64,000 bases of DNA from Shigella phage ESh21. The stretch is taken from the sequence record ON528731. One strand, written 5' to 3'. A program made the translations under genes and the position numbers. Of the stretch, positions 1 to 64,000 are shown one piece after another. How positions within the stretch are numbered: position 1 is the stretch's first letter; the number at the start of each line of letters is the position of its first letter. Below the pieces are notes generated by a model, which saw only the letters and a list, made by a program, of their open reading frames with translations, searched no databases and was not told the origin of the DNA.

Positions 1-2
1 GT

Positions 3-221
3 GCAGCAGGGATTGTAAAACAGGGAGCACCATACCGTTCCTTCAATCTGGAAACTGCTCTTATGCTTTCCTTCACAAGTGGTGAAAAGACTACCACTTA
101 TCTGTTTACTGATGCTGCAACGGTATCAGCTATCAAGGACAGCACCATTAAAGCTGGGGTTAACGCTGCTGCTAAAGCCTCAACAATGGCTGCAAATGTG
201 CTTGCTAAAGTTCTAGGTTAA
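3..221 (+). CDS. C-terminal fragment of a gene starting upstream of the window (hypothetical protein)
   Basis: Frame open from window edge to TAA at 219-221; hairpin terminator follows. Confidence 0.35.
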   Translation, partial: AAGIVKQGAPYRSFNLETALMLSFTSGEKTTTYLFTDAATVSAIKDSTIKAGVNAAAKASTMAANVLAKVLG

Positions 222-231
222 GGTTAATATA

Positions 232-256
232 GAGGCTCCTTCGGGAGCCTTTTTCA
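232..256 (+). terminator. Rho-independent terminator
   Basis: AGGCTCC-TTCG-GGAGCCT hairpin followed by T-run. Confidence 0.7.
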
Positions 257-273
257 TTTCTAGGAGAAGTTAA

Positions 274-621
274 ATGACATTTAAAGAATTTTGTCAAGCT
301 GCTTTTGTAATCATGTTTCTGTTAGGTGTTGGTGCTTGGGGAGGTTATACTTACAAGACCAGCCAAGTTAACGAGAAAGAGTTGACTAATCAGAGATTGG
401 TTAGTGTTGCTAAGGATGCTTACCAAGAAGGTTTAGCAAACCTTAGCGCTAATTACAAAAACGATTTGAAAGATGTGCTTGCTAAAAACAAACACACAAA
501 AGAGGTATTAACTTATGAAAAAACTAAGACAGAGTTTCTTAATATTTGTGCTACTGAGTCTTATGTCAGGGTGTTCAATGAACAAGGTGAACAGTACCTT
601 CAAAAACTCCCAAGTAAGTGA
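274..621 (+). CDS. Membrane protein, i-spanin-like (N-terminal TM helix, charged periplasmic region)
   Basis: AGGAG Shine-Dalgarno 8 nt upstream; N-terminal hydrophobic segment FVIMFLLGVGAWGG. Confidence 0.5.
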   Translation: MTFKEFCQAAFVIMFLLGVGAWGGYTYKTSQVNEKELTNQRLVSVAKDAYQEGLANLSANYKNDLKDVLAKNKHTKEVLTYEKTKTEFLNICATESYVRVFNEQGEQYLQKLPSK

Positions 622-784
622 GAGTGACAAGTACACTCAGGAAGAAACTAGGTACACTGTCAAAGGTACTAAGGGTGAAGACCTTGCTAGTGCTATGGAG
701 TTTTATCGTGATGGATTCTATGAATGTGCTATCAAGGCAAACAATTTGATTGATATGATTTTGTTAGGGAATAAGCAGCAATGA
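515..784 (+). CDS. Lipoprotein, o-spanin-like, overlapping 274..621 in another frame
   Basis: Signal peptide with lipobox LMSGC; AGAGG SD; starts inside upstream gene and extends past its stop. Confidence 0.45.
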   Translation: MKKLRQSFLIFVLLSLMSGCSMNKVNSTFKNSQVSESDKYTQEETRYTVKGTKGEDLASAMEFYRDGFYECAIKANNLIDMILLGNKQQ

Positions 785-1050
785 CAGAGAAGAATGAAAC
801 GTTCTATGTAGAAGGTTATCTACTACTCCCAAGACCAAGCAACACTTACATGAGAATTGACTTCTTACCAACAATCATGGATGATATCATGTGTCACCTA
901 TTCATACAGGGAATCACGGCACAGTTAAAACATGTTGGAAGAGAATGTAAGATTCGTGTTGACAACCATCCTGAAATCAAAGAGAATCACTATATCTGGT
1001 TCGGTGAAGATTCCAAAGAAATCTACGCAACGTTAAAAACGAGGGAATGA
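781..1050 (+). CDS. Hypothetical protein
   Basis: ORF in six-frame track; ATGA overlap with upstream stop. Confidence 0.5.
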   Translation: MTEKNETFYVEGYLLLPRPSNTYMRIDFLPTIMDDIMCHLFIQGITAQLKHVGRECKIRVDNHPEIKENHYIWFGEDSKEIYATLKTRE

Positions 1051-1217
1051 TTGTGGACAAACAGAAGCTTCTTAACTTGATTGAAGAGTATGGTGATACC
1101 CGTTTTAATATTGGTATTGCACAGGTTAAAGATTCAATTGAAAACTCTACCTTATGGGAAGAAGCTTCAGAAGCAATCTTACAACAAATTAAAGAGGTAA
1201 TCTCTAATGGAACTTAA
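1047..1217 (+). CDS. Small hypothetical protein (56 aa)
   Basis: ATG at 1047 overlaps upstream TGA stop (ATGA); below ORF-track length cutoff. Confidence 0.3.
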   Translation: MIVDKQKLLNLIEEYGDTRFNIGIAQVKDSIENSTLWEEASEAILQQIKEVISNGT

Positions 1218-1533
1218 TGGTAAAACCATTGTAGCCGTATTCTCAGATAATGAGAAAGATATTGGTGTAGCCCAAGTGACATATGGCAATGGTGAGTTTC
1301 TATATGGTGTAATCGCCATGATTGGTACAAGAGGTGATACCCCAACATTCCAAGATTGTGTACATAAGCTTGAAGAGTCTGTTAGAAATCATTGGTGTCT
1401 CGTTTGGATGAACGATAATGATATCAAAGAGCGTTACGCTAAAATTGGTATTGACATTGTTGGAATTGAACATGTAGACTTGTATCAACTAACTGAAAAG
1501 GTGATGTATGAAAGCAATAATCACACGCTGTAA
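1207..1533 (+). CDS. Hypothetical protein
   Basis: ORF in track; tight operon packing. Confidence 0.5.
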   Translation: MELNGKTIVAVFSDNEKDIGVAQVTYGNGEFLYGVIAMIGTRGDTPTFQDCVHKLEESVRNHWCLVWMNDNDIKERYAKIGIDIVGIEHVDLYQLTEKVMYESNNHTL

Positions 1534-1762
1534 GAAGACTAGAAAAGCACTTGGTGGTGCAATCTTTGTAGGTCGCCGAGAAGTAATTCCATTTAGCGCA
1601 AAGATTTGTGAAGGTTCTGTGTTAGGGCATAGACATTTCAAAGATGGTGATTTCAAACATTACGTAGGCAAGTACCTGAGTGAGTCATTGGGAGAGTACA
1701 AACAACGCCAATATAAAACTCACAATGATGTTTTCTTCCAAGAGGTAATTTCAAATGGCTGA
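1508..1762 (+). CDS. Hypothetical protein
   Basis: ORF in track. Confidence 0.45.
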   Translation: MKAIITRCKKTRKALGGAIFVGRREVIPFSAKICEGSVLGHRHFKDGDFKHYVGKYLSESLGEYKQRQYKTHNDVFFQEVISNG

Positions 1763-1955
1763 TTTCTGCAAAGATTGCTCTATTGAAATGTTTGGACGAG
1801 ATACAGGAGACTTGAAAGGTCTTATCACTGAAGAAGATTTCAAAGCTGGTTATGCTATGCCAACACTCTGTGAAGGTTGTGGTGGAATCTGGGTAGACCA
1901 TGAAGGGCAACGTGTAAAACCTTCTGAAGATAAAGAATCGTGGGAGAAATGGTAA
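1755..1955 (+). CDS. Small Cys-rich protein (CxxC...CxxC, zinc-ribbon-like)
   Basis: CKDC and CEGCGG motifs in translation. Confidence 0.45.
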   Translation: MADFCKDCSIEMFGRDTGDLKGLITEEDFKAGYAMPTLCEGCGGIWVDHEGQRVKPSEDKESWEKW

Positions 1956-1956
1956 C

Positions 1957-2751
1957 ATGGGCATTGTAAAAATCATTAAAGGTGATATCTTTGAAGCCTT
2001 TGATAACCAGAAGTTTGATATCATTGGTCACGGATGCAACTGCATGAACTTGATGGGTGCAGGTATTGCAGCAACAATCTCAAAACGCTACCCAAAAGCT
2101 TATGAGACTGACGCTGAAGTTTATGAGACAGTTGGTGGTGAGAACCATAAACCTGTACATCTTATGCTTGGCAATATCTCTGTAGCACGTTTCAAGCAGG
2201 GTCGAATTGCTAACCTATACACTCAGGTTATCACTGGTAAAGATGCACGTTACAATGCCTTAGAAGCAGCTTTGCAGCGTCTTAACAACTACTGCAAAGT
2301 AAACCAGCTTAAGAAGGTTGGTCTTCCAATGATTTGTGCAGGGATTGGTGGTCTGGATATCTTTGCAGTTACTTCAATCATTAACCAGACAATGAAAGAT
2401 GTAGACGTTTACCTTTATGTCTATGAAGAAACAATGCACAGACGACTAACCAATAACATAGTTGGTTGGAACAACTACAGTGAACCTCAACACTTTGATG
2501 GTGTCGCAGTTGTGAAGGATAATCAAGTTACACTACGGGTAAAACGGAAGGGTAAGGTGCATAAAAGTAACCCTCCGGTTGAGAAGTACTCTCTGAGTAA
2601 CGCTCAAGTTACCCACCCGTTACATGACCACTGTTTGAGAGCAGTAACATTTGGTGACAATGCAAGTGTTTACCTTCTTGCACAAGACCATGAAGAAGCT
2701 GATAAGATTATCTCTGATAAACGTTTTAGCTTTGTTGAAGCACGTAACTAA
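1957..2751 (+). CDS. Macro domain protein (ADP-ribose binding / ADP-ribosyl hydrolase-like) with C-terminal extension
   Basis: GDIF...FDIIGHGCNCMNLMGAGIAATI and KVGLPMICAGIGGLD resemble macro-domain motifs (GDIT, VNAAN..GGGV..AI, PxIxTGxxGxP). Confidence 0.65.
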   Translation: MGIVKIIKGDIFEAFDNQKFDIIGHGCNCMNLMGAGIAATISKRYPKAYETDAEVYETVGGENHKPVHLMLGNISVARFKQGRIANLYTQVITGKDARYNALEAALQRLNNYCKVNQLKKVGLPMICAGIGGLDIFAVTSIINQTMKDVDVYLYVYEETMHRRLTNNIVGWNNYSEPQHFDGVAVVKDNQVTLRVKRKGKVHKSNPPVEKYSLSNAQVTHPLHDHCLRAVTFGDNASVYLLAQDHEEADKIISDKRFSFVEARN

Positions 2752-2811
2752 GTAACTTTGTAAAGTATTCACAATAGAGTAAGCCTTTCTTGTTCTTGCA
2801 AACACAAGGTA

Positions 2812-3008
2812 AGGAGGGCTTTTTCATTTCAAAATCGTGCAGATAAAGGTCTATAAAGAAATCTGTAGAGTGAAATCAAAGTCAACTCCAAAGGGAAAAT
2901 TCATTTTCAATTTGTGCAGGTGAACTCCAAAGAGCTTTTTCATTTCAAAATTGTGCAGAGAAAAATCAGGTCGGGCAAGAAAATTCATTTTCAATTTGTG
3001 CAGGTAGC
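2812..3008. repeat. Four tandem copies of a ~40-bp repeat (core TTTCATTTTCAAATTGTGCAG)
   Basis: Copies near 2822, 2901, 2936, 2981 alternating two variants. Confidence 0.7.
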
Positions 3009-3016
3009 CAGATATA

Positions 3017-3057
3017 GCCAGCCAGCCCCACCACCCCCTCTTACTCCCCTTCCTCCC
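3017..3057. repeat. C-rich polypyrimidine tract
   Basis: GCCAGCCAGCCCCACCACCCCCTCTTACTCCCCTTCCTCCC in otherwise AT-rich DNA. Confidence 0.6.
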
Positions 3058-3178
3058 AAAAGTCAAGAGAAAAATTTGTAGCGGATTAAAAAATAATTCT
3101 TGACTAGTTTTCTGTTTAGTGCTATGTGTACGCGCCCGTTTCATTCACAACATGCCAAAAATATTTTTAAAAATTTGC

Positions 3179-3207
3179 TTGACTCTAAAAAACCAGTCTT
3201 ATAGTAT
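3179..3207 (+). promoter_or_regulatory. Sigma70-like promoter for first early cassette
   Basis: TTGACT - 17 bp - TAGTAT. Confidence 0.55.
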
Positions 3208-3257
3208 TTGCATCAACGGGAAGCAATCCCAACAATCCTAAACTGGAGATTCAAAAA

Positions 3258-3464
3258 ATGTTATATCAACGGGAATTAATGATTGTCGATAATAACAAAA
3301 CTAAAAAACGTCGCTTCTTTATGTTAATCTGTGACGTGTGGCAAAGAATATCTGAAAAGGATTATGACAAGTATGTTGATACATCAATCAGGTCGGATTG
3401 TTATTTGACAAATCACACAAGACAGTTTACAAGACATACAGCAGTTTACTACTATGACGTTTAA
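3258..3464 (+). CDS. Hypothetical early protein
   Basis: Conserved leader CCTAAACTGGAGATTCAAAAA immediately upstream of ATG. Confidence 0.5.
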   Translation: MLYQRELMIVDNNKTKKRRFFMLICDVWQRISEKDYDKYVDTSIRSDCYLTNHTRQFTRHTAVYYYDV

Positions 3465-3476
3465 AAGGGCTTGACA

Positions 3477-3638
3477 ATGATTAAAGAAAGCAATGTAATA
3501 CGTTACAAGGATTTAGACGGCTACCCTAAAACGGGAAAAGTTTTCTATCTTTACAAGTCAGTGATGGGTAATGACTGCATAGCCCTAACAAATGGCGACA
3601 AAATAACCATGAAAGATTTTATAAAAATTATTGCATAA
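3477..3638 (+). CDS. Small hypothetical protein (53 aa)
   Basis: ATG 13 nt after upstream stop; below ORF-track cutoff. Confidence 0.3.
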   Translation: MIKESNVIRYKDLDGYPKTGKVFYLYKSVMGNDCIALTNGDKITMKDFIKIIA

Positions 3639-3643
3639 AGTGC

Positions 3644-3696
3644 TTCACATGGGGTTTAAAAGGTAGTATCTTAAGCCCCAGATAAAGAACTTTATC
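3644..3696 (+). promoter_or_regulatory. Promoter-embedded stem-loop cassette plus palindrome GATAAAGAACTTTATC
   Basis: TTCACA -35 in 5' arm, hairpin GGGGTTTA/TAAGCCCC, -10-like TATCTT, then 16-bp palindrome. Confidence 0.5.
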
Positions 3697-3726
3697 ACTA
3701 AACAATCCTAAACTGGAGAATCTAAA

Positions 3727-4110
3727 ATGAAAAAATACTATATGCCAAAGTTTATCAAGAAAGAAAACTTTCGCGATGCTCTGGAAAATTCCATGAATGA
3801 GCAATTCAAAGGCAAAATAATTGTTGTACACGCATACAATTTTAAGTATGATGTAAACGGTAACAAGATAAACCACTACACCGTTACAATGTTAGATGAT
3901 ACACTCTCAGGAGAAAAAGCCATCATCAATGCACTGGCTGCACGTGGTAAAACGTTAATCCGTTGTGATAAACGCCGCTATCAGGGTGGCACTTATGGTT
4001 ATGAGGATGCAATCTATCATCTTGCTAATATGGGTTACAATGTCGAAAAAGCTGGCGTATCTCAAATGATTGGTAGTGATGGGTATGTAACAGATTTCAA
4101 AATTAACTAA
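3727..4110 (+). CDS. Hypothetical early protein
   Basis: Conserved leader upstream. Confidence 0.55.
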   Translation: MKKYYMPKFIKKENFRDALENSMNEQFKGKIIVVHAYNFKYDVNGNKINHYTVTMLDDTLSGEKAIINALAARGKTLIRCDKRRYQGGTYGYEDAIYHLANMGYNVEKAGVSQMIGSDGYVTDFKIN

Positions 4111-4118
4111 TAAAGTGC

Positions 4119-4172
4119 TTTACATGGGGTTTATGAGTTGCTAGTATAAGCCCCAGATAAAGAATTTTATCA
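4119..4172 (+). promoter_or_regulatory. Promoter-embedded stem-loop cassette plus palindrome
   Basis: TTTACA - 17 bp - TAGTAT overlapping hairpin GGGGTTTAT/ATAAGCCCC; palindrome GATAAAGAATTTTATC. Confidence 0.55.
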
Positions 4173-4197
4173 CTAACCTAAACTGGAGATTCTAAAA

Positions 4198-4710
4198 ATG
4201 AAATCAGTCGAAAGCACCTTTGAAGTTCAAAAAGAAAAATTTACTATCATCTTTGAAGCAATGAATGTTTATGAGCCTTCCCATTGTGTGGATAACTGGC
4301 AATTCACTGATGAGCATAAAGGAGGAGTTACAATCAAAGTTAAAAACTCAGAACGTAACGGCTACAAATATGCAATTCCTATGCACTATGCGCTTTCACA
4401 GCTTGCCAGTGATTACGCAAAACAGGGAAGGGATAACCCATCATTAGCCGCTTACAAGAGCTTACAAGATGAACTAGAAAGGGATTTAGGGGCTAATAGC
4501 TACATTCTATACGCCTCAGTAGTTGACGCTGAAGGCAACACGGTTTTAAATAGTTTTTCCCTTGCGTATGGTTTTGATTGGTGCTATCTTGACGGGGAAG
4601 ATTTAGATTCACGCTTAAAAGAGGAAGTAAGCAATTCAGGTGCTGAAGAGGAAGTTTTAGAGCGCTTGGAAGATTTAAAAGATAGTGTGATGAATATCTT
4701 TAATATCTAA
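4198..4710 (+). CDS. Hypothetical early protein
   Basis: Conserved leader upstream. Confidence 0.55.
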   Translation: MKSVESTFEVQKEKFTIIFEAMNVYEPSHCVDNWQFTDEHKGGVTIKVKNSERNGYKYAIPMHYALSQLASDYAKQGRDNPSLAAYKSLQDELERDLGANSYILYASVVDAEGNTVLNSFSLAYGFDWCYLDGEDLDSRLKEEVSNSGAEEEVLERLEDLKDSVMNIFNI

Positions 4711-4716
4711 AAGTAC

Positions 4717-4769
4717 TTTACATGGGGGTTATCAAGTTGCTAAGATAGCCCCAGATAAAGAGCTTTACC
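4717..4769 (+). promoter_or_regulatory. Promoter-embedded stem-loop cassette plus imperfect palindrome
   Basis: TTTACA, hairpin, GATAAAGAGCTTTACC. Confidence 0.45.
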
Positions 4770-4795
4770 AACAATCCTAAACTGGAGAATCTAAA

Positions 4796-5086
4796 ATGAA
4801 AATTCCTGCTAATGTACGCTCAAAGTTAAGCCAATTACTACAAAACATTTCTTTTGTAGAATCTCATAGACGTTCACAGGATGTTATAGAGTGGTATCAT
4901 GGGAAGATTAACAAGAAAGAAGTTTTAATCTGTATTTGGAACTTTCAAAAAGAACATGGCAAGCCATTGCTTCAGGTTGACATTTATGATAATACTAGCA
5001 AATCAGCAGTAAAATCAAAAGCTGATATGATTGATTCATATGAAATTAGTCACACTGGTAGATTATCACACGTTGGGAAGGTTTAA
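4796..5086 (+). CDS. Hypothetical early protein
   Basis: Conserved leader upstream. Confidence 0.5.
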   Translation: MKIPANVRSKLSQLLQNISFVESHRRSQDVIEWYHGKINKKEVLICIWNFQKEHGKPLLQVDIYDNTSKSAVKSKADMIDSYEISHTGRLSHVGKV

Positions 5087-5087
5087 A

Positions 5088-5414
5088 ATGTTACTTTCTG
5101 GTATCGCAATTCTGATTTCAATTGTGGCGCTATATAAAGCTTATCAAGCCTCAGACTATGCAGATAAGGCTATCACAAGGAAAGTTAAAATAAACCTTGT
5201 AAGTAGCTTCTTAGAGCGTTTAAGCGTGGAACAATTACAACGTTTAGAGATGGGATTCAGGTTTAAGGCAGACACTTATCAAATCAGTGATGTTTTATCC
5301 GGTAACTTTGAGCTTGTTAATGATTACAATGCGTTACTAAATGCTATTCAAGCTACTGATTTAAAAGAATATTATCCGGTTATTGCACAAGAAATTAATA
5401 AACGCAAAAAATAG
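5088..5414 (+). CDS. Hypothetical membrane protein (N-terminal TM helix)
   Basis: Start moved to ATG 5088 with GGAAGG SD; the longer ORF from 5031 overlaps the upstream gene. Confidence 0.45.
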   Translation: MLLSGIAILISIVALYKAYQASDYADKAITRKVKINLVSSFLERLSVEQLQRLEMGFRFKADTYQISDVLSGNFELVNDYNALLNAIQATDLKEYYPVIAQEINKRKK

Positions 5415-5497
5415 CTTGCAAAGGCAAATCAAAACAAGTAAAGTACTCATCAACGGGGTAAGCAAGCCCCTAACAATCCTAAACTGGAGAATCTAAG

Positions 5498-5770
5498 ATG
5501 TATACAACTAATAATGGCAGAACTTTAAATGTAACTTTAAAGCACTATATAGACGGTGTATTAAACTTTGAAGACTTGCAAGCAGAGCAGCACTTGTTAG
5601 CTTGGCAAGTAGCAGGATTACAAAAAACCGCCACCGGATATGGGAAGAAAATCCCTACATCTTGGAAAGTTCGATACCTTGGAAAGTTACGCAGAATTTA
5701 TCAAGATGTTTACAGTAATAGTGGTGTAAGTTACATTATTGTTAGCGGTAAAAAGTTACATCTTGCTTAA
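5498..5770 (+). CDS. Hypothetical early protein
   Basis: TTGCAA-17-TAAAGT promoter and conserved leader upstream. Confidence 0.5.
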   Translation: MYTTNNGRTLNVTLKHYIDGVLNFEDLQAEQHLLAWQVAGLQKTATGYGKKIPTSWKVRYLGKLRRIYQDVYSNSGVSYIIVSGKKLHLA

Positions 5771-5778
5771 TAAAGTGC

Positions 5779-5831
5779 TTTACATGGGGTTTATAAGTCG
5801 ATAGTATAAGCCCCAGATAAAGAACTTTATC
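5779..5831 (+). promoter_or_regulatory. Promoter-embedded stem-loop cassette plus palindrome
   Basis: TTTACA - 17 bp - TAGTAT with hairpin; GATAAAGAACTTTATC. Confidence 0.55.
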
Positions 5832-5857
5832 ACTAACCTAAACTGGAGATTCAAAAA

Positions 5858-6259
5858 ATGGCTACGAACAAAGATATAGCAGTACTGAAAGCACGTTTGA
5901 CCGTTAACCGTATTAATGCTATCACATCAACCGCACCAGATGAGGTTTTACATAACATTATCGGTAAAATTCAGGGTGTAATTTTAGACGTTGAAAACAT
6001 CAGAGATTCACTTGCAAATGTTGCACAGGGTGTTACACTTGACGGCGCACAATATGAAATGGCTGATATGCTTTCAAAGTCAAAAGTTCTTAATAAAGAA
6101 TTAGACTTGAAAATGTTTCGATTTGCTGTTAAAGTGTGGCTATCTGTTGAGTTTGATGCTAACTTTGCAATTGCTGATTTCTTCGCAACGTGGTTACAAC
6201 GTAATTTAGAAAAGCAAGATTTTCAAGATATCTGCGATACAATTTACGCAGAACTTTAA
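5858..6259 (+). CDS. Hypothetical early protein
   Basis: Conserved leader upstream. Confidence 0.55.
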   Translation: MATNKDIAVLKARLTVNRINAITSTAPDEVLHNIIGKIQGVILDVENIRDSLANVAQGVTLDGAQYEMADMLSKSKVLNKELDLKMFRFAVKVWLSVEFDANFAIADFFATWLQRNLEKQDFQDICDTIYAEL

Positions 6260-6343
6260 AAAACGTTTGACACTGATTTTTAGATATATTAAAGTACTAT
6301 CAGACGGGCAAGCAAGCCCACTTCCTAAACTGGAGATTCAAAA

Positions 6344-6901
6344 ATGAAATGCTTTCACGGAACTACTCAAGAAAACTTTGTGAACCTGCTGAGTGGTGGA
6401 GAAAAACCTTCAGGGGCTTGGAATTGCTCAGACAGTGACGGGTGTTTTTATGTTTACCCTGTTAGTAAGTTCTATGATGTAGAGGATATGAACGCAGAAC
6501 AAATCACTGAAGAGGGTATTAGAAACACTCTGGATAGCGCAAGTATCACAGCGGCTTTCCAGATGAAATCACAAAAAATCGTTATCTTGGAACTCGATAT
6601 TCCAGAGGATGAATTACAAGATGACTGGAGCTGTGAGAATATGAAAGACGTTGCAAGCTTTACAGAACACTTTGATAAATCTTGGATTAAAAAGATTTAC
6701 ACAACTGATTTTAATGCTATGTATGCACCGTTTTTTGTACCTAACTTGAACAATAGAAATCTTGGCTATGTACCTGATGAATTACATAACATTGCTGTAA
6801 TGGTTCAACGTAGCGATGAGATGAATAATGTTTATTGTGACATTTTCGAAAATATGCAATCTAACATCACAGAAAGCAATATAAACGACTTTACAGCATA
6901 A
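6344..6901 (+). CDS. Hypothetical early protein
   Basis: TTGACA-17-TAAAGT promoter and conserved leader upstream. Confidence 0.55.
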   Translation: MKCFHGTTQENFVNLLSGGEKPSGAWNCSDSDGCFYVYPVSKFYDVEDMNAEQITEEGIRNTLDSASITAAFQMKSQKIVILELDIPEDELQDDWSCENMKDVASFTEHFDKSWIKKIYTTDFNAMYAPFFVPNLNNRNLGYVPDELHNIAVMVQRSDEMNNVYCDIFENMQSNITESNINDFTA

Positions 6902-6964
6902 ACCATAGAATCATACCAGATAACCGTAAAAGCCCCACACAGGGGCTTACAGGAGCTTTAAAAG

Positions 6965-7201
6965 ATGCTTACAACAATCTATCTCATGCTTGCCGTTTGC
7001 TCTGGTGCAAATAATTGTCATTATGGCATTATGGAATCCTTTGAAGGCACTAAACAAAATGCGGAAGAGGCTTGTAATATTGCTAGACAAGATTACCCCA
7101 AATCATCTAAAATGGGTTGCTACGTCTTACAAGGTGAAGACGAAAACACAGAATACTACGAAAATATTAATGAAGATGAATTTTTAGAGATTTACAAATA
7201 A
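6965..7201 (+). CDS. Small Cys-containing protein with N-terminal hydrophobic segment (possibly secreted)
   Basis: ORF in track; N-terminal hydrophobic stretch. Confidence 0.45.
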   Translation: MLTTIYLMLAVCSGANNCHYGIMESFEGTKQNAEEACNIARQDYPKSSKMGCYVLQGEDENTEYYENINEDEFLEIYK

Positions 7202-7206
7202 AGTAC

Positions 7207-7259
7207 TTTACATGGGGCTTAAAAGGTAGTATCTTAAGCCCCAGATAAAGAGCTTTACC
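7207..7259 (+). promoter_or_regulatory. Promoter-embedded stem-loop cassette plus imperfect palindrome
   Basis: TTTACA, hairpin GGGGCTTA/TAAGCCCC, GATAAAGAGCTTTACC. Confidence 0.45.
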
Positions 7260-7286
7260 AACAATCCTAAACTGGAGAATCTAAAA

Positions 7287-7628
7287 ATGGCATACGTAAC
7301 AGTAATTACTGACAAAGAAAATTCATCTTGGTCTACTCAGGTTAGCGATAAAATGTCCCCTATGCAGTGTCTCAAGTACTTTGAGCAGTGGAACCGTGGG
7401 GAAGATGTAAGCCCTTTTCAGGTGATGCAGGTTGTACACGTTGACAATGACGGCAACAAAACAACACTTAACACTGAATACTACGCAAGCCGTTTTGAAA
7501 CTAGAGCAGAGGCAATGAAACAATTACGTGAAAAGGGTTACAGTCACATAGCTGGATTAATCTGGAATGACTTACTAAAACAGCAGTGTATGACCTATGT
7601 CAAGCCTGAAAAAATCTTTATAAGCTAA
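7287..7628 (+). CDS. Hypothetical early protein
   Basis: Conserved leader upstream. Confidence 0.55.
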   Translation: MAYVTVITDKENSSWSTQVSDKMSPMQCLKYFEQWNRGEDVSPFQVMQVVHVDNDGNKTTLNTEYYASRFETRAEAMKQLREKGYSHIAGLIWNDLLKQQCMTYVKPEKIFIS

Positions 7629-7813
7629 TCAGTAACTTACAAAATACTTTGAAAAAACTGTTGACTTTACCCCTTGACAATAGTACATTTGTTCGAGGGG
7701 GTTTATCTAAAAGGATTCACTTGAAAGATTCTTTATAGATAAGCCTTGCAATTGCTTCAAAGATTCTCTATAGTTCTCTCAGTTGGTTAACTTCCTAAAC
7801 TGGAGATTCTAAA

Positions 7814-7933
7814 ATGATTATTTTGTATATGATGGTATTCTCAGTAGTGACCCCTTTCATACTCTTAATAGCCAGCGAAATAGATGATAAAATCTTTGAT
7901 AAAAAGCTTGCAAAGGCAAATCAAAACAAGTAA
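7814..7933 (+). CDS. Small hydrophobic peptide (39 aa)
   Basis: Conserved leader directly upstream of ATG; below ORF-track cutoff. Confidence 0.3.
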   Translation: MIILYMMVFSVVTPFILLIASEIDDKIFDKKLAKANQNK

Positions 7934-7997
7934 AGTATCTATCAAGGGGAAGGAATAAGGCTTCCCCCACTAAATAATCCTAAACTGGAGATTCAAA

Positions 7998-8525
7998 ATG
8001 AATAAGTTCACAGCAATCAATACTATCCGCTCAAAAGATGTAATGAAAAAACCTGTAAAAGACACTTTCGAATTTACTCTTAAAGATAAGTTGTTTGCAG
8101 TTATCACGAAAGGGGAAGATAAAAAATATTACATTCATCGCCCAAATCAGCAAATGCTAACCACTAACAACTTTATGAAGGCTGTGGCAATGATTCTGCC
8201 TGATTTTATGGCTATCGTTGCAGAGATTCACGAAATGGCTATAAAAGCCACTAAAAACGAGCTAAACCGCTATAAAATGGCTTATGAGCGTTCTATCAAG
8301 TCTCATAATCTTTTTATTGCAATCCACCATACGGGGATGTATGCTATGGGGACGGGTAACCAACAATACCCGCTCTATGATGTAGAAAATATCTATACAG
8401 GTGATTATCCAACAACTAAATTTAAGATTACGCTGGGGGAGGCATTAACTAGGGGGATTCGACTTTACGAACAATCTCTAAAAAACTTAGAAAATTCACT
8501 TGACGAAACGTTAGCGAATCTTTAA
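7998..8525 (+). CDS. Hypothetical early protein
   Basis: Conserved leader upstream. Confidence 0.55.
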   Translation: MNKFTAINTIRSKDVMKKPVKDTFEFTLKDKLFAVITKGEDKKYYIHRPNQQMLTTNNFMKAVAMILPDFMAIVAEIHEMAIKATKNELNRYKMAYERSIKSHNLFIAIHHTGMYAMGTGNQQYPLYDVENIYTGDYPTTKFKITLGEALTRGIRLYEQSLKNLENSLDETLANL

Positions 8526-8589
8526 AGTATCTATCAAGGGGAAGGAATCACTTCCCCACTAAAAATTCCTAAACTGGAGACTTAAAAGA

Positions 8590-8766
8590 TGAATTTTGAA
8601 CAGCGTATGATTGCAAAATTTGGTGCTAAACGTTGGGAAGAAATGAAAAAAGAGCATGAAGAAAAGAAAAATGAAGAAATGGTAGTCATCACTGGTACAG
8701 ACTTGTTAAATCATTCAGTTACTAATTACATCATTTCCGGCAATTCTTACAAGAAAGTTATTTGAT
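8590..8766 (+). CDS. Small hypothetical protein (58 aa)
   Basis: Conserved leader upstream; below ORF-track cutoff. Confidence 0.3.
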
Positions 8767-8837
8767 TAGTCTTGACAAGGGGCATAAAAGCCCCTACTTT
8801 AAGACTCTAAAACAATCCTAAACTGGAGATTCAAAAA

Positions 8838-9089
8838 ATGGCTACTATCCGCGCAACTGTAAACACTTTTGGTTTTAACGTGTTAGATGTTAAGTTTGAT
8901 ATGGTAGGTACTGGTGATGCTTTTGGAATGGTTGAAATGTGCTTAAAGGCAACTATTCAGGACTATAAACCAACTGAAAACTTCTGGAAAGAAGTCAAGC
9001 AGGAAGTCTTGAAAGATGGTGTGACGTCTTACTATTGGGGTGATTCTCTTATCACGCTTTACCATCAAAAATTTGGTTATAATGACTAA
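8838..9089 (+). CDS. Hypothetical early protein
   Basis: Conserved leader upstream. Confidence 0.5.
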   Translation: MATIRATVNTFGFNVLDVKFDMVGTGDAFGMVEMCLKATIQDYKPTENFWKEVKQEVLKDGVTSYYWGDSLITLYHQKFGYND

Positions 9090-9129
9090 CAAGACGCCGC
9101 AACGGGGCAAATAGCCCCAGACACCTTTC

Positions 9130-9153
9130 AAGCCCCTTAAATGGGGCTTTTTA
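9130..9153 (+). terminator. Rho-independent terminator ending the early plus-strand array
   Basis: AGCCCC-TTAAAT-GGGGCT followed by TTTTT. Confidence 0.7.
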
Positions 9154-9540
9154 ACGTCTATACAATCTCTTTCTAGACATTTAGAGTAATAACTCTATAG
9201 CTTACTCTATAACCTCTTATCAAATCAACTTAAATATAAGCCCATAACCCGAAAGGGAAGGGCAACCATTAAAACGCTCTATAACGCTCTATAACAGCCT
9301 TATCAACCTAACTTAAGCAATCATATTAACCCACTCTAAAAATCCCTTTATAGAGCTTCCTAGAGCCTTAAAAGAATCTTATAAGGGTGTAAGCTTTATC
9401 ATCTCGTTAGTCTCTTGTGAATATCTAAACAGGGCTGCAAAGTCACTTAAAAGTTACGTAAAAAGAGCTATAAAGTATCGTAAACACTAGCCCCCTTAAC
9501 ATTTCTTTAACAAAATCTTAACAATCCCTACATAGTTATG

Positions 9541-10026
9541 CTTGTTAGCAACTTGTTAGCACCTTGTTAAATCTCTGTTAAGACTACGTTACAACCTTGT
9601 TAGGCTCTTTGAAGTCCCTATATAAGCCCCTGTAAAGGGCTATAAAGAGCTATACAGGTAATTGGGCTATAGATACTAGTAAGAACCTTAGAAGAGGCTA
9701 CATAGAGCTATACAGGGCTTTTAAGAGGGCTGTTTAGAGAATCACTGAGAGGGATAGGGAACTATAAGAGAAGAGAAGTTGTGTTTGTAAACAATCACTG
9801 TGACCATGTTAATAAATGGTTAAACATGTTAAGAACTTAATAGACACTTGTTAATTATCTTAACAAAATAACTTTTAAATTTAACATGTTAGGGACTTGT
9901 TAGTAATTTGTTAAACCCTTGTAAGAACTGTTAAACTCTTGTTACATCCTTGTTAGAACTGTTAAGGGATTGTTAAGAACTATGGAGACTTGTTAGAGAC
10001 TTGTTAGAGTTGTAAAGAAATTGTTA
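9541..10026. repeat. Array of more than 20 YTTGTTAR repeats, the 9887-10026 run phased at about 10.5 bp
   Basis: TGTTA starts at 9887, 9898, 9909, 9920, 9929, 9940, 9951, 9960, 9971, 9991, 10002, 10011, 10022. Confidence 0.7.
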
Positions 10027-10279
10027 ATGATATTTTAAGATTTTGCAAAGGGGATGTTACAGGGCTGTTAAGGGCTACCAAGCAGATATACACCCTTTGT
10101 AGATATTTTTCAGATACTCCCAAGAACCTAAAAAGTGACCTACCTAGTCTATTTTATAAAAATTTTATAGAACTGAATAACTATCTATACACTATCTTCT
10201 ATAAAACAGGTAATAACAGGCTTATAAGATATCTTGTTAGTAACGTGTTAGACCTTGTAGGATAAGCCTTTACAGGGAA

Positions 10280-10560
10280 TACCTGTTTAGTGCTATATAA
10301 CAGTCTATATAGAGGCTTAGTAATCCCTAGTGAACCATCTATAGAGGGTATCATCCTTAACATAGAGATTAAGATGGATATAGGGGCTTCTAAGGGGCTA
10401 TGGAGAAGCTAGGAAGGTGATTGTATAGGTGTGGAAGAGGGCTTGTTAGAGAGCTTTATAGAGGGCTATTTAGAAGGTGCTATATAGTTTCACTAGATAG
10501 GGACTAAGAGGCTATATAGATACTATATAATACTATATAGAGAGTATGCTTAGATAGGTT
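10280..10560. repeat. Cluster of palindromic GCTATATAG-type repeats
   Basis: Copies near 10283, 10297, 10349, 10455, 10479, 10511, 10522, 10532; related GCTATAAAG copies at 9461-9720. Confidence 0.6.
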
Positions 10561-10663
10561 GTTGAAGAGGGTATTGATATTTTATCACATATCATGGTGA
10601 CCAAAGATGAACGGAGTGAATCCAAATTTTATAAGAACTATAAATTTCGTAAATTTTACTCAA

Positions 10664-10711
10664 TAAAAAGCCCCTATGAGATAGATTCTATCGAATCCAT
10701 ATTAAGGGGCT
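10664..10711 (-). terminator. Rho-independent terminator for the minus-strand operon
   Basis: Minus-strand hairpin AGCCCCT...AGGGGCT followed by T-run. Confidence 0.55.
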
Positions 10712-10720
10712 ATGTAGTTC

Positions 10721-11392
10721 TTAGCAAAGGTTCTCTATAACAGCCTGAATAGCTGGAATAGTCGTGTGAAAGAAGTGAGTGTCTCCGTTATGTGATTCTC
10801 GTATCTGTAACATGATAGCGTGACCCTTGATAGGGTAGCATTGAATGTGATAACGATTCCCGTTAAACACTGAACCAAACCCTGTACAGAAACTTTCCAA
10901 GTCAGCTTTAGAAAGAAACTCTTCTTTCCCTGTGATTTTTATACAGACACCTCTATTAACTCGTGAAGGGTTTATATCTTCTGCAAAGAGCATCTGTTGA
11001 CCACCTAAAGAGGTCATAGAGATTTCTTTACGGTTCTGCTGCTTAACATACATCTCAAGCTTCTTCAAAGTCTCTTCATAGAACGGATAATATTTATTCA
11101 CAAAGATACCTTCAAGTGGCTCTTTACCTGAGTCTTCTCGTTCCATCTTAAGTCGATTAACAAGTAATTCTAAAGACCACTTCTCACTTTCATCAAGATA
11201 TGTATTGATATCATCTAGACTCAGTACCAGATACTTTCTTTCAAGTTCAAACTTTTTCATCTCTATCAAATCCTTAAAACATTTCTTAGTAATTGCTTCC
11301 CATTCTTCGGAGTTCTTCCGCTTCCTCTTCAGATGGGGAACCATATCTGTTAAGTTCTTCCAACTCTTCTTCAGTAGGTGTCCCATAATCAC
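10721..11392 (-). CDS. Hypothetical protein
   Basis: ORF in track. Confidence 0.5.
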   Translation of the reverse strand: MIMGHLLKKSWKNLTDMVPHLKRKRKNSEEWEAITKKCFKDLIEMKKFELERKYLVLSLDDINTYLDESEKWSLELLVNRLKMEREDSGKEPLEGIFVNKYYPFYEETLKKLEMYVKQQNRKEISMTSLGGQQMLFAEDINPSRVNRGVCIKITGKEEFLSKADLESFCTGFGSVFNGNRYHIQCYPIKGHAIMLQIRESHNGDTHFFHTTIPAIQAVIENLC

Positions 11393-11823
11393 ATCTTAAG
11401 TTTGAAAGTATTTTTACCATTGACCTGAATATACCCATCATTTTCAACTATCCAGTGTGCGGTTGAGAATGCACTATATGCGTTTGCTTCACCATAACCA
11501 ATAAACTTACCATTACACCCACTTTCAATAAGTATTGTACCTACTGGTTCACCTGTACCAATGGTTTCTACAATATAGAGTGTGTTTAGCTTTATGGAGC
11601 TATCTTCAGTCTCTTCTTTGAAGCGTTCAGGTAGAGACATATCAAGCCCTTCAGTTATTACAGATTGCATGTAAGCTTCTGAACACTCCCAGATAAAGCT
11701 ATGTAGAAGAACCTTTGCAGCATGTCTTGAACAACCAAATTCTGCAACGATATCTTTATACATATCGTCTTTAGTTCCATTGTTAAGTAGAGCTTTACGT
11801 ACTACCTCTTTAACACTCTTCAT
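11389..11823 (-). CDS. Hypothetical protein
   Basis: Start placed at internal ATG with GAGG SD; longest ORF extends to 11874. Confidence 0.45.
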   Translation of the reverse strand: MKSVKEVVRKALLNNGTKDDMYKDIVAEFGCSRHAAKVLLHSFIWECSEAYMQSVITEGLDMSLPERFKEETEDSSIKLNTLYIVETIGTGEPVGTILIESGCNGKFIGYGEANAYSAFSTAHWIVENDGYIQVNGKNTFKLKM

Positions 11824-12112
11824 CGTTCCAATCCTCATCTCTCTCAATTTGAAACTCTTCAGGTAACTCTGCAACTGCTTTCAAGTAATAAGCCTCTTGG
11901 ATGCTGCAAAGGTCTTCATAACCACCATTCATAAGCCAGTTATAACCTTGTGGCACACCTTTTTCATCACAGAATCCAGTGTAGAACATTGCTTTATGAA
12001 TCATGTTAAGTGATTTGTAAGCAACTTCAACAACATAGAAAGTATTATCTTTCCAACCACCCTTTGGAGGATGGATACCTTTAACACCTCTGGATTGTGG
12101 AGTCATAGTCAA
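11810..12112 (-). CDS. Hypothetical protein
   Basis: ORF in track. Confidence 0.45.
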   Translation of the reverse strand: MTMTPQSRGVKGIHPPKGGWKDNTFYVVEVAYKSLNMIHKAMFYTGFCDEKGVPQGYNWLMNGGYEDLCSIQEAYYLKAVAELPEEFQIERDEDWNDEEC

Positions 12113-12552
12113 CCTTTAGATAATTTTGCATTAACAATGTTTAAAAGGGTTTGAGTAGATAACTTACCAGATTTCAAGTATGGAAGCAATGGTTCTAGTG
12201 CATTATCAATCTCAATAGACATTTTTACGATTTCTTTTTCAAAATCTTCTTGCAGAATATTATATGTAGGTGACTTACCTAAGTCTTTGTCACTAACCTT
12301 GGCAATTTGAATATCAAAGCTTTTATGGTCAGCATGAGCTACACCTCTGTAGAGAAAGTCATTATTAAAAGTGATAATCTCTCCACACTTAAAAGACATT
12401 TCATCATCACCCTCTCCAATTTTGAAATCATTAGCAAGTTCTATTGAAAACGGGTAACGGCTGTAGTCAATTTCTCTGACTGTACCTAGGGCTACACGCT
12501 CTCTTGTTGTATAATTGACAAGAGACACAATTTCATATTTCTTCAGTTTCAT
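12109..12552 (-). CDS. Hypothetical protein
   Basis: ORF in track; ATGA-type overlap with downstream gene. Confidence 0.5.
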   Translation of the reverse strand: MKLKKYEIVSLVNYTTRERVALGTVREIDYSRYPFSIELANDFKIGEGDDEMSFKCGEIITFNNDFLYRGVAHADHKSFDIQIAKVSDKDLGKSPTYNILQEDFEKEIVKMSIEIDNALEPLLPYLKSGKLSTQTLLNIVNAKLSKG

Positions 12553-12595
12553 TTTTCGCTACCTCTAAACAGGGGCTTTTACACCCCTTGACAGA

Positions 12596-12805
12596 TTACT
12601 CTTCAACAGATTCTTTATCTTTCTTTGAAGAAGCCTTTTTCTCTTTCTTCTTAGGTTCAGTTGCTGCAATAGCAATGTCAACAAGCTGTACCAAGTCAGA
12701 TTTAATTACTGTCACTGGCTGTTCATTATAGAAACCTTTCTCAAGGTATTCTTTGAACTCTTCCAGAGAGTTAAAGCCAAAAGGCTTGATAGGTGTTCTA
12801 ATCAT
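12596..12805 (-). CDS. Hypothetical protein with Lys/Glu-rich C-terminus
   Basis: ORF in track. Confidence 0.4.
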   Translation of the reverse strand: MIRTPIKPFGFNSLEEFKEYLEKGFYNEQPVTVIKSDLVQLVDIAIAATEPKKKEKKASSKKDKESVEE

Positions 12806-12875
12806 TTATCCTCCGAGATATCTTTTAAGATTTTCTGGTTAATCATTTCCGCAATAGCATAGCGGATACAAATTA

Positions 12876-13382
12876 CTAAAATTTTAGGTTGCATTCTTTA
12901 CTTACCTCTCCAAACTTACTCTCAAACTCTACAATCTTCTTCTTGTGAGTTGTCATTCTCCAACATGAGAGGATGATACCAATTACAGGGATAACATACA
13001 AGAACCAAATCTCATAAATTTTCTTCTCAGCTTGGTTAAACGTTAAATCCTGCATGTACATGCCACTGAAGGATATTACACAAATCATGGCAAGGAATAC
13101 AGATAACATAATTGCTATTCCTGCCCAACCTCTAGTATTATGTTCAGCATTTCTACGCTTATTTTCCAGATTGATAAGTTCGTTATAGTCGGCTGAGAAA
13201 TCTCTGTAGAAAGCTTTCAGATACTCCCTGCTGTAGCCTTCAAAGCATCCTGTACCAAACCAATTTTCACCACCGAAGTGTGAAATAGTTCCTTCGTCAC
13301 CGTTTGCTTTCACAATCTTGAAAGATACATGGTGTCTTGACTTCTCATAAGAAATCTGGTCTCTTGAATCTTCATAAATCAT
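12876..13382 (-). CDS. Membrane protein (two predicted TM helices)
   Basis: Hydrophobic segments AGIAIMLSVFLAMICVISF and IWFLYVIPVIGIILSCW. Confidence 0.5.
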   Translation of the reverse strand: MIYEDSRDQISYEKSRHHVSFKIVKANGDEGTISHFGGENWFGTGCFEGYSREYLKAFYRDFSADYNELINLENKRRNAEHNTRGWAGIAIMLSVFLAMICVISFSGMYMQDLTFNQAEKKIYEIWFLYVIPVIGIILSCWRMTTHKKKIVEFESKFGEVSKECNLKF

Positions 13383-13597
13383 TGTTCAATCCTCTTTAAT
13401 CGTGCATTCCACTCTCTGTCAATCATTCTCTGGAATGTCTTACCTCTGGGAGTAACGTTCTTAAGTGATTCTTCAGTACATACTAAGATATCACCTCTGG
13501 CAAACTTGCCATAACACTGTTTAATCTTCTTGGCTCGTCTGTACTGCTCAGAAATAGAGAGCGTCCAGTATTCGCCTAGAGTTGTAAACTTTTTCAT
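13379..13597 (-). CDS. Hypothetical protein
   Basis: ORF in track. Confidence 0.45.
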   Translation of the reverse strand: MKKFTTLGEYWTLSISEQYRRAKKIKQCYGKFARGDILVCTEESLKNVTPRGKTFQRMIDREWNARLKRIEQ

Positions 13598-14343
13598 TCT
13601 GTCACCATTGCGTTGTAGAATTGCCTTTGAATCTCTTCAGCAATCTGATAAGGTGTGAAACCAGCTTTTAACATCATCCTGACTGTGTACTCAATGTCAT
13701 TCTTATTAACCACATGGTCTGTGACACTGATTGCTTCTTTTAACTCTTCCACATTCTTTTTAGCATCTTCACAAGTGCTGGTCAACATGGAGTCAAATTT
13801 CTTTTGTGGTGTAGTCCAAGCATGGCTATGTGGATTTGCATCACAGAAATACTTGAAGTAATCTCTGACATTATCTACAACCAGAGTTTGATGACCGACT
13901 TCTTTAGTTGTGTATCGAGACTCTTGCTCAGGTAAATCTGCAAGTCTGTGTGTAGGAGCCTCAATAGTAACATCAATCGCTCTAACCTTTGGAGTTACCT
14001 CTTTCTTCAGAGTCGGAGTTGCCTCAAAAGTTGCCTTTTCAGACTCTTCATAATCTTCATCTTTAACAATCCCAGTATCTACCAAAGCAATACCAAGGAG
14101 GTCTCTAAAGCTTCCTGTGAATACCAGATTTTCTATATCAGCAGTTGAATAAACTTTACCAGCCCACAAATGTCCTTCTGCAAGGTTTTGAGAATCTGGG
14201 TACAGCTTGAAGTGTATATTTTTCAAAGGTCTGAAGTACACCACACCACTATCAGAGACATGCGTGACCGTAGCTGCAACTCTACGCAATGGGTTTTCCT
14301 TGACATATATAAAAATTGTGTCTGATTCTTTAACTTTGTTCAT
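13594..14343 (-). CDS. Hypothetical protein
   Basis: ORF in track. Confidence 0.55.
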   Translation of the reverse strand: MNKVKESDTIFIYVKENPLRRVAATVTHVSDSGVVYFRPLKNIHFKLYPDSQNLAEGHLWAGKVYSTADIENLVFTGSFRDLLGIALVDTGIVKDEDYEESEKATFEATPTLKKEVTPKVRAIDVTIEAPTHRLADLPEQESRYTTKEVGHQTLVVDNVRDYFKYFCDANPHSHAWTTPQKKFDSMLTSTCEDAKKNVEELKEAISVTDHVVNKNDIEYTVRMMLKAGFTPYQIAEEIQRQFYNAMVTE

Positions 14344-14413
14344 TTTATCTCTCCAATAAAAAAGGGAACCACCTTTCGATAGCTCCCATCATACAAAATT
14401 CTATATATTACTG

Positions 14414-15007
14414 TCAAGCATATCTTTTAGGCAGTAGTGTACTTTTTCTGCTTCGAACATCTTCAAGGATAGATATAAAGTCATCAGAAGCACCCTTCCA
14501 AGGGCTGAAGTTTGGGATGTGTTGACGAATAGCTTCAATAATCGTCTTCATACCTGTGTTCTTCATCCACCAATCTGAACTTGAGGCAGTCATAACAAAG
14601 AACTGCTCATCATCTGTTAAGATGACCTCTTTAGTGAATGGAGAAGTGTACGTAGTGATAATAGAACCACCATTCATATAATATGTACGCTTGTGAACTT
14701 TATCAAGCATATCATGCAGGTCACCAAACAGTTTCACAACCTCTTGGTGGTTAATGTCTTTCTCAAGGTCTAAACGGTACTTCAGAAGTGCTTCATCAAC
14801 TTCTTTAGATGAGAACTTAAAGTACTGCACATCTTCAATGATACATGCAGAGATGTTGTTCACATCCATAGTCAATTTGGCAATTTTTGCTGGTGAGTTA
14901 ATGTTTGGCTGGAACGCAGCAAGCACACCCTGAACATTGCCGTAGTGTTGAACTAATGCAACTTGTGGAGAGTCAACTCCACCATTTTCTTTAATGTTTA
15001 CACTCAT
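14414..15007 (-). CDS. Hypothetical protein
   Basis: ORF in track. Confidence 0.55.
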   Translation of the reverse strand: MSVNIKENGGVDSPQVALVQHYGNVQGVLAAFQPNINSPAKIAKLTMDVNNISACIIEDVQYFKFSSKEVDEALLKYRLDLEKDINHQEVVKLFGDLHDMLDKVHKRTYYMNGGSIITTYTSPFTKEVILTDDEQFFVMTASSSDWWMKNTGMKTIIEAIRQHIPNFSPWKGASDDFISILEDVRSRKSTLLPKRYA

Positions 15008-15008
15008 A

Positions 15009-15359
15009 CTATAGCTTCCTCACTAAATACTTTTTAAGTGGTGTCTTCGGTTTTTCAAAGACCTCAATAGAATTTATTTTAATACCCTCACCACGCATAC
15101 CTGTGGATTGGTAGATATAGAACTCAAGCATCCCTATACTCTTAGCTGGCATATCATGCTTAACAAAAATGGTCACTGATTCTTTACTTTTCAGTATTAC
15201 TGTACCATCTTTATACACAAGCTTATCAGGTTGTTTATAGTCAAGCATGTCGAACATCAGAAATAATCTTTGCTGACACATATCAAGTCTTGATGATAGG
15301 GATTCTTGTATATCTGCGAAATTCTTATAAACAACTATGTGGAGCTTAAGCATCTGCAT
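15009..15359 (-). CDS. Hypothetical protein
   Basis: ORF in track. Confidence 0.5.
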   Translation of the reverse strand: MQMLKLHIVVYKNFADIQESLSSRLDMCQQRLFLMFDMLDYKQPDKLVYKDGTVILKSKESVTIFVKHDMPAKSIGMLEFYIYQSTGMRGEGIKINSIEVFEKPKTPLKKYLVRKL

Positions 15360-15639
15360 ATTCTCTGACGAAGAAGTAGTTGATTTTGTTATCAGATATC
15401 ATAAGGTCATAGCAAGTAATCTCAAACTTACTCTTTTCAGCATCATAGCTTGTGTATGGCTCAGAAACTTGCTTTGTTGATACCTTCGGGTTATTAGGGT
15501 TTAAAAGGCCACCATAAAGTTTCTTAATGGCCTTTGTTACTACACCCCAGATAACATCATCAGTCAGTTCTTCGTACAGGTCAAAATCAGCTTCATAGCT
15601 GAAGTCATTAATTGGAAAGATAACCTGTACTCTACTCAT
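15346..15639 (-). CDS. Hypothetical protein
   Basis: ORF in track. Confidence 0.45.
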   Translation of the reverse strand: MSRVQVIFPINDFSYEADFDLYEELTDDVIWGVVTKAIKKLYGGLLNPNNPKVSTKQVSEPYTSYDAEKSKFEITCYDLMISDNKINYFFVREYADA

Positions 15640-15640
15640 A

Positions 15641-16021
15641 TCAGATTACCTGTGTCACTTGCAGCGCTTCTGTTATAGAAATATCACCAACTTTCTCTTC
15701 TTTGATAAAGGTGAAGGTTAGTAAGGTATCTTGCAGTTCTTCTTCAAGTGGTACTCCGTTCAGTTCATCATAGATAGATTGGGTAGTCCAGCCTTCCTGA
15801 CCATCTGGGTAGTAAATGGCATATTTCGGGAAGTCAATACCACACCAACCAAAGACAGGACAACCATCTTCATCGTTATATCGGTGATGTAGGACACTAC
15901 CACTTTTCACAAAACGAAGTCGCAACTCACCGTTATGTTGGTACACAACTGCATTTGCTTCTTGCTCACCCATGTTTCCATGAGCAGAAACGTCAACAAT
16001 TACTGGAATCTCTTTATTCAT
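15641..16021 (-). CDS. Hypothetical protein
   Basis: Start placed at internal ATG (MNKEIPV) with GAGG SD; the longer ORF overlaps the upstream gene. Confidence 0.45.
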   Translation of the reverse strand: MNKEIPVIVDVSAHGNMGEQEANAVVYQHNGELRLRFVKSGSVLHHRYNDEDGCPVFGWCGIDFPKYAIYYPDGQEGWTTQSIYDELNGVPLEEELQDTLLTFTFIKEEKVGDISITEALQVTQVI

Positions 16022-16412
16022 AATAACCTCTCTCAGCTTTCTCAATCTTATCCAGAAGTTTATTGCACTGGTCGTTGTGGTAAATAGCCTCACGATTGTG
16101 CATTGCTTTCTGTTTCTCAAGTAGAGTTTTATAGTAACCTGATAACTGTGCTCTTGTCAAGGGGTGTTCTGAAATAATATCTAAAGAACTTTCACCGAGA
16201 GAGCAGAAAAGGCCATCATCGTTCACGTCATAAAGTTCGTTTGTGTAGAACCCTTTGTTAGCCATTGTGATAGGTGAACGCTCAACGACCTCGACAATAA
16301 ACTTGGTGACAACCTTACCTCCGTAAGTGATAAGTTTGCTTCCATAGACTCTGACCTTCATACCGCTTCTTGTGTACTTAAAAGTACCAACATCATCAGC
16401 CCAAAGTTTCAT
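16014..16412 (-). CDS. Hypothetical protein
   Basis: ORF in track. Confidence 0.5.
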   Translation of the reverse strand: MKLWADDVGTFKYTRSGMKVRVYGSKLITYGGKVVTKFIVEVVERSPITMANKGFYTNELYDVNDDGLFCSLGESSLDIISEHPLTRAQLSGYYKTLLEKQKAMHNREAIYHNDQCNKLLDKIEKAERGYYE

Positions 16413-16428
16413 AGTTTTCTCCTAGATA

Positions 16429-16452
16429 TAAAAAAGGCTCCCGAAGGAGCCT
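16429..16452 (-). terminator. Rho-independent terminator downstream of endolysin gene
   Basis: GGCTCC-TTCG-GGAGCC hairpin with T-run on minus strand. Confidence 0.65.
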
Positions 16453-16461
16453 ATGAATATA

Positions 16462-16926
16462 TTACTTTGGATATACCGCGTCAAGATAAATCTTCGCTTC
16501 CATTCTACGTCTGTTTGTCAGACCTTTAGAAGCAACTTTCTTACCGTTGATGGTTACCTTATTCCACCACTGCATAGCTTCTGCACAGCCAACTTTGTTA
16601 CCAGCATTGTGACGCCTCATGAAGGTTGATTCCTTCATAGCCCCAATACCGATGTTGTAGGTTTCAATAACCAGTGCGTCAAATTCATTCTGGGTAGTTG
16701 GAGCACTGATAGCTTTGTTCACAGCTACTACAAACTTCTCAACATCAGCAAGTAGATAACTGTTAGCTTGGGCTTCATTGATTTTCATACCCATCTTGAC
16801 AGGTTGACCATTGATACGGATTGTACCATAACCAATTGTAGGAATACCAGCAGAGTCTTTGTAGGCTTCTAAACGAAGCCCCTCAAAGAACTTGATAGCT
16901 TCCAATCCTTGAGGGGATAATTGCAT
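16462..16926 (-). CDS. Endolysin, T4 lysozyme-like (glycoside hydrolase family 24)
   Basis: FEGLRLEAYKDSAGIPTIGYGT matches the T4 lysozyme catalytic motif [21 protein letters not shown]. Confidence 0.9.
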   Translation of the reverse strand: MQLSPQGLEAIKFFEGLRLEAYKDSAGIPTIGYGTIRINGQPVKMGMKINEAQANSYLLADVEKFVVAVNKAISAPTTQNEFDALVIETYNIGIGAMKESTFMRRHNAGNKVGCAEAMQWWNKVTINGKKVASKGLTNRRRMEAKIYLDAVYPK

Positions 16927-16928
16927 TT

Positions 16929-17813
16929 TTAACCTCCTACTACGTTAACCACTACAGTAGCTGGGTTTGAAGTAACACTTCCACCTGCTCCAGTAACTAC
17001 ACATACATAACTTCCTGCATCACCAGCAGTCGTAGTATTCTCTTTGGTGTAGGTTGCTGCTGTAGCACCAGAGATTTCTACATTATCTTTCTTCCACTGG
17101 TAACCTGTAGCTCCGGTTGCAACAATATCAAGAGTCAGTGTGTCACCTTCAGTGATTTCTTGGTTTGCTGGCTGTTTAGTGATTACTGGAAGTGCATTCA
17201 CAGTAACTGTTGCAGCATCTGAAGTGACAGTTGCACCACCATCACCAGTAACTACACAGGTGTAAGACCCAGCATCAGCAGGGGTTACGTTTGTTTTAGT
17301 GTATGTTGCAGAAGTTGCACCAGAGATGTTAGAAGCACCCTTCTTCCACTGGTAACCAGTTGCATTTGTAGCAACAACTGTCAAGGTTAGAGTACCACCC
17401 TCATTAACAGTTTGGTTAGTTGGCTGCGTGGTGATAGCTGGTGGCACAACTGCATCAATCAGTTTAGCATTCAGCATTGAGAAAGGTTTAACCCTTGCAA
17501 GCCATTCACAGTAAATAGTGTCAACATCTTTACCGTTGATGATTGCATACTGCAAATCCATGAAGAAGTCAGCAGTTCTCATTTGAGCACCTACAGAGTA
17601 TAGTAGTTCTTCAGAGAATGGAACTGTGTAGCTTGGGGTGTAGTTTAAATCGGTAACCTCAGCAATGTCTGACTCAGGCCACGGAGAGCTATATGTCAGT
17701 GGTAGCACAGCTTCTTGATACGTTCTGAAGTCGTATCTCTTACCAGCTTTAACATTCGCAATAAAAACCTTTACGAACTCTTTAAAATCTGGATATGTTT
17801 TTGCTTTAATCAT
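16929..17813 (-). CDS. Protein with two tandem Ig-like domains
   Basis: Two ~80-aa repeats (TLTLxVVATxATGYQWKK...AGSYxCVVTGxGG); N-terminal domain paralogous to 17810..18178. Confidence 0.6.
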   Translation of the reverse strand: MIKAKTYPDFKEFVKVFIANVKAGKRYDFRTYQEAVLPLTYSSPWPESDIAEVTDLNYTPSYTVPFSEELLYSVGAQMRTADFFMDLQYAIINGKDVDTIYCEWLARVKPFSMLNAKLIDAVVPPAITTQPTNQTVNEGGTLTLTVVATNATGYQWKKGASNISGATSATYTKTNVTPADAGSYTCVVTGDGGATVTSDAATVTVNALPVITKQPANQEITEGDTLTLDIVATGATGYQWKKDNVEISGATAATYTKENTTTAGDAGSYVCVVTGAGGSVTSNPATVVVNVVGG

Positions 17814-18178
17814 TTATTAGCCTCTAATCTTGCGTTTAGTCTGAAATAACCTTTGTGTTGAGGTGATACATCACCAACTACAACACCTTCAATCTTATAA
17901 CCCTTTCCCATTACATACTGAATGTCCATTAAGAATGTCCCTAGACCAACAATATGAAACATCGGATAAAGTAACTCTTCAGAATCTGGTAGGTCAGTTT
18001 TTGGGATGTATTTAACGGTAGCTGTAGTTGGGTTGATATCCTTCTCAGGCCATTTACTATCACGCCATGTTAAGGGTGTCGGAAGTACATCATCAAGATT
18101 ATACCTTTCACCTTCTTGAACACTTTGGACATAAGATTGTAGGAAGCAATAAAAGTCTTTTCTACTCTTTGCCTTCAT
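17810..18178 (-). CDS. Hypothetical protein, paralog of N-terminal domain of 16929..17813
   Basis: Shared pattern W..S.WPE.DI...SEELLY...FxMDxQY. Confidence 0.5.
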   Translation of the reverse strand: MKAKSRKDFYCFLQSYVQSVQEGERYNLDDVLPTPLTWRDSKWPEKDINPTTATVKYIPKTDLPDSEELLYPMFHIVGLGTFLMDIQYVMGKGYKIEGVVVGDVSPQHKGYFRLNARLEANK

Positions 18179-18194
18179 TATCTTTCCTTAACAA

Positions 18195-18216
18195 ATAAAA
18201 AGGGGCTTTCGCCCCA
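18195..18216 (-). terminator. Rho-independent terminator
   Basis: GGGGC-GAAA-GCCCC hairpin with T-run on minus strand. Confidence 0.6.
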
Positions 18217-18221
18217 AAAAC

Positions 18222-25079: not shown

Positions 25080-25110
25080 CTTCTAAGGGTTCTTACGAGA
25101 GTCCTTAAAT

Positions 25111-25187
25111 GTGGCCTTATCATAAATGGATAATGACCCATGCTGTGAACATGGTCTATACGGGTTCGATTCCCGTAGGTCACCCCA
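25111..25187 (+). tRNA. tRNA-His (anticodon GUG)
   Basis: Anticodon stem CCATG/CATGG, loop CTGTGAA, discriminator C; no encoded G-1. Confidence 0.65.
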
Positions 25188-25193
25188 ATTCAA

Positions 25194-25270
25194 TAGCTCA
25201 ATTAGCTTATATGGTTAAAGCGCGTGTCTGAAAAACATGAGAACAGGGTTCAAATCCCGATGGGCTACCA
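25194..25270 (+). tRNA. tRNA-Phe (anticodon GAA)
   Basis: Loop CTGAAAA; T-stem weak; 3' boundary uncertain. Confidence 0.5.
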
Positions 25271-25285
25271 ATTTATAGGTGCATA

Positions 25286-26020
25286 ATGAAAGAGATGACA
25301 GGACAAGGTAAAGAGATTTTCAGTCTCCTTAAATCCGGTAACGGGTTCTCTAACCCTCTTATTACTGGTGCAGCAGTTCTTGGTGGTACAGTTGCTGCTT
25401 CTCAGTCATTAGTAACTTCTATTGGTTCTGTATCAGACCCAGCTACCCAGCAAATTCTTATTGCTGCTGGCTTGACAACTGCCTTACTAAGCAGCTTTAC
25501 AACAAGCCTTGGTAGCACCACTTCAACGACAACTACTTTAACTGACTATGGACAGAAGTCTGTAGATGAGTTTTCACAACGTATGCAAGTAGCTAAAGGT
25601 TACTCTAACGTTATGGGAGCAGCAGGTGAACAAGTCGGTTGTACACCGTTTAGTGGAATCATGGGAGTTGCTACAGAGTACGGTAACAAAGCTATGGATT
25701 TGATTAATACATCCATAGACGCTGTAAATGGCGTTCTAAGCGATTTACAAGATGCGATTGATAAAGGACTAGACACTATCTCTGAACTCGCTACACAAGC
25801 TGTTACAGCGATTAATGAGGGTATGGCAAAGATTACTGCCTACGCTAATGAAGTGGCTCAGATGATTGCAGATGAAGCAGCCCTGATTGCTGACTACCTT
25901 AAAACGAATATTAACGGTTTTCTTGCTAATGTCTTACCAGATTGGTTTGATGATGCTTGTAAAACTGGTGTGATTGATACAATCGCAACTCCAGAGATGA
26001 AAGATGCTCTAAACAAATAA
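25286..26020 (+). CDS. Hypothetical protein with Ala/Gly/Ser/Thr-rich N-terminal half
   Basis: 244-aa ORF between tRNAs. Confidence 0.55.
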   Translation: MKEMTGQGKEIFSLLKSGNGFSNPLITGAAVLGGTVAASQSLVTSIGSVSDPATQQILIAAGLTTALLSSFTTSLGSTTSTTTTLTDYGQKSVDEFSQRMQVAKGYSNVMGAAGEQVGCTPFSGIMGVATEYGNKAMDLINTSIDAVNGVLSDLQDAIDKGLDTISELATQAVTAINEGMAKITAYANEVAQMIADEAALIADYLKTNINGFLANVLPDWFDDACKTGVIDTIATPEMKDALNK

Positions 26021-26023
26021 TTT

Positions 26024-26116
26024 GGAAGATTAACCCTAAAAGGTAAGGGAGCAGTTTGCTAAACTGCCAGTAACCGAGAAATCGGCGTACCAGTTCAAGT
26101 CTGGTATCTTCCTCCA
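26024..26116 (+). tRNA. tRNA-Ser (anticodon GCU), long variable arm
   Basis: Acceptor GGAAGAT/ATCTTCC perfect, anticodon stem GCAGT/ACTGC, 93 nt. Confidence 0.7.
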
Positions 26117-26123
26117 AATTAAT

Positions 26124-26200
26124 GTGTCGGTGGCAGAAATGGATTATGCGCCTGTCTGCAAAACAGGTATATAAGGGTTCAAGTCCCTTCCGATACTCCA
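26124..26200 (+). tRNA. tRNA-Cys (anticodon GCA)
   Basis: Anticodon stem CCTGT/ACAGG, loop CTGCAAA, T-arm AAGGG-TTCAAGT-CCCTT. Confidence 0.65.
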
Positions 26201-26233
26201 ATTTAAATAATATCTCTCTCAAAGTTATTATAT

Positions 26234-26293
26234 GCCCTGCTATGAGTATTCTCCCTTTCGCTACCGGAGAGTATTTTTAGACAGGGCTTTTTT
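26234..26293 (+). terminator. Long hairpin terminator ending the tRNA array
   Basis: GCCCTG...CAGGGC with inner pairing, followed by TTTTTT. Confidence 0.55.
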
Positions 26294-26420
26294 GTAGAGT
26301 TATACTTTATGGGAAGACCTATACAGTATGTCTCTGGCATACATTGTGGTTTCTCCTTGACGGTCTCTGCACCGTCTTTTTTCAGGAGAATCACTATAAC
26401 TTTAATTTTGGAGAAATACA

Positions 26421-26627
26421 ATGAACGAGACTAATGTTTACAAAGAACTATATGAAACTCAGAAACAGGCTCAAATGCTTCAAGCAACTGTAATGGCTGT
26501 GGCTGAACGTTTAATTGTTGCAACTGGTATTAACCCACAAGAAGCAACGATGGATAAACTTCTTAATTTAGTAGATGAAAAGTTTGGTGTAGAACCTAAA
26601 CAGGAATCTGAAGAAGTTTCTGAATAA
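26421..26627 (+). CDS. Small acidic protein upstream of large terminase (possible packaging accessory)
   Basis: ORF in track; position only. Confidence 0.4.
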   Translation: MNETNVYKELYETQKQAQMLQATVMAVAERLIVATGINPQEATMDKLLNLVDEKFGVEPKQESEEVSE

Positions 26628-26648
26628 TTCTATTTGCAGAGGTGCTTA

Positions 26649-28250
26649 ATGGACTTAAATGTTATTAAGCAGAAGCGAGTGGAAGATGTAAGGAAAGTCC
26701 TAGCAGGTGAGTTGGGGCTTTCTGAAGAAGTAAAAGATATTATCAAATCCTTTGGTAAAGACCCCTCTAAATTCCTTCCAACTCAAATTCTGACTTTATT
26801 AAGATATACCCCAGACCAAGTAAGACTCATCTTTAAATTGATGACTGACAAGAACTATGTAGCTCCACAGCCTGGCTCTCAAGAGGTATTCTTGAATACC
26901 AATGCTGACTTGGTGTTATATGGTGGTGCTGCTGGTGCTGGTAAGACTGCTGCCCTTTTAATGGACTCTTTGAGATTCATTGATGACCCTAACTATAACG
27001 CTGTATATTTCCGTCGAAATACTACACAGTTACAAGGTGGTTTATGGCCAGCAGCTAAAAAGCTATTTGGTAAGTTTGGTGGAATCCCACACGAACAGAA
27101 AATGACTATTACGTTCCCTTCAGGAGCGACTATTAAGTTTACTTATTTGGAACTTGAAAAACACTCAGAAGGTCACCAAGGTATCGAATACTCAGCTATT
27201 TACTTCGACGAAGGTACACACTTCTCGGCTTCACAGATTTCATATCTTCAGACACGTTTGCGTTCTGGTGCTGAAGGTGACTCATATATGAAGATTTCCA
27301 TGAACCCAGATAGAGACCACTTTATTTACGATTGGGTAGAACCATTCCTAGATGAAGAAGGTTATCCAGACCCGTCTAAATGCGGTAGGATTCGTTGGTA
27401 TGTTATGAGTGATGGTGTAATGGTTTCTGATTGGGACAAGAATAAGATTCTTGAAATGTTCCCTCTAGAGATTCCTCAAACATATACCTTTATTTCTGGT
27501 ACGATTGATGACAACCCAATTCTTGATTTCTTAGAACCTAAGTATCGTGGTAAATTGGAAAATAACACACCAGTTAACGTTGCTCGTCTTCGTTTTGGTA
27601 ACTGGAAAGCTCGTGCAGAAGGTTCAAACTATTGGCAAAGACAATGGTGTGAGATTGTTGATAGTGTTCCAGCAGACGTATTTGATGTTCGTGCTTGGGA
27701 CTTAGCAGCAACATTACCCTCAGAAGTTAACCCTAATCCTGACTGGACAGCAGGTGTGAAAATGGGTAAATCTAAAAAAGATGGTTGCTATTATGTAATT
27801 AACGTAGTAAGATTTAGAGATAGACCTTCTGGAGTTGAAACACAAATTAATATGACTGCTGAAGGTGATGGTAAACGTACTGGTATTTTTATCCCACAAG
27901 ACCCAGGCGCTGCTGGTAAATCCTACGCAACATCTCTTATTAGAAAACTTGCTGAGAAAGGCTATAGAGCAAGAGCTAAACCTACCAATAAAGATAAAGT
28001 TACCCGTTTTGCGGGTTTCTCTGCTGCTTCAGAAGCTGGTCTTGTTAAAATTGTTAGAGGCTCTTGGAATGAAGCTTATTTCCAAGAACTAGAAGGTTTT
28101 TGTGGTGATGGTCGTACTAAGGATGACCAAGTGGATGCTACCAGTGATGCTTTCAACAGTCTTAATGAAGTTAAACTATTCAAGCCACCTTCAATGGGTA
28201 CTCATACAGATATTGTAAGAAGTAATCCATACGAAGGGCTGAGATTCTAA
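26649..28250 (+). CDS. terL: Terminase large subunit
   Basis: Walker A-like GGAAGAGKT; ~530 aa; followed by portal; start set to ATG 26649 with GAGG SD. Confidence 0.8.
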   Translation: MDLNVIKQKRVEDVRKVLAGELGLSEEVKDIIKSFGKDPSKFLPTQILTLLRYTPDQVRLIFKLMTDKNYVAPQPGSQEVFLNTNADLVLYGGAAGAGKTAALLMDSLRFIDDPNYNAVYFRRNTTQLQGGLWPAAKKLFGKFGGIPHEQKMTITFPSGATIKFTYLELEKHSEGHQGIEYSAIYFDEGTHFSASQISYLQTRLRSGAEGDSYMKISMNPDRDHFIYDWVEPFLDEEGYPDPSKCGRIRWYVMSDGVMVSDWDKNKILEMFPLEIPQTYTFISGTIDDNPILDFLEPKYRGKLENNTPVNVARLRFGNWKARAEGSNYWQRQWCEIVDSVPADVFDVRAWDLAATLPSEVNPNPDWTAGVKMGKSKKDGCYYVINVVRFRDRPSGVETQINMTAEGDGKRTGIFIPQDPGAAGKSYATSLIRKLAEKGYRARAKPTNKDKVTRFAGFSAASEAGLVKIVRGSWNEAYFQELEGFCGDGRTKDDQVDATSDAFNSLNEVKLFKPPSMGTHTDIVRSNPYEGLRF

Positions 28251-28262
28251 TAGGTAGAAAGA

Positions 28263-29729
28263 ATGGCAGATATCACAGAAACACAAGAAAGCCTTCCTCC
28301 ATTCAGAATGGGTGAGGTTGGGAGTCTTGGCCTTAAAGTTCGTTCAGGAAGAATCTATGAAGAACCTAGACAGGCTTTAAGATTCCCAGAAAGTATTAAG
28401 ACTTTCCAACTTATGATGCGAGACCCAGCAGTAGCTGCATCTGTGAACATTATTAAAATGTTTGTCAGAAAGGTTAACTGGAGATTCGTACCACCGAAGG
28501 GTAAAGAGAAAGATGCGAAGCTAATTGAAAGAGCAGAGTTCTTCAACTCATTAATGAATGACATGGAGCATGATTGGGCTGACTTTATTAACTCTGTTAT
28601 GTCATTCTGTACTTATGGCTTCTGCGTAAATGAAAAGGTTTATAAGAAACGTCAAGGTAAGAAAGGTAAATATCCTTCCAAGTACAATGATGGTTTAATT
28701 GGTTGGGCTAAGTTACCAATCAGAAATCAGTCAACACTGGATAAGTGGTATTTTGATGCTGACTACAGAAAAGTTACTGGAGTTAGACAGAACCTGAGAA
28801 ATGTCTCTTATATTACTGGTGCAATCAATCTTGCAGAACAACCATTGACAAGAAAACTCCCTAGAAGTAAATTCTTGCTATTCAAGTATGATGATGAATA
28901 TGGAAACCCAGAGGGACGTTCACCACTCCTTAATGCTTATGTACCTTGGAAATATAAGGTTCAGATTGAAGAGTATGAAGCAGTTGGTGTATCAAGAGAC
29001 TTAGTGGGTATGCCTAAGATTGGTCTTCCACCAGATTATCTGGATGAGAATGCAGAACCTGAAAAGAAAGCTTTCGTGAAGTATTGCAAAGATATCGTGA
29101 ATGATTTAATTGCAAATGATAGAGCAGGTATTATCTGGCCTAGATTTATCGACCCAGAAACTAAAGAAGATATCTTTGAGTTCTCATTAGTTTCTAGACA
29201 GGGTGCTAAGGCTTATGATACAGGTTCAATCATTGACAGATATTCTAAGCAGATTATGATGGCCTTTATGTCAGATGTTCTTGCTATGGGACAATCAAAA
29301 TATGGTTCATTCTCTTTGGCAGACTCTAAGACAAGCTTGTTAGCAATGTCTGTAGATATTCTTCTGAAGCAAATCAAGAACGTTATTAACCGTGACCTAG
29401 TAGCACAGACTTACGCTCTGAATATGTGGGATGACGAAGAACACGTTGAGATTGTTTATGATGATATTGAAACTCCAGACCTAGAAGCTATTGGTGCTTA
29501 TATTCAGAAGACCGTTGCAGTTGGGGCTATGGAAGTTGATAAGCCATTGTCTGATAAGTTAAGAGAACATATTGGTTTACCACCTGCTGATTCATCTAAA
29601 CCTGTATCTGAAGAATTATCTCCTAACACTCAAAGTCGTTCTGGAGATGGTTATAAGACTGCTGGAGAGGGAACTGCTAAGACTCCTTCAGCAAAAGACC
29701 CAAGTACAGCTAACAAGGCAAACAAATAA
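28263..29729 (+). CDS. Portal protein (putative)
   Basis: ~490-aa ORF immediately after terminase; acidic C-terminus. Confidence 0.6.
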   Translation: MADITETQESLPPFRMGEVGSLGLKVRSGRIYEEPRQALRFPESIKTFQLMMRDPAVAASVNIIKMFVRKVNWRFVPPKGKEKDAKLIERAEFFNSLMNDMEHDWADFINSVMSFCTYGFCVNEKVYKKRQGKKGKYPSKYNDGLIGWAKLPIRNQSTLDKWYFDADYRKVTGVRQNLRNVSYITGAINLAEQPLTRKLPRSKFLLFKYDDEYGNPEGRSPLLNAYVPWKYKVQIEEYEAVGVSRDLVGMPKIGLPPDYLDENAEPEKKAFVKYCKDIVNDLIANDRAGIIWPRFIDPETKEDIFEFSLVSRQGAKAYDTGSIIDRYSKQIMMAFMSDVLAMGQSKYGSFSLADSKTSLLAMSVDILLKQIKNVINRDLVAQTYALNMWDDEEHVEIVYDDIETPDLEAIGAYIQKTVAVGAMEVDKPLSDKLREHIGLPPADSSKPVSEELSPNTQSRSGDGYKTAGEGTAKTPSAKDPSTANKANK

Positions 29730-30229
29730 TGGCAGAAGTTATCTCTATTTCAAATGCTACTAGAGTGCATTCCTATAGAGGTGTCTTAATTATCACTGAT
29801 GATTTAACTATAGAGGCTGGCTCAAGAGTCAGCCTATCAGGGTATATTAGTGGTGGTGGAACCTCTGACGTTTTCACTATTTGCAGGTTACTTGATGCTC
29901 CAATGAACGGAAATCCGTTTATTTCAAACAATTGTAGCGAAATTGTTAAAATTCCATTTGACAGTTCATGCCTTTTGGGTGTAAAGTTATATAACTGTGA
30001 GAATAAACGTGTTAACGTTAATAGTGTTGAAGCTGCTTTCATTACCATTGATACAGCATTTCAATCTCCAATGACAGTAAACAAGTCTACTAACAGACTT
30101 GAATACATTTTTTCACAAAATGATTACAAAGTACTTGTCAAAGGTAAAGTTTATGATATGATTGTAAATGTGGTGGATGAATCTGGTAACCATTCAACAG
30201 TCCTTAAACAAAAAGTAAGGTTTAATTAA
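29729..30229 (+). CDS. Hypothetical protein
   Basis: ORF in track. Confidence 0.5.
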   Translation: MAEVISISNATRVHSYRGVLIITDDLTIEAGSRVSLSGYISGGGTSDVFTICRLLDAPMNGNPFISNNCSEIVKIPFDSSCLLGVKLYNCENKRVNVNSVEAAFITIDTAFQSPMTVNKSTNRLEYIFSQNDYKVLVKGKVYDMIVNVVDESGNHSTVLKQKVRFN

Positions 30230-30561
30230 TGGGAACATTAACTATTGATGGTAAGAATAAAATCCTAGCCACACTAACCCCGACGACTATTGTATTACAC
30301 AATGTAGACCCAACGGCAGACCCTACAGCAAATAAGGTTACTCAGCCAGTGGCTATCTTCTTTTCGGAACCTGATAATGGTCTAATTGCCTCAGAAGATA
30401 CGGTAAACATTACTGTTCCGGCTTCTGCAACGGTTTCACATTATAGCCTATGGGATGAGAATATCAAGTGCGTTGCAACAGGTACTTTGAGTAAACCTCA
30501 GTTCTTTGCTGAAGAAGGTATCTATGTTATCTCTTCAGTGTCCGTTGACTTAAACAAATAG
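30229..30561 (+). CDS. Hypothetical protein
   Basis: ORF in track. Confidence 0.5.
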   Translation: MGTLTIDGKNKILATLTPTTIVLHNVDPTADPTANKVTQPVAIFFSEPDNGLIASEDTVNITVPASATVSHYSLWDENIKCVATGTLSKPQFFAEEGIYVISSVSVDLNK

Positions 30562-30572
30562 GGTGAGTAATA

Positions 30573-31910
30573 ATGAGTTCGAATATCTTCAGGCTTGCTG
30601 ATAGATTGTTCAACCAACCTTTACTAGCCACTGAATCATTAGCTCACTCAGCAGCGACTTATGTAAATAACCGCTTGCTAGGTGAAGTACAAGCAGCAGT
30701 AAACTTCGACAAACCTAAAGGTGAAGCAAGAAGTCTTTTAAAAGTTAAAGATGATATTGCTATCATCCCTATTATGGGTGGCCTAACACATCGTATGACA
30801 TTTATGGATGCTATGTGTACTGGTGGTCTGAGTTCTTATGAAGGTTTACGCAGAGGCTTCGACGAAGCTTTAGCAGATGAATCTATTAAGACTATCGTAC
30901 TGCATGTTGACTCAGGTGGTGGTGAAGCGTCAGGTTGCTTTGAGTTGGCACGTCACATCATGGCTTCAAGAGGCCAAAAGAAAATTATCGCTTATGTAGA
31001 TGAGTTCGCTTGTTCCGCTGCATATGCTCTTGCATCTTCTGCCGAAGAAATTATTTCATCACCAGACGCAGACGTTGGTTCAATCGGTGTAATTATGGTT
31101 CACCAAGAATTAACAAAGGCTTTTGAAAAGAATGGCGTTACAATTAACGTTATTAAAGCTGGTGAGTTTAAAGGTATGGGTTCTCCCTTCCAAGCACTTT
31201 CAGAAGAAAGCAAAGAAAGACTTCAAAAGAGAATTAATGACACCTATTCAACCTTTACAGGTTTTGTAGCTGAATCTCGTAATCTCTCTGAAGAAGCTGT
31301 AAAGAATACTGAGGCGAATGTTTATTCTGCTCAGGAAGCTCTTGAACTTGGTTTAATCAATTCAATCATGTCTCAAGATGATTTCTTAAATTACTTACAA
31401 GGTTCTGAAGAGGCTCCTGTAAGTTTAAACGTTGACAATTCAGGTGAAGAAATGACTGAACAAGAAAAGCAAGAACTAGAAGCTTTGCGTCTTCAGGTTG
31501 CTCAAATGAAAGCTAAAGAACAGGAAGCTACTCTGTCAGATTTAACTGGCAAGATTTCTGCTTCTGCTGAAGCTTTTGGGTTTGATGCAAAAGAAGCTGC
31601 AACAGCTATTTTAGGTGCTGGTCTTGACAACCCTCTGAGTGTTCTGTTTATGAATGCTATGGAAGGTGCTAACCAGAAACTTAATGAAACTATCGCGTCC
31701 CATGCTTCTGCAATGTCTGAGAAGGACTCAGAAATCACTAAGCTGAAAGAAACTGCTGGTGCTGTTCTGGAACATTCTACAGCAATGGAAGAAATTGGCA
31801 ATAACGGTGAAGCAGATTTGGAAGAAGAACAAGAAGCTCCAAATGCTGATGCAAACACCGACCAACGCAAACTGGCTCTCCAGAATGCTTTGAAATCTCT
31901 TATCAAATAA
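30573..31910 (+). CDS. Prohead protease (S49/ClpP-like) fused to coiled-coil scaffold-like C-terminus
   Basis: IVLHVDSGGGE and ACSAAYALAS motifs typical of S49 peptidases; C-terminal half Glu/Ala/Lys-rich. Confidence 0.7.
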   Translation: MSSNIFRLADRLFNQPLLATESLAHSAATYVNNRLLGEVQAAVNFDKPKGEARSLLKVKDDIAIIPIMGGLTHRMTFMDAMCTGGLSSYEGLRRGFDEALADESIKTIVLHVDSGGGEASGCFELARHIMASRGQKKIIAYVDEFACSAAYALASSAEEIISSPDADVGSIGVIMVHQELTKAFEKNGVTINVIKAGEFKGMGSPFQALSEESKERLQKRINDTYSTFTGFVAESRNLSEEAVKNTEANVYSAQEALELGLINSIMSQDDFLNYLQGSEEAPVSLNVDNSGEEMTEQEKQELEALRLQVAQMKAKEQEATLSDLTGKISASAEAFGFDAKEAATAILGAGLDNPLSVLFMNAMEGANQKLNETIASHASAMSEKDSEITKLKETAGAVLEHSTAMEEIGNNGEADLEEEQEAPNADANTDQRKLALQNALKSLIK

Positions 31911-31922
31911 GGAACACAAATA

Positions 31923-32300
31923 ATGGCATATCAAGGTTTTACTAAATTAGGTGAAAGAGAACCTCTGAATGATATCATTCTATGGGAACAGATTACACCA
32001 ACTGGTCACTCTCGTAAAGAGTATGCTCCTGTAGCCAGCACAGAATACCGTGTAGGTGAAGTTCTGAAAGCTGACGGCTCTAAAGTAGCTGCTGGTCAAG
32101 AAGCTCAGGCTGACTCTGTTTGTATCGTAAACTTCTATGCAGACCTGCAACTGTCTTACCACGGTCAGTTGAAAGTTGTTGGCATTTACCGTGACGCTGA
32201 ACTGAAGGACATGCTTACACTGGAAGACAGTGTTGATGCTGCTGCTGTTAAGTCTGCCCTGAAAGCAAAAGGTATTGATTTCGTACCAACTGGCCTGTAA
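31923..32300 (+). CDS. Hypothetical head protein (possible decoration protein)
   Basis: Position between protease and capsid genes. Confidence 0.4.
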   Translation: MAYQGFTKLGEREPLNDIILWEQITPTGHSRKEYAPVASTEYRVGEVLKADGSKVAAGQEAQADSVCIVNFYADLQLSYHGQLKVVGIYRDAELKDMLTLEDSVDAAAVKSALKAKGIDFVPTGL

Positions 32301-32331
32301 TTAATAATAAGACATTCTGGAGAATTTTATA

Positions 32332-33438
32332 ATGGCATTAACTAATTCTGAAAAAAGCAGATTTTTCCTTGCTGACCTGACTGGTGAAGTCCAGTCTATC
32401 CCAAATACTTACGGTTATATTTCCGGTTTGGGACTGTTCCGTTCTGCTCCACAGACTCAAACTACTTTCCTGATGGACTTGACAGATTGGGATATCAGCT
32501 TGCTTGACGCTGTAGACCGCACTAGCCGTAAAGCTGAAACAAGTGCTCCTGAACGTGTTAAGCAGATTAGCTTCCCAATGATGTACTTCAAGGAAGTTGA
32601 AAGCATCACTCCTGACGAAATTCAGGGTGTACGTCAGCCAGGCACTGCAAATGAACTGACTACTGAAGCAGTTGTACGTGCTAAGAAGCTGATGAAGATT
32701 CGTACCAAGTTCGATATTACTCGTGAGTTCTTGTTCATGCAAGCCCTGAAGGGTAAAGTAATTGACGCTAACGGTGTTCTGTACGCAGACCTGTACAAGC
32801 AGTTCGATGTAACTAAGAAGACTATCTACTTCGACCTTGACAACCCGAACTCTGATATCGATGCGCACATTGAAGACCTGCGTATGCACATGGAAGACGA
32901 AGCTAAGACAGGTACTGTAATTAACGGTGAAGAAATTCACATCGTTGTTGACAGAACTTTCTTCAGCAAACTTACCAAGCATCCGAAGATTCGTGACGCA
33001 TATCTTGCACAGCAGACTCCTCTTGCTTGGCAGCAGATTACTGGTTCTCTAAGAACTGGTGGTTCTGATGGTGTTCAGGCTCATATGAACACATTCTACT
33101 ACGGTGGTGTTAAGTTTGTCCAGTACAACGGTAAGTTCAAAGACAAGCGTAACAAGACTCACACTCTGGTGAGCATTGACGGTGTGTCCGATGTTAATAT
33201 CGGTGTAGGTCACGCTTTCCCTAACGTTGCAATGCTGGGTGAAGCAAACAACATCTTTGAAGTGGCTTATGCTCCATGTCCTAAGATGGGTTACGCAAAC
33301 ACTCTTGGTCAGGAACTGTACGTATTCGAATATGAAAAAGACCGTGACGAAGGTATTGACTTCGAAGCTCACTCTTACATGCTTCCATACTGCACACGTC
33401 CTCAGTTACTGGTTGACGTTCGTTCAGATGCTGCTTAA
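32332..33438 (+). CDS. Major capsid protein, lambda gpE-like (putative)
   Basis: 368-aa ORF after protease-scaffold with GGAG SD; C-terminal pattern resembles lambda E. Confidence 0.65.
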   Translation: MALTNSEKSRFFLADLTGEVQSIPNTYGYISGLGLFRSAPQTQTTFLMDLTDWDISLLDAVDRTSRKAETSAPERVKQISFPMMYFKEVESITPDEIQGVRQPGTANELTTEAVVRAKKLMKIRTKFDITREFLFMQALKGKVIDANGVLYADLYKQFDVTKKTIYFDLDNPNSDIDAHIEDLRMHMEDEAKTGTVINGEEIHIVVDRTFFSKLTKHPKIRDAYLAQQTPLAWQQITGSLRTGGSDGVQAHMNTFYYGGVKFVQYNGKFKDKRNKTHTLVSIDGVSDVNIGVGHAFPNVAMLGEANNIFEVAYAPCPKMGYANTLGQELYVFEYEKDRDEGIDFEAHSYMLPYCTRPQLLVDVRSDAA

Positions 33439-33459
33439 TACAGATAAGGAGGGTTATTA

Positions 33460-33909
33460 ATGTGTTACACAGGCGACCCAGCCAATAACCCTCTTGATAG
33501 AGTTAGAATCCTCTGCACCGATACTGACAATAACGAATTACTTATTGAACAGTCGGTGCTTGAGTGGTTCTACCAAGAATCTGGAAAGGATGAAAAGAAA
33601 GCAGCCATCAAAGCTCTTAAATATTTACTCTTTCAAGTAGCCAAGATGGGAGATGAGAAAGTTGGTGGTGTTTATTTACGTAACTCTTCCAGATTCAAAT
33701 CTCTAAAAGCTGCATATGACGACCTAGTTAAAAGCTCTGTTAATGGAATCCCTTATGCGGGAGGTATTAATCAGTGCGACATTGATATGCGTCGTCAAAA
33801 TCCTTGCTCTGTCAAGAAATATACTGAATACGGTGATGCTGCACGTTATTATGGTAGAGATTACTGTGAACGTGTGAATGGTGTATTTGTTATCGAGCGA
33901 GATGAATAA
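33460..33909 (+). CDS. Hypothetical head-tail joining protein
   Basis: Position. Confidence 0.4.
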   Translation: MCYTGDPANNPLDRVRILCTDTDNNELLIEQSVLEWFYQESGKDEKKAAIKALKYLLFQVAKMGDEKVGGVYLRNSSRFKSLKAAYDDLVKSSVNGIPYAGGINQCDIDMRRQNPCSVKKYTEYGDAARYYGRDYCERVNGVFVIERDE

Positions 33910-34391
33910 TGGTTAAAAGGGTTATTCACCCCGCTAGAGCTAAATTAGTCGGGGCTATGAAGAACTTGCATACGGCTAATGCTCAAGTTGGGTATTTTCA
34001 AGAACAAGGTCAACATAGCTCTGGTTTTTCTTATCCTGCTTTAATGTATTTACACGAAGTTATTGGGGTTCCCTCTGCTTCTGGTAAAGTTTATCGTAGG
34101 CTGTTTGAAATTACTATGATGTTATCTCAACAGACCTTGTTAGAGCAGACTAAGAAGAATCTCTATAAGCAATTAAACAGTCTTAATACTGACCCCTCAG
34201 ATACTTTAGAAGCGTTTGCAAAGAGTGCTCAGAAAGCAATTAAAAGAGGTTTTGGTAATACGGCTATATTGCCTCCTAACGCTCCATCTACAGTTAAAAA
34301 GAAAGGCTTTAATGCCCCTCTTGTGGAAACTGGAGATTTACGAGATAACCTTGCTTATAAAATTTCTACAAAGAAAGGTATTAAGAAATGA
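33909..34391 (+). CDS. Hypothetical head-tail joining protein
   Basis: Position. Confidence 0.4.
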   Translation: MVKRVIHPARAKLVGAMKNLHTANAQVGYFQEQGQHSSGFSYPALMYLHEVIGVPSASGKVYRRLFEITMMLSQQTLLEQTKKNLYKQLNSLNTDPSDTLEAFAKSAQKAIKRGFGNTAILPPNAPSTVKKKGFNAPLVETGDLRDNLAYKISTKKGIKK

Positions 34392-34789
34392 GGCTCTTGA
34401 ACAGACACAGTTTTGTAGTTAAACGTAAGGTCTCTGAAGATGGTTATTACAATAACGATGGTGATTGGGTAGCTTCTCAGGATATTGTAGCAATTAACTG
34501 CAAAGGTAATATTCAACCTTATATCAAGGGTTCTGTAAAGAATGGTACTCAGATTGTTTTACCTGAAGGTATCAGATTAACAGATACAAGAATCCTTTTC
34601 ACTGTAGCTAAATTAAGAACGTCTGATGACGTTGATTGGACTGAATCTGACATTGTTATGATTGATGGACACGAATACGAAGTCTTCATGACGATGGATT
34701 GGTCTGAACAATTAGCTCACACATCCCATTATGAATATATCATCATTAGAAGGGATAAGATGAATGCAGTTAGAAACAGCAGAACTTGA
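34388..34789 (+). CDS. Hypothetical protein
   Basis: ORF in track. Confidence 0.45.
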   Translation: MRLLNRHSFVVKRKVSEDGYYNNDGDWVASQDIVAINCKGNIQPYIKGSVKNGTQIVLPEGIRLTDTRILFTVAKLRTSDDVDWTESDIVMIDGHEYEVFMTMDWSEQLAHTSHYEYIIIRRDKMNAVRNSRT

Positions 34790-35363
34790 AAAGGGGATTG
34801 TTAGAACTTTGGTAGATGTTATTGGTCACCGTTTAGCAAGAGATAAGAATAACAGACCAAACGTTATTAGGGCTTACCCTTCTGACAATTCTAATGACAA
34901 AGGTTTAAAACCTGACCAGCCATTTATTACGGTTTATTGTCAAGATGCTACCACTCCTTATGGATGGGTTCTTGATAAGTTTGTGGAAGACGATGTAGTT
35001 TGTTACAGAATTGCTTTTCAGATTCCAGTATTAATTACCGTGAATGGTAAAGGTGCTCACAGTATTATGCTGGAGCTAAAACAAAGATTAGAGATGAGTA
35101 CGACAAGAGATTTATTAGCTCAAGAGACAGGTGCTTCAGTACTTGACACAGGGGCTATCCCAAATGACTACACTTATCTCAACACAGACTTTGAAAATTC
35201 TGCACCTCTTGTTGTAACCCTTGTAAAAAATTCAGTATTAAAAGATGAACATGGAAGTATTATTGAACATGTCATTGTGGATGGTGAATTAGTTTACGAG
35301 GAAGGACAGGAGCCACCAGAATATACTATCCATCTAGATGTAGACTCCAAAGGGGTAAAATAA
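34764..35363 (+). CDS. Hypothetical protein
   Basis: ORF in track. Confidence 0.45.
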   Translation: MQLETAELEKGIVRTLVDVIGHRLARDKNNRPNVIRAYPSDNSNDKGLKPDQPFITVYCQDATTPYGWVLDKFVEDDVVCYRIAFQIPVLITVNGKGAHSIMLELKQRLEMSTTRDLLAQETGASVLDTGAIPNDYTYLNTDFENSAPLVVTLVKNSVLKDEHGSIIEHVIVDGELVYEEGQEPPEYTIHLDVDSKGVK

Positions 35364-36716
35364 ATGTGGAATCCAATTGTTAATGTAGATATTACATTGA
35401 ACACAGCAGGGACTACAAGAGAAGGTTTTGGTTTACCATTATTCCTTGCTTCAACAGATAACTTTGAAGAAAGAATCCGTGGTTATACTTCATTAACAGA
35501 AGTGGCTGAAGACTTTGATGAAAGTACTGCTGCATATAAAGCTGCAAAACAGCTATGGAGCCAAACTCCAAAAGTAACTCAACTGTATATTGGTAGAAGA
35601 ACTATGCAATATACAGTTTCTATTCCTGATACAGTTGCTGAAGGAAGTGAATATTCATTAACAGTTGCTATTGGTGGTGGTGTTTCTCAGCCATTCCAAT
35701 ACACTGCAAAAGAAAGTGACACAGCACTTATTGTCTTGAGTGAGTTTAAATCACAGATTGAAGCAAGCCCAACAATTAAAAATAGTGTGAATGTTAGTGT
35801 AACAGGTACTGGTGCTTCTGCGACGATGATTATTACTAAAGCTGGTGATAATGATTTCGTAAAAGTAACATCTATCACGGCTACAACATCTATTGCAGCT
35901 ACAACTGCTGACACAGCTTCCGCTGCTCTGGCGTCCATCGAAACTTATTCAACAGATTGGTACTTCATCTCAGCAGAAGACAGAACTCAACAGTTTGTCT
36001 TGGCAATGGCTTCAGAGATTCAGGCTCGTAAGAAGATTTTCTTCACAGCTAATGCTGACGTTAAAGCTTTGCAAGGAACTGAATTAACCTCTGCAACCGA
36101 TGTTCCGGCACAGTTAGCTAAAAATAGGTACACTCGTACAGTTTGCTTGTGGCATCACACATCTGAGTATGACTACCCAGAAATGGCTTACATCGCATAT
36201 GGAGCACCATATGATGCAGGTTCAATTGCTTGGGGTAATGCTCAATTAACTGGTGTTGCAGCATCTCTACAACCTGCTAACCGTAGACCACTGACAAGTA
36301 TTCAGAAGTCAGCTTTGGATACTCGTAACTGTAACTTCATTGACCTTGATGGTGGAGTTCCTGTAGTGCGTAGGGGTATCACTTCTGGTGGTGAATGGAT
36401 TGATATTGTACGTGGTGTTGATTGGCTTGAATCTGATTTGAAAACATCTCTAAGAGACTTGCTAATTAACCAGAAGGGTGGTAAGATTACTTATGATGAT
36501 ACTGGTATTACCCGTATTCGTCAAGTCATTGAAACCTCTCTACAAAGAGCAGTTAACAGAAACTTCCTGTCATCTTACACAGTTAATGTTCCTAAAGCCT
36601 CTCAAGTTGCTTTGGCAGATAAGAAAGCTCGTATCCTGAAAGATGTTACCTTCGCAGGTATCTTAGCAGGGGCTATCTTGGATGTTGACTTGAAAGGTAC
36701 AGTGGCTTACGAATAA
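35364..36716 (+). CDS. Tail sheath protein (putative)
   Basis: 450-aa ORF immediately upstream of tube, chaperone pair and tape measure. Confidence 0.55.
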   Translation: MWNPIVNVDITLNTAGTTREGFGLPLFLASTDNFEERIRGYTSLTEVAEDFDESTAAYKAAKQLWSQTPKVTQLYIGRRTMQYTVSIPDTVAEGSEYSLTVAIGGGVSQPFQYTAKESDTALIVLSEFKSQIEASPTIKNSVNVSVTGTGASATMIITKAGDNDFVKVTSITATTSIAATTADTASAALASIETYSTDWYFISAEDRTQQFVLAMASEIQARKKIFFTANADVKALQGTELTSATDVPAQLAKNRYTRTVCLWHHTSEYDYPEMAYIAYGAPYDAGSIAWGNAQLTGVAASLQPANRRPLTSIQKSALDTRNCNFIDLDGGVPVVRRGITSGGEWIDIVRGVDWLESDLKTSLRDLLINQKGGKITYDDTGITRIRQVIETSLQRAVNRNFLSSYTVNVPKASQVALADKKARILKDVTFAGILAGAILDVDLKGTVAYE

Positions 36717-36731
36717 TAGAGGTAAATTGGA

Positions 36732-37178
36732 ATGGCTATGTATCAGCAATATTCCCCTAAAGACGTTGTATGTAGCTGGAACGGCATTGCTATCGAAGGC
36801 TTTGCCCCAGACTCATTCTTGCGTCTACAGAGAACATCACCACTTGTTACACCAGTTGTAGGTGCAGGTGGTCAAGTAGCTCTGACAAGAAATGCAGATA
36901 AGACAGGTACTATTGAGATTGAGCTAATGCAGACTTCTCTCTCTAACCAGATGCTTTCTGCAATTCAAGCTAAACAAGATGACATGGAACTTGAAGAAGA
37001 TATCTCATCTAACTTTGTAATTTATGACCCATCTGGTTCAGTTCTGGCAACAGGTATCAATGCTTGGTTGCAAGAGCTTCCACAGATTGAATTAGGTCGT
37101 GACCAGAACTCGAAAACTTGGATTTTCGGTTGTGAGAAGTTAGATTACACTTCAACAATCCCTGCATCAAGCGTTTAA
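36732..37178 (+). CDS. Tail tube protein (putative)
   Basis: 148-aa ORF between sheath and chaperones. Confidence 0.5.
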   Translation: MAMYQQYSPKDVVCSWNGIAIEGFAPDSFLRLQRTSPLVTPVVGAGGQVALTRNADKTGTIEIELMQTSLSNQMLSAIQAKQDDMELEEDISSNFVIYDPSGSVLATGINAWLQELPQIELGRDQNSKTWIFGCEKLDYTSTIPASSV

Positions 37179-37254
37179 CAAATCCTAATAAGGGGGAGAC
37201 TGTAAAAGGTCTTCCCCTTTTGTGTTTTTATAGCATAACTTTTAAGGAATCACA

Positions 37255-37662
37255 ATGAAGACTGAAACAAAACATATTAATGGTAAGAAGGTGACGATTA
37301 TCCTTCTTGGTGCAAGAGATGGTATCAAAATTTCTATGAAGCTTGGTAAGGTCGTTGTACCCACCTTTGCTCAGATGATTACCAGTCTTGCTGGTAAAGA
37401 TGAGAATCCAGAAGCTCCTAAAGTTCCTTTCAAAGAACTGGTAGAAGCTTGCTTTGACAGAATTGATGAGTTAGATATTGACTCAATGGCAGAATTACTA
37501 TTTCAGGGGGCAACTGTTGATGACTTCCCACTGAAAATTGATAGTTACTTCCAAGCAAACTACGGTGAATTTATTGACTTCTTAGCCTTTGCTTTGGAGG
37601 CAAACTTCGGAAGTTTTTTCGAGGCAAGCATTTTCAAAAGCCTAACTTCTCAGGAAGCTTAA
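37255..37662 (+). CDS. Tail assembly chaperone (short form)
   Basis: Immediately upstream of tape measure; contains slippery heptamer near its 3' end. Confidence 0.55.
   Translation: MKTETKHINGKKVTIILLGARDGIKISMKLGKVVVPTFAQMITSLAGKDENPEAPKVPFKELVEACFDRIDELDIDSMAELLFQGATVDDFPLKIDSYFQANYGEFIDFLAFALEANFGSFFEASIFKSLTSQEA
37614..37620 (+). other. Candidate -1 programmed ribosomal frameshift site T_TTT_TTC
   Basis: X_XXY_YYZ heptamer in frame of 37255..37662; the -1 frame is open through 37898. Confidence 0.5.
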
Positions 37663-37670
37663 AGTATGTT

Positions 37671-37898
37671 ATGCAGACCCCGCTGACTGACGGGGCTGTA
37701 GAATCAACTTATGAAGAAGCAGATGAGATGAAATTTGTGCTTGCCATTTATGGAATGGAAGGGTGTAAAGAAACACTCGACCAACTTTTCTCAATGACTT
37801 TCGTTGACCTATTATCTCTTCGTCAATATCTGGAAATCCAGAAGTCATACAAAGAAGAAATGGCCTATAACGAACTCAGAAAGGCAGGTAAAATTTAA
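37671..37898 (+). CDS. Tail assembly chaperone extension (likely expressed as frameshift fusion)
   Basis: ORF in -1 frame relative to 37255..37662, ending at the tape measure start. Confidence 0.45.
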   Translation: MQTPLTDGAVESTYEEADEMKFVLAIYGMEGCKETLDQLFSMTFVDLLSLRQYLEIQKSYKEEMAYNELRKAGKI

Positions 37899-40132
37899 TG
37901 GCACAGTATACAGTTGATAGTTTTATTGTGGAACTTGGATTCAGTGAAAAGGTTGTAAAAGGTTTACAGAGAGTTGAAAAGATGGCTATGCAATCTGCTC
38001 AACGCATCGAAAGAAACATTAACAAAGCCTTTGACGTGAAGCCTAATAAAAGTTCTCAAGAAGCTCTAAACAGACTTGTTAAAAACGCTCAGACTGCTTC
38101 GGGCAGAATCAATAAATCCCTAAACAACGCTCTCAATTTAGATTCCCAAGGTGTTAAATCTCTACGTAAATTAGAGACACAAGGGAAGAAGACAGCTAAA
38201 GAAATTAATAAGGCTCTCAGACAAGCTATGAACGTTGACGGTAAAGTTAATATTCGTGGTGGTGCTGGTAGAGGTCGTGGAAATACCGTTCCCCCAGTGG
38301 GTGGAGGTTCACCAAGAGTTAGGCCTGATATTGCTCAGAGACAAATGGAAAGGATGTTTAATAACAACTTCTACTCTGGCCTTACTCGTCGTCTTGAAAC
38401 TATTGGTGGACAGGGTAACCAAATGGCTGCTTCTTTCAGAGGCAACTTGCAAGGAATCTATAACAAGTATAAAGGGAGTGGTAAGGTTGGTGAATATGAG
38501 ATGGAAGTTAAAAAACTCATTGACACAACCAAACGTTGGGTTATTGCAGAAAATGCTAGAATCAAGGCAGTCAAAGAATCAGCTTGGCTACAGGATAGAG
38601 CAAACTCTTCACTAAGACAGTTAATTGGTGGTTTTGTTTCCGCCTATGCTTTGTTAGAATTAGCTCAGAAGACAATTGATGCAGGTGTTAAAAGACAGTC
38701 TGCACAGTTAGCCTCAACAGCTATCTTTGGAGCAGATACACAACAAGCTAGAATGTTCGCTGCTACGTTCGCTCACCAGATTGGTCAGAACTACACAGAC
38801 ACTATGAAGCAGTACTCAAACTTCGCTGCTGGTGCTCAACCTGCACTTGGTTTTGAAGGTACTCAGGAGTTCTATAAGAATGCTGCAATGTTCTCTCGTA
38901 TTAGAGGGGCATCTGATGAAGACTTGAAAGGTATCATGGTTGCTTTCCAGCAAATGGCATCTAAGGGTAAAGTTCAGGCTGAAGAACTCCGTGGTCAGTT
39001 AGGTGACCGTTTGGCAGGTGCTGTTCAGTTGTTCTCTGATGCTATCGGTAAGACTCCACAAGAACTTGATAAGTTGATGCAGGATGGTAAGCTACTTGCT
39101 AAAGACGTTCTTCCAAAAGTCTCTGAGAAGATGAGAGAATTGGTTGACGCAGCAGGTGGTATGAATGCTGTATCTAAGCAGACTGCTACATCAATGGGTC
39201 AAGCAAAAGCTATGTGGGATAACACCTTAGTGGCTCTCTTCAACAACTCTAGTGATGGTATCTCACAGTTGTCTAACTCCGTTGCAATGTTCTTGCAAGG
39301 TTCCCTTGGGACTACTGAAGCTCTTGGTACTGGTATTGACTACCTGTTAAAAGGTGCTAGTAACCTTCTGGACTTCATCACAGATATCATGTATCGAATC
39401 TCTGGACTGTACTACCTAGCAATGGGATATTACAGTGATTTAGGTGCAAGTCAACAGAAACTTATCAAGGACTCTGCTGAGTTAGTTGCAACGTTTACTG
39501 CTATCGGTGTTGCAATTGCAACTATCACGAAAGTTGCTAAAATCTTCGGTGGTACTGTAGCATTTGTCAAGAGTATTTTTGAAGAAGGTATTTTGGCTAA
39601 GATTGCTCAAAAGCTTGGTCTGACAACAGCAGCAGAGACAGTAGCTACAACGGCTGGTGTAACAGGAACTAGAATGGCTCTTGGTGTAGGTGGTTCTGCA
39701 CTTATGCTTTCAAGTTCGGCTGACCCAAATGCTGGGAAGAGATTTAGTGATGTTAATACACCAAACCCTTTCAACGAAGCTATTGCTGGGGTTACCAATG
39801 CTAAACGTCCGATGTTCTTTGACCAAAATGGACAGTTGAGGTTCGCACAATATACCACTGACACTTCTGGAAATATTCAGAGAGTGGATAATGGATTGTC
39901 AAATTGGGATATCATCATGAACAACCTGTCTGAGTCTTTAAACAACTTTGCAACTAAGTTTAACCAGACACCAATGATGATGAGTCCATCTGGATTCCCA
40001 TTACAAACTAAGCAGACGCTTAATGTTTCCTTTAATCTGGATGGTAAGCAGATTGCTAATAAAATGGTGGATATCACTAATAAGAGTCAGGAAGATATTC
40101 TGTTAAGTTCTAGCTACCCAGAGGATGAATAA
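37898..40132 (+). CDS. Tail tape measure protein
   Basis: 744-aa protein after chaperone pair; long Ala/Gly-rich segments. Confidence 0.75.
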
Positions 40133-40937
40133 TGTTATGGGATAACAACATGCAAATCAAGTATTCTGGAAAGGATGGTATTTATTTCCATCTGAGGGAT
40201 AATGTAGATGCTTTCCTTACACTATCTGCAACAGAAAACATGGAGTATGACTCACCTATGTTGGTGACAACTCAATCGGTTCAAAGTGGTCAAACAGTCA
40301 CAGATAACGTACAGCGTTCTCCAAAGACTATTTCCATTAGTGGTGTTGTTGTAGTGGGCTACGAAGGTAGCCTTCTATTAACTCGTCAAGGTCAACTTGT
40401 AGAGAACTTCATTAGTACAGTTGAAACGTGGAGAGACCAGAAACAGATTATTTCAATTGTCTGTAAAGATGGTATCAAGATTGATGATTCTATTATTACA
40501 CAGTTTAAAGCTTCGAAGGAACATACAATTGCTAATGGTCTTCGTATTCAGATGACCTTTCAAGAAATTAACTTTAAAGCTGTAGTTGGGACAACTGATG
40601 TTTCTGCTGCAACTGGTAAAACAGCGACGACAAAAGATGATGGAGTTACTTCTAAGAAGAATACAGGTAACACTACAACATCTATTGGAAATGGTAAACT
40701 GAACTGTCAACTATTATATGACTTGCGAGCTAACGGAGTAAGACCACTTTCTAGTGCAGAACAGAAAGCTTTAGGTAATTGTGGTCTTTCTGCAAACACT
40801 AGTAAAGGTGTTACATCATTTAGTGATAAAGCTAACGCTGATGCTGCAAGTGCAATTAGGCAGTCTCAACTTACTGCTGGTGAAGGTAATGCACTTAAGA
40901 CTCATTCTGTAAACCCTAACAAAAAAGGAACTTACTA

Positions 40938-40938
<1 letters not shown>
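40132..40938 (+). CDS. Tail/baseplate protein (hypothetical)
   Basis: Position after tape measure. Confidence 0.45.
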
Positions 40939-42893
<1,955 letters not shown>

Positions 42894-42894
<1 letters not shown>

Positions 42895-43310
42895 TGAAGA
42901 CAGATTTTGCAATTAATCTTGGTGGAGACTACGTAGCGAAAATGGGTAATGACTCTGTATACGTAGCCCACGGAGATTTAAAAATTACGGGTAATCAAAT
43001 TAGAATTATCCCAGAAGATGATAAAGCTACACAGGTAGCACAGAGATTACATATTAGGTGTCTTCTAAGGGCTGGAGAAGTATTCTTTAATACCTCTGCT
43101 GGGTTCCCTTATTTGCAGCTTGCTAAGTTTAAACAGAAGACCTCTATTTTTGATAATTATATGAAAGGTTACCTTGTTGAAACGAGAGATGTAACAAACA
43201 TCTACAACTACTCTTCAACAATGGACAATGCAATGAGAAAAGTGTCAGTCAGATTTAATGCAACGACAACTGCTGACAATGTTGAAATTAATACAGAGGT
43301 AAACATTTAA
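42894..43310 (+). CDS. Baseplate wedge protein (gpW/gp25-like, putative)
   Basis: 138-aa ORF directly upstream of J-like protein. Confidence 0.4.
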
Positions 43311-44779
43311 TGGCTGGATTAACAACTACAGGTTTACAAACAAAAAGATATCAAGAAATCTTGGATGATGTTAAAGCAAGTCTGTATAGAGATATCTCAC
43401 CAAACCTTGATGTTTCTGAAGATAGCGAACTTGGGTTATTCTTAGCTTCTGTTTGCCGAGGTCTTGCAGACGTTCATGAAATCTTGTCAGAAATCTATGA
43501 TGGTGGTACTATTGACAAAGCTGAAGGATTCAGTTTAGATGATGTAACAGCTTTGAATGCTGTATACAGATATGTGGCACAGGCTACAAGAGGTCAAGCT
43601 GAGTTCACTGGTAATTCTGGTGCTCCTGTACCAGCCACTACAAGATTAAGAAGCACAGCAGGTAACATCTTTTACCCTGTGTCAACTTTCACACTGACTC
43701 CATCTTATTGTGTAGAGGCAAACTTAGAAGTTAACTCTTTACGAACAGATGCAAACTATGTCATTATCATTGACAACATTGAGTATTCATATCATCCGAC
43801 TAGCTCTGACACCATTACAACATTGCTACAGAAACTTGCAGACTCTATCAATGGCGGTATTGTTGCAAAGGCTGAAGTTATTAATGATGGTTCAGTGCTA
43901 AGAATTTATAAAGACACTGGAGATATCATTGCCAGAACTAACCCTATGGTTGTGACTGCAACGACATTCTTAACATTTACAAAGATTACCTCAATCAGTG
44001 ACGTTGTAGCAGATGAAACTGGAGCTATCCAGACTCTGGCAGGAACCTTGATTGAGATTGAAACAACTGTAGATGGTCTTGACAGTGTTTTCAACAGATA
44101 TGACTTGACAACTGGTCGTGATGAGGAAACTGACACAGAACTGAGACAACGTTACTTAGAATCTTTGGCTGTTACTGGTGTGGGTACTCTGGATGCTATT
44201 GTAGCTGCTGTAAAGAGAGTTCAAGGTGTGTCTGACGCTTCTGGTGTAGAGAATGACACTGAGACAACAAACTCTGATGGTCTTCCTCCGAAGTCTTTTA
44301 AGATTGTTGTAGTTGGTGGTCAGAATGATAATATTGCACAGGCAATCTGGGACACGAAACCTGCTGGTATTCGCCCATTTGGTTCAATCTTTGGGACTGC
44401 ATATGACTTAGGTTCTCTCCCTCATGAGGTTTACTTTAGCAGACCAATGCCTAAATATGTTTTTGTCAAGGTTGCTTACTCTCTTTACGATGAAGAAACT
44501 CTTAACATCCCTGAACAGGATATTCACGACAGGATTGTTCAAGGCATTAATGCTTATGGTAGAACATTGAAAGTGGGTAATGATGTAATCCCTAATAGAA
44601 TCTATGGACATATCTATGACGTGATTCAAGGTATTGAAATTAATGAGATTAAGGTTGCACTCTCAAATAACCAAGCAATCCCACCTGCTGAGGGCCAGTA
44701 CACTACTTCAAGAATCACTATTGATGGTGACCAGTACACTGTTTGGGAAAGCTCACAGTATACAATTGCCAAGGAGTAA
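43310..44779 (+). CDS. Baseplate J-like protein (putative)
   Basis: 489-aa ORF in baseplate block. Confidence 0.45.
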
Positions 44780-44781
44780 CA

Positions 44782-45639
44782 ATGTTTAAAAAGATTGAAA
44801 ACTTTTATGAGAAAACATTGGACGAAAGAACTGTAACTCAATTCAAAGACAAGTTTATCTACACAAGCCTATTGAAATCTATCACAGATGAGTTACAATT
44901 ATTAGAGGATATTAGTAATCAGTTATATACTGAAAGGAATATTCGTGTAGGTGTTGGCACACAACTTGATAACATCGGGGCTTTAATTAAAGTCCCTAGA
45001 CCTATTGGTGCTGATGATGACACTTACAGAGCTATCCTCTACATTCAAATTTTCTTAAGACGTTCTGACACTACACCAAGCTTTTTACAAAAAGCTGTCA
45101 TGACTCTTTACGATGCCTCATTCAGCCAGATTTTTGAGCATATTACGCCAAAGACTGGTGGGATTGTTGTCCGTGTAAACACTCGTAATAATGTGTTAGA
45201 TACAGCATACACGCTTTCTAAGATTGCTGCAACAACTATTGGTTCAGCAGTTATTCTTAGAGATGTTACCTTAAATGGTACTGCTTGGACTCCTGTAGAG
45301 GTTGCTGATTCATCTCTGGCAATCACTGATGAGAGCAACAACTGGTTCGTAACCAACACTAACAAGGGTCTAATTACGAACAACACAGGTGGCTCTCTAG
45401 AAGCAAATAAATTAGGTAGTTTTGCAGATGCAGGTGTAAGAGATGGTTATGTCAGAGTTGATAAAACTGGTGGCAGTACCAGTAAAGATTATTTAAAAGT
45501 CAGCAAAACAAACAATAGCAACGACTATTTTATTGCTGGTAAAGAAACAGTAGCAGGTGGTGATTATGGGGTTATGGCAGAAGTCGCCCAAATCGTCAAA
45601 GGCAGAAAAGATAAATCTCAACAAGAAGGAAGTTCATAA
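44782..45639 (+). CDS. Baseplate/tail fibre-associated protein (hypothetical)
   Basis: Start set to ATG 44782 with AAGGAG SD; longer ORF overlaps upstream gene. Confidence 0.45.
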
Positions 45640-45938
45640 TGTCTCTTTCATGGTCTACAGACACAGTGGATGCTGATGGTAACCAGCTTAAAGTTTTACC
45701 ACCTCCAGAAATTCAAGCCACTGGCCTATTAAGGGGTGAGCCTATGGGTCGTCAGTGGTTCAACTATATTATCAACTATTTGCTTAATAAAGTAAATGGT
45801 ACGGTTGGAGAGGTTCGTTCATTTGCTACGGAGCAACCTGATTTAGTTGCCAATGGTTGGGAATTAATTGACACAGTAACAGGAACTGCACACACCAGCA
45901 CTACTAACCTTTACACATATGAATATAAAGGGAGCTAA
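45639..45938 (+). CDS. Hypothetical protein
   Basis: ORF in track. Confidence 0.45.
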
Positions 45939-45940
45939 TA

Positions 45941-47116
45941 ATGGCAGTCGGTGAAATTCAAATTAGTGCATTACCTCAAGCCTCATTACCTATTGATTTA
46001 AGTGATATCTTTCACCTTAAGCAAGGTATTGAGGATAGGCGATGCACACTTGAGCAATTACTTGCTCCACACGCATCTTTGAGAAATAACCCACACGGTG
46101 TTACAAAGATTCACGTAGACCTTGGGAATGTTGTTAACGCACTCCAATTAGTGGCTGCTAATAACTTGTCAGATGTGGTCAGTGTTGAAGAGGCTAGACA
46201 GAATCTTAATATTCTATCAAGTGATGAAGTCAATACTCTTATCCAGAACCACATTAATGACAAGAATAATCCTCACAACACCAACAAGATTCAAGTAGGT
46301 TTGTCTAATATCCAAAACTGGACATATTCAAACTCTTATTCTGAAGATGCTGATAAGTATGCTACTGCAAAAGCTGTGAATGCTTTATATAGAGCTATTC
46401 AGGATAGCTATCCAATTGGTACTATTCATTTATCAGTTAACCCTGCGAACCCAACTACATATTTACTTTGTGGTGGTACTTGGGAGTTAGTTTCTAAAGG
46501 AAGGTCTCTTGTTGGCTATGACACAGATACAAGACCTGTAGAATCAGTATTTGGTTCTGCTACTGCAACACTTACACAAAATAACATTCCAAGTCACACA
46601 CACTCTGTGTTGCTAACTGGTGGTGGACACTCTCATAATGCAACAGTAGTAATTTCTAGCTTTGACTATGGGATTAAGAACACATCAAGTTTTGATTATG
46701 ATTCTAAGGCCACAAATGACTCTGGAAGCCACGCTCATAACGTTAATGGTTCTGTAAGCAGTGCTGGTAGTCACAGCCACAGGATTCCATTGAGGGGTTC
46801 TGACAGGGGTGGTGTGAATGCTATCACAGCATCGGCTGATGCAGGTATTGGTAATGCGTCATATACAGACTTTGATGGGGTTCATACACATACATTCAAC
46901 GTTAACTCTTCAGTTGGTGGTAACCACTCTCACAGTGTGTATATTGGAGCACATGGACACAGTGTTGTAATTGGTTCGCATGGACACTCTGGTACTGTGA
47001 CAGTTCAATCTTCTGAACACACTCACTCAGGTACAACTGGTGCATTTGGTGCTGGACAAGCATTTAATATTGAGCAACCTTCTTATGTTGTATATGTTTG
47101 GAAGAGAACTGCGTAA
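45941..47116 (+). CDS. Tail fibre protein with His-x-His repeat C-terminal domain
   Basis: Repeated HTHS/HSHN/HSHR/HGHS motifs; C-terminus ...VWKRTA shared with 47162..49537. Confidence 0.6.
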   Translation: MAVGEIQISALPQASLPIDLSDIFHLKQGIEDRRCTLEQLLAPHASLRNNPHGVTKIHVDLGNVVNALQLVAANNLSDVVSVEEARQNLNILSSDEVNTLIQNHINDKNNPHNTNKIQVGLSNIQNWTYSNSYSEDADKYATAKAVNALYRAIQDSYPIGTIHLSVNPANPTTYLLCGGTWELVSKGRSLVGYDTDTRPVESVFGSATATLTQNNIPSHTHSVLLTGGGHSHNATVVISSFDYGIKNTSSFDYDSKATNDSGSHAHNVNGSVSSAGSHSHRIPLRGSDRGGVNAITASADAGIGNASYTDFDGVHTHTFNVNSSVGGNHSHSVYIGAHGHSVVIGSHGHSGTVTVQSSEHTHSGTTGAFGAGQAFNIEQPSYVVYVWKRTA

Positions 47117-47161
47117 TTATTTTATAAGGGGCTGTGTAGCCCCTAGAAAGAGGATTTATAA

Positions 47162-49537
47162 ATGGCTGAATATAAGCTAAGTGAGCTAAACAGTATTGAC
47201 ACAGTTCGCTCAGAAGATTTACTTCACCTAAGAGTCATCAAAAGGTCTGATATGCTTGGTGATGAAGACCGTAAAATGACCTATGCAAATTTCCTTGCCT
47301 CTTTCAAACTAGAAAGATTCTTACAACTAACTGGTGGAGATATGGTAGGGAATCTTGGCATCGTTAAATTAAGATACGGTGGAAAAGACTTATTAGACCC
47401 AACAGGTTCTTCTGAGGTTATTCTTGGTGACACTGCCAAAACCTTTAGAATTAATGCGAGTGCTTTAAGATTAACTGTAAACGATGCCACAAGGTCTGCA
47501 ACAGTTTATCACACACTTAATAAACCATCTCCTAATGAATTAGGTATGAGAACTAACACTGAAAATGATGCAAGATATGCTATGAAGGAAACTGAAAATA
47601 CTTTCTTGGCAAGACAAATCATTAATATCAACGGTGTTGGTCTAACACTTAAAAGTATCTTACCAGATGGTGGAGCATATATTGAAGCAAGGGATTCAAA
47701 CAATGCTTTAAGATTCACAGTTGGTAACTTGACTTCTAGTACTGATGTTACATTAGTTAATAGTAAGGGTGCTACGTTGACTCTTGGAACAAACTCTGTT
47801 AGTGTTGATAAGAATTTTGAAATCAATGGACAGGTTCAGCCTAATAACTGGAATAACCTTGATGCAAGATTCTTTACACAGACTGCTGCTGACCAGAGAT
47901 TTGCAAAACTTAATGCAAGTAATAACTTTGTTGGGGTTAACAATTTCAATGGTAAGACTTATGTTATTGCAGATAGTAATGCACTTAACTTAAGAGCGGT
48001 TACAGAGAATGCTGCATTATTTATGCGTGGTTATAACAGCGCTGGGACAGGAACTTGGTATGTAGGTCAACCAGATGGTACGCAGTCTGAGATTGTTTTA
48101 GCAAACCAGATGACAAATGTTAACTTGAAAATTGCTACAGAGTTTTCATTTAACAAAGCTATCAATGTAGCTGGTCAGGTAAAACCAAGTGACTTTTCTA
48201 ACTTTGATACAAGATATGTTCCAAGCTCTTTGACGAACGTTCTTGCAAGAACTAATGCTGAAAACGTTTTTACTAGTCCACAGACTATCAATACTGACAG
48301 CGACAATCCTTTTAGACTACAGACAACAGTACAAGACTCTGGAATCTACATGTCTGCACATAATGCTAATGGGAGCAGGAGATGGTGGTTGGGTATTGGT
48401 GGTGCTGGTCAAAACAATGTGGTACTTAACAATGATGTAACAGGAAAGGCAATCAATATTGGTACTGATTTAGATGTGAATACACATGTAAATATTGTTG
48501 GACAAGTAAGACCAAGCGATTGGTCAAACTTTGACTCAAGATACTACACACAATCTGCTGCAAACTCAAGATATATGTTGTCTGGTGTATCTGGAACTGG
48601 AACAGAAGTAGGTGATGGCACAGGTGTTGCTTGGGATGCAAAAACAGGTTTGTACAATGTTACAAGTGCAAGTGGTGGTTCATCTCACTTAGTTTACCAA
48701 ATGCACCTTGGAATTGGTGCATCTACACCTTCTGCACAGCTTAGGTTCGAATACAAAAATGGTGGAATCTACTATAGAACAGCAAGGGATAGTGTTGGTT
48801 TTGAGGAGTTTTGGACTAAAATCTATACAGATAAGGCTAAGCCTACACCTTCTGAACTTGGTGCTTACACCAAGGCTGAAGTAGACCAACGTATTGCTTC
48901 CGCTGTAACTGATGCCACAGACCTTAAGAAAGTGTATCCAGTTGGTATTGTGACGTTCTTTGCTTCTAATGTCAACCCAAATACAGCTTTCCCAGGCACT
49001 ACTTGGACTTACTTAACTGAGGGTGCAAACAGAACTATTAGGATTGGTTCTGAAAATGGCTCTGATGTGAAAGGTCTTGGTGGTGCTGATACGGTTGCAT
49101 TAAGTGTTGGTCACATCCCTGCACACACTCACGGCTTCTCTGGGACAACTTCTTGGTTTGACTATGGAACTAAGTACACAGATGGTCAGGGTGCTCACGA
49201 CCATGACAGAGGTAATATGGAAATCTCTGGTAACTTTGGATGGTTTAGAAGTGATAATAACTCGTTCTACGTTGCAGACGGTGCTTTTGCAATGAGTGGT
49301 AGCCAAGGTGGGCATAGCTGGACAGGTTCTAACTTCACTTATGGTGCGCCAGTTAACTTCTATGCTTCCAGAACTTGGACAGGTAGAACAAGTTGGGTAG
49401 GTGCTCATGCTCACGGTGTAGGTATTGGTGGACACAACCACACATTCAGTGGTGACACTGGTGCGACTGGTTCTGGTGCAGCATTCAGTGTTCTTAACAC
49501 TTACATTAAACTAATGGCTTGGGTAAGAACTGCATAA
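47162..49537 (+). CDS. Long tail fibre protein with His-x-His motifs near C-terminus
   Basis: 791 aa; AHTHGF, AHDHD, AHAHGVGIGGHNHTF motifs; C-terminus ...AWVRTA. Confidence 0.6.
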   Translation: MAEYKLSELNSIDTVRSEDLLHLRVIKRSDMLGDEDRKMTYANFLASFKLERFLQLTGGDMVGNLGIVKLRYGGKDLLDPTGSSEVILGDTAKTFRINASALRLTVNDATRSATVYHTLNKPSPNELGMRTNTENDARYAMKETENTFLARQIININGVGLTLKSILPDGGAYIEARDSNNALRFTVGNLTSSTDVTLVNSKGATLTLGTNSVSVDKNFEINGQVQPNNWNNLDARFFTQTAADQRFAKLNASNNFVGVNNFNGKTYVIADSNALNLRAVTENAALFMRGYNSAGTGTWYVGQPDGTQSEIVLANQMTNVNLKIATEFSFNKAINVAGQVKPSDFSNFDTRYVPSSLTNVLARTNAENVFTSPQTINTDSDNPFRLQTTVQDSGIYMSAHNANGSRRWWLGIGGAGQNNVVLNNDVTGKAINIGTDLDVNTHVNIVGQVRPSDWSNFDSRYYTQSAANSRYMLSGVSGTGTEVGDGTGVAWDAKTGLYNVTSASGGSSHLVYQMHLGIGASTPSAQLRFEYKNGGIYYRTARDSVGFEEFWTKIYTDKAKPTPSELGAYTKAEVDQRIASAVTDATDLKKVYPVGIVTFFASNVNPNTAFPGTTWTYLTEGANRTIRIGSENGSDVKGLGGADTVALSVGHIPAHTHGFSGTTSWFDYGTKYTDGQGAHDHDRGNMEISGNFGWFRSDNNSFYVADGAFAMSGSQGGHSWTGSNFTYGAPVNFYASRTWTGRTSWVGAHAHGVGIGGHNHTFSGDTGATGSGAAFSVLNTYIKLMAWVRTA

Positions 49538-49623
49538 TTACCTTGTTGACTAACTGTCAAGATGGTGTTAATATTTCTTAGTAGGTATTCTCACCATCTT
49601 GGCTTAAGAAGTAAGGTGATTAA

Positions 49624-49818
49624 ATGCCAACCATTCTAGCAATCCTCTTGAAAAATCTTGGGGCATTCTTCTGGAAGCTTCTACTTTCTCTTCTTAGCGA
49701 ATACATGATTGAAAAAGTGTTCTTCAAGCTTGCAAGATACCTTGCGAGTAAAACAGACACACCTATTGATGATGAATTTGTAGATACCTTGGAAAAGGCT
49801 TTTAAGGGTGAAAAATAA
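49624..49818 (+). CDS. Small membrane protein (holin-like candidate)
   Basis: 64 aa with N-terminal hydrophobic/amphipathic segment. Confidence 0.35.
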   Translation: MPTILAILLKNLGAFFWKLLLSLLSEYMIEKVFFKLARYLASKTDTPIDDEFVDTLEKAFKGEK

Positions 49819-50192
49819 TGAAGTGGATTGAAGAGGCTTTTAAGAACAACATTGGCGCAATTGTTGTAGGTATTTTCAGTGTAATTGGTATGTACACTAC
49901 GATGCAGGTCTCTGATGGAAAGCAAGAAGTTTCTATCAACACAAAGTTACAACAGTTGGATGGTTACTCAAAAGGTAACTATTCAGCTATTCGTGATTTA
50001 CAGTCTGATATGAAACTCCTTCAGTTAGGGATGGAAAACCAGAAAGTGCAGTTAGAGAACGTTAAAGGGGAAAACGCTAAGTTGACCAAAACCCTTGATA
50101 AATTCTCAGATAGTGTGAACAACTTAGCACAGTCTGTATCAGCTTTACAAGCAATTACCGAACAAAATACACAGAATGTTAAAAAGAAATAA
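49818..50192 (+). CDS. Membrane-anchored coiled-coil protein
   Basis: N-terminal TM segment IGAIVVGIFSVIGMY then coiled-coil-like region. Confidence 0.4.
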   Translation: MKWIEEAFKNNIGAIVVGIFSVIGMYTTMQVSDGKQEVSINTKLQQLDGYSKGNYSAIRDLQSDMKLLQLGMENQKVQLENVKGENAKLTKTLDKFSDSVNNLAQSVSALQAITEQNTQNVKKK

Positions 50193-50197
50193 TGCTA

Positions 50198-50226
50198 AGG
50201 CTCCCGTAAAAAGGAGCCTTTTTTGT
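50198..50226 (+). terminator. Rho-independent terminator ending the structural operon
   Basis: GGCTCC-CGTAAAAA-GGAGCC followed by TTTTTT. Confidence 0.7.
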
Positions 50227-50228
50227 AT

Positions 50229-51128
50229 CTACTTACCTACTGACAAGGGAGCTTCAATCTTACCAGCATGTCGGTAATCTTTCAAACCACCTATAAAGTC
50301 ACTTGCTGTTAAGTGCTTCAGGTCATCAATACTGTTTAACTCAACATCAATCTCAAACTTAGGTGCTGGGTAATCTTCGTTACCTAACAACTGATAAACT
50401 TGCTGCATATGGTTCAGATAAATCTGGGTATCACCAAAAGTACCAACAAGATAACGTGGAGTTAATCCTGTCATCTTACAAAGAACTTGCAAGATAAACC
50501 CATAAGAAGCAATGTTAAATGGTAAACCTAAGAACGTATCACATGAACGTTGATACCATTTCAAGTCAACCTCTCCAGTATTCGAGATATAAATCTGGAA
50601 AAGAACATGACAAGGTGCTAATGCCATAGAGTTGCTTGAGATATCTGCTGCATTCCATGCGTTAACCAGCATGTAACGGTCTGTAGGAGACTTTTTCATC
50701 TTATCCACAAGATTACTCAACTGGTCAACGACAACCCCACCATGCCCCTCAAAAGACCTCCATTGGACACCATAGATTCGCCCACCTGCGTCTTCCAACC
50801 AATCATTTTCAGTTGCATAGGTTGTCTTTAACCAACGTTCAAAATCATCTGTCCAGATAGTCCAACGCTCTCCATCGTTCTCTCCCCAAGTTCTGTAGCG
50901 TAAATCACCCAACTTGTTTTCACCATTCAAAAACCACAATGCTTCACCTAAAACTTGACGCATGAAGGTTTGCTTTGAAGTAATTAATGGGAAACCACTA
51001 CGCATGTCAAAACGAAACTCTGGAGGTGCAAACGTTGTAATAACCTTTCCAGTTCTGGTTTTACGTTCTTCACCAACAGAAAGAACATGGTTGAGAATCC
51101 CTTTGTAGCTTACATCTGCTTGTGACAT
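50229..51128 (-). CDS. thyA: Thymidylate synthase
   Basis: DRTGTG-like, GFPLITSK, ALAPCH, YQRSCDTFLGLPFNIASY motifs match ThyA. Confidence 0.95.
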   Translation of the reverse strand: MSQADVSYKGILNHVLSVGEERKTRTGKVITTFAPPEFRFDMRSGFPLITSKQTFMRQVLGEALWFLNGENKLGDLRYRTWGENDGERWTIWTDDFERWLKTTYATENDWLEDAGGRIYGVQWRSFEGHGGVVVDQLSNLVDKMKKSPTDRYMLVNAWNAADISSNSMALAPCHVLFQIYISNTGEVDLKWYQRSCDTFLGLPFNIASYGFILQVLCKMTGLTPRYLVGTFGDTQIYLNHMQQVYQLLGNEDYPAPKFEIDVELNSIDDLKHLTASDFIGGLKDYRHAGKIEAPLSVGK

Positions 51129-51129
51129 A

Positions 51130-51675
51130 TTAGAAACGTCCTCTTACTTGTGGAACATAAATGTTGAATACAACGCTGTCATCTTTCGACGGTTTTGACT
51201 GTATTCTAGCAAAAGTTGACTCGTCATACAAGTGCTCAAAGAAACCCTTATAAGGCAGCTTAACAGTTGCTTCTTCAGTCACTTCACGGATATATGTTTG
51301 ACAAATTGCATCTGCATATGGTAAAGCTTGGATAAGAATACCTGCTCCACCAATTATACAAACATCTTGCTCAATACTACTATCCAGATGTTTTAAGAAT
51401 GCCCCAAAAGCGTCTGGGTGAACCTTAGCAAACATTACATCTTCTCTACCAAAATCTATACCTTCATACGGTAATGAGTTTGTCAGAACAAGATTATCAC
51501 GGTCTGGTAAAGGTTTACTTCCAAGACTCTTGAAAGTGTCATTACCCATAACTACCAATTGACCTGTAGTAATCCTCTTGAACTCTTGCATATCTTGCTT
51601 ATTACGAGGCCAAGGCATACCAGAGGGGCAACCAAACTCCCCGTTAAGACCGTTTGCAAAAACCAATTTAATCAT
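51130..51675 (-). CDS. folA: Dihydrofolate reductase
   Basis: N-terminal GCPSGMPW and VVMGNDTFKSLG resemble E. coli FolA. Confidence 0.85.
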   Translation of the reverse strand: MIKLVFANGLNGEFGCPSGMPWPRNKQDMQEFKRITTGQLVVMGNDTFKSLGSKPLPDRDNLVLTNSLPYEGIDFGREDVMFAKVHPDAFGAFLKHLDSSIEQDVCIIGGAGILIQALPYADAICQTYIREVTEEATVKLPYKGFFEHLYDESTFARIQSKPSKDDSVVFNIYVPQVRGRF

Positions 51676-51944
51676 TGTGTGAACCCTTTTACAATAAACC
51701 AGTTAGCAATATTCTTCACAGTTTTTACTGGATGGAATACTAAGCGTGGTTGTGGTTGATAACTGCCATAAGCCCAGAAAGAGATGATGTTGTCACAATC
51801 AGTGCAACGTGTGTACTCTTCTGCTACGTTCCCTGCCACAATCTCTGTAATCTCACCTTGGAAATTTGTACCCCCACAATGGGGGCATTTTAGAGGTTCA
51901 CCATCTTGGTTGTAGCATTGCTCAAACTTCTCAAAAAGTTTCAT
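51672..51944 (-). CDS. Zinc-ribbon protein (CPHCGG...CTDCD)
   Basis: Two Cys pairs. Confidence 0.45.
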   Translation of the reverse strand: MKLFEKFEQCYNQDGEPLKCPHCGGTNFQGEITEIVAGNVAEEYTRCTDCDNIISFWAYGSYQPQPRLVFHPVKTVKNIANWFIVKGFTQ

Positions 51945-52462
51945 TTTTTGTTTACCTTAAAAGTTTGCTGGATATCAACTACGAAGTCTAAATCATCACA
52001 CTCACTTGATAAGAAATCTTCAAAGTGCTTGGGTATAAAGCTTAGGAAGTCCATAGAACCTAAGTCACCTACTAAGCGAATGTAATAATTGTTTTCACAG
52101 GTTGCGTTAACTACATGTCGGCCTATGTATGGCTTCACAACCTCTCTGATATCATCTATGAAGATGTTCAAAAGAGCTTTGAAGGATTTAGGGTACTGAG
52201 TCCCTTCATACAAGTCAATGCTTGCTTCAGTCTTTACAGAGATTGATTTAGCATCTCTGAACTCAGTTGCGAACAGATGAGCAGGAAGAATACAAAGTGA
52301 GTCCCCAGTATCTTCATCAACCAACTCAATAGTTCCTGCATCATAGTTTGTTTTAATCAGTATTTCACCTTCTTGTGACTTTTTGGTTTCAAGGTGAGTG
52401 GTGATAATACCTCTCAACATTGATGCTTCTGGGAGCAGTAAGTTGATTCCAATCTTTTGCAT
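51941..52462 (-). CDS. Hypothetical protein
   Basis: ORF in track. Confidence 0.5.
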   Translation of the reverse strand: MQKIGINLLLPEASMLRGIITTHLETKKSQEGEILIKTNYDAGTIELVDEDTGDSLCILPAHLFATEFRDAKSISVKTEASIDLYEGTQYPKSFKALLNIFIDDIREVVKPYIGRHVVNATCENNYYIRLVGDLGSMDFLSFIPKHFEDFLSSECDDLDFVVDIQQTFKVNKK

Positions 52463-52463
52463 G

Positions 52464-52967
52464 TCATACCTCTACAAAGGTGTTTTTGTCATTATCAAAC
52501 TTGAAGAATTTTATACACTTCTGAGTCTTCCAGTCAATCTTTTGGTCATAAGAAAGACCTTGAGAGACTCTCTTACCAACTGTTTGATAGATAATTTCAC
52601 GCAGAGCGTCATATTCCTTCCAAGCTCTTGTACCAATAGTTATATTGGCTCTCTTATAGCTCTCAACAGCTTGCTCATTCCAACGTTGCTCACTAACACT
52701 ACCAACTTTGTAGAGTCTTGGAAGAAGCTCATAACCCATTTGACCTTTCTCTCTGGCAATCTTTAGGTTATGAAGGTACTCGTTAAGGCGACCGTCTTCT
52801 TCAAGCCAACGATAAAGACTCTGGAGACCAAAAATCACGTTGTTGAAGTGAGCAGCACGTTTCACAGAACCTAAATCAGCACGATAATCTGATTTAGGGA
52901 GGCTTAGAATACAATCTTGTAATACATTGTATCCAAAGTACAAGTTCAGTTTTACGGGAAGAGACAT
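52464..52967 (-). CDS. Hypothetical protein
   Basis: ORF in track. Confidence 0.5.
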   Translation of the reverse strand: MSLPVKLNLYFGYNVLQDCILSLPKSDYRADLGSVKRAAHFNNVIFGLQSLYRWLEEDGRLNEYLHNLKIAREKGQMGYELLPRLYKVGSVSEQRWNEQAVESYKRANITIGTRAWKEYDALREIIYQTVGKRVSQGLSYDQKIDWKTQKCIKFFKFDNDKNTFVEV

Positions 52968-53317
52968 TTAATATCCTCATTTTTAAAGGTGAACGTGGTG
53001 TAGTTAGTCCCATCAACATTTAGCCAGATAGCCTTAACAGATACACCATCAATATTGCCAACCAGTTCTTTGATGAACTTGTTACGAACATCATGAGCAC
53101 AAGTTGTCTCAAGCTTAATGTTAGAGATAGCGGAGCCAATTGTCATATAACCAGCAATACGCCTCTTCTCAGTATGCTTGATTCTTCCTTCTTGATACAT
53201 CTGCTTCAGGACTCCCAAGAGTTCTTCACCAAATGACTTCTCAGCACTCGTCGGTTTCCCGTAGAAACCAAGTGCAAAGTTGTCGTTGAAAATTGCATTC
53301 TTACGTTTCATAATCAA
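52952..53317 (-). CDS. Hypothetical protein
   Basis: ORF in track. Confidence 0.5.
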   Translation of the reverse strand: MIMKRKNAIFNDNFALGFYGKPTSAEKSFGEELLGVLKQMYQEGRIKHTEKRRIAGYMTIGSAISNIKLETTCAHDVRNKFIKELVGNIDGVSVKAIWLNVDGTNYTTFTFKNEDIKCLFP

Positions 53318-53613
53318 TCTGCCTTACTTAAGTTGAAGTTTAAACCAAGTTTATCACAAACACTAATCATGTAGTCAAGAGAAACTTTACCGCTACCGTT
53401 TAAGATGTTTGAAACTCTTGCTTGAGAAATCTCACAAATCTTTGCTACCTGAACTTGTGATAGATTGTTTCTTTTCATGTGAATGTGTAGTTTCTCAGAG
53501 ATATAGAACTTCATCTCATCCACATCCATTCCAGCTATGTATGCTTCCATTTCAGACTCTCTATCAGCTTCCCAATCATCTTGGGGTGCATAAGGGTCGA
53601 AGACTTTATTCAT
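53314..53613 (-). CDS. Helix-turn-helix DNA-binding protein (XRE-like)
   Basis: VQVAKICEISQARVSNILNG resembles an HTH motif. Confidence 0.5.
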   Translation of the reverse strand: MNKVFDPYAPQDDWEADRESEMEAYIAGMDVDEMKFYISEKLHIHMKRNNLSQVQVAKICEISQARVSNILNGSGKVSLDYMISVCDKLGLNFNLSKAD

Positions 53614-53809
53614 CCTTCTTCCTCCGTTTACGCGAAGTGTCTATTAAGGAATCTATACTGGTTGCTCTTACATTCTCACGAGTCCCGTTGACGAAGTGGT
53701 CTAGAGCCTCTACAACTGTATTAAAATCCTTAGCCCAAACTCTGTAAATAACTACTCCATCGTCGTCAACAACTTCACCATAGTCGATTCTACAGATGTT
53801 CTTTTTCAT
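53606..53809 (-). CDS. Hypothetical protein
   Basis: ORF in track. Confidence 0.4.
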   Translation of the reverse strand: MKKNICRIDYGEVVDDDGVVIYRVWAKDFNTVVEALDHFVNGTRENVRATSIDSLIDTSRKRRKKDE

Positions 53810-54186
53810 TGTGGCAGACCCATGCAGTGACGGTTAATGATAAAGTACTCAAACCCATCTAAAACAGACTGTGTAACACGTTCTTCTACAGCTTTAGTTT
53901 CAGAAATCTGTTCAGAACTTAGCACATCAATATTCTCAGAAACCATCATATCAGCCACATCGTTGTAGTAACCACCCATAGTGTGGTAGATGAGGTCAGT
54001 TGTACGGTCTGTCATTTCCTGAAAAGTTTCTTGAGTGATTGGTTTAGTTAACTCTCCAGACTTAGAAACAATCTTTTGAGAAAGCTCACAAGACTCCAGT
54101 TTAACTTTACCGTAGTCCATATTTGGCATAACCGCATAAGCATTGAAGCTTAGTACTGCAAAGAGACATAGTGCAAGCTTTTTCAT
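53806..54186 (-). CDS. Secreted protein with signal peptide
   Basis: Start set to MKKLALCLFAVLSFNAYA with GGAGG SD. Confidence 0.45.
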   Translation of the reverse strand: MKKLALCLFAVLSFNAYAVMPNMDYGKVKLESCELSQKIVSKSGELTKPITQETFQEMTDRTTDLIYHTMGGYYNDVADMMVSENIDVLSSEQISETKAVEERVTQSVLDGFEYFIINRHCMGLPQ

Positions 54187-54343
54187 AATTACCTCCAAAC
54201 TAACTAGTGGGTTCCTATATAATATCTTGTATATTGCTAGTATACCCACTAAGAATCTCATGTCAACAACTTTCTACATGTATAACCAAGAGAAAAATAA
54301 GATACCGATAATCACTACTGCAATTGCAATCCCCATAGTGTAA

Positions 54344-55444
54344 TCACTCATAATCTCTAATAACAAGCCCAACAGGGAACTGTAAAGACCCCTTACGAGT
54401 CATCTTCTGGAACTGAACCGTCAGAGGTTTACCGATAAACTCTTCAGGATGTTCAGCAAGATACTTCTTCTTCTCATGGGTAGTTTTCCATGAAACATCT
54501 ACAAAGACGTTAGGAAGAGTCTCTACAACGAACTTACCATGACCCCGTTTGTCAGTCTTCACACCAGTGACTTTAAACTCCTGAGTGTGCATCTTCTTGT
54601 GTTTAATCAGGAAGTAAGAACGGTGACCACACTCATAGAAGGATTCTGGGGAGATTGAACGGTACATTGCCCCTTCAAACTTCAGCTTAACCCAATTATC
54701 ATGTGCTTTGTCGAACTCTTCCCAAGAATTAACACGGATAGTCTGTACAGGAACAACCCTGCAAGCTTCACCAAGTTCAACAAGAGGTGAATTGTCAATA
54801 ACTTCACGACGCTCAGGCCAAGTCTTGGTATTATCACAGATATCATACCAGTAGAACTTAAGAAGGTGACGGTCTGGATTGTCAGTATTCTTAATCATGG
54901 ATACAATATCCTCTAAGTCCCAACCATGAGCGTAAATCTCACCATCAAAATCTTCAACTTGTGGGTGACACTTCAGCATTAGGAACAAATCTGGGATTAG
55001 CTCTGCTGGTACATTATAAACAGTGTTTTCACGAGAATAAGCCGTGAAGCTTACTGTATCAACATCTCTTGAAATCCTGCAACGAACACCATCAAGTTTA
55101 GGTTGAGCGTCAGCAGGGAACTTCAGGTATTTTGCGTGACTAATCTTTACAGCATCGTGAGCAAGCTGTACACCAACCTTTTCAACGTTCTCTGCTTCAG
55201 ACTTTGTGTAAGCATAACCTTTACGGTCTACTTGCTTCTTGTACTTTGCAGAAACTTCAAAGAGAGCTTGCTGTTCAGCATTACGCTCATTCTTCTTACC
55301 GATGTTCTTAGATTCTGCTGTGTACTCTTCAAACATCATCTTGCCATTTTCTTTACCATAAGTTGTGACGACTTTATCACCTACAGCAACACATGACCAG
55401 ACGTTGAAAGAACCATCTTTATTTTGTTTGTACAGAATTGTCAT
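54344..55444 (-). CDS. ATP-dependent DNA ligase
   Basis: KLDGVR nucleotidyltransferase motif (KxDG). Confidence 0.8.
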   Translation of the reverse strand: MTILYKQNKDGSFNVWSCVAVGDKVVTTYGKENGKMMFEEYTAESKNIGKKNERNAEQQALFEVSAKYKKQVDRKGYAYTKSEAENVEKVGVQLAHDAVKISHAKYLKFPADAQPKLDGVRCRISRDVDTVSFTAYSRENTVYNVPAELIPDLFLMLKCHPQVEDFDGEIYAHGWDLEDIVSMIKNTDNPDRHLLKFYWYDICDNTKTWPERREVIDNSPLVELGEACRVVPVQTIRVNSWEEFDKAHDNWVKLKFEGAMYRSISPESFYECGHRSYFLIKHKKMHTQEFKVTGVKTDKRGHGKFVVETLPNVFVDVSWKTTHEKKKYLAEHPEEFIGKPLTVQFQKMTRKGSLQFPVGLVIRDYE

Positions 55445-55535
55445 TTATTACGTGCCTCACAAGCTAGACAACCTTTTGTGAAAAATGAGTGCCAAGAGCA
55501 CCCTCCAAAATCTTCAGAGATGATATGTAAGATTC

Positions 55536-55793
55536 TCATTGCCACTTACCTTCTAAATACACATTTACAACTTGGTGGTCATAATCATCTTTAAGTTTAT
55601 GCTTGACCTCTGCAACTCTGTGGTTCCAATCATTAATCTCAACAGTCTCCCCTTCTCGTGGGATAACTGGATTGCGTTGACCTTCAGTCATAGTGCTGAA
55701 GATGTTTTCATACTTATAGATAAAGTTTACCAGAACCTGCATATCAATATCCTCCATCAAAAACTGTGGTGTGTGACTGACTATTCTTTCCAT
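55536..55793 (-). CDS. Hypothetical protein
   Basis: ORF in track. Confidence 0.45.
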   Translation of the reverse strand: MERIVSHTPQFLMEDIDMQVLVNFIYKYENIFSTMTEGQRNPVIPREGETVEINDWNHRVAEVKHKLKDDYDHQVVNVYLEGKWQ

Positions 55794-55989
55794 ACTTGTA
55801 AGAAGTTGTAGTCTGAGAATTTGGGCAGCGAACTACAATAACATCCCTGCTAATGGCATCACCATTAAGTTTATAAATCTTGCAGTCTTGCATTTCTGGA
55901 GGAAGTCTGTAAGAAGCATCCTTATTCTCATAAGAAGGGTTACATCCAACCAGTAGGACTACTAAAGCTGGTATCAATAATTTTAACAT
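55744..55989 (-). CDS. Small lipoprotein
   Basis: Signal peptide with lipobox LLVGC. Confidence 0.45.
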   Translation of the reverse strand: MLKLLIPALVVLLVGCNPSYENKDASYRLPPEMQDCKIYKLNGDAISRDVIVVRCPNSQTTTSYKYGKNSQSHTTVFDGGY

Positions 55990-55999
55990 TTCAAACCTC

Positions 56000-56266
56000 T
56001 CAATAAAATAAATCTGAAGCTTTTGAATTTACAGGATTCAAAGAACCTTCGTAATGTTCTTCATAACCCTCTTGGCAGATATTATACAGTTCTTTGAATC
56101 GGGCTTCATCAACTGGTTTAACATCTTTCTTAGCGCATAAGAAGAGATACCAATCGTACCCCAAATCTCTGCACCAAGCCTCTGAGACAAAAGCTATTGA
56201 TTTATCTTCGCTCTTGAAGATTGCTAAAGCTTCATGCTCTTTATTGCTCATTTTTGGTGTCTCCAA
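56000..56266 (-). CDS. Hypothetical protein
   Basis: ORF in track. Confidence 0.45.
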   Translation of the reverse strand: METPKMSNKEHEALAIFKSEDKSIAFVSEAWCRDLGYDWYLFLCAKKDVKPVDEARFKELYNICQEGYEEHYEGSLNPVNSKASDLFY

Positions 56267-56457
56267 AATTCAATGTCAATAAGTTCCTGTGCAATACTCT
56301 TCAGATTCCCTTTCAAGAAAACCTTTTCAGAGTTAGGTAGGCTCGCATTATCAATGAGTCTATTCATTCTGTCAAAAAGAGTTTTCTTCCGATTCTTGAT
56401 AGTATCTTTTGAAGCACCTTGCATCATGGCGAGATGGGTTCTTCCACGGTGGCTCAT
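56248..56457 (-). CDS. Hypothetical protein
   Basis: ORF in track. Confidence 0.35.
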   Translation of the reverse strand: MSHRGRTHLAMMQGASKDTIKNRKKTLFDRMNRLIDNASLPNSEKVFLKGNLKSIAQELIDIEFWRHQK

Positions 56458-56654
56458 AGACGTTCACCTTTAAGGTAGCCTGTCTTATCCTTGATAATCT
56501 TGCCCCCAGCGATAAAAATATCAACCTTGAAAAGATTTTCATTAGAAAGCTTGAGGTGCTTATGGCTACTGCAAATGATGATGCACATAGCCTCAATCTC
56601 ACTTTGAGAATATCCAGCACATTGCAGTTGAACTTCAATTTCTGAAATAGTCAT
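56454..56654 (-). CDS. Hypothetical protein
   Basis: ORF in track. Confidence 0.35.
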   Translation of the reverse strand: MTISEIEVQLQCAGYSQSEIEAMCIIICSSHKHLKLSNENLFKVDIFIAGGKIIKDKTGYLKGERL

Positions 56655-56715
56655 ACAAGTCTCCTATACAATATAGAGTATAAGGTACTCTTCCATGAGC
56701 ACCTTGTCAACACTA

Positions 56716-59415
56716 TTAGTGGACTTCAAGCCACGATTTACCAACCTTACCAGTACCCGTTACCAAAGTATCCTTCTTCAGTCCCAAGTTTTTAGAAGCT
56801 TGACCATAATACCAGTCAGTTACTGCCTTAACTTCTGCTGTCATGCTTTCTGGACATTCCCAGCTTGTTTCGTCGTGGTAAGCACAAAGTAAACGAGCAC
56901 CGATAGCTGGCTTACGACCATTTAGTTTCATCAAACCTTCATCAATCATACGACGACAAGCAAGGTTGATTGCTTCATTCTGAACTTGTGCTTCTGAACC
57001 CATCAACAGATAGTTCAAGAGTTTGTGTGGAGATTTACACCACAACCACGCCCCAGCAACCTGAACAAATCCACCTTTAGCAATTGCAGCAGTTTTACCA
57101 AAGACCTCTTCAAGAGCTTTCTTAGTTGCTTTAAAGTCAGCTTCTAAGTTATCAATCAGTTTCTTAATCTTCGGCAAACGAACAAAGTAAGTCTGCTTAG
57201 TCAATGCACCTTCTTGAGTAGTTGAAGCTTTGATGGTCTTAGCAAACTTCTCATCACCCGCACCGAACAGCAGTGCATAGATACCGTTCTTAGCTTTCTT
57301 ACGACCCTTACTAATCTCATGGAGAAGATTCTCATCCTGAGTCATACGACAAGTCAAGATATCCTGCTCATCATTCAAGCTGAAGTAAATACTGTTCAGT
57401 GTGTGAGCATCAGTGCCTGAATAGACTACGTACAAGTCGTTTTCAGAGTCATAACGCAGATACTTGTCAACTTCTGGGTTAAGGTATTCGTCGAAGTGTT
57501 TGCAGTAATAGCGACCATCTTCTTGACGAATAAACTCAATTTCTTCCTTACCTTCTGTTACTGCTTTGGTGAACTCTTTATCACCCATAAAGTTACACAG
57601 TAACACAAGCTGTGCAGAGTTCATATCAACGGATACTACGTTGGTTCCTTCTTCACAAATCCAGACTGCCCTCATTGGTTCCCCGTAAACAGCAGCCCCA
57701 GAAGGTACGTTCACAATACCATACTGTGTCATACGACCAGTTGAAGTACCAAACACCATTGCACCAGCACTCAAGCGACCATCTGGACGAATCTGGTTTA
57801 ACCAACCTTTCTCGTCATCTTTTGAGTTCTCAATAGTTCTACGTCGGTGCATCAAAGTATAGTACTTCGCAATCTTTTGTCCAAGTTCACCTTCAATGGT
57901 GTCATAAGAAGATTCAGTAAGTTTAGGTGAAGTACGAATCAAGCAAGGCTCAAGCAAATCTGTGTACTTCCTAACAGACCAGTTATGCTCAATGTAATGA
58001 ACCCCTTCATGCTCAATGTAGTTCAATCCACAACGTTCAACCATCTCATCCCACTTAGGATGTTTACGAATCATCTTCTTATTATCTTTGAAGCGGCATA
58101 CCTTGATTGGACGGTTATCAGAATCCTTTTTGTAGTTCCAATCATCAGGAATCCAGCCAACAGATTTCAAGTATTCCTTCACCACTGCAACTTGAGTCAT
58201 ACGTGAAACTTCAAACTCAATTGGTGTATAAGGTGCATCAACAAGACCTGTGTAACGGCTTGACTCCATTTCAAAGTGATTTACTACGTGGTTATTGTAG
58301 TACTTCACAGTTTTAACTGTCTTAACTGGCTTCCAATCCTTACACTTCTTGCCAACCTTAGCATTCAACTCATTGCAGATTGCACGAGCATCTTTCATTG
58401 CTACAAAACCTTCCCTGTACTCTTCGCCAGTGACAGTGTTAGTTGGAGTGTAGCAATTACGTTTCTCAATGTTGAAAATCTTTGTAGTTGGTTTCCCATA
58501 TGGCTTGATAGGGTACGTCTTCAGTTCCCCTTCACGCATCTGCTCACGATACTTTGTCTTTGGATACTTTGTGATACGTTTCAAACCATCTACATGACCA
58601 AATGTTTCAACATACTCATTCCATGCCTTGGCAAACTCTTCACCAGTTACTTTACCTTTCGTCTTAATAGTCGGAGGTAGGAACGGTTCAACTTCAGAGG
58701 CTAACTCAGAAGTCATCTTATCCAGTTCTTCTACACAGGACTTCATAAGGTCAATGTTAGCTTTCCAACCATTAATAGCTTGTTGACTCATCCAGAAAGA
58801 AGTCTCTTTAGCTCGCATGTAGGTTTCGTAAGTATCTACACCACACTTCTTAAGCTTAAGGTATTCATTATCCATAGCACGTTTTGCTTTGGCGTTGATT
58901 CGAATATCCTCAACAACACGGTTAAGAATATCAGCGTTCCACACACCCCACTCTTCAATCTCTGGTTTACGAACACCGACACGAGCACCCCATGCAGCCA
59001 AGCCATGAGCACCCTTGTAGCCTTTTGGTGTAGGTCTATCCATCCACTGCACACGAGATTGGATAAGTGAATCCTGAAAGAAGTCACTCCAAGGTTTACA
59101 CTTAGGATTATCAAAGTTCCACAGGTCAGGTGCAATATGGTTGAACACCCACCAGTCATAACCAAGACCATTGTGGATACAAAGGCGTTTGGCTTTCAAT
59201 GCAAACTCCACACCTTCACGCAAACCACCTTTGATGTATTTTGTATACTTGTGACCAAGGATAGGCTCATCAGTGAAAACCCACACAGCAGGTTCATCAC
59301 TATCATCTTTGTAATCTGCGAATGCCATAACGTGAGCTTTTGTAAACTCAAGCAGCAACCCGTCAGTTTCTGTATCACCAACCAAATGTAAGTTCTCAAA
59401 ATCTACATTGTTCAT
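56716..59415 (-). CDS. DNA polymerase, family A (T7-like), with 3'-5' exonuclease domain
   Basis: N-terminal VGDTETDGL exonuclease motif; HGLAAWGARVG and C-terminal region resemble T7 DNA polymerase. Confidence 0.9.
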   Translation of the reverse strand: MNNVDFENLHLVGDTETDGLLLEFTKAHVMAFADYKDDSDEPAVWVFTDEPILGHKYTKYIKGGLREGVEFALKAKRLCIHNGLGYDWWVFNHIAPDLWNFDNPKCKPWSDFFQDSLIQSRVQWMDRPTPKGYKGAHGLAAWGARVGVRKPEIEEWGVWNADILNRVVEDIRINAKAKRAMDNEYLKLKKCGVDTYETYMRAKETSFWMSQQAINGWKANIDLMKSCVEELDKMTSELASEVEPFLPPTIKTKGKVTGEEFAKAWNEYVETFGHVDGLKRITKYPKTKYREQMREGELKTYPIKPYGKPTTKIFNIEKRNCYTPTNTVTGEEYREGFVAMKDARAICNELNAKVGKKCKDWKPVKTVKTVKYYNNHVVNHFEMESSRYTGLVDAPYTPIEFEVSRMTQVAVVKEYLKSVGWIPDDWNYKKDSDNRPIKVCRFKDNKKMIRKHPKWDEMVERCGLNYIEHEGVHYIEHNWSVRKYTDLLEPCLIRTSPKLTESSYDTIEGELGQKIAKYYTLMHRRRTIENSKDDEKGWLNQIRPDGRLSAGAMVFGTSTGRMTQYGIVNVPSGAAVYGEPMRAVWICEEGTNVVSVDMNSAQLVLLCNFMGDKEFTKAVTEGKEEIEFIRQEDGRYYCKHFDEYLNPEVDKYLRYDSENDLYVVYSGTDAHTLNSIYFSLNDEQDILTCRMTQDENLLHEISKGRKKAKNGIYALLFGAGDEKFAKTIKASTTQEGALTKQTYFVRLPKIKKLIDNLEADFKATKKALEEVFGKTAAIAKGGFVQVAGAWLWCKSPHKLLNYLLMGSEAQVQNEAINLACRRMIDEGLMKLNGRKPAIGARLLCAYHDETSWECPESMTAEVKAVTDWYYGQASKNLGLKKDTLVTGTGKVGKSWLEVH

Positions 59416-59674
59416 TTTAACTCCCTCTCAAATCACACTGCTTAATACCCTACTCCAATTTTTATGAAAAAGCAAGTTGACAAAGCACTTGACAAGGTGT
59501 TAATCTTTGCGGAGTGGGTTCTATCTTAATAGACTCTCTTTACAGGTTAACTATACAGATTCTTTAAAACCCTTAAAAGATTTTTAATAGTCTTTTAAAA
59601 GCTTTAAAGTTATACGTATAGAATACGTAAAGATAAGAGATTAAAATCTTTATAGAAACTTAGTAGAGGCAATT

Positions 59675-60097
59675 ATGCAGAGGATGTACATTCACCCAGA
59701 TATACAAAACTTCATTGATGCTTTAGAGAAACTTGAAAGGCTTGACTTAGAAGCACAGAAGGAATATGCTTTCCATCATCGACGTATGGTTGATGTGCAG
59801 CATGAGATAGAGTTGTCAGAAGGGTACGACGATAAGATGAAGTGTTCAGTCTTTGAGCACATGAAAGAGATATCTTCAGAAAGACGTAAAGCAAAAGATA
59901 CTATCTTTTTGATAGATACCTTAAAAAATAAGTTGCAAAATGGAACGGATTTAGATAGTCTATCACAACTGCTTCAGGATGCAGAGAATACATGGGACAG
60001 GAATTACTTCCCAAGGTCTGAAAAAGGACTTGACTTCTCTTCACAAGAAAGCTTAAGATTATCACGACTAACTATTAACAAAATAAGAGAGAATTAA
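59675..60097 (+). CDS. Hypothetical protein
   Basis: ORF in track. Confidence 0.5.
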   Translation: MQRMYIHPDIQNFIDALEKLERLDLEAQKEYAFHHRRMVDVQHEIELSEGYDDKMKCSVFEHMKEISSERRKAKDTIFLIDTLKNKLQNGTDLDSLSQLLQDAENTWDRNYFPRSEKGLDFSSQESLRLSRLTINKIREN

Positions 60098-60098
60098 T

Positions 60099-60902
60099 AT
60101 GACTACTGTAAATGAAATGCTGTCCTCAAAAGGTATTGATAGCAACTTTATGCTCAATACAATTGAAAGTCTTGCTATTGTAATGCGTAGCAACACATTT
60201 AGTTCCAAGGTAATGCCTGAATCATATCAGGTTAATGGAGATATCTCTGATGAGTCATCGTTTCGCTCGCAAGTTAAACTCCTTCTAAGTGACCGTAAAC
60301 TAGCTCTGGCATCTGTAGCGGTTGGTGTAGATGCCTTTGCTGGTTATATCTTTGACAACATGCAGACTGGTGACTTCAAAGTTCTTTCTGAGGAAGAGAA
60401 AGAAGGAATCCTTAACTTCTCTGAAGATGCTACCTTTGAACTGATTATCAACTCAATTGCAAGTGTTATGGCTGTTCTTGAGAAGCGTGTTCAAGATAAA
60501 CTTCCACGCTATGAACAACTTGATTGGGGATTCGTAGATATCTTTGAGCGAGTGCTGGAGATGGTGGCCCTTACTAGTGAGCAACTTAAAGAGGTTGTTG
60601 CGCGTGAAGCTGAACATGGACTTGATGAGATTCAGGTTAAACTTACCGCATTGGTCCCATCAATCATCACTGTAATGGGTATCCACGCTCTGTTTGAAGT
60701 CGCTCAACTGATTGATGCACCTATCGAGTTTGTTGAACAGATTGCTGGTGATGTAAGTGGTGAAGCACTACGCGAAGTCATTATGCAGACTGGTGCAGCA
60801 GTACTCCAAGAGAAAATTGCTATCCACTTCGGTGATGAGTTTGTTGAGACTCTTCAGGCTATCTCTGAAAAAGAAAAACTGGACTCTAACCAGATTCACT
60901 AA
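60099..60902 (+). CDS. Hypothetical protein
   Basis: ORF in track. Confidence 0.5.
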   Translation: MTTVNEMLSSKGIDSNFMLNTIESLAIVMRSNTFSSKVMPESYQVNGDISDESSFRSQVKLLLSDRKLALASVAVGVDAFAGYIFDNMQTGDFKVLSEEEKEGILNFSEDATFELIINSIASVMAVLEKRVQDKLPRYEQLDWGFVDIFERVLEMVALTSEQLKEVVAREAEHGLDEIQVKLTALVPSIITVMGIHALFEVAQLIDAPIEFVEQIAGDVSGEALREVIMQTGAAVLQEKIAIHFGDEFVETLQAISEKEKLDSNQIH

Positions 60903-60960
60903 TACAATTGTTTTCCCCAAGCCTCCTTAATTGGGGGCTTTTTATTATGAGAGGTATATT

Positions 60961-61698
60961 ATGAAGAGTATTATTGCATTCACTGGTAAGGCACGTTCTG
61001 GTAAAGATACTTCCTGCACCATCGTTAAGAACCACTTGATTGAAGAAGGCTACACTGTTAAAGTCTTTGCGTTCGCAGATAATCTTAAAGCAACTGCTGG
61101 AGATATCTTTGACTTAGATTGGCAAGACTTGTATGGCGACACCAAAGAGAAACCTCAGAAATTTGACTTAACATTCTCAAATGTGCATAGTAACGTTAAA
61201 TATTCTTTCTTCAGACACTTGAAAGATAAAGGTATACATAATGATGAGAAACTTTGTGGTGAAATCACAGACAGACTTATCAAAGAACTGAAGAAGGTTG
61301 CTAAACCGACTCTCTTGACAAGGATGGGTTTCAGGAATGAATACATCTTCTCTTCACGACAAATCCAACAAGTTTGGGGTAGTGAGGTTATTCGTAAAAT
61401 CCTTGGGGAGCGTTTCTGGATTATTGACCTTGCAGAAAGAATAGAAAAGTTTTATGGTGAAACAGAAAGAAAAGGCCACATTCCAGTAATCCTAATTTGT
61501 GATTTGAGGTTTGATATTGAAGCGGAATTTATCAAGAGCTATAATAGTCAAATCATCGAAGTGACCAGAAATGGTATTGAGCAGGTTGCTTCACACCATT
61601 CTGAAAAAGGTATCTCTACACGCTTCGAAAGAGATATTATTCAGAACAACGGAACAATAGATGAACTTGCAGATAAACTGAAAGTCATCATAAAATAG
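60961..61698 (+). CDS. dNMP kinase (T4 gp1-like, putative)
   Basis: AFTGKARSGKDT P-loop resembles T4 gp1 FLSGVKRSGKDT; start set to ATG 60961 with GAGAGG SD. Confidence 0.65.
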   Translation: MKSIIAFTGKARSGKDTSCTIVKNHLIEEGYTVKVFAFADNLKATAGDIFDLDWQDLYGDTKEKPQKFDLTFSNVHSNVKYSFFRHLKDKGIHNDEKLCGEITDRLIKELKKVAKPTLLTRMGFRNEYIFSSRQIQQVWGSEVIRKILGERFWIIDLAERIEKFYGETERKGHIPVILICDLRFDIEAEFIKSYNSQIIEVTRNGIEQVASHHSEKGISTRFERDIIQNNGTIDELADKLKVIIK

Positions 61699-61705
61699 AG
61701 AGATA

Positions 61706-61903
61706 TTGAAGATGAGAGATAATAACTTGAAAGTTGTTGACCACCGTAGTGTAGAACTCTCATCTCTTTCTAAAGAAGTAATGATGGAGCGACTTGAAAG
61801 GGTCGCTTCTCGTCGGAAAGAGATTGCAGAAGAAATTCATGAATTAGATAAGATTGAGAATGGTCTTAAAGCAGAACTGCGTCGTAGAGGTGTCAATGGC
61901 TAA
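61706..61903 (+). CDS. Hypothetical protein
   Basis: ORF in track. Confidence 0.4.
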   Translation: MKMRDNNLKVVDHRSVELSSLSKEVMMERLERVASRRKEIAEEIHELDKIENGLKAELRRRGVNG

Positions 61904-63884
61904 ACCAAGAAAATTAAAAGAAGCTGGTCAATTTGTAGGACATTGTGCATGTCCTAAATGTGATTCTTCAGATGCAGGTTCAATTTATCATCACGACGAC
62001 GACTCATATTCAATGACTTGTTTTAGTTGTGGTAAAGGTTTTCCAGAGTGGGATTTTGATAAAGGTCAAATTGTTAGCACAATGTCTACAGGTTCTGATA
62101 GTAAAAATCGTAAGTTTCGTGGTATGGATTTAGATGATGTTAAAGAAAACCTCGAAGCAATGGATTTAAAAGACAGGAAGATTCCTGCAAAGGTTTTAGA
62201 ACGTCTTGGTATTAAAGTTGACGTAGATGAGAATGGAGATATTGACGCTCATTTCTATCCAACTTATAAGAAGGATGAAGATGGGAAATTGAAGCATGTT
62301 GGTTATCGAGTTCGTCACAAATACCCTGATGACCACCCTAAAGAACAGCTTCGTGGTAAGTTAAAAGACTTCTCAGGTGGTGTAGGTGATATCAAAGGTG
62401 AACTGGCTATGTTCGGTTCATGGATTGCACCTGAAGGTGGTAATCGCTTATTCATCTGGGAAGGTGAGATGGAGTGTGCTACAGCAGTCTATATGACTTC
62501 TTTGGCAATTAAGGATAAGTCACGTAGAAAGAACTACTGTCACGTATCTGTCCCATCTGGTGCAAACGTTAAGTCTATCAAGGAGAATTATCAGTACATC
62601 ACATCCTTTGATGAGATTTACCTTTGCTTCGACAACGATGAAGCAGGTGCCAAGGTAACTAAGGAAGCTGCTGGTATCCTTCCTATTGAAAAGGTTCGAC
62701 TGTTCCAGTACCCTGAAGGTGTCAAAGACCTTAGTGAGTGGTGGACTAAATTCTTTAAAGACAAAGATACAGTCTTAGAAGGGTTTAAGCAGAGAATCTA
62801 TAATGCACCTCGTTACTGCCCTGCTGGTATTAAGAACTTTGCAGATGGTTTCGAAGCAATGAAGAATCGTGGTCAGATTCCTTTGATTCCTTTTCCAGAA
62901 TCTTTCGGGGATTTGAACAAGTTAACTTATGGTGGTTATGGGTTAGGCGAAATCACTACACTGGCTGCACCGTCATCTGTTGGTAAATCTGCCTATACTC
63001 GTGAAATGATTTATACAGCATGGAAAGATACTGAGTACAACATTGGTGTAATTCCTGTAGAAGATACTTACGAAGAACTTATGGAAATGCTCTGTGCAAT
63101 CCATCTAAGTAAGCAGATTTCAGAGATTCCTTACGATGAGCGAGATTGGGATGAGCTAAAAGGAGCACATGCGGATTTGTCAAAAGGTCGTCGTATTCAC
63201 ATCGTAGACCATCAAGGGGCAATTGACCAAGACAACTTGCTAGAATTTGTTGACTATCTTGTTAATAGTCTTGATTGTAAGATTATCATCCTTGACCCAA
63301 TTACATTGGCTTTGTCACGCTCTGATACTGACGAAGAAGAAGTCCTGTCTGAACTGTTGCGTCGTTGCAAGCGTTATCAGTATGCTCAGGTAAACGTCTG
63401 TCACGTTCGTAAGAGTGCAGGTGGTCAGAAAGCTAACTCTGAAGGTGGAGATATCTCTGAAGAAGATATCAAGGGTTCTGGTGCATACTTCCAGATTTCT
63501 ATGAACAACATTTTGTTAATGCGCAACAAGGTTGACCCAGACCCTGTTAAGAAAAACTTGACAAAAATCAAGTTAACTAAATGTCGTCGTCATGGTAAAT
63601 CCACTGGTATTGCTGGTCACACTTGGTATAATCCAGAAACAGGCCGTCTTATCAAGGCTGCTGGTTGTGGTGTTGATATTGATGGTGCAGCAGAGAATAT
63701 CCGTCAGCAGTATGGTATTGGTGATGCTGAAGACCATTACGATGATACCATGCCACACTATGAAGATGAAGCATTTGACCGTGACACTGGAGAGTTGTAT
63801 ACTCAAGAGCAACGTCAGAGTTCTACAATTCCTCCTGCAATCAATGAGGATGGTGATGATGACTGCCCGTTTGAAACTGACTGA
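61896..63884 (+). CDS. DNA primase-helicase (T7 gp4-like)
   Basis: N-terminal Cys4 zinc finger, TOPRIM-like LCFDNDEAGAK, helicase P-loop APSSVGKSAY and IIILDPI; start at ATG 61896 with GAGG SD. Confidence 0.85.
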   Translation: MAKPRKLKEAGQFVGHCACPKCDSSDAGSIYHHDDDSYSMTCFSCGKGFPEWDFDKGQIVSTMSTGSDSKNRKFRGMDLDDVKENLEAMDLKDRKIPAKVLERLGIKVDVDENGDIDAHFYPTYKKDEDGKLKHVGYRVRHKYPDDHPKEQLRGKLKDFSGGVGDIKGELAMFGSWIAPEGGNRLFIWEGEMECATAVYMTSLAIKDKSRRKNYCHVSVPSGANVKSIKENYQYITSFDEIYLCFDNDEAGAKVTKEAAGILPIEKVRLFQYPEGVKDLSEWWTKFFKDKDTVLEGFKQRIYNAPRYCPAGIKNFADGFEAMKNRGQIPLIPFPESFGDLNKLTYGGYGLGEITTLAAPSSVGKSAYTREMIYTAWKDTEYNIGVIPVEDTYEELMEMLCAIHLSKQISEIPYDERDWDELKGAHADLSKGRRIHIVDHQGAIDQDNLLEFVDYLVNSLDCKIIILDPITLALSRSDTDEEEVLSELLRRCKRYQYAQVNVCHVRKSAGGQKANSEGGDISEEDIKGSGAYFQISMNNILLMRNKVDPDPVKKNLTKIKLTKCRRHGKSTGIAGHTWYNPETGRLIKAAGCGVDIDGAAENIRQQYGIGDAEDHYDDTMPHYEDEAFDRDTGELYTQEQRQSSTIPPAINEDGDDDCPFETD

Positions 63885-64000
63885 TAGTTATCTGAAGGAG
63901 GGCATCACGCCCTTCTATTCAGAAAATAGCACTAAAAAATTTGCAAAAGATTGCTTGACTAAGATTGAAGAGTTCGCTAAAGTACTAATCAACAAGGGGC

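Follow-up and report, generated by a model that had tools for sequence, protein, structure and literature searches.

Gene layout and expression signals

The window, the whole 64,000-nucleotide stretch of Shigella phage ESh21 DNA analyzed here (record ON528731), carries close to its beginning two overlapping open reading frames on the plus strand. The first, ORF A (274..621), starts with ATG and encodes a 115-aa protein that we assign as the probable i-spanin. The second, ORF B (515..784), also starts with ATG and encodes the probable o-spanin, an 89-aa precursor with a predicted mature form of 70 aa. ORF B lies in the +1 frame relative to ORF A, starts inside it and extends 163 nt beyond its stop codon, so that 107 nt on the plus strand (515..621) are dual-coding, specifying residues 81-115 of the i-spanin and residues 1-36 of the o-spanin. 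The initial annotation had described an overlapped membrane-protein and lipoprotein gene pair here, with lipobox LMSGC, and this description stands, with ORFs at 274..621 and 515..784 in the +1 arrangement and the lipobox in place.

Both genes are preceded by a Shine-Dalgarno sequence on the plus strand. For the i-spanin gene this is AGGAG (262..266), 7 nt before the ATG at 274, and for the o-spanin gene it is AGAGG (501..505), 9 nt before the ATG at 515 and within the i-spanin coding sequence. Ribosome-binding sites are annotated at the equivalent positions of both in the record of Citrobacter phage Mijalis. The upstream gene ends in a plus-strand hairpin followed by a T-run that resembles an intrinsic terminator (231..252; 9-bp stem, 5 GC pairs), only ~20 nt upstream of the i-spanin start, and a terminator is annotated at this same site in Mijalis and in wV8. 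No convincing sigma-70 promoter for the pair was found near position 274, and there is no space for one between the terminator at 231-252 and the ATG. In the window, the genes around the pair are small and form a block that follows rIIA/rIIB and a polynucleotide kinase gene.

Coding in both frames

An ORF that starts inside another gene could be a chance open frame that is never translated, leaving the membrane protein as the only real product, and existing sequence records could be read in this way. In the nearest GenBank record, that of Shigella phage ESh22, the full ORF B is unannotated and only a 30-aa fragment is called, and in many other records ORF B is either a "hypothetical protein" or is started at internal codons. 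Such missed and truncated o-spanin genes are attributable to the dislike of gene callers for an overlapped start. We scanned the ORFs in all six frames of the window for a lipoprotein signal and found the pattern at three loci in the 64 kb, against 0.13 expected by chance per shuffled window. In addition, 70 of 70 loci retained the open frame of ORF B with its start, its ribosome-binding site and its lipobox. These loci represent six phage lineages, namely Felixounavirus/Mooglevirus, Hafnia and Erwinia Ounavirinae, phiEco32-like phages, Proteus Gorganvirus and P2/HP1-like prophages.

Selection was analyzed in a set of 32 related sequences from Felixounavirus and Mooglevirus, of which 27 are distinct. 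Both ORFs were intact, of identical length and free of indels in all 27 distinct sequences. In the region covered by ORF A only, diversity in frame A was concentrated at the wobble position (0.233, versus 0.083 and 0.058 at codon positions 1 and 2) and pN/pS was 0.15. In the region covered by ORF B only, the same pattern was found in frame B (0.332 at the wobble position, versus 0.086 and 0.055 at positions 1 and 2), with a pN/pS of 0.11, whereas the other two frames of this region, used as controls, gave values of 2.1-2.4 (0.9-2.4 for control frames overall). Within the overlap, diversity was 0.046-0.064 at all three codon positions in either frame and pN/pS was 0.54 in frame A and 0.82 in frame B. 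Uniformly low diversity is the expected pattern here, since no site is silent in both frames. These patterns indicate that ORF A and ORF B are both translated, with purifying selection acting on both frames. The pN/pS of frame B downstream of ORF A refutes the notion of an untranslated chance frame, to which we assign next to no probability.

Predicted features of the i-spanin and the o-spanin

The ORF A product has a single transmembrane segment at residues 6-24 (289..345, plus strand; FCQAAFVIMFLLGVGAWGG), with a Kyte-Doolittle value of 1.72. It is the sole 19-residue window of the protein above the threshold of 1.6 used for this call. The remaining ~89 aa are charged and mostly helical and contain a single cysteine, C92. 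An orientation with the N-terminus inside and the C-terminus outside is inferred, the charges flanking the transmembrane segment being ambiguous in this sequence. Near the C-terminus lies a conserved motif (517..579, plus strand) made up of the invariant alignment columns E82...N90-x-C92...Y97...F101-N102, with the consensus EKTKxxFxNxCxxxxYVRxFNE, which holds the single periplasmic cysteine. Across lineages the family alignments retain G24, E82, N90, C92, Y97, F101 and N102. By analogy with lambda Rz/Rz1 and T4 PseT.3/PseT.2, the motif at 517..579 may be the region of o-spanin contact and disulfide formation. An AlphaFold2 model built from the family alignment has helices at residues 3-71 and 73-80 and, after a break, at 95-111, with low confidence (pLDDT 57).

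The ORF B product begins with MKKLRQSFLIFVLLSLMSG followed directly by CS, in which a basic n-region and an h-region lead into the lipobox L-M-S-G-C (560..574, plus strand), with Ser at position +2. Cys20 (572-574) is predicted to be lipidated, and Ser21 at +2 predicts sorting of the protein to the outer membrane. Both residues are invariant across lineages in the o-spanin alignment, and G54, C71, N76 and L78 are also retained. The mature protein contains no proline in its 70 aa, in line with the lack of proline richness stated in the initial annotation, and has one further cysteine, C71, which is invariant or nearly invariant, compared with the invariant C92 of the i-spanin. Modeled with AlphaFold2 from the family alignment (pLDDT 66), the protein has a signal helix, a disordered linker at residues 18-35 and helices at 36-43, 54-75 and 78-87, the last two forming a predicted C-terminal helical hairpin (residues 54-87; 674..775, plus strand) with a local pLDDT of 68-90. 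This hairpin, which contains G54, C71, N76 and L78, is by analogy with other spanins a candidate contact domain for the i-spanin. The predicted secondary structures of the two proteins fit the helix-linker-helix i-spanins and the o-spanins with a linker and a C-terminal helix of other families.

The two products have the features of their respective spanin classes. ORF A encodes a small protein with one N-terminal transmembrane segment and a remainder predicted to be predominantly helical, and ORF B encodes a small protein with a signal of the signal peptidase II type, a lipobox cysteine and a compatible +2 residue. The gene order is likewise that of a two-component spanin (overlapped by 107 nt, in the +1 frame, on the same strand), and each partner has a periplasmic cysteine, C92 in the i-spanin and C71 in the o-spanin.

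Relationship to catalogued spanins of Felix O1-like phages

The window belongs to Mooglevirus (Ounavirinae). Over its first 3 kb it shares 99.9% identity with Shigella phage ESh22, of that genus, and ~90% with Citrobacter phages Moogle and Mijalis. Both the Moogle and the Mijalis records label the pair i-spanin and o-spanin, at the same coordinates relative to the neighboring genes. The ORF A product is 93% identical to the Moogle i-spanin and the ORF B product 97% identical to the NCBI entry "o-spanin [Citrobacter phage Moogle]", while identity to the wV8 proteins is 77% for the i-spanin and 80% for the o-spanin. The pairs of Moogle, Mijalis, Felix O1, wV8 and Mushroom share with that of the window their protein lengths (115 and 89 aa) and the 107-nt overlap in the +1 frame, as well as their surroundings, with polynucleotide kinase and one small gene upstream and a macro-domain "phosphatase" gene downstream. 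Compared with these pairs, the pair in the window differs in nothing of substance.

The original survey of Rz/Rz1 equivalents is reportedly that of Summer and colleagues from 2007, which is said to define, with the later Kongari survey, the two-component spanin class. In the survey of Kongari et al. (2018, PMC6139136), Moogle, Felix01, WV8, Mushroom and others are members of two families with overlapped genes, the "JH2" i-spanins and the "JH2" o-spanins. By its sequence, the pair in the window is a member of these JH2/Felix O1 spanin families, and is in that sense already known, as a bioinformatic assignment. Within the searchable literature we found no lysis experiment on a family of the JH2/Felix O1 type.

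The assignment was examined further by profile and structure searches. A spanin-specific profile search had been proposed as a check on the pair, and in a PHROG profile search ORF A matched phrog_1152, "Rz-like spanin", with an E-value of 4.8e-36. ORF B matched phrog_4180 (3.7e-48) and phrog_2425 (1.7e-8), both labeled "unknown function" in PHROGs v4, and annotation pipelines built on that version will go on labeling the o-spanin gene as hypothetical. Searches of Pfam (E <= 1) and NCBIfam with both proteins gave no meaningful match. When the family profiles were searched against PDB sequences, only signal-peptide and coiled-coil noise came back (BamE and FtsB, E 0.05-0.3), and Foldseek searches of BFVD with the low-confidence models retrieved, for the o-spanin, only members of its own family and, for the i-spanin, no match. 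For phage-therapy candidates of the Felix O1-like group, correct annotation of the spanins belongs to the description of a complete lysis system.

Homologous pairs in lysis cassettes

More distant homologues of the pair were found beside lysis genes. In the P2-like Salmonella phage SW3, the gene order is a holin (Phage_holin_3_2, 9e-21), an endolysin (Peptidase_M15_4, 5e-10) and then the pair, which consists of a 127-aa type II membrane protein and a 98-aa lipoprotein overlapping its end. The same pair is present in 32 related P2/HP1-like viral contigs of ~30 kb, and the order is repeated in a P2/HP1-like prophage of Yersinia enterocolitica, as judged from precomputed Pfam labels. In Proteus phage RS10pmA, a Phage_holin_8 gene and a phrog_465 endolysin gene precede the pair. 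Thus, the SW3-like, Yersinia and RS10pmA pairs lie directly after holin and endolysin genes, phiEco32 being an exception, while the pair in the window is unlinked to its lysis genes.

These distant proteins are only 20-30% identical to those of the window. Between the Felix/Moogle and the P2-like groups, profile-profile comparison of the periplasmic parts only gave a probability of 98% (P = 1.5e-13) for the i-spanins and of 90.7% (P = 1.3e-6) for the o-spanins, whereas control comparisons of i-spanins versus o-spanins gave P = 0.15-0.39. All i-spanins fall in phrog_1152 and all o-spanins in phrog_2425 and phrog_4180. At the level of sequence profiles, the homology of both partners to the lysis-cassette pairs is statistically sound. 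Together with the annotation of close relatives and the phrog_1152 match, these homologues in lysis cassettes bear out the spanin-like reading with which the locus was first described.

That first description had also raised another function for the pair, superinfection exclusion. Some known exclusion proteins are small phage lipoproteins. A lipoprotein similar to T5 Llp or phi80 Cor, made early together with its partner, would block incoming phage DNA or mask receptors, and the setting of the pair, amid early-type small genes near rII and polynucleotide kinase and far from the endolysin gene, would suit such a role. However, the spanins of phage T4 are likewise found in an early-gene region, beside pseT. 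We searched for exclusion or defense profiles (Llp, Cor, Imm/Sp and similar) through PADLOC and PHROG family labels and found none: PADLOC matched neither protein, and among PHROG matches up to E = 1 there was no exclusion-labeled family, the only labeled ones being "Rz-like spanin". Furthermore, the homologous pairs occupy the slot expected of spanins: in the late operons of P2/HP1-like phages they are flanked by the endolysin gene and the tail genes, and in the Proteus phage they follow the holin and endolysin genes. Obligatory pairing with a type II membrane protein and a fixed overlap with its gene, as found in six lineages, are typical of spanins, whereas Llp and Cor are encoded by single genes. 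We thus regard an exclusion or receptor-masking function as highly improbable.

Lysis genes elsewhere in the genome and the T4 precedent

The remaining lysis genes of the phage are found far from the pair. A soluble GH24 endolysin is encoded on the minus strand at 16462..16926 (Pfam Phage_lysozyme, 5e-39; phrog_7 endolysin, 2e-55), unlinked to the spanin pair and 15.7 kb from it, in agreement with the distance of about 16 kb given initially. A putative holin gene, also unlinked to the pair, lies on the plus strand at 49818..50192 and encodes 124 aa with one N-terminal transmembrane segment. Its label comes from annotation only, that of the ortholog CPT_Mijalis055 as "putative holin", its PHROG match being without function. 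With the spanins at 0.3 kb, the endolysin at 16.5 kb and the putative holin at 49.8 kb, the pair would complete the lysis set of this phage. The lysis genes are again scattered, as in T4, in a phage of the Felix O1-like group, for which scattering of lysis genes around the genome has been described (Moogle genome paper, PMC4319497).

The distance from the endolysin gene and the poverty in proline of the lipoprotein had been held as reservations against a spanin. Both are precedented in T4. The T4 pair PseT.3/PseT.2 is unlinked to the holin and endolysin genes, as is the pair in the window (T4 map; PMC6139136), and in the T4 o-spanin family, where a C-terminal helix is predicted, no region is rich in proline (Kongari et al. 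2018, PMC6139136). Given these precedents and the scattered lysis genes of Felix O1-like phages, the two reservations fall away. There are further similarities: pseT.3 and pseT.2 adjoin the polynucleotide kinase gene pseT in an early-gene region, and the pair in the window is also near a polynucleotide kinase gene; the T4 spanins, translated from RefSeq, have 117 and 99 aa, similar to the 115 and 89 aa found here. The two systems differ in that the T4 pair lies upstream of pseT and that of the window downstream of polynucleotide kinase, and in that the T4 pair is classed as "separated" (Kongari et al. 2018, PMC6139136), with only a 4-nt stop/start junction (8429-8432 of the T4 map section), compared with the long overlap of the window pair. 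We also considered homology to PseT.3 and PseT.2 and rejected it, as hhalign aligned the transmembrane segment and the lipobox only, with probabilities of 0.9% and 18.6%.

Comparison with the spanins of lambda and P2

As predicted from their sequences, the two proteins resemble lambda Rz/Rz1 in combining a type II inner-membrane protein that has a helical periplasmic domain with a small lipoprotein of the outer membrane whose gene lies in the +1 frame. The likeness would extend to periplasmic cysteines for homotypic disulfides and to presumed membrane fusion after degradation of the wall. There are also clear differences. Rz1 is fully embedded in Rz, whereas the o-spanin gene of the window is overlapped; Rz1 has a mutationally sensitive penta-proline stretch, whereas the o-spanin of the window lacks proline and is predicted to have a helical C-terminal domain; and the lambda spanin genes lie within the lysis cassette, the window pair outside one. 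No homology to Rz/Rz1 was detected at the level of Pfam, where there was no match at E <= 1 and therefore none to models based on Rz or Rz1.

P2 LysB/LysC form an overlapped pair located after holin and endolysin, and LysC resembles the o-spanin family in its lipobox, a Pro-containing linker and a "TxGD...L......CA" pattern. The Pfam LysC family (PF23793) weakly matched 8 of 42 o-spanin family members (best E 4.2e-5), the protein of the window remaining unmatched, and hhalign of the o-spanin family against LysC gave a probability of 18% (P = 1.3e-3). A distant kinship between the o-spanin and P2 LysC, unproven, is possible. Homology of the i-spanin to P2 LysB was rejected, with an hhalign probability of 1.2%.

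The P2 genes also bring up the possibility that the pair has some other periplasmic role or only modulates the timing of lysis, as lysB and lysC were first described to do, and does not itself disrupt the outer membrane. The P2 record notes that these genes are "nonessential; affects timing of lysis", and the weak LysC matches among the 42 family members could be counted towards such a function. Moreover, an over-expressed lysis cassette of Yersinia entomophaga lysed cells without its spanins, of whatever family these are (PMC10101115). We followed a possible link to such toxin-associated Yersinia cassettes, and the Yersinia homologue that we located lies in an ordinary P2/HP1-like prophage. 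Ordinary laboratory culture with shaking masks spanin defects, and spanin mutants first came to notice through "timing" phenotypes (Kongari et al. 2018, PMC6139136). Masked defects of this kind looked like timing shifts before the Mg2+ phenotype was understood and hardly amount to a distinct mechanism, and P2 LysB and LysC are themselves now classed as spanins. A purely modulatory or other periplasmic role thus seems very improbable to us.

Proposed mechanism

Our combined findings on architecture, homology and gene neighborhood make it very probable that ORF A and ORF B encode a two-component spanin. Following established lipoprotein biology, the ORF B product would be lipidated at Cys20 and delivered by Lol sorting to the outer membrane, into its inner leaflet, and the ORF A product would be held in the inner membrane by its anchor and expose its C-terminal domain to the periplasm. 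By analogy with lambda and T4, the conserved C-terminal motif of the i-spanin may bind the C-terminal helical hairpin of the o-spanin, and C92 of the i-spanin and C71 of the o-spanin may each form homotypic intermolecular disulfides. The resulting complex would span the periplasm, threaded through the peptidoglycan and inactive as long as the wall is intact. For lysis, the putative holin (49818..50192) would release the soluble endolysin (16462..16926), leading to degradation of the wall. No longer held by the wall, the complexes could then bring about fusion of the inner with the outer membrane, which would clear the final obstacle to release of the phage. Given this restraint by the wall, spanin genes need not adjoin the holin and endolysin genes or be expressed at the same time as them.

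Overlap register and linker prolines

The overlap of the two genes contains the heptamer TGTTCAA (572..578, plus strand). Read in the o-spanin frame it specifies Cys-Ser, and in the i-spanin frame, together with one further base, Phe-Asn. The heptamer was found in the same register in 70 of 70 loci from the six lineages. The P2/HP1-like, Yersinia, RS10pmA and phiEco32-like pairs share this +1 register with the window pair, along with the conserved motifs and a cysteine in each partner. They differ from it in the length of the overlap (116-191 nt versus 107 nt) and in having 1-9 prolines in the o-spanin linker versus none in the window. The proline count of the mature o-spanin thus ranges from 0 in Felix/Moogle phages to 9 in some P2-like members, so that absence of proline characterizes one branch and not the family as a whole.

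A speculative reading of these observations, to which we would give perhaps some credence although we think it on balance unlikely, is that TGTTCAA locks the register of the whole superfamily and that the Felix/Moogle branch has lost all the prolines of its o-spanin linker; both the constraint and its novelty are conjecture. If true, i-spanin and o-spanin genes could move and evolve only as a unit, and spanins could function without proline-rich segments even among members of a single homologous family.

Overlap register and annotation of the spanin genes

The window's o-spanin gene (515..784, +) begins within the i-spanin gene (274..621, +), in the +1 frame, and the register of this overlap can be read from a single short sequence. 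The heptamer TGTTCAA (572..578 in the window, with its counterparts in the related loci L001-L070) provides the Cys-Ser codons of the o-spanin lipobox and, together with the next base, encodes Phe-Asn, an invariant motif of the i-spanin. The register is identical in 70/70 loci from six phage lineages; the overlap is therefore older than the divergence of these lineages.

Database records often truncate the o-spanin gene. In the GenBank record nearest to the window, that of Shigella phage ESh22, it is annotated only as a 30-aa fragment (L002 20695-20784, equivalent to window 695..784), while in many other records, and in protein clusters of 68-73 aa, the start is placed at internal codons. Both o-spanin families, phrog_4180 and phrog_2425, are listed as “unknown function” in PHROGs v4, and through these fragments, internal starts and labels the name “hypothetical protein” has been propagated. 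A Felix O1-type spanin pair (77-81% identity) is also found at 125695-126202 of GU169904.1, a 147 kb record named “Staphylococcus phage SA1”, which probably includes Felix O1-like sequence foreign to a Staphylococcus phage.

Genes neighboring the spanin pair

In Ounavirinae, a polynucleotide kinase gene is followed by one or two small genes and then, downstream, by the spanin pair, as in Citrobacter phage Mijalis (L001 1828-2523), wV8 (L008 1066-1731) and the divergent member Hafnia phage Zyzzx (L006 471-1154). In T4 (L072 7003-8782), the kinase gene is pseT, and the spanin genes pseT.3/pseT.2, which are unrelated to those of Ounavirinae, are found one gene upstream of it. The proximity of kinase and spanins in both may be coincidence or may reflect a common early-gene module.

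On the other side of the window's pair, ~1.2 kb downstream, lies a macro-domain gene annotated “phosphatase” (1957..2751, +; Pfam Macro, 5e-7). The homologous spanin pair of phiEco32 has phi32_37 immediately after it (L003 4261-4701; Macro, 8e-11), a gene whose annotation reads “Appr-1-p processing enzyme family”. Spanins and macro-domain gene may form a module common to myoviruses and podoviruses.

Candidate lysis and exclusion genes

Zyzzx has, ~1.8 kb upstream of its spanin pair, a gene with the annotation “putative lysin”, for which the visible part of the gene (L006 1-383) gave no Pfam support. In the window, two neighboring genes directly follow the tail fiber gene, encoding a 64-aa small membrane protein (49624..49818, +; phrog_402; “putative cytoplasmic membrane protein” in Mijalis) and a 124-aa type II membrane protein (49818..50192, +; phrog_4038; “putative holin” in Mijalis). 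On topology alone the latter is a putative holin, an identity for which no profile support was found.

The initial annotation had raised superinfection exclusion as an alternative role for the spanin pair. Two other window genes encode predicted exported products: a protein of 126 aa whose N-terminus, MKKLALCLFAVLSFNAYA..., resembles a signal peptide (53809..54186, -; phrog_4332, “unknown function”), and a second predicted lipoprotein, stand-alone and 81 aa long, MLKLLIPALVVLLVG followed by CNPS... (55744..55989, -; phrog_902, “unknown function”). Relatives of the lipoprotein, every one labeled hypothetical, occur in 569 phage records (tblastn) from widely differing groups, including Vibrio, Acinetobacter, Aeromonas, Klebsiella and jumbo phages. 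If any window gene encodes a lipoprotein for receptor masking or exclusion, the spanin pair is a weaker candidate for it than this predicted lipoprotein.

What the first reader, a model, noticed from the sequence alone, without database searches (positions are those of the whole stretch)
1957..2751. Macro-domain protein at the head of the early region
The N-terminal ~150 aa carry macro-domain motifs (GDIF; FDIIGHGCNCMNLMGAGIAATI; KVGLPMICAGIGGLD). A phage macro domain could reverse host ADP-ribosylation of DNA or proteins, making it a candidate counter-defence or host-takeover enzyme. The C-terminal ~110 aa have no call.
Basis: partly seen in the sequence, partly recalled or inferred. Interest (0 to 1): 0.6.

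Follow-up and report, generated by a model that had tools for sequence, protein, structure and literature searches.

The report
Phage macrodomain enzyme with orphan tail domain
This gene of a Felix-O1-like Shigella phage encodes an ADP-ribose-removing macrodomain related to phage T4's anti-DarT factor Tk.4/AdfM, fused to a small domain found nowhere else, so it is most likely an ordinary counter-defence enzyme in an unusual two-domain form.

Summary
ORF 1957-2751 (+) encodes 264 aa, and all three quoted motifs are present. Residues 1-155 are a genuine macrodomain: Pfam Macro scores 30 bits against a cutoff of 22, and the AlphaFold model (pLDDT 91) superposes on TARG1, DarG and Poa1p with TM 0.77-0.87.

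The window is Shigella phage ESh22 (Mooglevirus, Ounavirinae). Relatives already annotate this gene as 'phosphatase / macro domain protein'.

The closest characterised relative is T4 Tk.4 (34-37% identity, E 7e-20 to 3e-23). A 2025 preprint named it AdfM because its deletion sensitises T4 to DarTG2.

The family has an invariant Gln (Q90, NLYTQ) where DarG and TARG1 have their catalytic Lys. This is the arrangement of SCO6735, which removes ADP-ribose from thymidine in DNA. The most likely role is reversal of DarT2-type DNA ADP-ribosylation (confidence about 0.55).

Residues 156-264 form a beta-rich domain. It has no sequence or fold relative outside this family, evolves several times faster than the macrodomain, and is unlike DarG's DarT-binding domain.

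The gene is the last of an operon, followed by a terminator. It is not the head of the early region. This lineage has Cys at a near-invariant phosphate-loop Gly (G127C).

The macrodomain call is ordinary and largely known; only the fused orphan domain is new. Interest is modest.

The parts
1957..2751 (+). Complete CDS, 264 aa plus stop. It is 100% identical to URY12777.1 of Shigella phage ESh22 (also found in ESh21).
   Evidence: dN/dS well below 1
1942..1946 (+). Shine-Dalgarno-like GGGAG, 10 nt before the ATG. It lies inside the end of the upstream ORF (stop 1953-1955), which suggests translational coupling.
   Evidence: sequence read directly; ORF list
1957..2421 (+). Macrodomain, aa 1-155, of the ALC1-like class (TARG1 / DarG / Poa1p / SCO6735) and the Tk.4/AdfM-like clade. 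Key residues are D10, H25-G26-C27-N28, the M33-G34-A35-G36 loop, N86-L87-Y88-T89-Q90, and the P124-M125-I126-C127-A128-G129-I130-G131-G132 loop.
2224..2226 (+). Codon for Gln90. It is invariant in the family and sits at the position of DarG Lys80, TARG1 Lys84 and SCO6735 Gln85.
2335..2337 (+). Codon TGT for Cys127, where at least 90% of relatives have Gly (GGT would be one base away). The position equals SCO6735 Gly126, which contacts the diphosphate. The variant is a real lineage polymorphism: 6 of 13 distinct sequences in the 90% cluster carry it.
2422..2748 (+). C-terminal orphan domain, aa 156-264. One helix is followed by about 6 beta strands and a C-terminal helix. It is found only fused to this macrodomain in Ounavirinae-like phages.
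2777..2834 (+). Intrinsic-terminator-like hairpin (about -20.7 kcal/mol, z -3.1, 0 of 200 shuffles as stable) followed by a T-rich tract. It closes the operon that ends with this gene.

Best explanation
The gene encodes a two-domain phage protein. Its N-terminal macrodomain is an ADP-ribosyl glycohydrolase of the Tk.4/AdfM type.

Proposed mechanism (inferred). When the phage infects E. coli or Shigella carrying a DarTG2-type system, released DarT2 ADP-ribosylates thymidines in single-stranded phage DNA and blocks replication. The macrodomain binds the ADP-ribose through its Asp10, Asn28 and two Gly-rich loops. It cleaves the ribose-thymine bond by the lysine-independent, Gln-dependent mechanism described for SCO6735, restoring replicable DNA.

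Shown here: domain identity, fold, conservation of the binding and catalytic-position residues, closest homology to T4 Tk.4, and purifying selection.

Inferred: the substrate (ADPr-thymidine in DNA), the defence system countered, and the time of expression.

The fast-evolving C-terminal domain packs against the macrodomain in the model. It is inferred to be an accessory module for stability, targeting or partner binding; its role is unknown.
For: - Macrodomain identity: Pfam above cutoff; profile hits to TARG1, Poa1p, DarG and SCO6735; DarG HMMs at E about 1e-13; confident AF2 model with TM 0.77-0.87 to TARG1, DarG and Poa1p.
- Closest characterised relative is T4 Tk.4: 34% identity, E 7e-20 to T4 NP_049723; 37%, E 3e-23 to the ime09 orthologue. 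The HGCNC and NLYTQ motifs are shared.
- T4 tk.4 was the single HIDEN-SEQ hit under DarTG2, and a clean knockout sensitises T4 to it (10.1101/2025.11.20.689424).
- Q90 is invariant and aligns with SCO6735 Gln85. SCO6735 removes thymidine-linked ADPr from DNA, rescues cells from DarT, and is killed by Q85A/E (PMC9411070).
- N28 aligns with Asn23 of PhiKZ AdfM, whose N23A mutant has reduced activity on DarT2-modified DNA (PMC13309987).
- The gene is conserved with synteny across about 244-268 Ounavirinae genomes, and the macro part has dN/dS 0.07-0.11.
- The hosts are enterobacteria, the same host group in which DarTG2 defence was demonstrated.
Against: - No experiment exists for any Ounavirinae homologue; literature searches found none.
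- At 34-37% identity macrodomain substrates can differ. Iyer et al. argue that phage macrodomains more often target soluble ADPr derivatives (PMC9503650).
- The T4 AdfM mechanism itself is inferred from genetics, not biochemistry.
- SCO6735 Lys34, needed for DNA positioning, is Ala35 here. SCO6735's long basic mobile loop is also absent.
- This lineage has Cys instead of the near-invariant Gly127 in the diphosphate-binding loop, which might weaken activity.
- The extra C-terminal domain has no counterpart in T4 Tk.4.
Confidence: 0.55

Rival explanations
1. The macrodomain acts on a soluble ADP-ribose derivative rather than on DNA. Candidates are ADP-ribose-1''-phosphate (Poa1p-like 'phosphatase', as RefSeq and PHROGs label it), O-acetyl-ADP-ribose, or an immune signal or toxin derived from NAD+ such as a Thoeris-type ADPR signal. 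The role would be in NAD/ADPr metabolism or signal destruction.
For: - By single-sequence search the N-terminal motif HGCNCxxxMGAGIA is closest to yeast Poa1p, HSCNCNGSWGGGIA.
- phrog_335 and the T4 annotation say 'phosphatase / A1pp motif'.
- Iyer et al. [quoted passage not shown]
- Homologues sit beside ribose-phosphate pyrophosphokinase in Vibrio phages Quinn and Chester.
- Ounavirinae carry PRS plus Nampt NAD-salvage genes, and a polynucleotide kinase lies in the same gene block.
Against: - The 'phosphatase' label is inherited from the old Appr-1-p name of the Pfam family, not from an assay.
- Two of the three Poa1p residues chosen for mutagenesis, S30 and F152, are not conserved here (L32 and G131). 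Only H23 is conserved, as H25.
- The one genetic phenotype known for the closest homologue is DarTG2-specific.
- No Tpt1/KptA-type source of Appr-1-p is annotated in relatives.
Confidence: 0.17
2. It reverses ADP-ribosylation of RNA or protein rather than DNA. The modification could come from another host defence (for example the mRNA-modifying CmdTAC type or protein ARTs) or from a phage-encoded ADP-ribosyltransferase whose activity it tunes.
For: - ALC1-like macrodomains are promiscuous: SCO6735 and TARG1 act on both protein and DNA substrates.
- T4, which has Tk.4, also encodes Alt, ModA and ModB ARTs (established knowledge; mentioned).
- The surrounding operon holds RNA-related genes in relatives, a RegB-like protein and a polynucleotide kinase. 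T4 tk.4 likewise lies next to regB, vs.1 and vs.
Against: - No ART is annotated in the related genomes Sf17 or Mordin, although most genes there are 'hypothetical' and I did not scan them all.
- There is no direct evidence for RNA or protein substrates in any Tk.4-type protein.
Confidence: 0.15
3. In this particular lineage the protein is a weakened or non-catalytic ADP-ribose binder because of the G127C change in the phosphate-binding loop. Alternatively, it works mainly by stoichiometric binding through the C-terminal domain.
For: - Gly127 is at least 90% conserved.
- It equals SCO6735 Gly126, which contacts the diphosphate.
- SCO6735 and DarG also inhibit DarT by direct interaction, independent of catalysis.
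Against: - The Cys variant persists in several diverging sequences from independent assemblies, and the rest of the active site is intact.
- Poa1p has Asn at this position and is active, as seen in the alignment.
- The contact is presumably through the backbone (my inference; the paper passage read does not say).
- Strong purifying selection acts on the macro half.
Confidence: 0.08

Closest known systems
T4 Tk.4 = AdfM (anti-DarT factor macrodomain; NP_049723; HIDEN-SEQ preprint 10.1101/2025.11.20.689424)
   Same: - Best characterised homologue: 34-37% identity over about 160 aa.
- Same HGCNC, MG(A/S)G and NLYTQ motifs, with Gln at the catalytic-Lys position.
- Also a lytic enterobacterial myovirus, and also an orphan gene with no adjacent toxin.
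   Different: - Tk.4 is a single 155-aa domain, whereas this protein has an extra 109-aa C-terminal domain.
- The genomic neighbourhoods differ, with only a faint echo: RegB-like and lysis-related genes lie nearby in both.
- No functional data exist for the Ounavirinae protein.
SCO6735 (PDB 5E3B) and BT1257 (2FG1/2AFC): Gln-type ALC1-like macrodomains
   Same: - Gln at the DarG-K80 / TARG1-K84 position (Q90 = Q85).
- H-x-C-N motif and P-x-I-G-x-G loop.
- SCO6735 is a proven thymidine-ADPr DNA hydrolase.
   Different: - Only 23% identity.
- The mobile loop after the Gln is 5 residues shorter.
- SCO6735 Lys34 is Ala35 here, and Gly126 is Cys127 here.
- SCO6735 is a cellular, DNA-damage-inducible protein rather than a phage protein.
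DarG antitoxin of DarTG2 (PDB 5M31, 5M3I; NCBIfam NF048014) and PhiKZ gp104 AdfM (PMC13309987)
   Same: - Same macrodomain class.
- DarG HMMs hit at E about 1e-13.
- Conserved Asn: N28 = PhiKZ N23.
- Two-domain layout with the macrodomain first, in the case of DarG.
   Different: - The catalytic Lys (FPTK) is replaced by Gln (LYTQ).
- The NCBIfam score is 50.7 against a cutoff of 250.
- The C-terminal domain is unrelated to DarG's helical DarT-binding domain (hhalign probability 0.16%).
- There is no adjacent darT gene.
Human TARG1/OARD1 and yeast Poa1p
   Same: Top sequence-profile and fold matches. The HxCNC motif is shared with Poa1p.
   Different: - The TARG1 Lys84/Asp125 dyad is absent (Q90, G131).
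- Poa1p S30 and F152 are not conserved.
- Both are eukaryotic housekeeping enzymes.

Membership tests
Macro domain superfamily (Pfam PF01661) | HMM score above the curated gathering threshold | tested here: met
   30 bits against a cutoff of 22, E 5.4e-7, aa 25-141 matching profile positions 2-117 of 118
Macro domain superfamily (Pfam PF01661) | Three-layer alpha/beta/alpha macro fold with Gly-rich ADP-ribose/phosphate-binding loops | tested here: met
   AF2 pLDDT 91. Foldseek gives TM 0.77-0.87, normalised to the target, to the TARG1, DarG and Poa1p ADPr complexes. The loops M33-G34-A35-G36 and G129-I130-G131-G132 are conserved.
ALC1-like macrodomain class (TARG1 / DarG / Poa1p / SCO6735) | Closest sequence and structure neighbours lie in this class rather than among MacroD-type, PARG or viral nsP3 macrodomains | tested here: met
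   Profile E-values are 5e-16 to 1.6e-10 for TARG1, Poa1p, DarG, BT1257 and SCO6735, against 3e-4 or weaker for nsP3 and Af1521. Foldseek gives the same order.
TARG1-type hydrolase | Catalytic Lys84 / Asp125 dyad | tested here: not met
   TARG1 K84 aligns with Q90 and D125 aligns with G131
DarG antitoxin (NCBIfam NF048014 equivalog) | Full-length model score above the equivalog cutoff | tested here: not met
   50.7 bits against a cutoff of 250. Only the macro part (model positions 2-153 of 338) matches.
DarG antitoxin (NCBIfam NF048014 equivalog) | Catalytic Lys80 in the FPTK motif | tested here: not met
   LYTQ here versus FPTK in Taq and Mtb DarG and PhiKZ gp104
DarG antitoxin (NCBIfam NF048014 equivalog) | C-terminal DarT-binding domain | tested here: not met
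DarG antitoxin (NCBIfam NF048014 equivalog) | Adjacent darT (DUF4433) toxin gene | tested here: not met
   The five upstream ORFs fall in PHROGs of unknown function and are 56-108 aa. A terminator and intergenic repeats lie downstream. In true DarTG loci a DUF4433 gene directly precedes darG.
SCO6735 / BT1257 Gln-type subclass | Gln at the position of the DarG/TARG1 catalytic Lys | tested here: met
   Q90 is invariant in 21 of 21 family members. It aligns with SCO6735 Q85 in the pairwise BLASTP, ANLYTQ against ANMIGQ.
SCO6735 / BT1257 Gln-type subclass | Elongated basic mobile loop after the Gln, and Lys34 for DNA positioning | tested here: not met
   The Gln-to-Tyr distance is 9 residues here against 14 in SCO6735. 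SCO6735 K34 aligns with A35.
T4 Tk.4 / AdfM-type phage macrodomain | Significant homology with shared HGCNC and NLYTQ motifs | tested here: met
   E 7e-20 (T4) and 3e-23 (ime09), 34-37% identity over 164 aa. Motifs are shown.
T4 Tk.4 / AdfM-type phage macrodomain | Single-domain protein of about 155 aa | tested here: not met
   The protein is 264 aa with an extra domain at aa 156-264
T4 Tk.4 / AdfM-type phage macrodomain | Protects the phage from DarTG2 and removes DarT2-made ADP-ribose from DNA | not testable with these tools
   This needs plaque assays and in vitro de-ADP-ribosylation. No published data exist for Ounavirinae.
Poa1p ADP-ribose-1''-phosphate phosphatase | Conservation of the residues probed in the Poa1p structures (H23, S30, F152) | tested here: inconclusive
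   H23 corresponds to H25 and is conserved. S30 corresponds to L32 and F152 to G131, and neither is conserved. I did not read the roles of these residues in a paper.

The most novel reading that the evidence does not exclude
The fast-evolving orphan C-terminal domain may be a second, non-enzymatic neutralisation or targeting module. It might bind DarT2 or another host ADP-ribosyltransferase directly, or dock the enzyme at the phage replisome. The protein would then be a convergent, structurally unrelated analogue of two-pronged DarG (hydrolase plus toxin binder).

Its rapid divergence could reflect an arms race with variable host toxins: dN is about 0.30 for this domain against 0.05 for the macro half, and pI ranges from 4.6 to 9.7 across homologues.
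Probability: 0.12. Interest if true: 0.6.

Novelty: new variant of a known kind. Interest (0 to 1): 0.33.

Why it matters
If the assignment is right, the whole Ounavirinae subfamily carries a built-in counter to DarT-type DNA ADP-ribosylation. This includes Felix O1 and its relatives, which are widely used for Salmonella, E. coli and Shigella typing and biocontrol. That helps predict host range on DarTG-positive strains.

It would also extend the lysine-independent, Gln-type mechanism from one Streptomyces enzyme to a large phage clade.

The only new element is the fused domain, which has no relatives in 1.84 billion representative proteins or in the PDB. Working out what it does could reveal how a phage hydrolase is targeted or made toxin-specific.

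As a discovery the macrodomain itself is routine. Relatives are already annotated as macro domain or phosphatase, and the T4 homologue's anti-defence role was published in 2025.

Tried and rejected
1. **C-terminal domain identity.** Nothing was found by any method.
   - Pfam gave only sub-threshold PH (E 0.13) and AglB (E 0.061) hits.
   - The profile searched against 1.84e9 representative proteins found only its own family, 5 clusters.
   - hmmsearch against PDB sequences found nothing.
   - Foldseek against BFVD found only the SUSP2 orthologue.
   - The afdb50 library was unavailable.
2. **Fusion of T4 neighbour genes.** hhalign against T4 Tk.3 and Vs found no similarity, so this is rejected.
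3. **DarG-like C-terminal domain.** Rejected.
4. **General nucleic-acid-binding C-terminal domain.** Disfavoured. The pI of this domain ranges from 4.6 to 9.7 among homologues and is mostly acidic or neutral.
5. **C127 as a sequencing error.** Rejected. The Cys is present in 6 of 13 distinct cluster sequences from several sources.
6. **Stand-alone C-terminal domain (P0022).** This is a frameshift-split copy next to its macro ORF, not an independent gene.
7. **Functional data on Felix-like phage macrodomains or DarTG sensitivity.** Literature searches found none.
8. **Neighbouring genes as functional clues.** The five upstream ORFs fall in PHROGs of unknown function, and the ten downstream ORFs have no Pfam hit.

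Full report
**What is there**

The window is essentially Shigella phage ESh22 (ON528732.1; Mooglevirus, Ounavirinae, the Felix-O1-like myoviruses of about 88 kb). The first 6 kb match it at 99.1% identity, and the protein is 100% identical to URY12777.1, annotated 'hypothetical protein'.

The ORF runs 1957..2751 on the + strand and encodes 264 aa. A GGGAG Shine-Dalgarno-like element lies 10 nt before the ATG. The upstream ORF stops one base before the ATG.

**Is it a macrodomain?** Yes, by every test.

- Pfam Macro (PF01661) scores 30 bits against a curated cutoff of 22.
- PHROGs places the whole protein in phrog_335 'phosphatase' at E 1e-95.
- A profile of 21 family members hits TARG1 at 5e-16, yeast Poa1p at 1.6e-14, M. 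tuberculosis DarG macrodomain at 1.2e-12, BT1257 at about 4e-12, SCO6735 at 8e-12 and T. aquaticus DarG at 1.6e-10. Viral nsP3 and Af1521-type macrodomains come only at 3e-4 or weaker.
- The NCBIfam and PADLOC DarG models match the first 160 residues at E about 1e-13. The NCBIfam score is far below its equivalog cutoff, 50.7 against 250 bits.
- The AlphaFold2 model is confident (pLDDT 91, pTM 0.88). Its best PDB matches are TARG1, DarG and Poa1p, with TM-scores of 0.77-0.87 normalised to the target.

The domain therefore belongs to the ALC1-like class of macrodomains.

**Closest characterised relative**

tblastn against 50,697 phage records finds 2,775 records with a macrodomain match, but only 268 cover at least 80% of the protein. 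The short hits (aa 3-160, 30-37% identity) are T4-like Tk.4 proteins.

Direct BLASTP gives 34% identity over 164 aa (E 7e-20) to T4 Tk.4 itself (NP_049723, annotated 'phosphatase; contains A1pp phosphatase motif'). It gives 37% (E 3e-23) to the ime09 orthologue.

A November 2025 preprint reports that tk.4 was the single significant transposon-sequencing hit when T4 infected a DarTG2 host. A clean knockout sensitises T4 to DarTG2. The gene was named adfM, with enzymatic removal of ADP-ribose from DNA proposed but not assayed (10.1101/2025.11.20.689424). An earlier paper had shown that T4 lacking AdfA and AdfN stays DarTG2-resistant and predicted such a factor (PMC11825919).

A separate paper used the same name for PhiKZ gp104. 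That is a DarG-like macrodomain shown in vitro to remove DarT2-made ADP-ribose from DNA (PMC13309987).

**Active site**

This needs care.

In the family alignment the invariant residues are G9, I23, H25, G26, N28, G36, A38, N86, T89, Q90, G94, P124 and G129. The TARG1 catalytic Lys84 aligns with Q90 and Asp125 with G131. DarG and PhiKZ gp104 have FPTK where this protein, T4 Tk.4 and the other short phage homologues have (L/F)(Y/F)TQ.

So the Lys-based mechanisms are excluded. Gln at exactly this position is, however, the hallmark of SCO6735 (PDB 5E3B) and BT1257. SCO6735 efficiently removes thymidine-linked ADP-ribose from DNA and rescues cells from DarT. It is inactivated by Q85A/E, and a water-mediated mechanism has been proposed for it (PMC9411070).

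Pairwise alignment maps Q90 to Q85, H25-G26-C27-N28 to H24-V25-C26-N27, and C127 to G126. N28 aligns with PhiKZ AdfM Asn23, whose N23A mutant has reduced activity.

There are differences from SCO6735. Its Lys34 is Ala35 here. Its longer basic mobile loop is absent: 9 residues from Gln to Tyr here against 14.

**A lineage peculiarity**

The window protein has Cys127 (TGT) where at least 90% of relatives have Gly. The position is SCO6735 Gly126, reported to contact the diphosphate.

The Cys is not an error. It occurs in 6 of 13 distinct sequences of the 90% cluster, from ESh21, ESh22, Shigella flexneri assemblies and metagenomes. Poa1p has Asn at this position. The effect on activity is unknown.

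**The C-terminal domain (aa 156-264)**

In the model it is one helix, about six strands and a closing helix. Confidence is pLDDT about 90 within the full-length model and 80 when modelled alone.

It has no detectable relative.

- Pfam gives only sub-threshold noise.
- A 12-sequence profile searched against 1.84 billion representative proteins finds 5 clusters, all from the same family.
- hmmsearch against PDB sequences finds nothing.
- The viral structure library returns only the SUSP2 orthologue.

It is unrelated to the T4 neighbour proteins Tk.3 and Vs. It is also unrelated to the DarT-binding C-terminal domain of bona fide DarG proteins taken from two DarT-DarG loci (hhalign probability 0.16%).

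tblastn with the domain alone finds 244 phage records, all 82-90 kb Ounavirinae. They include Felix O1 (FO1a gp13) and BASEL phage JohannRWettstein. A more distant 86-kb metagenomic phage keeps the fusion and the rIIB - PNK - ... - macro synteny.

The domain evolves much faster than the macrodomain. Identity is 92% against 61% in one homologue and 51% against 21% in another. Against Mordin and Sf17, dN is about 0.30 for this domain and 0.05 for the macro half. It is still under purifying selection (dN/dS 0.08-0.28).

Its pI ranges from 4.6 to 9.7, which argues against a generic nucleic-acid-binding role. Its function is unknown. The high pTM of the full model suggests it packs firmly on the macrodomain.

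**Genomic setting**

The gene is the last in a run of tightly packed, same-strand ORFs. The run begins after a terminator at 231-252 and includes the nested spanin genes. In relatives, further upstream lie rIIA/rIIB, a RegB/lysozyme-like gene and a polynucleotide kinase.

Immediately after the stop codon is a strong hairpin with a T-rich tail at 2777-2834 (-20.7 kcal/mol, z -3.1). Then comes a roughly 400-bp intergenic stretch containing four direct repeats and a C-rich tract. Only after that does the array of small ORFs begin, each with its own sigma-70-like promoter match. None of those ORFs has a Pfam hit.

'Head of the early region' is therefore inaccurate. The gene closes the preceding operon, and its time of expression cannot be read from sequence.

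**Interpretation**

The best-supported explanation (about 0.55) is an AdfM/Tk.4-type ADP-ribosyl glycohydrolase that removes DarT2-type ADP-ribose from thymidine in phage DNA by the Gln-dependent mechanism.

Rival explanations:

- Processing of soluble ADPr derivatives or Poa1p-like phosphatase activity (about 0.17). This is supported by the Poa1p-like N-terminal motif, the contextual argument of Iyer et al. (PMC9503650), and linkage of homologues to NAD-salvage genes in some phages.
- Reversal of RNA or protein ADP-ribosylation (about 0.15).
- A weakened or binding-only protein because of C127 (about 0.08).

None of these can be separated without experiments.

**Novelty**

The macrodomain is already annotated in relatives: 'putative macro domain-containing protein' in Sf18, 'phosphatase; contains macro domain' in Mordin, and a UniProt name for SUSP2. 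The anti-DarT role of the T4 homologue is published.

What is new is modest. The first point is the assignment of the Ounavirinae core gene to the Gln-type Tk.4/AdfM clade. The second is the recognition that it carries a clade-restricted, fast-evolving orphan domain unlike DarG's second domain. I rate it a new variant of a known kind, with interest of about 0.33.

Noticed in passing
window 2815-3005: Four direct repeats of about 27-33 nt lie in the intergenic region after the macro gene. They fall into two alternating subtypes, GCTTTTTCATTTCAAAAT(C/T)GTGCAGA and GAAAATTCATTTTCAATTTGTGCAGGT; the two copies of the second subtype are 100% identical. The first copy overlaps the terminator's T-tract. 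They could be protein-binding sites or remnants of duplicated terminator or promoter modules.
   Followed up: partly
window ~3018-3060: An unusually C-rich tract (CCAGCCAGCCCCACCACCCCCTCTTACTCCCCTTCCTCCC) sits in an otherwise AT-rich intergenic region, just upstream of the first promoter-like sites of the small-ORF array (TTGACT-17-TAGTAT at 3179-3207).
   Followed up: no
window 1755-1955 (+): A 66-aa ORF with two CxxC pairs (C5/C8 and C39/C42), zinc-ribbon-like, falls in phrog_2210 of unknown function. Its stop codon lies one base before the macro ATG, so the two are probably translationally coupled. A homologous 66-aa ORF also directly precedes the macro ORF in metagenomic contig L012.
   Followed up: partly
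window 3258-8525 (+): An array of small ORFs (55-185 aa) lies here, most preceded by a sigma-70-like promoter match (for example TTTACA-17-TAGTAT at 4119, TTTACA-18-TAAGAT at 4717, TTTACA-17-TAGTAT at 5779, TTGACA-17-TAAAGT at 6267, TTTACA-17-TATCTT at 7207). Promoter-like sites are enriched: 42 found against 27.6 +/- 5.9 in shuffles. None of ten ORFs tested has a Pfam hit, which is typical of early 'host-takeover' ORFans.
   Followed up: partly
window 2335-2337 (codon 127 of the macro gene): A G127C polymorphism affects a near-invariant Gly of the phosphate-binding loop. It is shared by ESh21, ESh22 and several metagenomic or Shigella-assembly sequences but is absent from sister sequences in the same 90% cluster.
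   Followed up: yes
window 2422-2748 versus 1957-2421: Compared with Mordin and Sf17, the C-terminal half has higher synonymous as well as non-synonymous divergence than the macro half (dS about 1.1 against 0.46-0.72). Mordin against Sf17 shows no such contrast. This suggests the C-terminal domain allele of the ESh22 lineage was acquired by recombination, a mosaic within the gene.
   Followed up: partly
locus L012 (Logan ERR2213706 contig), 291-1069: In one metagenomic contig the macrodomain (162 aa) and the C-terminal domain (114 aa) are called as two overlapping ORFs. This is probably a frameshift, either an assembly error or a naturally split gene.
   Followed up: no
window 274-784 (+); terminator 231-252: Nested i-spanin and o-spanin genes (274-621 and 515-784) open the operon that ends with the macro gene. 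A strong terminator-like hairpin lies directly before them. It is unusual to find lysis genes co-oriented and contiguous with a putative anti-defence gene.
   Followed up: no
related loci: L005 (Sf17) 21657-24400; phage records of hits H57 and H59: Mooglevirus Sf17 encodes ribose-phosphate pyrophosphokinase and nicotinamide phosphoribosyltransferase (NAD+ salvage) about 8-10 kb upstream of the macro gene. In Vibrio phages Quinn and Chester the macro homologue lies directly beside a ribose-phosphate pyrophosphokinase gene. This could be a functional link between phage macrodomains and NAD+ reconstitution.
   Followed up: no
locus L011 (T4) 3923-5501 and L002 (Mordin) 24-1245: T4 tk.4 lies next to vs, vs.1 and regB. 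In Mordin a gene annotated 'similar to T4 RegB, lysozyme-like domain' and a polynucleotide kinase lie about 3 kb upstream of the macro gene. This is a faint, possibly ancestral shared neighbourhood.
   Followed up: no

Follow-up and report, generated by a model that had tools for sequence, protein, structure and literature searches.

The repeats found downstream of the macro-domain gene of this Felix O1-like phage, a Mooglevirus of the Ounavirinae, probably constitute a binding array at the level of DNA, that is a set of docking sites in the double helix for one sequence-specific protein, which to judge from sequence comparison is most probably encoded by the phages themselves. The array comprises about 190 bp of non-coding DNA with four copies of a motif of about 25 bp, and it sits in a 506-bp gap with the terminator of the macro-domain gene on one side and the first early promoters on the other (coordinates are those of the window, the whole stretch of 64,000 nucleotides that was analysed). 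It is most likely a previously undescribed element and neither a gene nor a chance repeat, and together with a nearby 49-bp block it forms the best-conserved non-coding DNA in the stretches examined, occurring once per genome and unannotated so far.

The degenerate 20-mer TTCATTTYMAAWTYGTGCAG has four matches in the 64 kb, all on the plus strand, with starts at 2823, 2900, 2939 and 2984, against a mean of 0.15 matches in shuffled sequences, none of 100 shuffles reaching four, and a repeat search of the window likewise returned a 27-nt family at 2818-2844, 2895-2921, 2934-2960 and 2979-3005. The four copies that an earlier note on this DNA had reported at 2812-3057 are thus indeed present. A profile search found no further copies of the unit, save one weak single site, in the rest of this phage's genome (the window plus the remainder of ESh22) or in complete Felix O1. 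The same note had described a regular tandem of about 40 bp, and this description had to be given up, as the start-to-start spacing is uneven (77, 39 and 45 bp), Tandem Repeats Finder reports no array at 2812-3057, and a true tandem is seen only in the Erwinia phage relatives (37/37/39 bp). Since the units are too unequal for a strict tandem repeat, they are better viewed as clustered dispersed repeats. Nor does the originally proposed core TTTCATTTTCAAATTGTGCAG occur literally, being a mix of two alternating subtypes that are 67% alike, namely A, GCTTTTTCATTTCAAAAT[CT]GTGCAGA, in copies 1 and 3, and B, GAAAATTCATTTTCAATTTGTGCAGGT, in copies 2 and 4. Repeat 1 (subtype A, 2816-2845, plus strand, core 2823-2842, TTCATTTCAAAATCGTGCAG) is matched with an nhmmer E-value of 5e-8, repeat 2 (subtype B, 2893-2922, plus strand, core 2900-2919, TTCATTTTCAATTTGTGCAG) with 2e-7 and repeat 3 (subtype A, 2932-2961, plus strand, core 2939-2958) with 9e-8, while repeat 4 (subtype B, 2977-3006, plus strand, core 2984-3003) shares 27 identical nucleotides with repeat 2. 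Each site consists of a T5-6 or A3-5T1-3 tract devoid of TpA steps, followed by a fixed TCATTT, seven free base pairs and a fixed GTGC(AG). The long spacer between repeats 1 and 2 (2846-2892, plus strand, 3' end ACTCCAAAGGG) may be a decayed fifth unit, and the matching interval of the Erwinia phages is indeed a normal 37-bp unit. It contains two CTnTnnAG elements 12 bp apart (2851 and 2863), a type of element that is enriched in the terminal region and not in the array region. By eye, the spacer also resembles the first copy of the Hafnia phage. A CRISPR array was ruled out, since the would-be spacers range from 12 to 50 nt in length and are conserved from one phage to the next.

Conservation in related phages had been proposed at the outset as a check. 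The array was found in 292 phage records, and the number, order and spacing of its repeats are nearly fixed across four genera, with spacings of 73-77/39-41/43-45 bp in Felixounavirus, Mooglevirus and Suspvirus and 37/37/39 bp in Kolesnikvirus. Among 26 relatives the repeat cores have 60-65% invariant columns (65% for repeats 1 and 4 and 60% for repeat 3), compared with 19-28% in the spacers and 19% in adjacent coding DNA, and in the Erwinia phages the repeat segment (window 2900-3002) is all that BLAST still detects. Furthermore, the 3' end of the motif is the same in all copies of a genome and differs between genera (GTGCAG, GTGCAT or GTGCTT), and such a joint change would be the natural outcome of co-evolution between the sites and a phage protein. 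No constraint is seen on the 7-bp centre, of which there are 26 variants, and the flank of the site is always of the A-tract type, on one strand or the other, which points to a constraint on the shape of the double helix that would be meaningless in RNA. Free variation of the repeat number among otherwise identical isolates with no phenotype was what the earlier note had named as a refutation. Copy number does vary in part, inasmuch as three-copy phage genomes exist (L022 and L094), so that one unit is dispensable, but four copies are still the overwhelming rule. In a pattern scan of IMG/VR every true array was located on an Ounavirinae-like contig of 51-90 kb, all other matches being repeats unrelated to the motif; a corresponding scan of 185,579 bacterial genomes gave, among the matches listed, only unrelated repeats, and BLAST against plasmids revealed no counterpart of the array.

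The macro-domain gene (1957-2751, plus strand, annotated "phosphatase"; Pfam Macro E = 5.4e-7, PHROG 335) closes a long rightward operon and is in every genus the gene that precedes the array, as seen from the synteny in HP1, Moogle, wV8, Felix O1, Erwinia M7 and Hafnia Zyzzx. It is followed by a predicted intrinsic terminator (2777-2830, plus strand, main stem 2781-2821), the RNA fold of which has an energy of -20.4 kcal/mol (z = -5.3, none of 200 shuffles being equally stable) and which the wV8 and ASO1A records annotate as rho-independent; its tail, CTTTTTCATTTC, doubles as the 5' half of repeat 1. The gene immediately downstream of the array shows no conservation across genera, and in the Hafnia phage and contig L058 the sequence downstream differs. 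In the window, the array ends 97 bp before the -35 hexamer of a weak promoter-like site, P1 (3100-3128, plus strand, TTGACT, 17 bp and TATGTG with a TG extension, with a PWM score of 6.9 and a rank of about 790 of 640,000 configurations), and 175 bp before that of P2 (3179-3207, plus strand, TTGACT, 17 bp and TAGTAT), a strong predicted sigma-70 promoter that scores 12.3, is among the top 33 in the window and has an AT-rich stretch directly upstream. The -35 hexamer of P1 and the A-rich DNA upstream of it are conserved and its -10 is not. P2 would serve the leader and first small early gene (3208-3464, plus strand), which has a conserved ribosome-binding region, CCTAAACTGGAGA, and encodes 68 residues (3258-3464) of PHROG 5293 with no assigned function. 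The placement between the macro-domain gene and the first early promoter given from the outset is hence correct. Candidate promoters within the array and a leftward one at 3066 were dismissed, since their PWM scores of 6-8 are unremarkable. The minus-strand reading frame of 97 codons across the array (2851-3144), although annotated in some GenBank records, is not a gene, as the note had suspected: it is open in just three of 26 distinct relatives, the window counted, and reaches 85 codons in a fourth, and the segment varies from 262 to 295 nt among the 26 by lengths that are not multiples of three. A plus-strand frame of 55 residues is equally unconserved, and a coding function was accordingly rejected. 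Several GenBank records place spurious ORFs over the array.

Between the array and P2 lies an almost invariant AT-rich block (3058-3106, no strand assigned; AAAAGTCAAGAG...AATAATTCTTGACT), which with 82% invariant columns is the most conserved segment of the region and carries imperfect inverted arms, AGTCAAGAG and TTCTTGACT, AT-rich inverted repeats near the promoters being the only ones in the array region. The distance from repeat 4 to this block is 57 bp in most contigs of the Mooglevirus/Suspvirus type (55 in L085 and phiSUSP1) and, with a single exception, 61 bp in those of the Felixounavirus type, even where the intervening sequence is unrelated. In the window the interval is occupied by a C-rich, G-poor tract (3017-3057, plus strand), which the earlier note had made part of the element and called almost entirely C and T. 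With 26 C, 7 T, 5 A and 3 G in 41 nt it is 80% pyrimidine, so that the wording was overstated, but no other 41-nt stretch in the window is as rich in C (the next best has 21 C and shuffles have at most 21), and the minus strand of the tract (3057 to 3026) holds the only canonical G-quadruplex motif in the 64 kb, with four runs of at least three G spaced 1-7 nt apart, a motif present in 15 of 33 distinct relatives. The composition of the tract is conserved and its single positions are not (12% invariant columns). It is furthermore not obligatory, as 11 of 19 Felixounavirus-type contigs, about half of those sampled, have it swapped for an unrelated segment that is equally long but not rich in C (its best 41 nt have 11-15 C), and the tract is shorter in Kolesnikvirus and absent from contig L058. 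Replacement by unrelated sequence of identical length indicates that what counts is the spacing and not the tract. We also considered that one version of the sequence following repeat 4 might be an inversion of the other, but the alignment of the two was not convincingly above that of shuffles.

The lack of a conserved frame, the absence of RNA structure on either strand relative to shuffles (by RNAalifold and single-sequence folds) and the lack of similarity to Rfam families, of which a search at E <= 10 gave only noise, or to ToxI antitoxins fit sites in double-stranded DNA for a phage-specific protein. Each site of about 25 bp would offer two base-specific contacts, TCATTT and GTGC, about one helical turn apart, along with a tract of narrow minor groove, and four proteins bound in the same orientation might assemble into a nucleoprotein complex right after the terminator of the long operon for replication, rII and lysis functions. 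Such a complex would be held at a fixed 57-61 bp from the 49-bp AT-rich block and close to the tandem early promoters. The literature searched contains no experimental data on the region, and the PhageMaP knockout screen of Bas63 has no intergenic entries.

As to what such an array would be used for, we prefer an iteron-type replication origin to an array that controls promoters or serves as an insulator, but only tentatively, as a use that is possible and still short of likely on sequence features. The bound protein together with transcription from the adjacent promoters would then open the AT-rich block and thereby let the T7-like primase-helicase and polymerase of the phage load. Such a use is in agreement with an element that occurs in cis once per genome, that is made of direct repeats in one orientation and that adjoins tandem promoters, and the AT-rich segments starting at 3085 and 3157 are among the least stable 1% of windows of 40-60 bp. 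Iteron origins such as lambda ori, RK2 oriV and SPP1 oriL provide precedents. Classical iterons have a period of about 22 bp and lie on one face of the helix, and the spacing of 37-45 bp seen here corresponds to 3.5-4.3 helical turns and leaves the sites out of helical phase. Furthermore, none of the ten neighbouring proteins has an initiator-like or indeed any DNA-binding domain, neither a DnaA box (TTWTNCACA) nor an IHF consensus (WATCAANNNNTTR) is found in 2750-3260, and the least stable DNA of the genome is not found here but at 9.8-10.6 kb, in the terminal-repeat region, and at 59.5 kb, in a divergent region beside the polymerase gene that is an equally plausible origin. The original suggestion of iterons or a regulatory binding array is therefore supported in part, as the repeats behave like protein-binding sites with regard to their near-uniqueness in the genome, their fixed arrangement, the conservation of their cores and the joint change of the motif, but it is weakened as far as iterons proper are concerned, by these points of phase, initiator, accessory sites and DNA stability.

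Alternatively, the protein-bound array may control RNA polymerase at this boundary, either as a roadblock behind the terminator, which would keep middle and late transcription of the upstream operon out of the early block and the genome end, or as an upstream switch acting on P1 and P2, and we regard this as rather unlikely. The array begins inside the terminator tail and ends 97 bp before the -35 hexamer of P1, and its distance to the promoter block is fixed even where the sequence in between has been replaced. In addition, the motif has one further, solitary copy (TTATTT-N7-GTGCAG), which overlaps the -35 and spacer of a consensus promoter (-10 TATAAT) just past the rIIB terminator and is kept, with a different 7-bp centre, in Mooglevirus and Felix O1, which suggests that the binder can act at a promoter too. 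A promoter class defined by a GTGCAG box was rejected, as this copy downstream of rIIB is its only further instance in the genome. The phage moreover encodes an HTH_3 regulator (53314-53613, minus strand), the sole annotated DNA-binding protein found, which has exactly the recognition helix of its Felix O1 counterpart, ISQARVSNI, in spite of only 64% overall identity and which occurs in 258 records of Felixounavirus, Mooglevirus and Suspvirus. However, a search of about 55 kb of Erwinia phage M7, which keeps the array, did not reveal this protein, and it is for this reason just a candidate binder. Control of transcription is also in poor agreement with the facts that sites are lacking from at least five other early promoter modules, so that a general early shut-off cannot be involved, that the sites, being repeated directly and lacking the symmetry of palindromes, are 100-280 bp away from the promoters, and that in M7 a promoter-like sequence is found about 200 bp from the array in another sequence context, the Hafnia phage and L058 likewise diverging downstream.

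It could further be argued that the C-rich tract is what matters, being a rut site on which Rho loads to stop escaped read-through before the early promoters, with the repeats having no role in RNA. The base composition of the tract is suitable, its 78-nt excess of C over G of 22 is the third highest on the plus strand of the window, the RNA of the array is less structured than shuffles (z = +1.8), and composition is kept at the expense of sequence, as rut sites would show; CCCCCTCTTAC presumably resembles the rutA/boxA stretch of lambda tR1. The loss or shortening of the tract in so many relatives speaks against this notion, which in addition leaves the repeats, their orientation and spacing and their co-ordinated change between genera unexplained, and we consider it improbable.

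An injection stop of the kind known from T5 is less probable still. The array would in that case mark the inner edge of a terminal early block of 6.5 kb, and a host or virion protein bound there would pause entry of the genome until early proteins had been made. The annotated terminal repeat of phage HP1 maps to window 9490-10079, which would leave about 6.5 kb, some 7-8% of the genome, between the array and the predicted right end, with only small early genes in this interval, each with its own promoter and transcribed towards that end. The T5 signal is similarly a repeat-rich untranslated region, located 7.9% from the entering end (10.1101/866236). However, DnaA boxes, the conserved feature proposed for T5, are missing here, and the position of the genome end is predicted from the annotation of another record. 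To our knowledge two-step entry has not been reported for Felix O1-like phages. If the array did prove to be an entry checkpoint, it would extend two-step DNA transfer beyond the T5 group, into one of the oldest and most used families of typing and therapy phages of Salmonella and E. coli.

Scarcely any more credible is the notion that the units are mere debris, decayed duplicates of a module of terminator tail plus promoter that are functionless now. The 5' half of subtype A (CTTTTTYATTTS) is indeed the usual terminator tail in these phages, being found at window 231-262, in the rIIB terminator and in a terminator of M7, and the junction of the rIIB terminator and promoter resembles repeat 1 over about 26 nt. 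Debris should however not keep four copies in order and at exact spacing across four genera, nor be invariant in 60-65% of its columns when neighbouring coding DNA is so in 19%, nor change its 3' end in all copies together.

Finally, the repeats could be transcribed into a decoy RNA that mimics the antitoxin of a type III toxin-antitoxin defence of the host, in the way the pseudo-ToxI of phage PhiTE does, or that acts as a sponge for another RNA-binding protein. Units of 37-45 nt are within the repeat range of type III antitoxins, the ToxI family having repeats of 34-36 nt (PMC5086642), plasmids with ToxI are frequent in E. coli and Salmonella, and the short strings AAATTCA and GTGCAG[C/G]TAG are shared with ToxI, the sequence of which was verified on pECA1039 and on many plasmids of E. 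coli and Salmonella. The idea can nevertheless hardly be right and a ToxI mimic was rejected, since the alignment of ToxI to the array scores 28, which is equalled by 16 of 500 shuffles and exceeded by many other windows of the genome, BLAST with the array finds no plasmid antitoxin locus and Rfam no match, unit lengths and spacer sequences are unequal, the terminator is upstream of the array and not downstream, neither strand of the array has a credible promoter, and an interchange of A-tracts and T-tracts makes no sense in RNA.

The Ounavirinae include the classical typing phages of Salmonella and are widely used in biocontrol and therapy, and the Felix O1 genome paper states that it is not known how their transcription is timed (PMC3185647). 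The array offers a testable handle on such matters, with the 25-bp site as bait for the binding protein and a 500-bp fragment for assays of origin activity or interference, and in engineering these phages the region should be left intact or else be targeted deliberately.

Among known systems, the ToxI and pseudo-ToxI repeats are comparable as direct repeats located in non-coding DNA of a lytic myovirus, with a unit length of about 36-45 nt, but the present array lacks significant similarity to them, has unequal units and misplaced promoter and terminator signals, and appears to be under selection as duplex DNA. The injection stop signal of T5 likewise consists of untranslated DNA rich in repeats, situated some 8% of the genome from the end, where a terminal block of small early genes has its inner border, yet it carries DnaA boxes, palindromes and inverted repeats, in contrast to four direct repeats and no DnaA box here. 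Rut sites such as lambda tR1 share with the tract a C-rich, G-poor, unstructured and untranslated sequence downstream of an operon, whereas the tract is replaced by non-C-rich sequence in many close relatives. The p4 array of phi29, situated between early and late promoters, is similar in having four sites with T- and A-tracts in one intergenic control region, on which a small phage protein builds a higher-order complex that switches transcription; its sites are however inverted repeats directly at the promoters and not asymmetric direct repeats 100-280 bp upstream of them, and no p4-like gene was identified here. Compared with the iteron origins of lambda, of RK2, P1, F and pSC101, and of SPP1 (oriL), the array deviates in its period of 37-77 instead of about 22 bp, in being out of helical phase, and in having no gene for an initiator of the Rep or O type among its ten neighbours and no DnaA or IHF sites, but like them it has direct repeats of about 20-25 bp, four to five in number, that all point the same way and are unique in the genome, with AT-rich DNA and promoters alongside and a repeat sequence that is specific to its lineage.

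All four copies of the repeat claimed in the earlier note are found, each on the plus strand, and the degenerate core TTCATTTYMAAWTYGTGCAG matches only at 2823, 2900, 2939 and 2984 in the 64 kb, with shuffled sequences giving a mean of 0.15 matches and none of 100 reaching four. No other convincing copy was found by profile HMM in the remaining 25 kb (ESh22-derived) or in the complete Felix O1 genome. The description as a regular tandem array of about 40 bp must however be abandoned, as the copies start 77, 39 and 45 bp apart and are not picked up by Tandem Repeats Finder. Two subtypes alternate, copies 1 and 3 (subtype A) starting with GCTTTTTC and copies 2 and 4 (subtype B) with GAAAATTC; the latter two are identical over 27 nt. 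A strong hairpin at 2781-2821 (-20.4 kcal/mol, z = -5.3) forms an intrinsic terminator, and the T-run of copy 1 also serves as its tail.

The array lies in a 506-bp gap (2752-3257) without a real gene, downstream of a Macro-domain gene (1957-2751; Pfam E = 5e-7) that ends a long rightward operon with rIIA/rIIB and lysis genes, and upstream of the first of about 15 small genes of unknown function (3258-9089), most of which carry their own repeated promoter module. Over 2 kb around the array, identity is 99% with Shigella phage ESh22 and 76-86% with Mooglevirus and Suspvirus phages of Citrobacter, Shigella and Escherichia; both genera belong to the Felix O1-like myoviruses of the subfamily Ounavirinae. 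Since the terminal repeat annotated in the related phage HP1 maps to 9490-10079, the right genome end is predicted to lie about 6.5 kb from the array, which would then delimit a terminal block of early genes on its inner side. The early-gene modules, of about 100 bp (3600-3735, 4085-4205, 4690-4805, 5755-5865 and 7185-7295), each consist of CTTTACA, a hairpin GGGGTTTAA...TTAAGCCCC around the -10 element TAGTAT and then AGATAAAGAGCTTTA, with a conserved leader AACAATCCTAAACTGGAGA preceding each small gene, and their counterparts in Felix O1 are the reported 57-bp repeats. A direct repeat of 16 nt (ATCAACGGGAAGCAAT / ATCAACGGGAATTAAT; 3212-3227 and 3265-3280) has one copy opening the leader of the first early gene and the other within its first codons. 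At the far end, 9131-10199 is without any ORF of at least 50 aa and overlaps the HP1-type terminal repeat, and 9100-10750, into which the least stable DNA of the window falls, holds dozens of short repeats every 10-12 bp on both strands (CTTGTTAG/CTGTTAAG/CTATAAAG, general form CTnTnnAG), a layout suggestive of a lattice to which a packaging or end-binding protein would attach.

The gap is present in 292 phage records, including Felix O1 and wV8, and in 237 of these at least 80% of it is covered at 72-81% identity, while in the Erwinia phages (Kolesnikvirus) BLAST detects only 2900-3002, that is, the repeats. In an eight-genome alignment and 33 distinct versions from GenBank and IMG/VR, four copies occur in nearly all genomes, but the number is not absolute, since two Felixounavirus contigs have three, with copies 2 and 3 unequally fused, and five are present in L058, a distant IMG/VR contig of 88 kb; in a Hafnia phage three copies are good and one is degenerate. 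The spacing is almost fixed at 73-77/39-41/43-45 bp in Felixounavirus, Mooglevirus and Suspvirus, and is 37/37/39 bp in Kolesnikvirus, where the array is truly tandem. Among 26 distinct sequences of the former three genera, 60-65% of the columns of cores 1, 3 and 4 are invariant, against 19% in the terminal part of the Macro-domain gene and 19-28% in the spacers. The 3' end is common to every copy of a genome but depends on the genus, being GTGCAG in Felixounavirus, Mooglevirus and Suspvirus, GTGCAT in Kolesnikvirus and L058, and GTGCTT in the Hafnia phage. The Felix O1-like gap, at 79% identity, and the HTH gene discussed below are also present in a 147-kb record labelled as Staphylococcus phage SA1 (GU169904.1; 128689-129190 and 89837-90133); apparently this record is a chimera with, or was contaminated by, an Ounavirinae genome.

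Among the 52 distinct units compared, TCATTT and GTGC are constant by virtue of the pattern used for collecting them, but both are also invariant in the independent alignment. Between them, seven positions take 26 different forms, and TCATTT is preceded by five to six positions of either T alone or AnTm, never by a mixture with a TpA step. With two fixed blocks separated by about one helical turn, a centre that is free and an A-tract that may be on either strand, the site has the features usually seen where duplex DNA is read by a protein, and the array probably constitutes DNA-level sites for a phage-specific protein. None of the ten neighbouring proteins has a recognisable DNA-binding domain and the first gene 3' of the array is not the same between genera. 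A single annotated regulator was found, an HTH_3 (Cro/C1-type) protein of 99 aa encoded on the minus strand (53314-53613) within the leftward polymerase/ligase operon; 258 records in the three genera with GTGCAG contain it, its recognition helix does not differ between ESh21 and the Felix O1 homologue, and it was not found in the approximately 55 kb of Erwinia phage M7 examined. It may at most be called a candidate for binding the array. Furthermore, a weak extra match, CCTTTTTTATTTGAAAAATGTGCAGGATGGTGTATAAT, is found outside the window just 3' of the rIIB terminator (2135-2160 in L010, about 27134-27159 of the ESh22 record; 3519-3560 in L011 from Felix O1), where TTATTT-N7-GTGCAG overlaps the -35 element and spacer of a promoter with a perfect -10 (TATAAT). 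This arrangement is kept in Felix O1 and all Mooglevirus loci examined, with a different 7-bp centre, but not in Erwinia phage M7. The extra match may represent a single promoter site for the putative array-binding protein or, alternatively, may show where the repeat units came from, since terminators in these phages usually have the T-rich half of subtype A as their tail.

As to what such sites would do, an AT-rich 49-bp block (AAAAGTCAAGAG...AATAATTCTTGACT; 3058-3106) lies beyond the array, its distance from repeat 4 fixed at 57 or 61 bp in most contigs, and is 82% invariant among 26 distinct relatives, which is the top of the region and above any nearby gene. Its 3' end is the -35 hexamer of a weak promoter-like site, and the only strong sigma-70 promoter around the array follows at 3179-3207. 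The block also has imperfect inverted arms, AGTCAAGAG / TTCTTGACT, 28 bp apart. Classical iteron origins are unique clusters of oriented direct repeats beside AT-rich DNA and promoters, and because the array matches this picture, and a once-per-genome element suits a once-per-genome job better than it suits one promoter among many, we tentatively rank an iteron-type replication origin first. This notion is nonetheless doubtful, since the spacing is out of helical phase, no initiator was found among the ten neighbouring proteins, DnaA box and IHF consensus are absent from the gap, and better unwinding candidates exist elsewhere in the genome. An alternative origin candidate is the AT-rich divergent gap at 59500-60100 between the minus-strand DNA polymerase gene and the rightward replication operon. 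CTnTnnAG elements are enriched in this gap, its DNA ranks with the least stable of the window, and positions 59562-59609 form a near-palindrome of 48 bp. The main rival to an origin, unlikely in our judgement, is that the array acts as a roadblock or switch at the operon boundary.

Directly 5' of the block, the tract at 3017-3057 was described as almost entirely C and T, which holds for 33 of its 41 positions (26 C, 7 T) but overlooks 5 A and 3 G. No other 41-mer of the window is as rich in C (the runner-up has 21 C; shuffles have at most 21), and the complement of the tract is the sole canonical G-quadruplex motif in the 64 kb. In 11 of 19 Felixounavirus-type contigs (L012, L017, L018, L035, L041, L049, L065, L072, L084, L087 and L088) the segment homologous to 3004-3060 is replaced by one that is not C-rich and has no significant similarity, and yet in ten of these the distance from repeat 4 to the block is the same 61 bp as with the C-rich version, L087 having 51 bp, 10 bp less. 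Constraint therefore acts on the distance from array to block and not on the tract sequence. The second allele makes an ATG-started 27-aa micro-ORF (MSPFLTRLPHLKRKVNRKICSGLKNNS) running into the block; in the C-rich version this frame is open but lacks the start codon. The Kolesnikvirus tract is shorter and L058 has none. A Rho loading site is rather improbable, as it would account for the C-rich tract alone, and that in some lineages alone, and a T5-like entry stop, suggested by geometry alone, is more improbable still.

Coding was rejected on the absence of a conserved reading frame on either strand and on segment lengths differing by non-multiples of three. The minus-strand ORF was rightly suspected to be spurious, its 97-codon frame being open in three of 26 distinct versions, window included, with 85 codons retained in one more. 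Short ORFs annotated over the array (ON528732, URY12774-12776; NC_027293, CPT_Moogle115; AF320576, ORF31-34; EU877232, gene 13) are likewise record-specific without conservation. As for RNA, the array has no Rfam match, consensus and single-sequence folding gave no structure on either strand, and the plus-strand transcript is less structured than 197 of 200 shuffles. A likeness to the ToxI antitoxin RNA in short common strings was rejected, since 16 of 500 shuffles reach the alignment score of 28 and many other parts of the genome score higher; the ToxI query, common on enterobacterial plasmids, was confirmed, and BLAST of the array found no plasmid locus. The site anatomy is moreover no RNA signature, because A5 and U5 are not equivalent in RNA. 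Functionless debris is very improbable and poorly supported, and a decoy RNA, equally poorly supported, is hardly credible.

In the genome paper on Felix O1 (PMC3185647), twelve direct repeats of at least 24 bp are listed and the temporal control of transcription is stated to be unknown; the repeats spelled out there lie elsewhere and none matches the array. The wV8 record has annotations in this gap for the terminator, for a doubtful ORF and for other repeats, and none for the array; nothing relevant was found in the Ounavirinae literature on origin, transcriptome and promoters, and the genome-wide knockout screen of Bas63 (Felixounavirus) does not report intergenic insertions. The element thus appears not to have been described before, but as a kind it is familiar, namely a clustered array of protein sites in a phage control region.

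Follow-up and report, generated by a model that had tools for sequence, protein, structure and literature searches.

Promoter, hairpin and leader repeats in a variable gene array of Shigella phage ESh21 and their resemblance to promoter-early stem-loops

Known repeat systems and the ESh21 array

Promoter-early stem-loops (PeSLs) are known from the T4-type phages RB49/phi1, T4/PST and KVP40/nt-1 (Arbiol et al. 2010, PMC2839356; Comeau et al. 2014, PMC4122927). Start-associated sequences (SAS) occur in cluster K mycobacteriophages (Pope et al. 2011, PMC3203893). In the Ounavirinae, the Mordin genome paper lists a 26-bp repeat, CCAACAATCCTAAACTGGAGAATCTA, upstream of 8 genes (PMC4611695), and the Felix O1 genome paper a 57-bp repeat, CTTTACATGGGGCTTAAAAG...GCCCCAGATAAAGAGC, and a 39-bp repeat, TTGACACTGG... 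(PMC3185647).

We analyzed a 64-kb stretch (the window; 64,000 nucleotides of record ON528731) of Shigella phage ESh21, a virulent, Felix O1-like member of the Ounavirinae of the Mooglevirus type. Nearly all 500-nt tiles of the window matched Shigella phage ESh22 at 99% identity or more. The main exception in the 64 kb was the 3000–9500 region, where identity fell to 51–97%, thereby marking the array located there as a hyperplastic region. The nearest relative changed at least eight times within the array and not once in the first 3.1 kb of the window. Positions 3179–9155 probably represent a hyperplastic early-gene array, whose 12 expression units comprise 15 small genes without known function, with an intrinsic terminator at either end (Table 1). 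The early timing is inferred; in RT-PCR data from Felix O1, the peak of ORFs 16, 20, 21 and 22 at 5 min mildly favors it, but the same data place array ORFs 17, 19 and 23 at 25 min, which counts against it.

The preliminary description had considered the ORFs mutually unrelated, and this was confirmed: 14 of the 15 had a PHROG of their own and ORF K had none, blastp among the 15 gave no matches to each other, and no Pfam matches were obtained for any of them. ORF K was present in only 19 phage records, with 98% amino acid identity in Felixounavirus GEC phages and 70% identity in a pair of Klebsiella and Serratia phages of ~147 kb; of this pair, the phage that was examined belongs to the Stephanstirmvirinae. 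Apart from the five class A units, in which the putative promoter lies within a hairpin, the array comprises five class B units (promoter followed by a 5′ UTR hairpin with a stem of only 4–7 bp), one other promoter-in-hairpin unit and one long complex intergenic region.

Table 1. Predicted features of the array and its borders (number after a hexamer, its first position; number between hexamers, spacer in nt)
Feature	Position	Strand	Details
Intrinsic terminator before the array, ending the upstream operon (rIIA ... macro-domain gene)	2781..2826	+	Hairpin -17.5 kcal/mol, then UUUUUCAUUU; homologous to Felix O1 t13
Class B cassette, first	3179..3257	+	Promoter TTGACT-17-TAGTAT 3179-3207, AT-rich upstream palindrome; 5′ UTR hairpin 3218-3230; leader 3237-3249
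ORF A, 68 aa	3258-3464	+	phrog_5293, function unknown
Leaderless ORF, 53 aa	3477-3638	+	phrog_14219, function unknown
Class A cassette 1	3636..3726	+	Three-helix hairpin 3636-3694; TTCACA(3644)-17-TATCTT(3667); leader 3707-3719; -21.9 kcal/mol, z -2.8
ORF B, 127 aa	3727..4110	+	phrog_4495; missing from Moogle and mistaenkt
Class A cassette 2	4111..4197	+	Hairpin 4111-4169; TTTACA(4119)-17-TAGTAT(4142) with TG; leader 4177-4189; site without gene M, which relatives carry
ORF C, 170 aa	4198..4710	+	phrog_4190
Class A cassette 3	4711..4795	+	Hairpin 4711-4765; TTTACA(4717)-18-TAAGAT(4741); leader 4776-4788
ORF D, 96 aa	4796-5086	+	phrog_4401
Leaderless ORF, translationally coupled to ORF D, 108 aa	5088-5414	+	phrog_4375
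Class B cassette	5415..5497	+	TTGCAA(5416)-17-TAAAGT(5439); 5′ UTR hairpin GGGGU/GCCCC 5455-5470; leader 5478-5490
ORF E, 90 aa	5498..5770	+	phrog_3436
Class A cassette 4	5771..5857	+	Hairpin 5771-5829; TTTACA(5779)-17-TAGTAT(5802); leader 5837-5849; -24.9 kcal/mol, z -4.8
ORF F, 133 aa	5858..6259	+	phrog_4327
Class B cassette	6260..6343	+	TTGACA(6267)-17-TAAAGT(6290); hairpin 6306-6319; leader 6324-6336; nearest-relative change inside leader (6322-6339)
ORF G, 185 aa	6344-6901	+	phrog_3303
Hairpin without promoter	6930-6948	+	Between ORF G and leaderless ORF 6965-7201
Leaderless ORF, 78 aa	6965-7201	+	phrog_4640; own AGGAG
Class A cassette 5	7202..7286	+	Hairpin 7202-7254, C-G pair replacing usual U·G; TTTACA(7207)-17-TATCTT(7230); leader 7266-7278
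ORF H, 113 aa	7287..7628	+	phrog_4318
Long complex intergenic region	7629..7813	+	Promoter-like TTGACT 7661, TTGCAA(7746)-17-TATAGT(7769); repeated AAGATTCTnTATAG motifs; leader 7794-7806
ORF I, 39 aa	7814..7933	+	phrog_7482
Class B cassette	7908..7997	+	TTGCAA(7908)-17-TAAAGT(7931), -35 within ORF I 3′ end; hairpin 7946-7967; leader 7979-7991
ORF J, 175 aa	7998..8525	+	phrog_4725
Class B cassette	8500..8588	+	TTGACG(8500)-17-TAAAGT(8523); hairpin 8538-8557; leader 8568-8580
ORF K, 58 aa	8589..8765	+	No PHROG; sporadic distribution
Distinct promoter-in-hairpin cassette	8766..8837	+	Hairpin 8768-8806 around TTGACA(8772)-17-TACTTT(8795); leader 8817-8829; -22.2 kcal/mol, z -5.0
ORF L, 83 aa, final gene of the array	8838..9089	+	phrog_4559
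Intrinsic terminator, array end	9130..9155	+	AAGCCCCUUAAAUGGGGCUUUUU; annotated terminator in Moogle and Mordin; Felix O1 t23

As judged from their sequence, the array elements show all the features by which T4-type PeSLs are recognized, together with a leader resembling SAS, in support of the PeSL-type reading proposed in the preliminary description. PeSLs and the array elements share an AT-rich region upstream, a sigma-70-like promoter, and a Shine-Dalgarno sequence and ATG at the 3′ end; a G-run/C-run stem-loop lies over or between the -35 and -10 elements, with G-T pairs recorded for PeSLs too. Both are clustered in hyperplastic regions of ORFans, and in both, near-identical phages differ at the elements by insertions, deletions and replacements; in the array, such changes between very close relatives have junctions inside the elements. 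The -35 sequence TTTACA also fits the T4/PST consensus TTTACW. However, the phage lineage here is Ounavirinae, the hairpin spans the entire promoter (about -45 to +15, in three helices, from the preceding stop codon), and an invariant 13-nt leader is common to all units and apparently forms the main joint. For the PeSLs of RB49 and phi1, activity as promoter and terminator has been demonstrated, as have mini-circles. Because the phage is not T4-type, we regard the elements as functional analogues, and not as demonstrated homologues, of PeSLs. Of the three Ounavirinae repeats mentioned above, the 26-bp repeat corresponds to the leader, the 57-bp repeat to the class A cassette and the 39-bp repeat to the class B promoter.

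The invariant leader

At least 12 small ORFs had been described as each preceded by a near-identical leader, and CCTAAACTGGAGA was indeed found in 12 exact copies, each before an ATG. All were on the + strand between positions 3237 and 8829 (starts in Table 1), compared to 0.15 copies expected by chance in the whole 64 kb. No further exact copies were detected elsewhere in the 64 kb, and with up to three mismatches the remainder of the window gave matches at chance level only. The distance from leader to start codon was 5–9 nt, with a spacing of 6–8 nt in the window, and every start codon was ATG. Among 108 copies from eight genomes, each position of the 13-mer was 97–100% conserved and most flanking positions roughly 30–85%; a spaced T at +14 was also invariant, giving the extended form CCTAAACTGGAGA-n-T. 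The GGAG within the leader reads as its Shine-Dalgarno sequence. The leader was common to all units irrespective of promoter class, was restricted to the array in the whole Mordin genome, and was found in multiple copies solely in 81–90 kb viral contigs. Its variants differed between genera and were largely uniform inside one genome; Felixounavirus genomes carried three variants side by side.

The leader resembles SAS in that both are asymmetric 13-nt repeats present in 11–19 copies, in one orientation and in the non-structural arm only, a few nucleotides upstream of mostly ATG starts. Both combine a Shine-Dalgarno core with invariant positions unable to pair with 16S rRNA, and both have an upstream inverted repeat beside some copies. 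Nevertheless, the two show no sequence similarity (GGGATAGGAGCCC for SAS and CCTAAACTGGAGA for the leader), the hosts and phage types are unlike, and the inverted repeats show compensatory changes here but none in the extended-SAS repeats.

The leader might mainly be bound by a trans-acting factor through which the array is co-regulated, either a translational regulator of the mRNA, as suspected for mycobacteriophage SAS, or an elongation-blocking, stoperator-like DNA repressor; a recombination role would be compatible with both. Such a site would agree with an asymmetric 13-nt sequence held in one orientation in 10–16 copies within one transcription unit only, with invariance well past the 4-nt Shine-Dalgarno core, and with variants that follow the genus, and the parallel with SAS was drawn by the Mordin authors as well. 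However, no candidate factor was found (T4 RegA and T4 RegB as queries gave no homologue in the window or the whole Mordin genome), the tight spacing to the ATG speaks against a purely DNA-level operator, and three variants coexist in Felixounavirus genomes. We consider this reading unlikely.

Much less probable still is that early messages are shut off by a T4 RegB-type endoribonuclease acting on the leader GGAG. T4 RegB cleaves the GGAG of early Shine-Dalgarno sequences (database annotation), and a "RegB-like endoribonuclease" is annotated in the same operon of relatives, but this gene is a homologue of T4 Vs.1 (E 1e-11 to 1e-13) and not of RegB. It had a weak Pfam SLT match only and a PHROG of unknown function, and its product matched no solved chain by sequence, hence not that of T4 RegB, if its structure was included. 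As noted above, the T4 RegB and RegA queries had no matches in the window or the whole Mordin genome.

Putative promoters within class A hairpins

Five cassettes had been described as having a promoter in a hairpin, and the 3′ hairpin arm GCCCCAGATAAAGA was found in exactly those five (3675, 4150, 4748, 5810 and 7238; 0.47 copies expected; -35 starts in Table 1). The short hairpin of the preliminary description was not upheld, since the stem is not 8 bp long: folding gave a structure of about 53–59 nt whose three coaxial helices hold roughly 21 base pairs, interrupted by small internal loops (-21.6 to -24.9 kcal/mol, z -2.7 to -4.8). This structure extends from the stop codon of the preceding gene (at or adjoining it) to about +15 of the embedded promoter. 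The promoter does overlap the hairpin, but TTTACA is part of the second helix, just upstream of the GGGG arm, and the -10 element, which had been placed in the 3′ arm, sits in the loop and at the junction with that arm.

In the class A alignment, 92.5% of the cells were paired, compared to 32–58% when the partner columns were slid, and the covariation score was 0.100, compared to 0.044 in shuffles (0 of 500 reached 0.100). Compensatory changes were observed at five pairs in the correct register (e.g. GC/UA, UA/AU, AU/UA/CG/GC), and in Erwinia phage Pistou GGGG/CCCC becomes GGUG/CACC. Since about 80 U·G cells were counted against 1 A·C cell, pairing is kept on the + strand alone; this suggests that the structure forms in read-through RNA. 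Among 47 distinct variants from 10 genomes, the only invariant positions of the loop were the T, A and T in TAnnnT, at a distance of exactly 17 nt from the -35, thereby indicating that the -10 element is under selection. The promoter pattern was TTTACA or TTGACA, 17 nt, TAnnnT, and the 25 nt upstream of the promoters were 68–84% A+T (61% in the genome).

Because the transcript of the embedded promoter would not contain the 5′ arms, the hairpin would form only in RNA read through from upstream; the same DNA would thus serve as the promoter of the next gene and as an RNA structure ending the previous message. This structure probably insulates the units from one another, and may do so as a processing site, a 3′ stabilizer or an attenuator. 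The class B hairpin, lying downstream of its promoter, would cap the 5′ end of the transcript. No U-tract was present at the class A hairpins, which were not called as terminators, and an Rfam search gave no family match; the RNA function of the hairpin is therefore a guess.

The early genes of phage T7 have RNase III processing hairpins in between. Like class A, these are long, interrupted, without a U-tract and intergenic in an early operon read by host RNA polymerase, but they enclose no promoter, and the likeness is one of shape only. It is conceivable, though we hold it only tentatively, that the class A hairpin is a host RNase III site at which read-through polycistronic RNA would be cut into single-gene messages with a protective stem end. 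With about 21 interrupted base pairs, the hairpin is as large as an RNase III substrate, and the coaxial helices with small internal loops, the sense-strand pairing, the missing U-tract and the intergenic position in a multi-promoter early operon would all suit such a site. Against it, the comparison draws on size and shape alone, Rfam offers no match, and, because class B stems are too short to be RNase III sites, two mechanisms would be needed for one array. It is very improbable that the class A palindromes are selfish miniature mobile elements (REP-, MITE- or Correia-like) carrying a promoter by chance. They are intergenic palindromic repeats of ~60 nt, several per genome, as such elements would be, but they occur in a single orientation, in the array only, always between stop codon and leader and at orthologous positions across genera, and target-site duplications were not seen.

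Cassette turnover among relatives

In relatives, whole modules of a gene with the next promoter and hairpin were either present or absent. Cassette mobility, as the preliminary description supposed, was observed when gene content was compared: at least 10 cassettes were variably present among eight genomes mapped in detail, and a few families occupied different slots. Family S was in slot 1 of one contig and about slot 11 of Mordin, families f14 and f15 had swapped positions between two contigs, and D and R were at other positions in Pistou. The 251 leader-preceded ORFs of 34 arrays fell into only 22 families. Gene order was strictly collinear among close relatives, where turnover is mostly gain, loss and replacement and not free permutation. 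The junction of an insertion or deletion lay inside a cassette in all eight interpretable cases, and at the leader in all five with unrelated flanking cassettes. A Felixounavirus phage shares a block of 89.9% identity that begins at the leader of gene J. Selection for architectures that work, and not the mechanism of recombination, could be part of the reason why junctions sit at the leader.

The repeats might instead be expression signals only, with a leader retained because ribosomes bind well to it, and a promoter and hairpin retained for expression. Turnover would then arise by ordinary homologous recombination between co-infecting relatives through flanking-gene homology, with occasional illegitimate events, and selection would cull arrangements without one intact cassette per gene. 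Much of the mosaicism is explained by ordinary homologous recombination within genes: in homologous genes compared with ESh22, about 30% of replacement-tract ends fell in cassettes, which make up about 18% of the length, and no clear enrichment was seen. The collinearity of close relatives also suits this explanation, as does a deletion of [cassette + L] in GEC_vB_BS, where two stop codons are fused through a GAyTAA microhomology instead of a repeat. However, in five insertions/deletions the flanking cassettes share the leader alone and the switch occurs there, and flanking-gene homology cannot account for families in different slots. Moreover, Shine-Dalgarno pairing involves just 4 bp (GGAG), yet 13–15 positions are invariant, and most others in the flanks vary freely. 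An explanation by expression signals alone is thus improbable in our estimate.

We favor, with a probability of about 0.7, a model in which the array consists of units of promoter, hairpin and leader whose repeats act as recombination joints. Each unit would have a host sigma-70 type promoter, a G+C-rich hairpin and an invariant translation-initiation leader. Otherwise unrelated cassettes have no sequences in common besides the leader and the class A repeats, which could therefore serve as joints for homologous recombination; the leader would drive the exchange and not simply persist through it. Modules of the form [ATG-gene-stop-promoter-hairpin-leader] would be deleted, inserted and exchanged, each bringing a correctly spaced ribosome-binding site. 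Ounavirinae repeats that the Mordin and Felix O1 papers (PMC4611695, PMC3185647) merely listed or likened to SAS would accordingly be promoters, RNA structure and recombination joints, a reading absent from both papers.

Leader and genes of the array

The 13-mer leader CCTAAACTGGAGA, which contains GGAG, was found in 12 exact copies in the window against 0.15 expected; all are on the + strand, confined to 3237-8829, and each is followed by an ATG, which bears out the preliminary description of a near-identical leader in front of at least 12 small ORFs. When up to three mismatches were allowed, only chance-level extra matches appeared elsewhere in the window. Eight Mooglevirus and Suspvirus genomes together contained 108 copies, 103 of them exact, with ATG as the start codon in all and a leader-to-ATG distance of 5-9 nt. 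Across these copies every position of the 13-mer, and likewise a T two bases beyond it, is conserved at 97-100%, and most other flanking positions at roughly 30-85%. The copies lie in the array only (12 in the window, 10-16 in relatives), including 16 of 16 in the complete genome of phage Mordin, and in IMG/VR a multi-copy leader was found only in contigs of 81-90 kb. CCTAAACTGGAGA is also present in Felix O1 and in the Felixounavirus phage GEC_vB_BS; CCTAAATTGGAGA occurs in several copies in GEC_vB_BS and once in Felix O1, CCTTAAACTAGGAGA occurs in both, and the leader variant of Erwinia phage Pistou is CCTTAWAAAGGAA-TCAAAA. By these comparisons the leader is thus an old feature that drifts between genera and is nearly uniform within Mooglevirus and Suspvirus genomes.

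Inspection showed that the 3' tail of 16S rRNA pairs with the GGAG of the leader alone. A longer pairing was therefore rejected, and Shine-Dalgarno pairing does not explain the invariance of CCTAAACT. Folding also gave a small CCU/GGA hairpin inside the leader, but its stability is too low for any interpretation. The invariance of CCTAAACT could possibly come from a trans-acting factor, as suspected for the start-associated sequence (SAS) of cluster K mycobacteriophages, or from homogenisation by recombination. T4 RegB cuts GGAG, and control of the leader by RegB or RegA was rejected: neither T4 protein had a match in the window, nor in Mordin over its whole genome. The "RegB-like endoribonuclease" gene upstream in relatives is a homologue of T4 Vs.1 (E 1e-11 to 1e-13). 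The label "similar to T4 endoribonuclease RegB", carried by this weakly SLT/lysozyme-like Vs.1 homologue in Pistou (L011, 5276-5788) and two other Ounavirinae records (L006, 3235-3783; L005, 801-1394), seems to stem from an old description, "protein in vs-regB intergenic region".

By megablast, 3000-9200 matched 240 phage records, all of them Felix O1-like myoviruses of Escherichia, Salmonella, Shigella and Citrobacter, and at least 80% of this query was covered by only one of the 240. In its structural region, the window shares about 91% identity with Sf17 and other Mooglevirus phages. The 15 array ORFs gave no Pfam match and no matches to one another; 14 of them have a PHROG of their own, all of unknown function, and ORF K has none, in agreement with the earlier claim that the ORFs are unrelated to each other. 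In GEC_vB_BS (L014, 2545-3167), gp019 and gp020, the homologues of ORF D and of a 108-aa leaderless ORF, are labelled "tail sheath protein" and "tail tube protein"; judged by size (about 100 aa) and location, these labels are almost certainly mis-annotations. In phage KMM4 (L003), C, G and K are truncated, with 21, 132 and 31 aa after the leader, the cause being either in-place decay of pseudogenes or frameshifts from sequencing. The Pistou array contains a gene (L011, 13457-13690) annotated as a homologue of the T4-type superinfection immunity protein Imm, which points to gene uptake by the array from groups of unrelated phages. For Bas63, another Felixounavirus phage, the accessible text of the PhageMaP paper describes most genes as dispensable.

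Predicted promoters and hairpins of the cassettes

In annotated relatives, the array is preceded by rIIA, rIIB, a Vs.1-like gene, a polynucleotide kinase gene, spanin genes, a macro-domain gene and a short non-coding stretch, and is followed by a terminator, a further non-coding stretch of about 1.6 kb and, on the opposite strand, convergent genes. Upstream of the leader, the window has three architectures: class A, with the promoter inside a three-helix hairpin; class B, with the promoter followed by a 5' UTR hairpin; and, beside these, the two units listed separately in the table.

Features of the array and its borders
Feature	Position	Strand	-35, spacer, -10
Intrinsic terminators at both array ends	2781-2826, 9130-9155	+	
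Class A cassettes	3636-3726, 4111-4197, 4711-4795, 5771-5857, 7202-7286	+	TTTACA, 17-18 nt, TAnnnT
Class B cassettes	3179, 5416, 6267, 7908, 8500	+	TTGACA or TTGCAA, 17 nt, TAAAGT
Unit with a different hairpin enclosing the promoter	8766-8837	+	TTGACA, 17 nt, TACTTT
Long complex unit before ORF I	7629-7813	+	

A sigma-70-like promoter (-35, about 17 nt, -10) was predicted in 12 of 12 units, and the 25 nt upstream of -35 have an A+T content of 68-84% versus 61% for the genome. In six units, namely the five of class A and 8766-8837, a stable G-run/C-run stem-loop overlaps the promoter; the five units of class B have a short G+C hairpin as their stem-loop, downstream of the promoter and a few nt beyond the expected transcription start. 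GCCCCAGATAAAGA is present five times in the window, at exactly the five cassettes for which a promoter within a hairpin had been described. In an alignment of 47 distinct class A variants, taken from ten genomes, the loop varies apart from three invariant positions, the T, A and T within TAnnnT, at exactly 17 nt downstream of -35. These are the key positions of the sigma-70 -10 element, and they are not constrained by pairing. Orthologous class B cassettes keep the hexamers and differ in the spacers. In Felix O1, RT-PCR placed the array ORFs 16, 20, 21 and 22 at 5 min and ORFs 17, 19 and 23 at 25 min, a timing that weakly supports the array promoters.

Besides its promoter-like sites, two or three in number, the complex unit 7629-7813 has two copies of AAGATTCTnTATAG, which resembles repeats in the gene-free region of about 1.6 kb immediately 3' of the array (9160-10720); judging by this resemblance, the motif may be a shared protein-binding site. 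That region is dense with short degenerate direct and inverted repeats, with a periodicity of about 11 nt and the motifs CTTGTTAGnnA, GCTATAnAG and CTCTATAAC, and looks like a packaging region or the iteron stretch of a replication origin. The sequence records of both KMM4 and mistaenkt start within this region, and repeat_regions are annotated there in mistaenkt. At the other end, 2815-3060, which separates the upstream terminator from the first promoter of the array, holds a direct repeat of 27-33 nt in four copies (TTTTTCATTTCAAAATyGTGCAG / AAATTCATTTTCAATTTGTGCAGGT) and, after them, the C-rich tract CCAGCCAGCCCCACCACCCCCTCTTACTCCCCTTCCTCCC, unusual for an AT-rich genome. A minus-strand ORF of 97 aa (2851-3144), annotated in some relatives, overlaps these repeats.

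The hairpin around the class A promoter was confirmed, but not its proposed size of 8 bp: folding gave three helices within 53-59 nt, with -21.6 to -24.9 kcal/mol and z scores of -2.7 to -4.8. Helix 1 (UAAAGU/ACUUUA) takes in the preceding gene's stop codon or lies directly next to it, helix 2 (CUUUA/UAAAG) includes the -35 element, and helix 3 is U-GGGGUUUAU/AUAAGCCCC-A. In a MAFFT alignment, 92.5% of the cells were paired versus 32-58% with slid partners, and the covariation score was 0.100 versus 0.044 in shuffles, with 0 of 500 shuffles reaching 0.100. This alignment mis-registers one stem variant, so that pairs were counted by anchors and the tool count is the conservative figure; the anchor count gave essentially complete pairing across nine pairs of the class A inner helix. 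Compensatory changes were GC/UA (43/4), UA/AU (30/17), AU/UA (29/17) and AU/UA/CG/GC, with GC/UA (31/11) in the outer helix, and Pistou, a Kolesnikvirus, has the same cassette with GGGG/CCCC replaced by GGUG/CACC. The class B hairpins, e.g., 5455-5470 (GGGGU-AAGCAA-GCCCC), have the same GGGGU/GCCCC core as the class A inner helix, with a U·G wobble at the fifth pair, and by this likeness the two classes may have a common origin.

Among the non-Watson-Crick cells, U·G was found about 80 times and A·C once, indicating that pairing is maintained on the + strand only. Such pairing fits a sense RNA; the + strand of the DNA is a less likely site of folding, and a cruciform does not fit. A transcript from the embedded promoter would start at about the A of CCCCAGAU and would lack the 5' arms of the hairpin, so that only read-through RNA could fold it. 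As canonical intrinsic terminators, the cassette hairpins were rejected for want of a U-tract: they have 1-2 U in the 8 nt after the stem, none was called as an intrinsic terminator, and only the two terminators bracketing the array qualify. No Rfam family was matched in 2500-11000 at E up to 1. The double-stranded part of class A comprises 6+5+10 bp, i.e., about 21 interrupted base pairs, and by analogy only it would be long enough for RNase III, whose substrates have about 20 bp or more; the class B hairpin falls short of this.

Gene turnover and movement between phages

Almost every 500-nt tile of the 64 kb is at least 99% identical between the window and the complete ESh22 genome. Identity falls to 51-97% across 3000-9500, which includes the array; the only other departures are part of the tRNA region (21-23.5 kb, 69-96%), a milder drop within 16-17.5 kb and a single tile, 56001-56500 (92.8%). 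Inside the array the nearest relative switches repeatedly among ESh22, SFPB, KMM4 and unknown donors, and two of these switches were pinned to a leader, at 3258-3272 and at 6322-6339 (within the leader 6324-6336). The ends of tracts diverged from ESh22 fall in cassettes in about 30% of cases versus about 18% expected. We did not find this enrichment convincing and rejected it; the modest excess indicates that ordinary recombination within homologous genes also contributes.

Gene content in related phages was informative. The leader-preceded genes of the eight genomes form a collinear backbone, A B M C D E F R G N/S/T H I O J P K L, in which whole cassettes are present or absent, as the preliminary description would predict; compared with ESh22, the window is without M, N and O. 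At class A sites that are "empty" in this sense, the distance from stop codon to next leader is about 61-76 nt, and it is shorter at class B ones; the preserved distance indicates that exactly one cassette remains. Each empty site was set against both the left and the right cassette of a relative in which the site is filled, and the indel junction lay inside a cassette in all eight interpretable cases. In five (R, O, P, K and N), the left and right cassettes are of different classes, the leader is the sole sequence they share, and the switch occurs at the leader; in the three class A/class A cases, it occurs at AAAATG, in the 3' arm or near -35. With junctions at the leader or cassette, promoter and hairpin stay with the upstream gene, and the moving module would be [ATG-gene-stop-promoter-hairpin-leader]. 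One counter-example was found: GEC_vB_BS is without [cassette + L], and the junction is stop-to-stop at a short microhomology.

The 251 leader-preceded ORFs of 34 arrays and fragments fall into only 22 families, some of which change position. Family S is the first array gene in one 89-kb contig and about the eleventh in Mordin, f14 and f15 have exchanged places between two contigs, and D and R are in other positions in Pistou. A block of 89.9% identity with GEC_vB_BS begins at the leader of J. ORF K (58 aa, 8589-8765) was found in only 19 phage records, which cross the borders of genus and subfamily: some Felixounavirus phages have it at 98% identity, the neighbouring genes being about 60% identical between those genera, and two phages of about 147 kb, Klebsiella phage 05F01 (Stephanstirmvirinae) and Serratia phage ChuuTotoro, have it at 70%. 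Of these two, 05F01 was examined, and no Ounavirinae-type leader was found at its ORF K homologue.

Resemblance to known elements and possible meaning

Promoter-early stem-loops (PeSLs) were defined for RB49/phi1, T4/PST and KVP40/nt-1 (PMC2839356, PMC4122927). The array elements share with them the sigma-70-like promoter, the AT-rich tract upstream of -35, the stable G-run/C-run stem-loop between or over the promoter boxes (here in six units), a 3' end that carries the Shine-Dalgarno sequence and the start codon (here GGAG in the leader and ATG 5-9 nt after the 13-mer), the location in hyperplastic regions beside ORFans that differ between close relatives, and the insertion/deletion junctions inside elements (8/8 here), with the one counter-example and without enriched replacement tracts. 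At the sequence level every defining PeSL feature is thus present, including the hyperplastic context and the junctions at elements. PeSLs are further characterised by measured promoter and terminator/attenuator activity and by mini-circles that arise when neighbouring elements recombine. The genomes differ, T4-type there (Tevenvirinae and relatives) and Ounavirinae, Mooglevirus-like, here, and the lineage not being T4-type, we file the elements as PeSL-like and not as PeSL homologues. The initial proposal of PeSL-like cassettes therefore stands, for the features and for gene turnover at the elements, within the reach of sequence analysis and genome comparison.

Like SAS, the leader is a 13-bp asymmetric repeat present in multiple copies, in one orientation and in the non-structural arm only, a few nt before start codons, with a Shine-Dalgarno core and invariant bases unpaired with 16S rRNA. 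SAS is GGGATAGGAGCCC and belongs to actinobacteriophages of cluster K, and the array leader is unlike it in sequence and phage group; the leader fits the formal definition of SAS without sequence similarity, as an analogue only. With the stoperators of cluster A mycobacteriophages, to which the phage repressor binds and so halts elongation, it shares formal features only (13 bp, asymmetric, one orientation), and the fixed leader-ATG distance argues for a role in translation. MITE- or REP-like mobile elements were rejected on the grounds of orientation, confinement to the array and absent target duplications. The Mordin genome announcement likened a 26-bp repeat before 8 genes to SAS (PMC4611695), and the Felix O1 paper gave the class A and class B repeats as direct repeats, not among its predicted promoters (PMC3185647). 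In the searchable literature we found no paper linking Felix O1-like phages to PeSLs. The new details are the enclosure of the promoter by a long hairpin whose pairing is kept on one strand only, the universal leader as a joint, and a module that carries the promoter of the next gene; the finding is moderately interesting and not surprising.

We consider it unlikely, with a chance of roughly one in eight, that the leader is the dedicated joint of a cassette-capture system and that class A is bifunctional, acting as a promoter in DNA and as an RNase III-type signal in read-through RNA. In such a system, the leader would be kept and homogenised in each genome so that [gene + downstream promoter + hairpin] could leave as a circle and re-insert at any other leader, and a phage factor recognising the leader might assist. 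If this is true, virulent phages would possess a "socket" system akin to integrons.

Salmonella typing, biocontrol and therapy all make wide use of Felix O1-like phages. The array provides natural landing pads for engineering, each with a predicted promoter, insulator and ribosome-binding site, and since the window and ESh22 are at least 99% identical outside it, recent events are directly readable and testable. It marks the fastest turnover of candidates for host takeover and anti-defence. The PeSL idea is carried beyond T4-type phages, with standardised cassettes that would both express accessory early genes and allow their swapping, and the link between PeSLs and the unexplained SAS of mycobacteriophages hints that early-gene "sockets" may be a general phage design.

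Follow-up and report, generated by a model that had tools for sequence, protein, structure and literature searches.

A non-coding region of about 1.5 kb in the Shigella phage ESh21 sequence (ON528731; the 64,000-nucleotide stretch analysed here is called the window) is very probably the terminal region of a linear chromosome with a short exact direct terminal repeat (DTR), whose ends were joined by the assembler with a single copy of the repeat retained. This reading is drawn from sequence comparison, and the ends of this phage's chromosome, at positions 9490 and 10079, are assigned through homology to relatives. The DTR is already documented in Felix O1-like phages and is not a new kind of element; modest additions to it, described below, are its phased repeat units, an inverted element at its boundaries and its conserved flanks. 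We infer that the region likely functions as cis-acting DNA, serving end recognition, nicking and duplication of the DTR during packaging.

The region stands out by its lack of genes. In the ORF listing of the window, positions 9132-10720 carry no ORF of at least 60 codons on either strand, and these 1589 bp are the longest gap lacking such an ORF or a tRNA in the 64 kb scanned, the sole gap of similar size (22386-23946) being a tRNA cluster. Between 9132 and 10003 there are no ORFs of at least 30 aa. The first-pass annotation, which described 1.5 kb without genes between two terminators and considered this length unusual for a compact phage genome, was thus right on both counts, and the two terminators that bound the stretch are real hairpins followed by a U run; together with a hairpin upstream of the first, they are:

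9104-9118, + strand: hairpin GGGGC-AAATA-GCCCC, just past the stop codon that closes the final + strand gene; the upstream member of the two stem-loops in the fold, unchanged in 12 of 12 aligned genomes
9130-9153, + strand: intrinsic terminator of the + strand operon, AAGCCCC-TTAAAT-GGGGCTT and a T run
10664-10711, - strand: intrinsic terminator closing the - strand operon; a GATTCGATAGAATC hairpin is nested in its loop

The + strand terminator and its upstream hairpin (9098-9160) fold at -26.5 kcal/mol (z -4.5) and the - strand terminator at -21.4 kcal/mol (z -4.5), with no shuffle as good in either case. The former is carried as a terminator in the annotations of Michonne and AYO145A, and the latter in those of Michonne, wV8 and AYO145A. 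A simple consensus scanner detected neither. The proteins encoded on both sides (83, 175, 223 and 161 aa) match only PHROG families of unknown function.

The evidence for chromosome ends comes from relatives. The region matches 254 phage records, all of them Felix O1-like myoviruses (Ounavirinae). Its best match is Shigella phage ESh22 (92%), and the window is Mooglevirus-like; in the same search the remaining Mooglevirus phages reach about 84%, and Suspvirus and Felixounavirus 77-82%. Both ends were compared in the records of three relatives deposited by independent laboratories, each of which begins exactly at the homologue of window position 9490 and contains the matching sequence twice, as an exact repeat shared by prefix and suffix:

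vB_CbrM_HP1 (Mooglevirus, the same genus): 570 bp, annotated as a repeat_region
vB_EcoM_D4: 581 bp
vB_EcoM-Ro111lw: 613 bp

All three repeats start with GCCCCCTTAACAT and end with GTTAAGGGCTACC, continuing into AAGCAGATATACA. In the window, GCCCCCTTAACAT is found at 9490 and the junction of GTTAAGGGCTACC with AAGCAGATATACA at 10079/10080, each boundary sequence being present in single copy; both are the same across the laboratories' records and unchanged in 12 of 12 genomes. A query with 9490-10079 showed that the records of SPJ41, H12, SeKF_63, EcSzw_1, MET-P1-301 and Seyj1-1 also begin or end at these boundaries. Since the relatives' records start and end at the homologues of 9490 and 10079, the intervening sequence is assigned as the single collapsed copy of the repeat:

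9490-10079, unstranded: direct terminal repeat, 590 bp, single copy, placed by boundary homology to HP1, D4 and Ro111lw

Identical sequence at both virion ends, the mark of a DTR, is present in the homologous records (570, 581, 613 and 444 bp), and the boundary sequences of the relatives are those of sequence-defined, non-permuted ends. A headful pac site of the P1/P22 type was considered and rejected, the relatives' deposited ends being exact repeats with both boundaries fixed. Collapse of the DTR and joining of the ends would also explain the apparent convergent junction: the region does appear to be functional and non-coding, as the first-pass annotation implied, but the junction that it described is in all probability the join of two virion ends around the DTR copy at 9490-10079.

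Published work on related phages agrees with this assignment. A 608-bp DTR was determined in UAB_Phi87 by Bal31 digestion and run-off sequencing (PMC4837284), PhageTerm gave DTRs of 613 bp for Ro111lw (PMC6454146) and 581 bp for Pr103Blw (PMC8303462), and a Felix O1-like DTR cluster has been reported (PMC4837284). In ESh21, the large terminase subunit TerL is encoded at 26634-28250 (Terminase_6N/6C, phrog_979). The homologous gap in Felix O1 measures 1622 bp and lies between ORF23 and ORF24; the genome paper describes two convergent junctions, including this one, and infers short terminal repeats from genome size (PMC3185647). The ESh21 repeat shares with the DTRs of UAB_Phi87, Ro111lw, Pr103Blw, vB_CbrM_HP1 and vB_EamM-M7 homologous DNA (74-93% over the DTR), the same boundary sequences, the same site, flanked by the ORF23 and ORF24 homologues of Felix O1, and a similar length (570-613 bp, or 444 bp in Erwinia phage M7). 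It differs in being internal and single, because the sequence was opened elsewhere. The database records of UAB_Phi87 and Erwinia phage FIfi106 are likewise not opened at the terminus. The part of the Felix O1-like phage literature that we covered gives the repeat length, and no description of the phased units, boundary elements or conserved flanks was found in it.

Within the joined ends, two families of short motifs are arranged around the boundaries as follows:

9154-9489, unstranded: unique non-coding left flank, just inside the virion right end; no ORF of at least 30 aa
9240-9263, unstranded: small hairpin GCCC-ATAA-CCC-GAAA-GGG-AA-GGGC in the left flank; conserved; -11.6 kcal/mol, z -3.0
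9488-9501, + strand: left boundary element TAGCCCCCTTAACA, with the left chromosome end starting at G9490; unchanged in 12 genomes and unique in the window
9497-9524, - strand: three TGTTA(A) units in reverse, read as TAACA at 9497, 9508 and 9519, 11 nt apart and adjoining the left end; cores invariant
9541-9603, + strand: first forward TTGTTA/TGTTA array of 11-nt units; unit number differs among relatives, whose alignment shows 11- or 22-nt indels
9610-9740, + strand: second-family cluster in the middle of the DTR, with GCTATAAAG, GCTATACAG, GGGCTTTTAAG and GGGCTGTTTAG in units of 10-12 nt
9805-10075, + strand: second forward TGTTA(A/G) array of 16 cores, spaced mostly 11 or 20-22 nt apart; cores conserved, also in Erwinia phages, and spacers variable
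10066-10077, - strand: right boundary element, reading TAGCCCTTAACA on this strand, with the right chromosome end at C10079; the junction of TGTTAAGGGCTACC with AAGCAGATATACA is invariant
10080-10663, unstranded: unique non-coding right flank, just inside the virion left end; no ORF shared across genera
10083-10117, + strand: three AGATA(T/C) units at 10084, 10101 and 10112, directly past the cut site; AAGCAGATATACA is invariant, present also in Erwinia phages and unique in the window
10292-10545, + strand: second family in forward orientation, TATAGAG at 10308, 10340, 10457 and 10536
10436-10487, + strand: 12-nt array of AGAGGGCTNTNT
10512-10541, + strand: 10-nt array of CTATATAGATA, 2.8 copies

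Both families far exceed chance expectation, here taken from 1000 dinucleotide-preserving shuffles of the region. TGTTA[AG] occurs 28 times, compared with 2.96 expected and a shuffle maximum of 9; for CTATA[ATC]AG and its complement the count is 10 (expected 0.57 +/- 0.75, highest shuffle 5), and for TATAGAG/CTCTATA it is 9 (expected 0.78, highest shuffle 4). Overall, the TGTTA(A/G) and GCTATATAG/TATAGAG motifs are enriched 10-60x, and such clusters are absent elsewhere in the 64 kb. CTATATAG has four copies in the region and one in the other 62 kb, and CTTGTTAG nine and three, respectively. The second repeat family that had been noticed at first reading is therefore borne out by both shuffle counts and copy numbers, albeit with two corrections: the motif pair had been called palindromic, which applies to CTATATAG but not to GCTATAAAG, and the tandem CGCTCTATAA duplication is real but lies at 9275-9294 (9273-9295 in TRF), about 8 nt to the left of the 9283-9302 given previously.

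The TTGTTA array falls within the DTR. Its forward TGTTA cores (n = 21, at 9543-9598 and 9807-10066) are separated by exactly 11 nt in 10 of 20 gaps and by 20-22 nt in a further 6. The second family resides mostly in the two unique flanks, with an opposite orientation on each side: CTCTATA, which is TATAGAG reversed, occurs in the left flank at 9193, 9205, 9277 and 9287, together with a tandem AACGCTCTAT (2.3 copies, 9273-9295), and TATAGAG occurs in the right flank, so that the flank copies face each other across the DTR. The right boundary element is an inverted copy of the left one (9493-9512 against 10055-10074, 80% identity), and the PhageTerm-derived cuts are slightly asymmetric about this inverted element, being offset by +2 at the left boundary and by -2 at the right one. 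The counterpart of the left-flank hairpin in Ro111lw has different letters, with pairing still possible (GCC..CCCC-AGAA-GGGG..GGC).

An alignment of 12 genomes from three genera, scored as identity to the window per 50-nt bin, gives 0.75-0.95 over most bins of the non-coding region, compared with 0.45-0.74 in the genes on either side; the 223-aa neighbouring protein is only about 50% identical to its Felixounavirus homologues. Conservation peaks at 9188-9388 (0.88-0.95 across the three genera) and at both boundaries (0.91), and the right flank holds 0.69-0.85 per bin up to 10637, after which identity drops to 0.59. A mere variable spacer is ruled out, as the region outscores the flanking genes. 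Inside the DTR, the TGTTA(A/G) cores are invariant, the 5-6-nt spacers vary and indels come in steps of 11 or 22 nt; invariant cores with variable spacers are the pattern expected of repeated protein-binding sites, which these units may accordingly represent. The strong conservation seen at 9188-9388 could reflect a role in replication, or an RNA, rather than packaging.

The layout extends to a fourth genus, the Erwinia phages of Kolesnikvirus. The region has no megablast-level similarity in phiEa21-4; in both phiEa21-4 and M7 a syntenic gap of about 1.2 kb repeats the TAACA/TGTTAAG arrangement and the boundary blocks, with TAACA preceding TGTTAAG units at 11-nt spacing in phiEa21-4. The corresponding block of phiEa21-4 runs from GATTTTGCAAAGG to AAGCAGATATACA, the homologue of the left boundary is TTAGCCACTTTTACAT, and its left flank is rich in CTTCTAA in place of CTCTATA. 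The M7 record has an exact terminal repeat of 444 bp, compared with about 439 bp predicted from homology, its ends lie 2-3 nt off the prediction, and TTAG starts both 5' ends. From the syntenic gap, the boundary blocks and the M7 repeat, it follows that the arrangement of the termini has been maintained throughout the subfamily and that the flank motif has drifted.

Among other phages, the concatemer junction of T7 and T3, with T7 examined as a control, offers a parallel in design only. It too has a short exact DTR with fixed ends (160 bp in T7) and a gene-free junction of about 1.2 kb (T7 1-925 plus 39538-39937, minus one repeat copy), and a short motif recurs in the repeat, with phased arrays in both non-coding flanks. 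In T7, ACCTAAAG is present three times inside the 160-bp repeat and phased CCTAAAG arrays occupy both flanks, with 13-nt arrays at 175-341 and further units to the left of the right repeat. The two junctions share no sequence similarity, however, and the units are 13 nt apart in T7 and 11 nt apart in ESh21; T7 has early promoters in its left flank and genes directed inward from that end, in contrast to ESh21, where both neighbouring operons run outward; and the ESh21 terminase belongs to the Terminase_6 type, the phage being a myovirus whose portal is Mu-like. Multiple copies of a short element also flank the cut site on both sides at pac of P1, with its seven TGATC(A/G) hexamers, and at cosB of lambda, with R1-R3. 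P1, however, packages by the headful mechanism with permuted ends and lambda has cohesive ends, unlike the fixed ends and exact repeat of the ESh21 type.

In DTR phages, ends are generated from concatemers by staggered nicks followed by 3' extension (PMC5557969), and the concatemers hold one repeat copy per junction (PMC5557969, PMC6454146). Applied to ESh21, the virion chromosome would run from a left end at 9490 to a right end at 10079, with the 590-bp repeat on each, and the replicating concatemer would carry a single repeat copy at each junction. A packaging nuclease would recognise the inverted TAGCCC(CC)TTAACA at each boundary, nicking 5' of G9490 on the top strand and, on the bottom strand, 5' of the base that pairs with C10079; with the element inverted, one nuclease specificity would suffice to nick opposite strands at both edges. 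On each strand nicked under this model, CCCTTAACA lies within a few bases downstream. Strand-displacing extension of the 3' ends would then duplicate the repeat, as in T7-type phages. We infer that the phased TGTTA(A/G) units in the repeat and TATAGAG/CTATAWAG in the flanks are binding sites for one or more phage proteins, which, once bound, would mark the junction for terminase and may help the ends to pair. The operon on the + strand heads for the right end and that on the - strand for the left end; as both run outward and stop at terminators, the terminators would insulate the terminal DNA and keep it free of read-through.

The analysis linked neither a small terminase subunit nor any other DNA-binding protein to the repeats. 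A 68-aa ORF at 26421-26627, just upstream of TerL, was examined as a small terminase candidate and set aside, as it has no Pfam or PDB match and bears an acidic tail. We nevertheless put forward, tentatively and as a proposal that we hold to be somewhat doubtful, that the roughly 28 phased TGTTA(A/G) units and the reversed TATAGAG copies of the flanks form the docking array of an end-recognition protein, which would wrap or coat about 1.5 kb and might be the small terminase of Ounavirinae (for which no gene is annotated), with 9188-9388 as the true site of packaging initiation. A bolder variant of the same proposal has the arrays engaging the RNA polymerase of the host on the DNA end as it enters, because TGTTAA reads TTAACA on the other strand and thereby matches five of the six bases of a -35 hexamer.

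The features that suggest binding sites also invite other explanations, of which an iteron-type replication origin in or coinciding with the region, in which an initiator would occupy the TGTTA(A/G) units and the AT-rich blocks at 10150-10170 and 9860-9885 would melt, is the least improbable, though we consider it unlikely. Short phased direct repeats with conserved cores are numerous, invariant AT-rich blocks lie close by, the motif clusters are found nowhere else in the 64 kb, and the tandem direct repeats, whose 11-nt period is close to one helical turn, resemble iteron arrays and parC-type centromeres. The cumulative GC skew also turns at about 10 kb; this turn, however, falls where the coding strand changes, and a similar one accompanies each such change in the window; a skew that follows the coding strand is uninformative as an origin marker. 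Cores of 5-7 nt at 11-nt spacing are shorter than the 17-22-nt iterons of lambda and plasmid origins, the region contains no DnaA-box or IHF consensus, the neighbouring genes encode small proteins of unknown function with no recognisable initiator or partition gene among them, and the phage is virulent. An origin would in any case be compatible with a DTR and could coexist with it, rather than replace it.

Still less probable is the suggestion, made at first reading, that the region encodes ncRNAs or holds clustered phage promoters. The region is highly conserved yet lacks coding capacity, which would suit this reading, but no Rfam match was obtained over 8800-11000 at E<=1, and in an RNAalifold prediction for the most conserved block (9176-9400) none of the 41 predicted pairs was compensatory, with a covariation term of 0.03, a test of low power at about 90% identity. 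Also in its favour, two sigma-70-like sites are present in 12 of 12 genomes: TTAACA-18-CATAGT on the + strand, with its -10 at 9531, and GTAACA-17-TAAAAT on the - strand, with its -10 at 10037. Yet no gene lies downstream of any candidate, any TGTTAA unit automatically creates a -35-like hexamer, the helical spacing at which the motifs overlap is at odds with separate promoters, and the T4-type late promoter TATAAATA is absent from the whole window. The two conserved sites probably arise incidentally, because TGTTAA reads TTAACA on the opposite strand, and with the Rfam, RNAalifold and T4 late-promoter searches all empty, the suggestion finds no support. Small genes missed by the 60-codon cut-off are a highly improbable explanation, even though small CDSs are annotated here in ESh22 (four), Michonne (one) and D4 (one), and a 54-aa ATG ORF at 10199-10363 (- strand) is kept in four Mooglevirus-like genomes. 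No ORF of at least 35 aa is common to the genera, with none in wV8 and a single one in Felix O1, of 35 aa and elsewhere, so that the CDS calls in some records are not credible; conservation, moreover, tracks the repeat cores and not codon positions. A protein-coding gene in the region, which would have overturned the original description, was accordingly rejected.

The terminal region with a collapsed DTR remains the preferred reading, and it has practical consequences. With ends at 9490 and 10079, the map is corrected and the genome length increases by 590 bp. As in most deposited relatives, the ESh21 genome is opened at an arbitrary point and the repeat is collapsed, and spurious small genes are sometimes called inside it. 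To our knowledge, T7 and T3 are the only phages for which end cutting and duplication are understood in detail. The alignment provides a footprint of cis-acting signals in phages widely used for biocontrol and typing, consisting of an inverted boundary element at both cuts, TGTTAAG units across four genera and flanks that outscore genes in conservation, and it may guide work on how ends are cut and duplicated in myoviruses with short exact repeats.

The genes flanking the terminal region (window 8838-9089 and 10721-11392) diverge faster than non-coding DNA. In comparisons with Felixounavirus, the 223-aa and 83-aa flanking proteins share about 50% and 44-60% identity with their homologues, respectively, against 77-80% for the non-coding terminal region, the latter being nucleotide identity and the former two protein identity. 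The flanking proteins fall only into PHROG families of unknown function.

Several records of related phages carry small coding sequences in the homologous region.

Small CDS annotated in homologous terminal regions (coordinates within each record; source, record annotation)
Michonne, 4967-5167: small CDS
ESh22, 4059-5550: small CDS
D4, 1033-1170: small CDS
phiEa21-4, 17660-17881: small CDS gp32
M7, 636-845: small CDS gp001 and gp002

Because these CDS are not conserved across genera and overlap the repeat arrays, they are probably over-annotations. Another database entry, the 147-kb record of Staphylococcus phage SA1 (GU169904.1), contains at 135462-137053 a 79%-identical copy of the enterobacterial Felix O1-like terminal region, and the presence of such a region in a Staphylococcus phage record suggests that the assembly is chimeric or contaminated.

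Two sigma-70-like sites, TTAACA-18-CATAGT on the plus strand (window 9507-9536) and GTAACA-17-TAAAAT on the minus strand (10060-10032), are kept in all 12 aligned Ounavirinae genomes and might be bound by the host RNA polymerase. The opposite strand of each TGTTAA unit, one form of the phased repeat inside the DTR, reads TTAACA, which matches the -35 hexamer at five of six positions. The T4-type late promoter core TATAAATA has no occurrence in window 1-64000, where 3.8 would be expected at 38% G+C. Elsewhere in the window there is a divergent junction at about 19 kb; downstream of it, 25 tRNA genes are clustered on the plus strand at 21465-26200.

The 14-nt palindrome GATTCGATAGAATC, which occurs only once in the window (10684-10697), forms a nested hairpin within the loop of the minus-strand terminator; the same hairpin lies within the plus-strand terminator in pinkbiff and in the left flank in heid and phiSUSP1, and, among the relatives compared, the homologous terminator of Felixounavirus does not contain it. 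Judging from these positions, the hairpin behaves like a small mobile insert. A different small hairpin, GCCC..CCC-GAAA-GGG..GGGC, is located at window 9240-9263, within the best-conserved flank. The homologous sequence of Ro111lw is altered and can still pair (GCC..CCCC-AGAA-GGGG..GGC), which hints that the stem as such matters.
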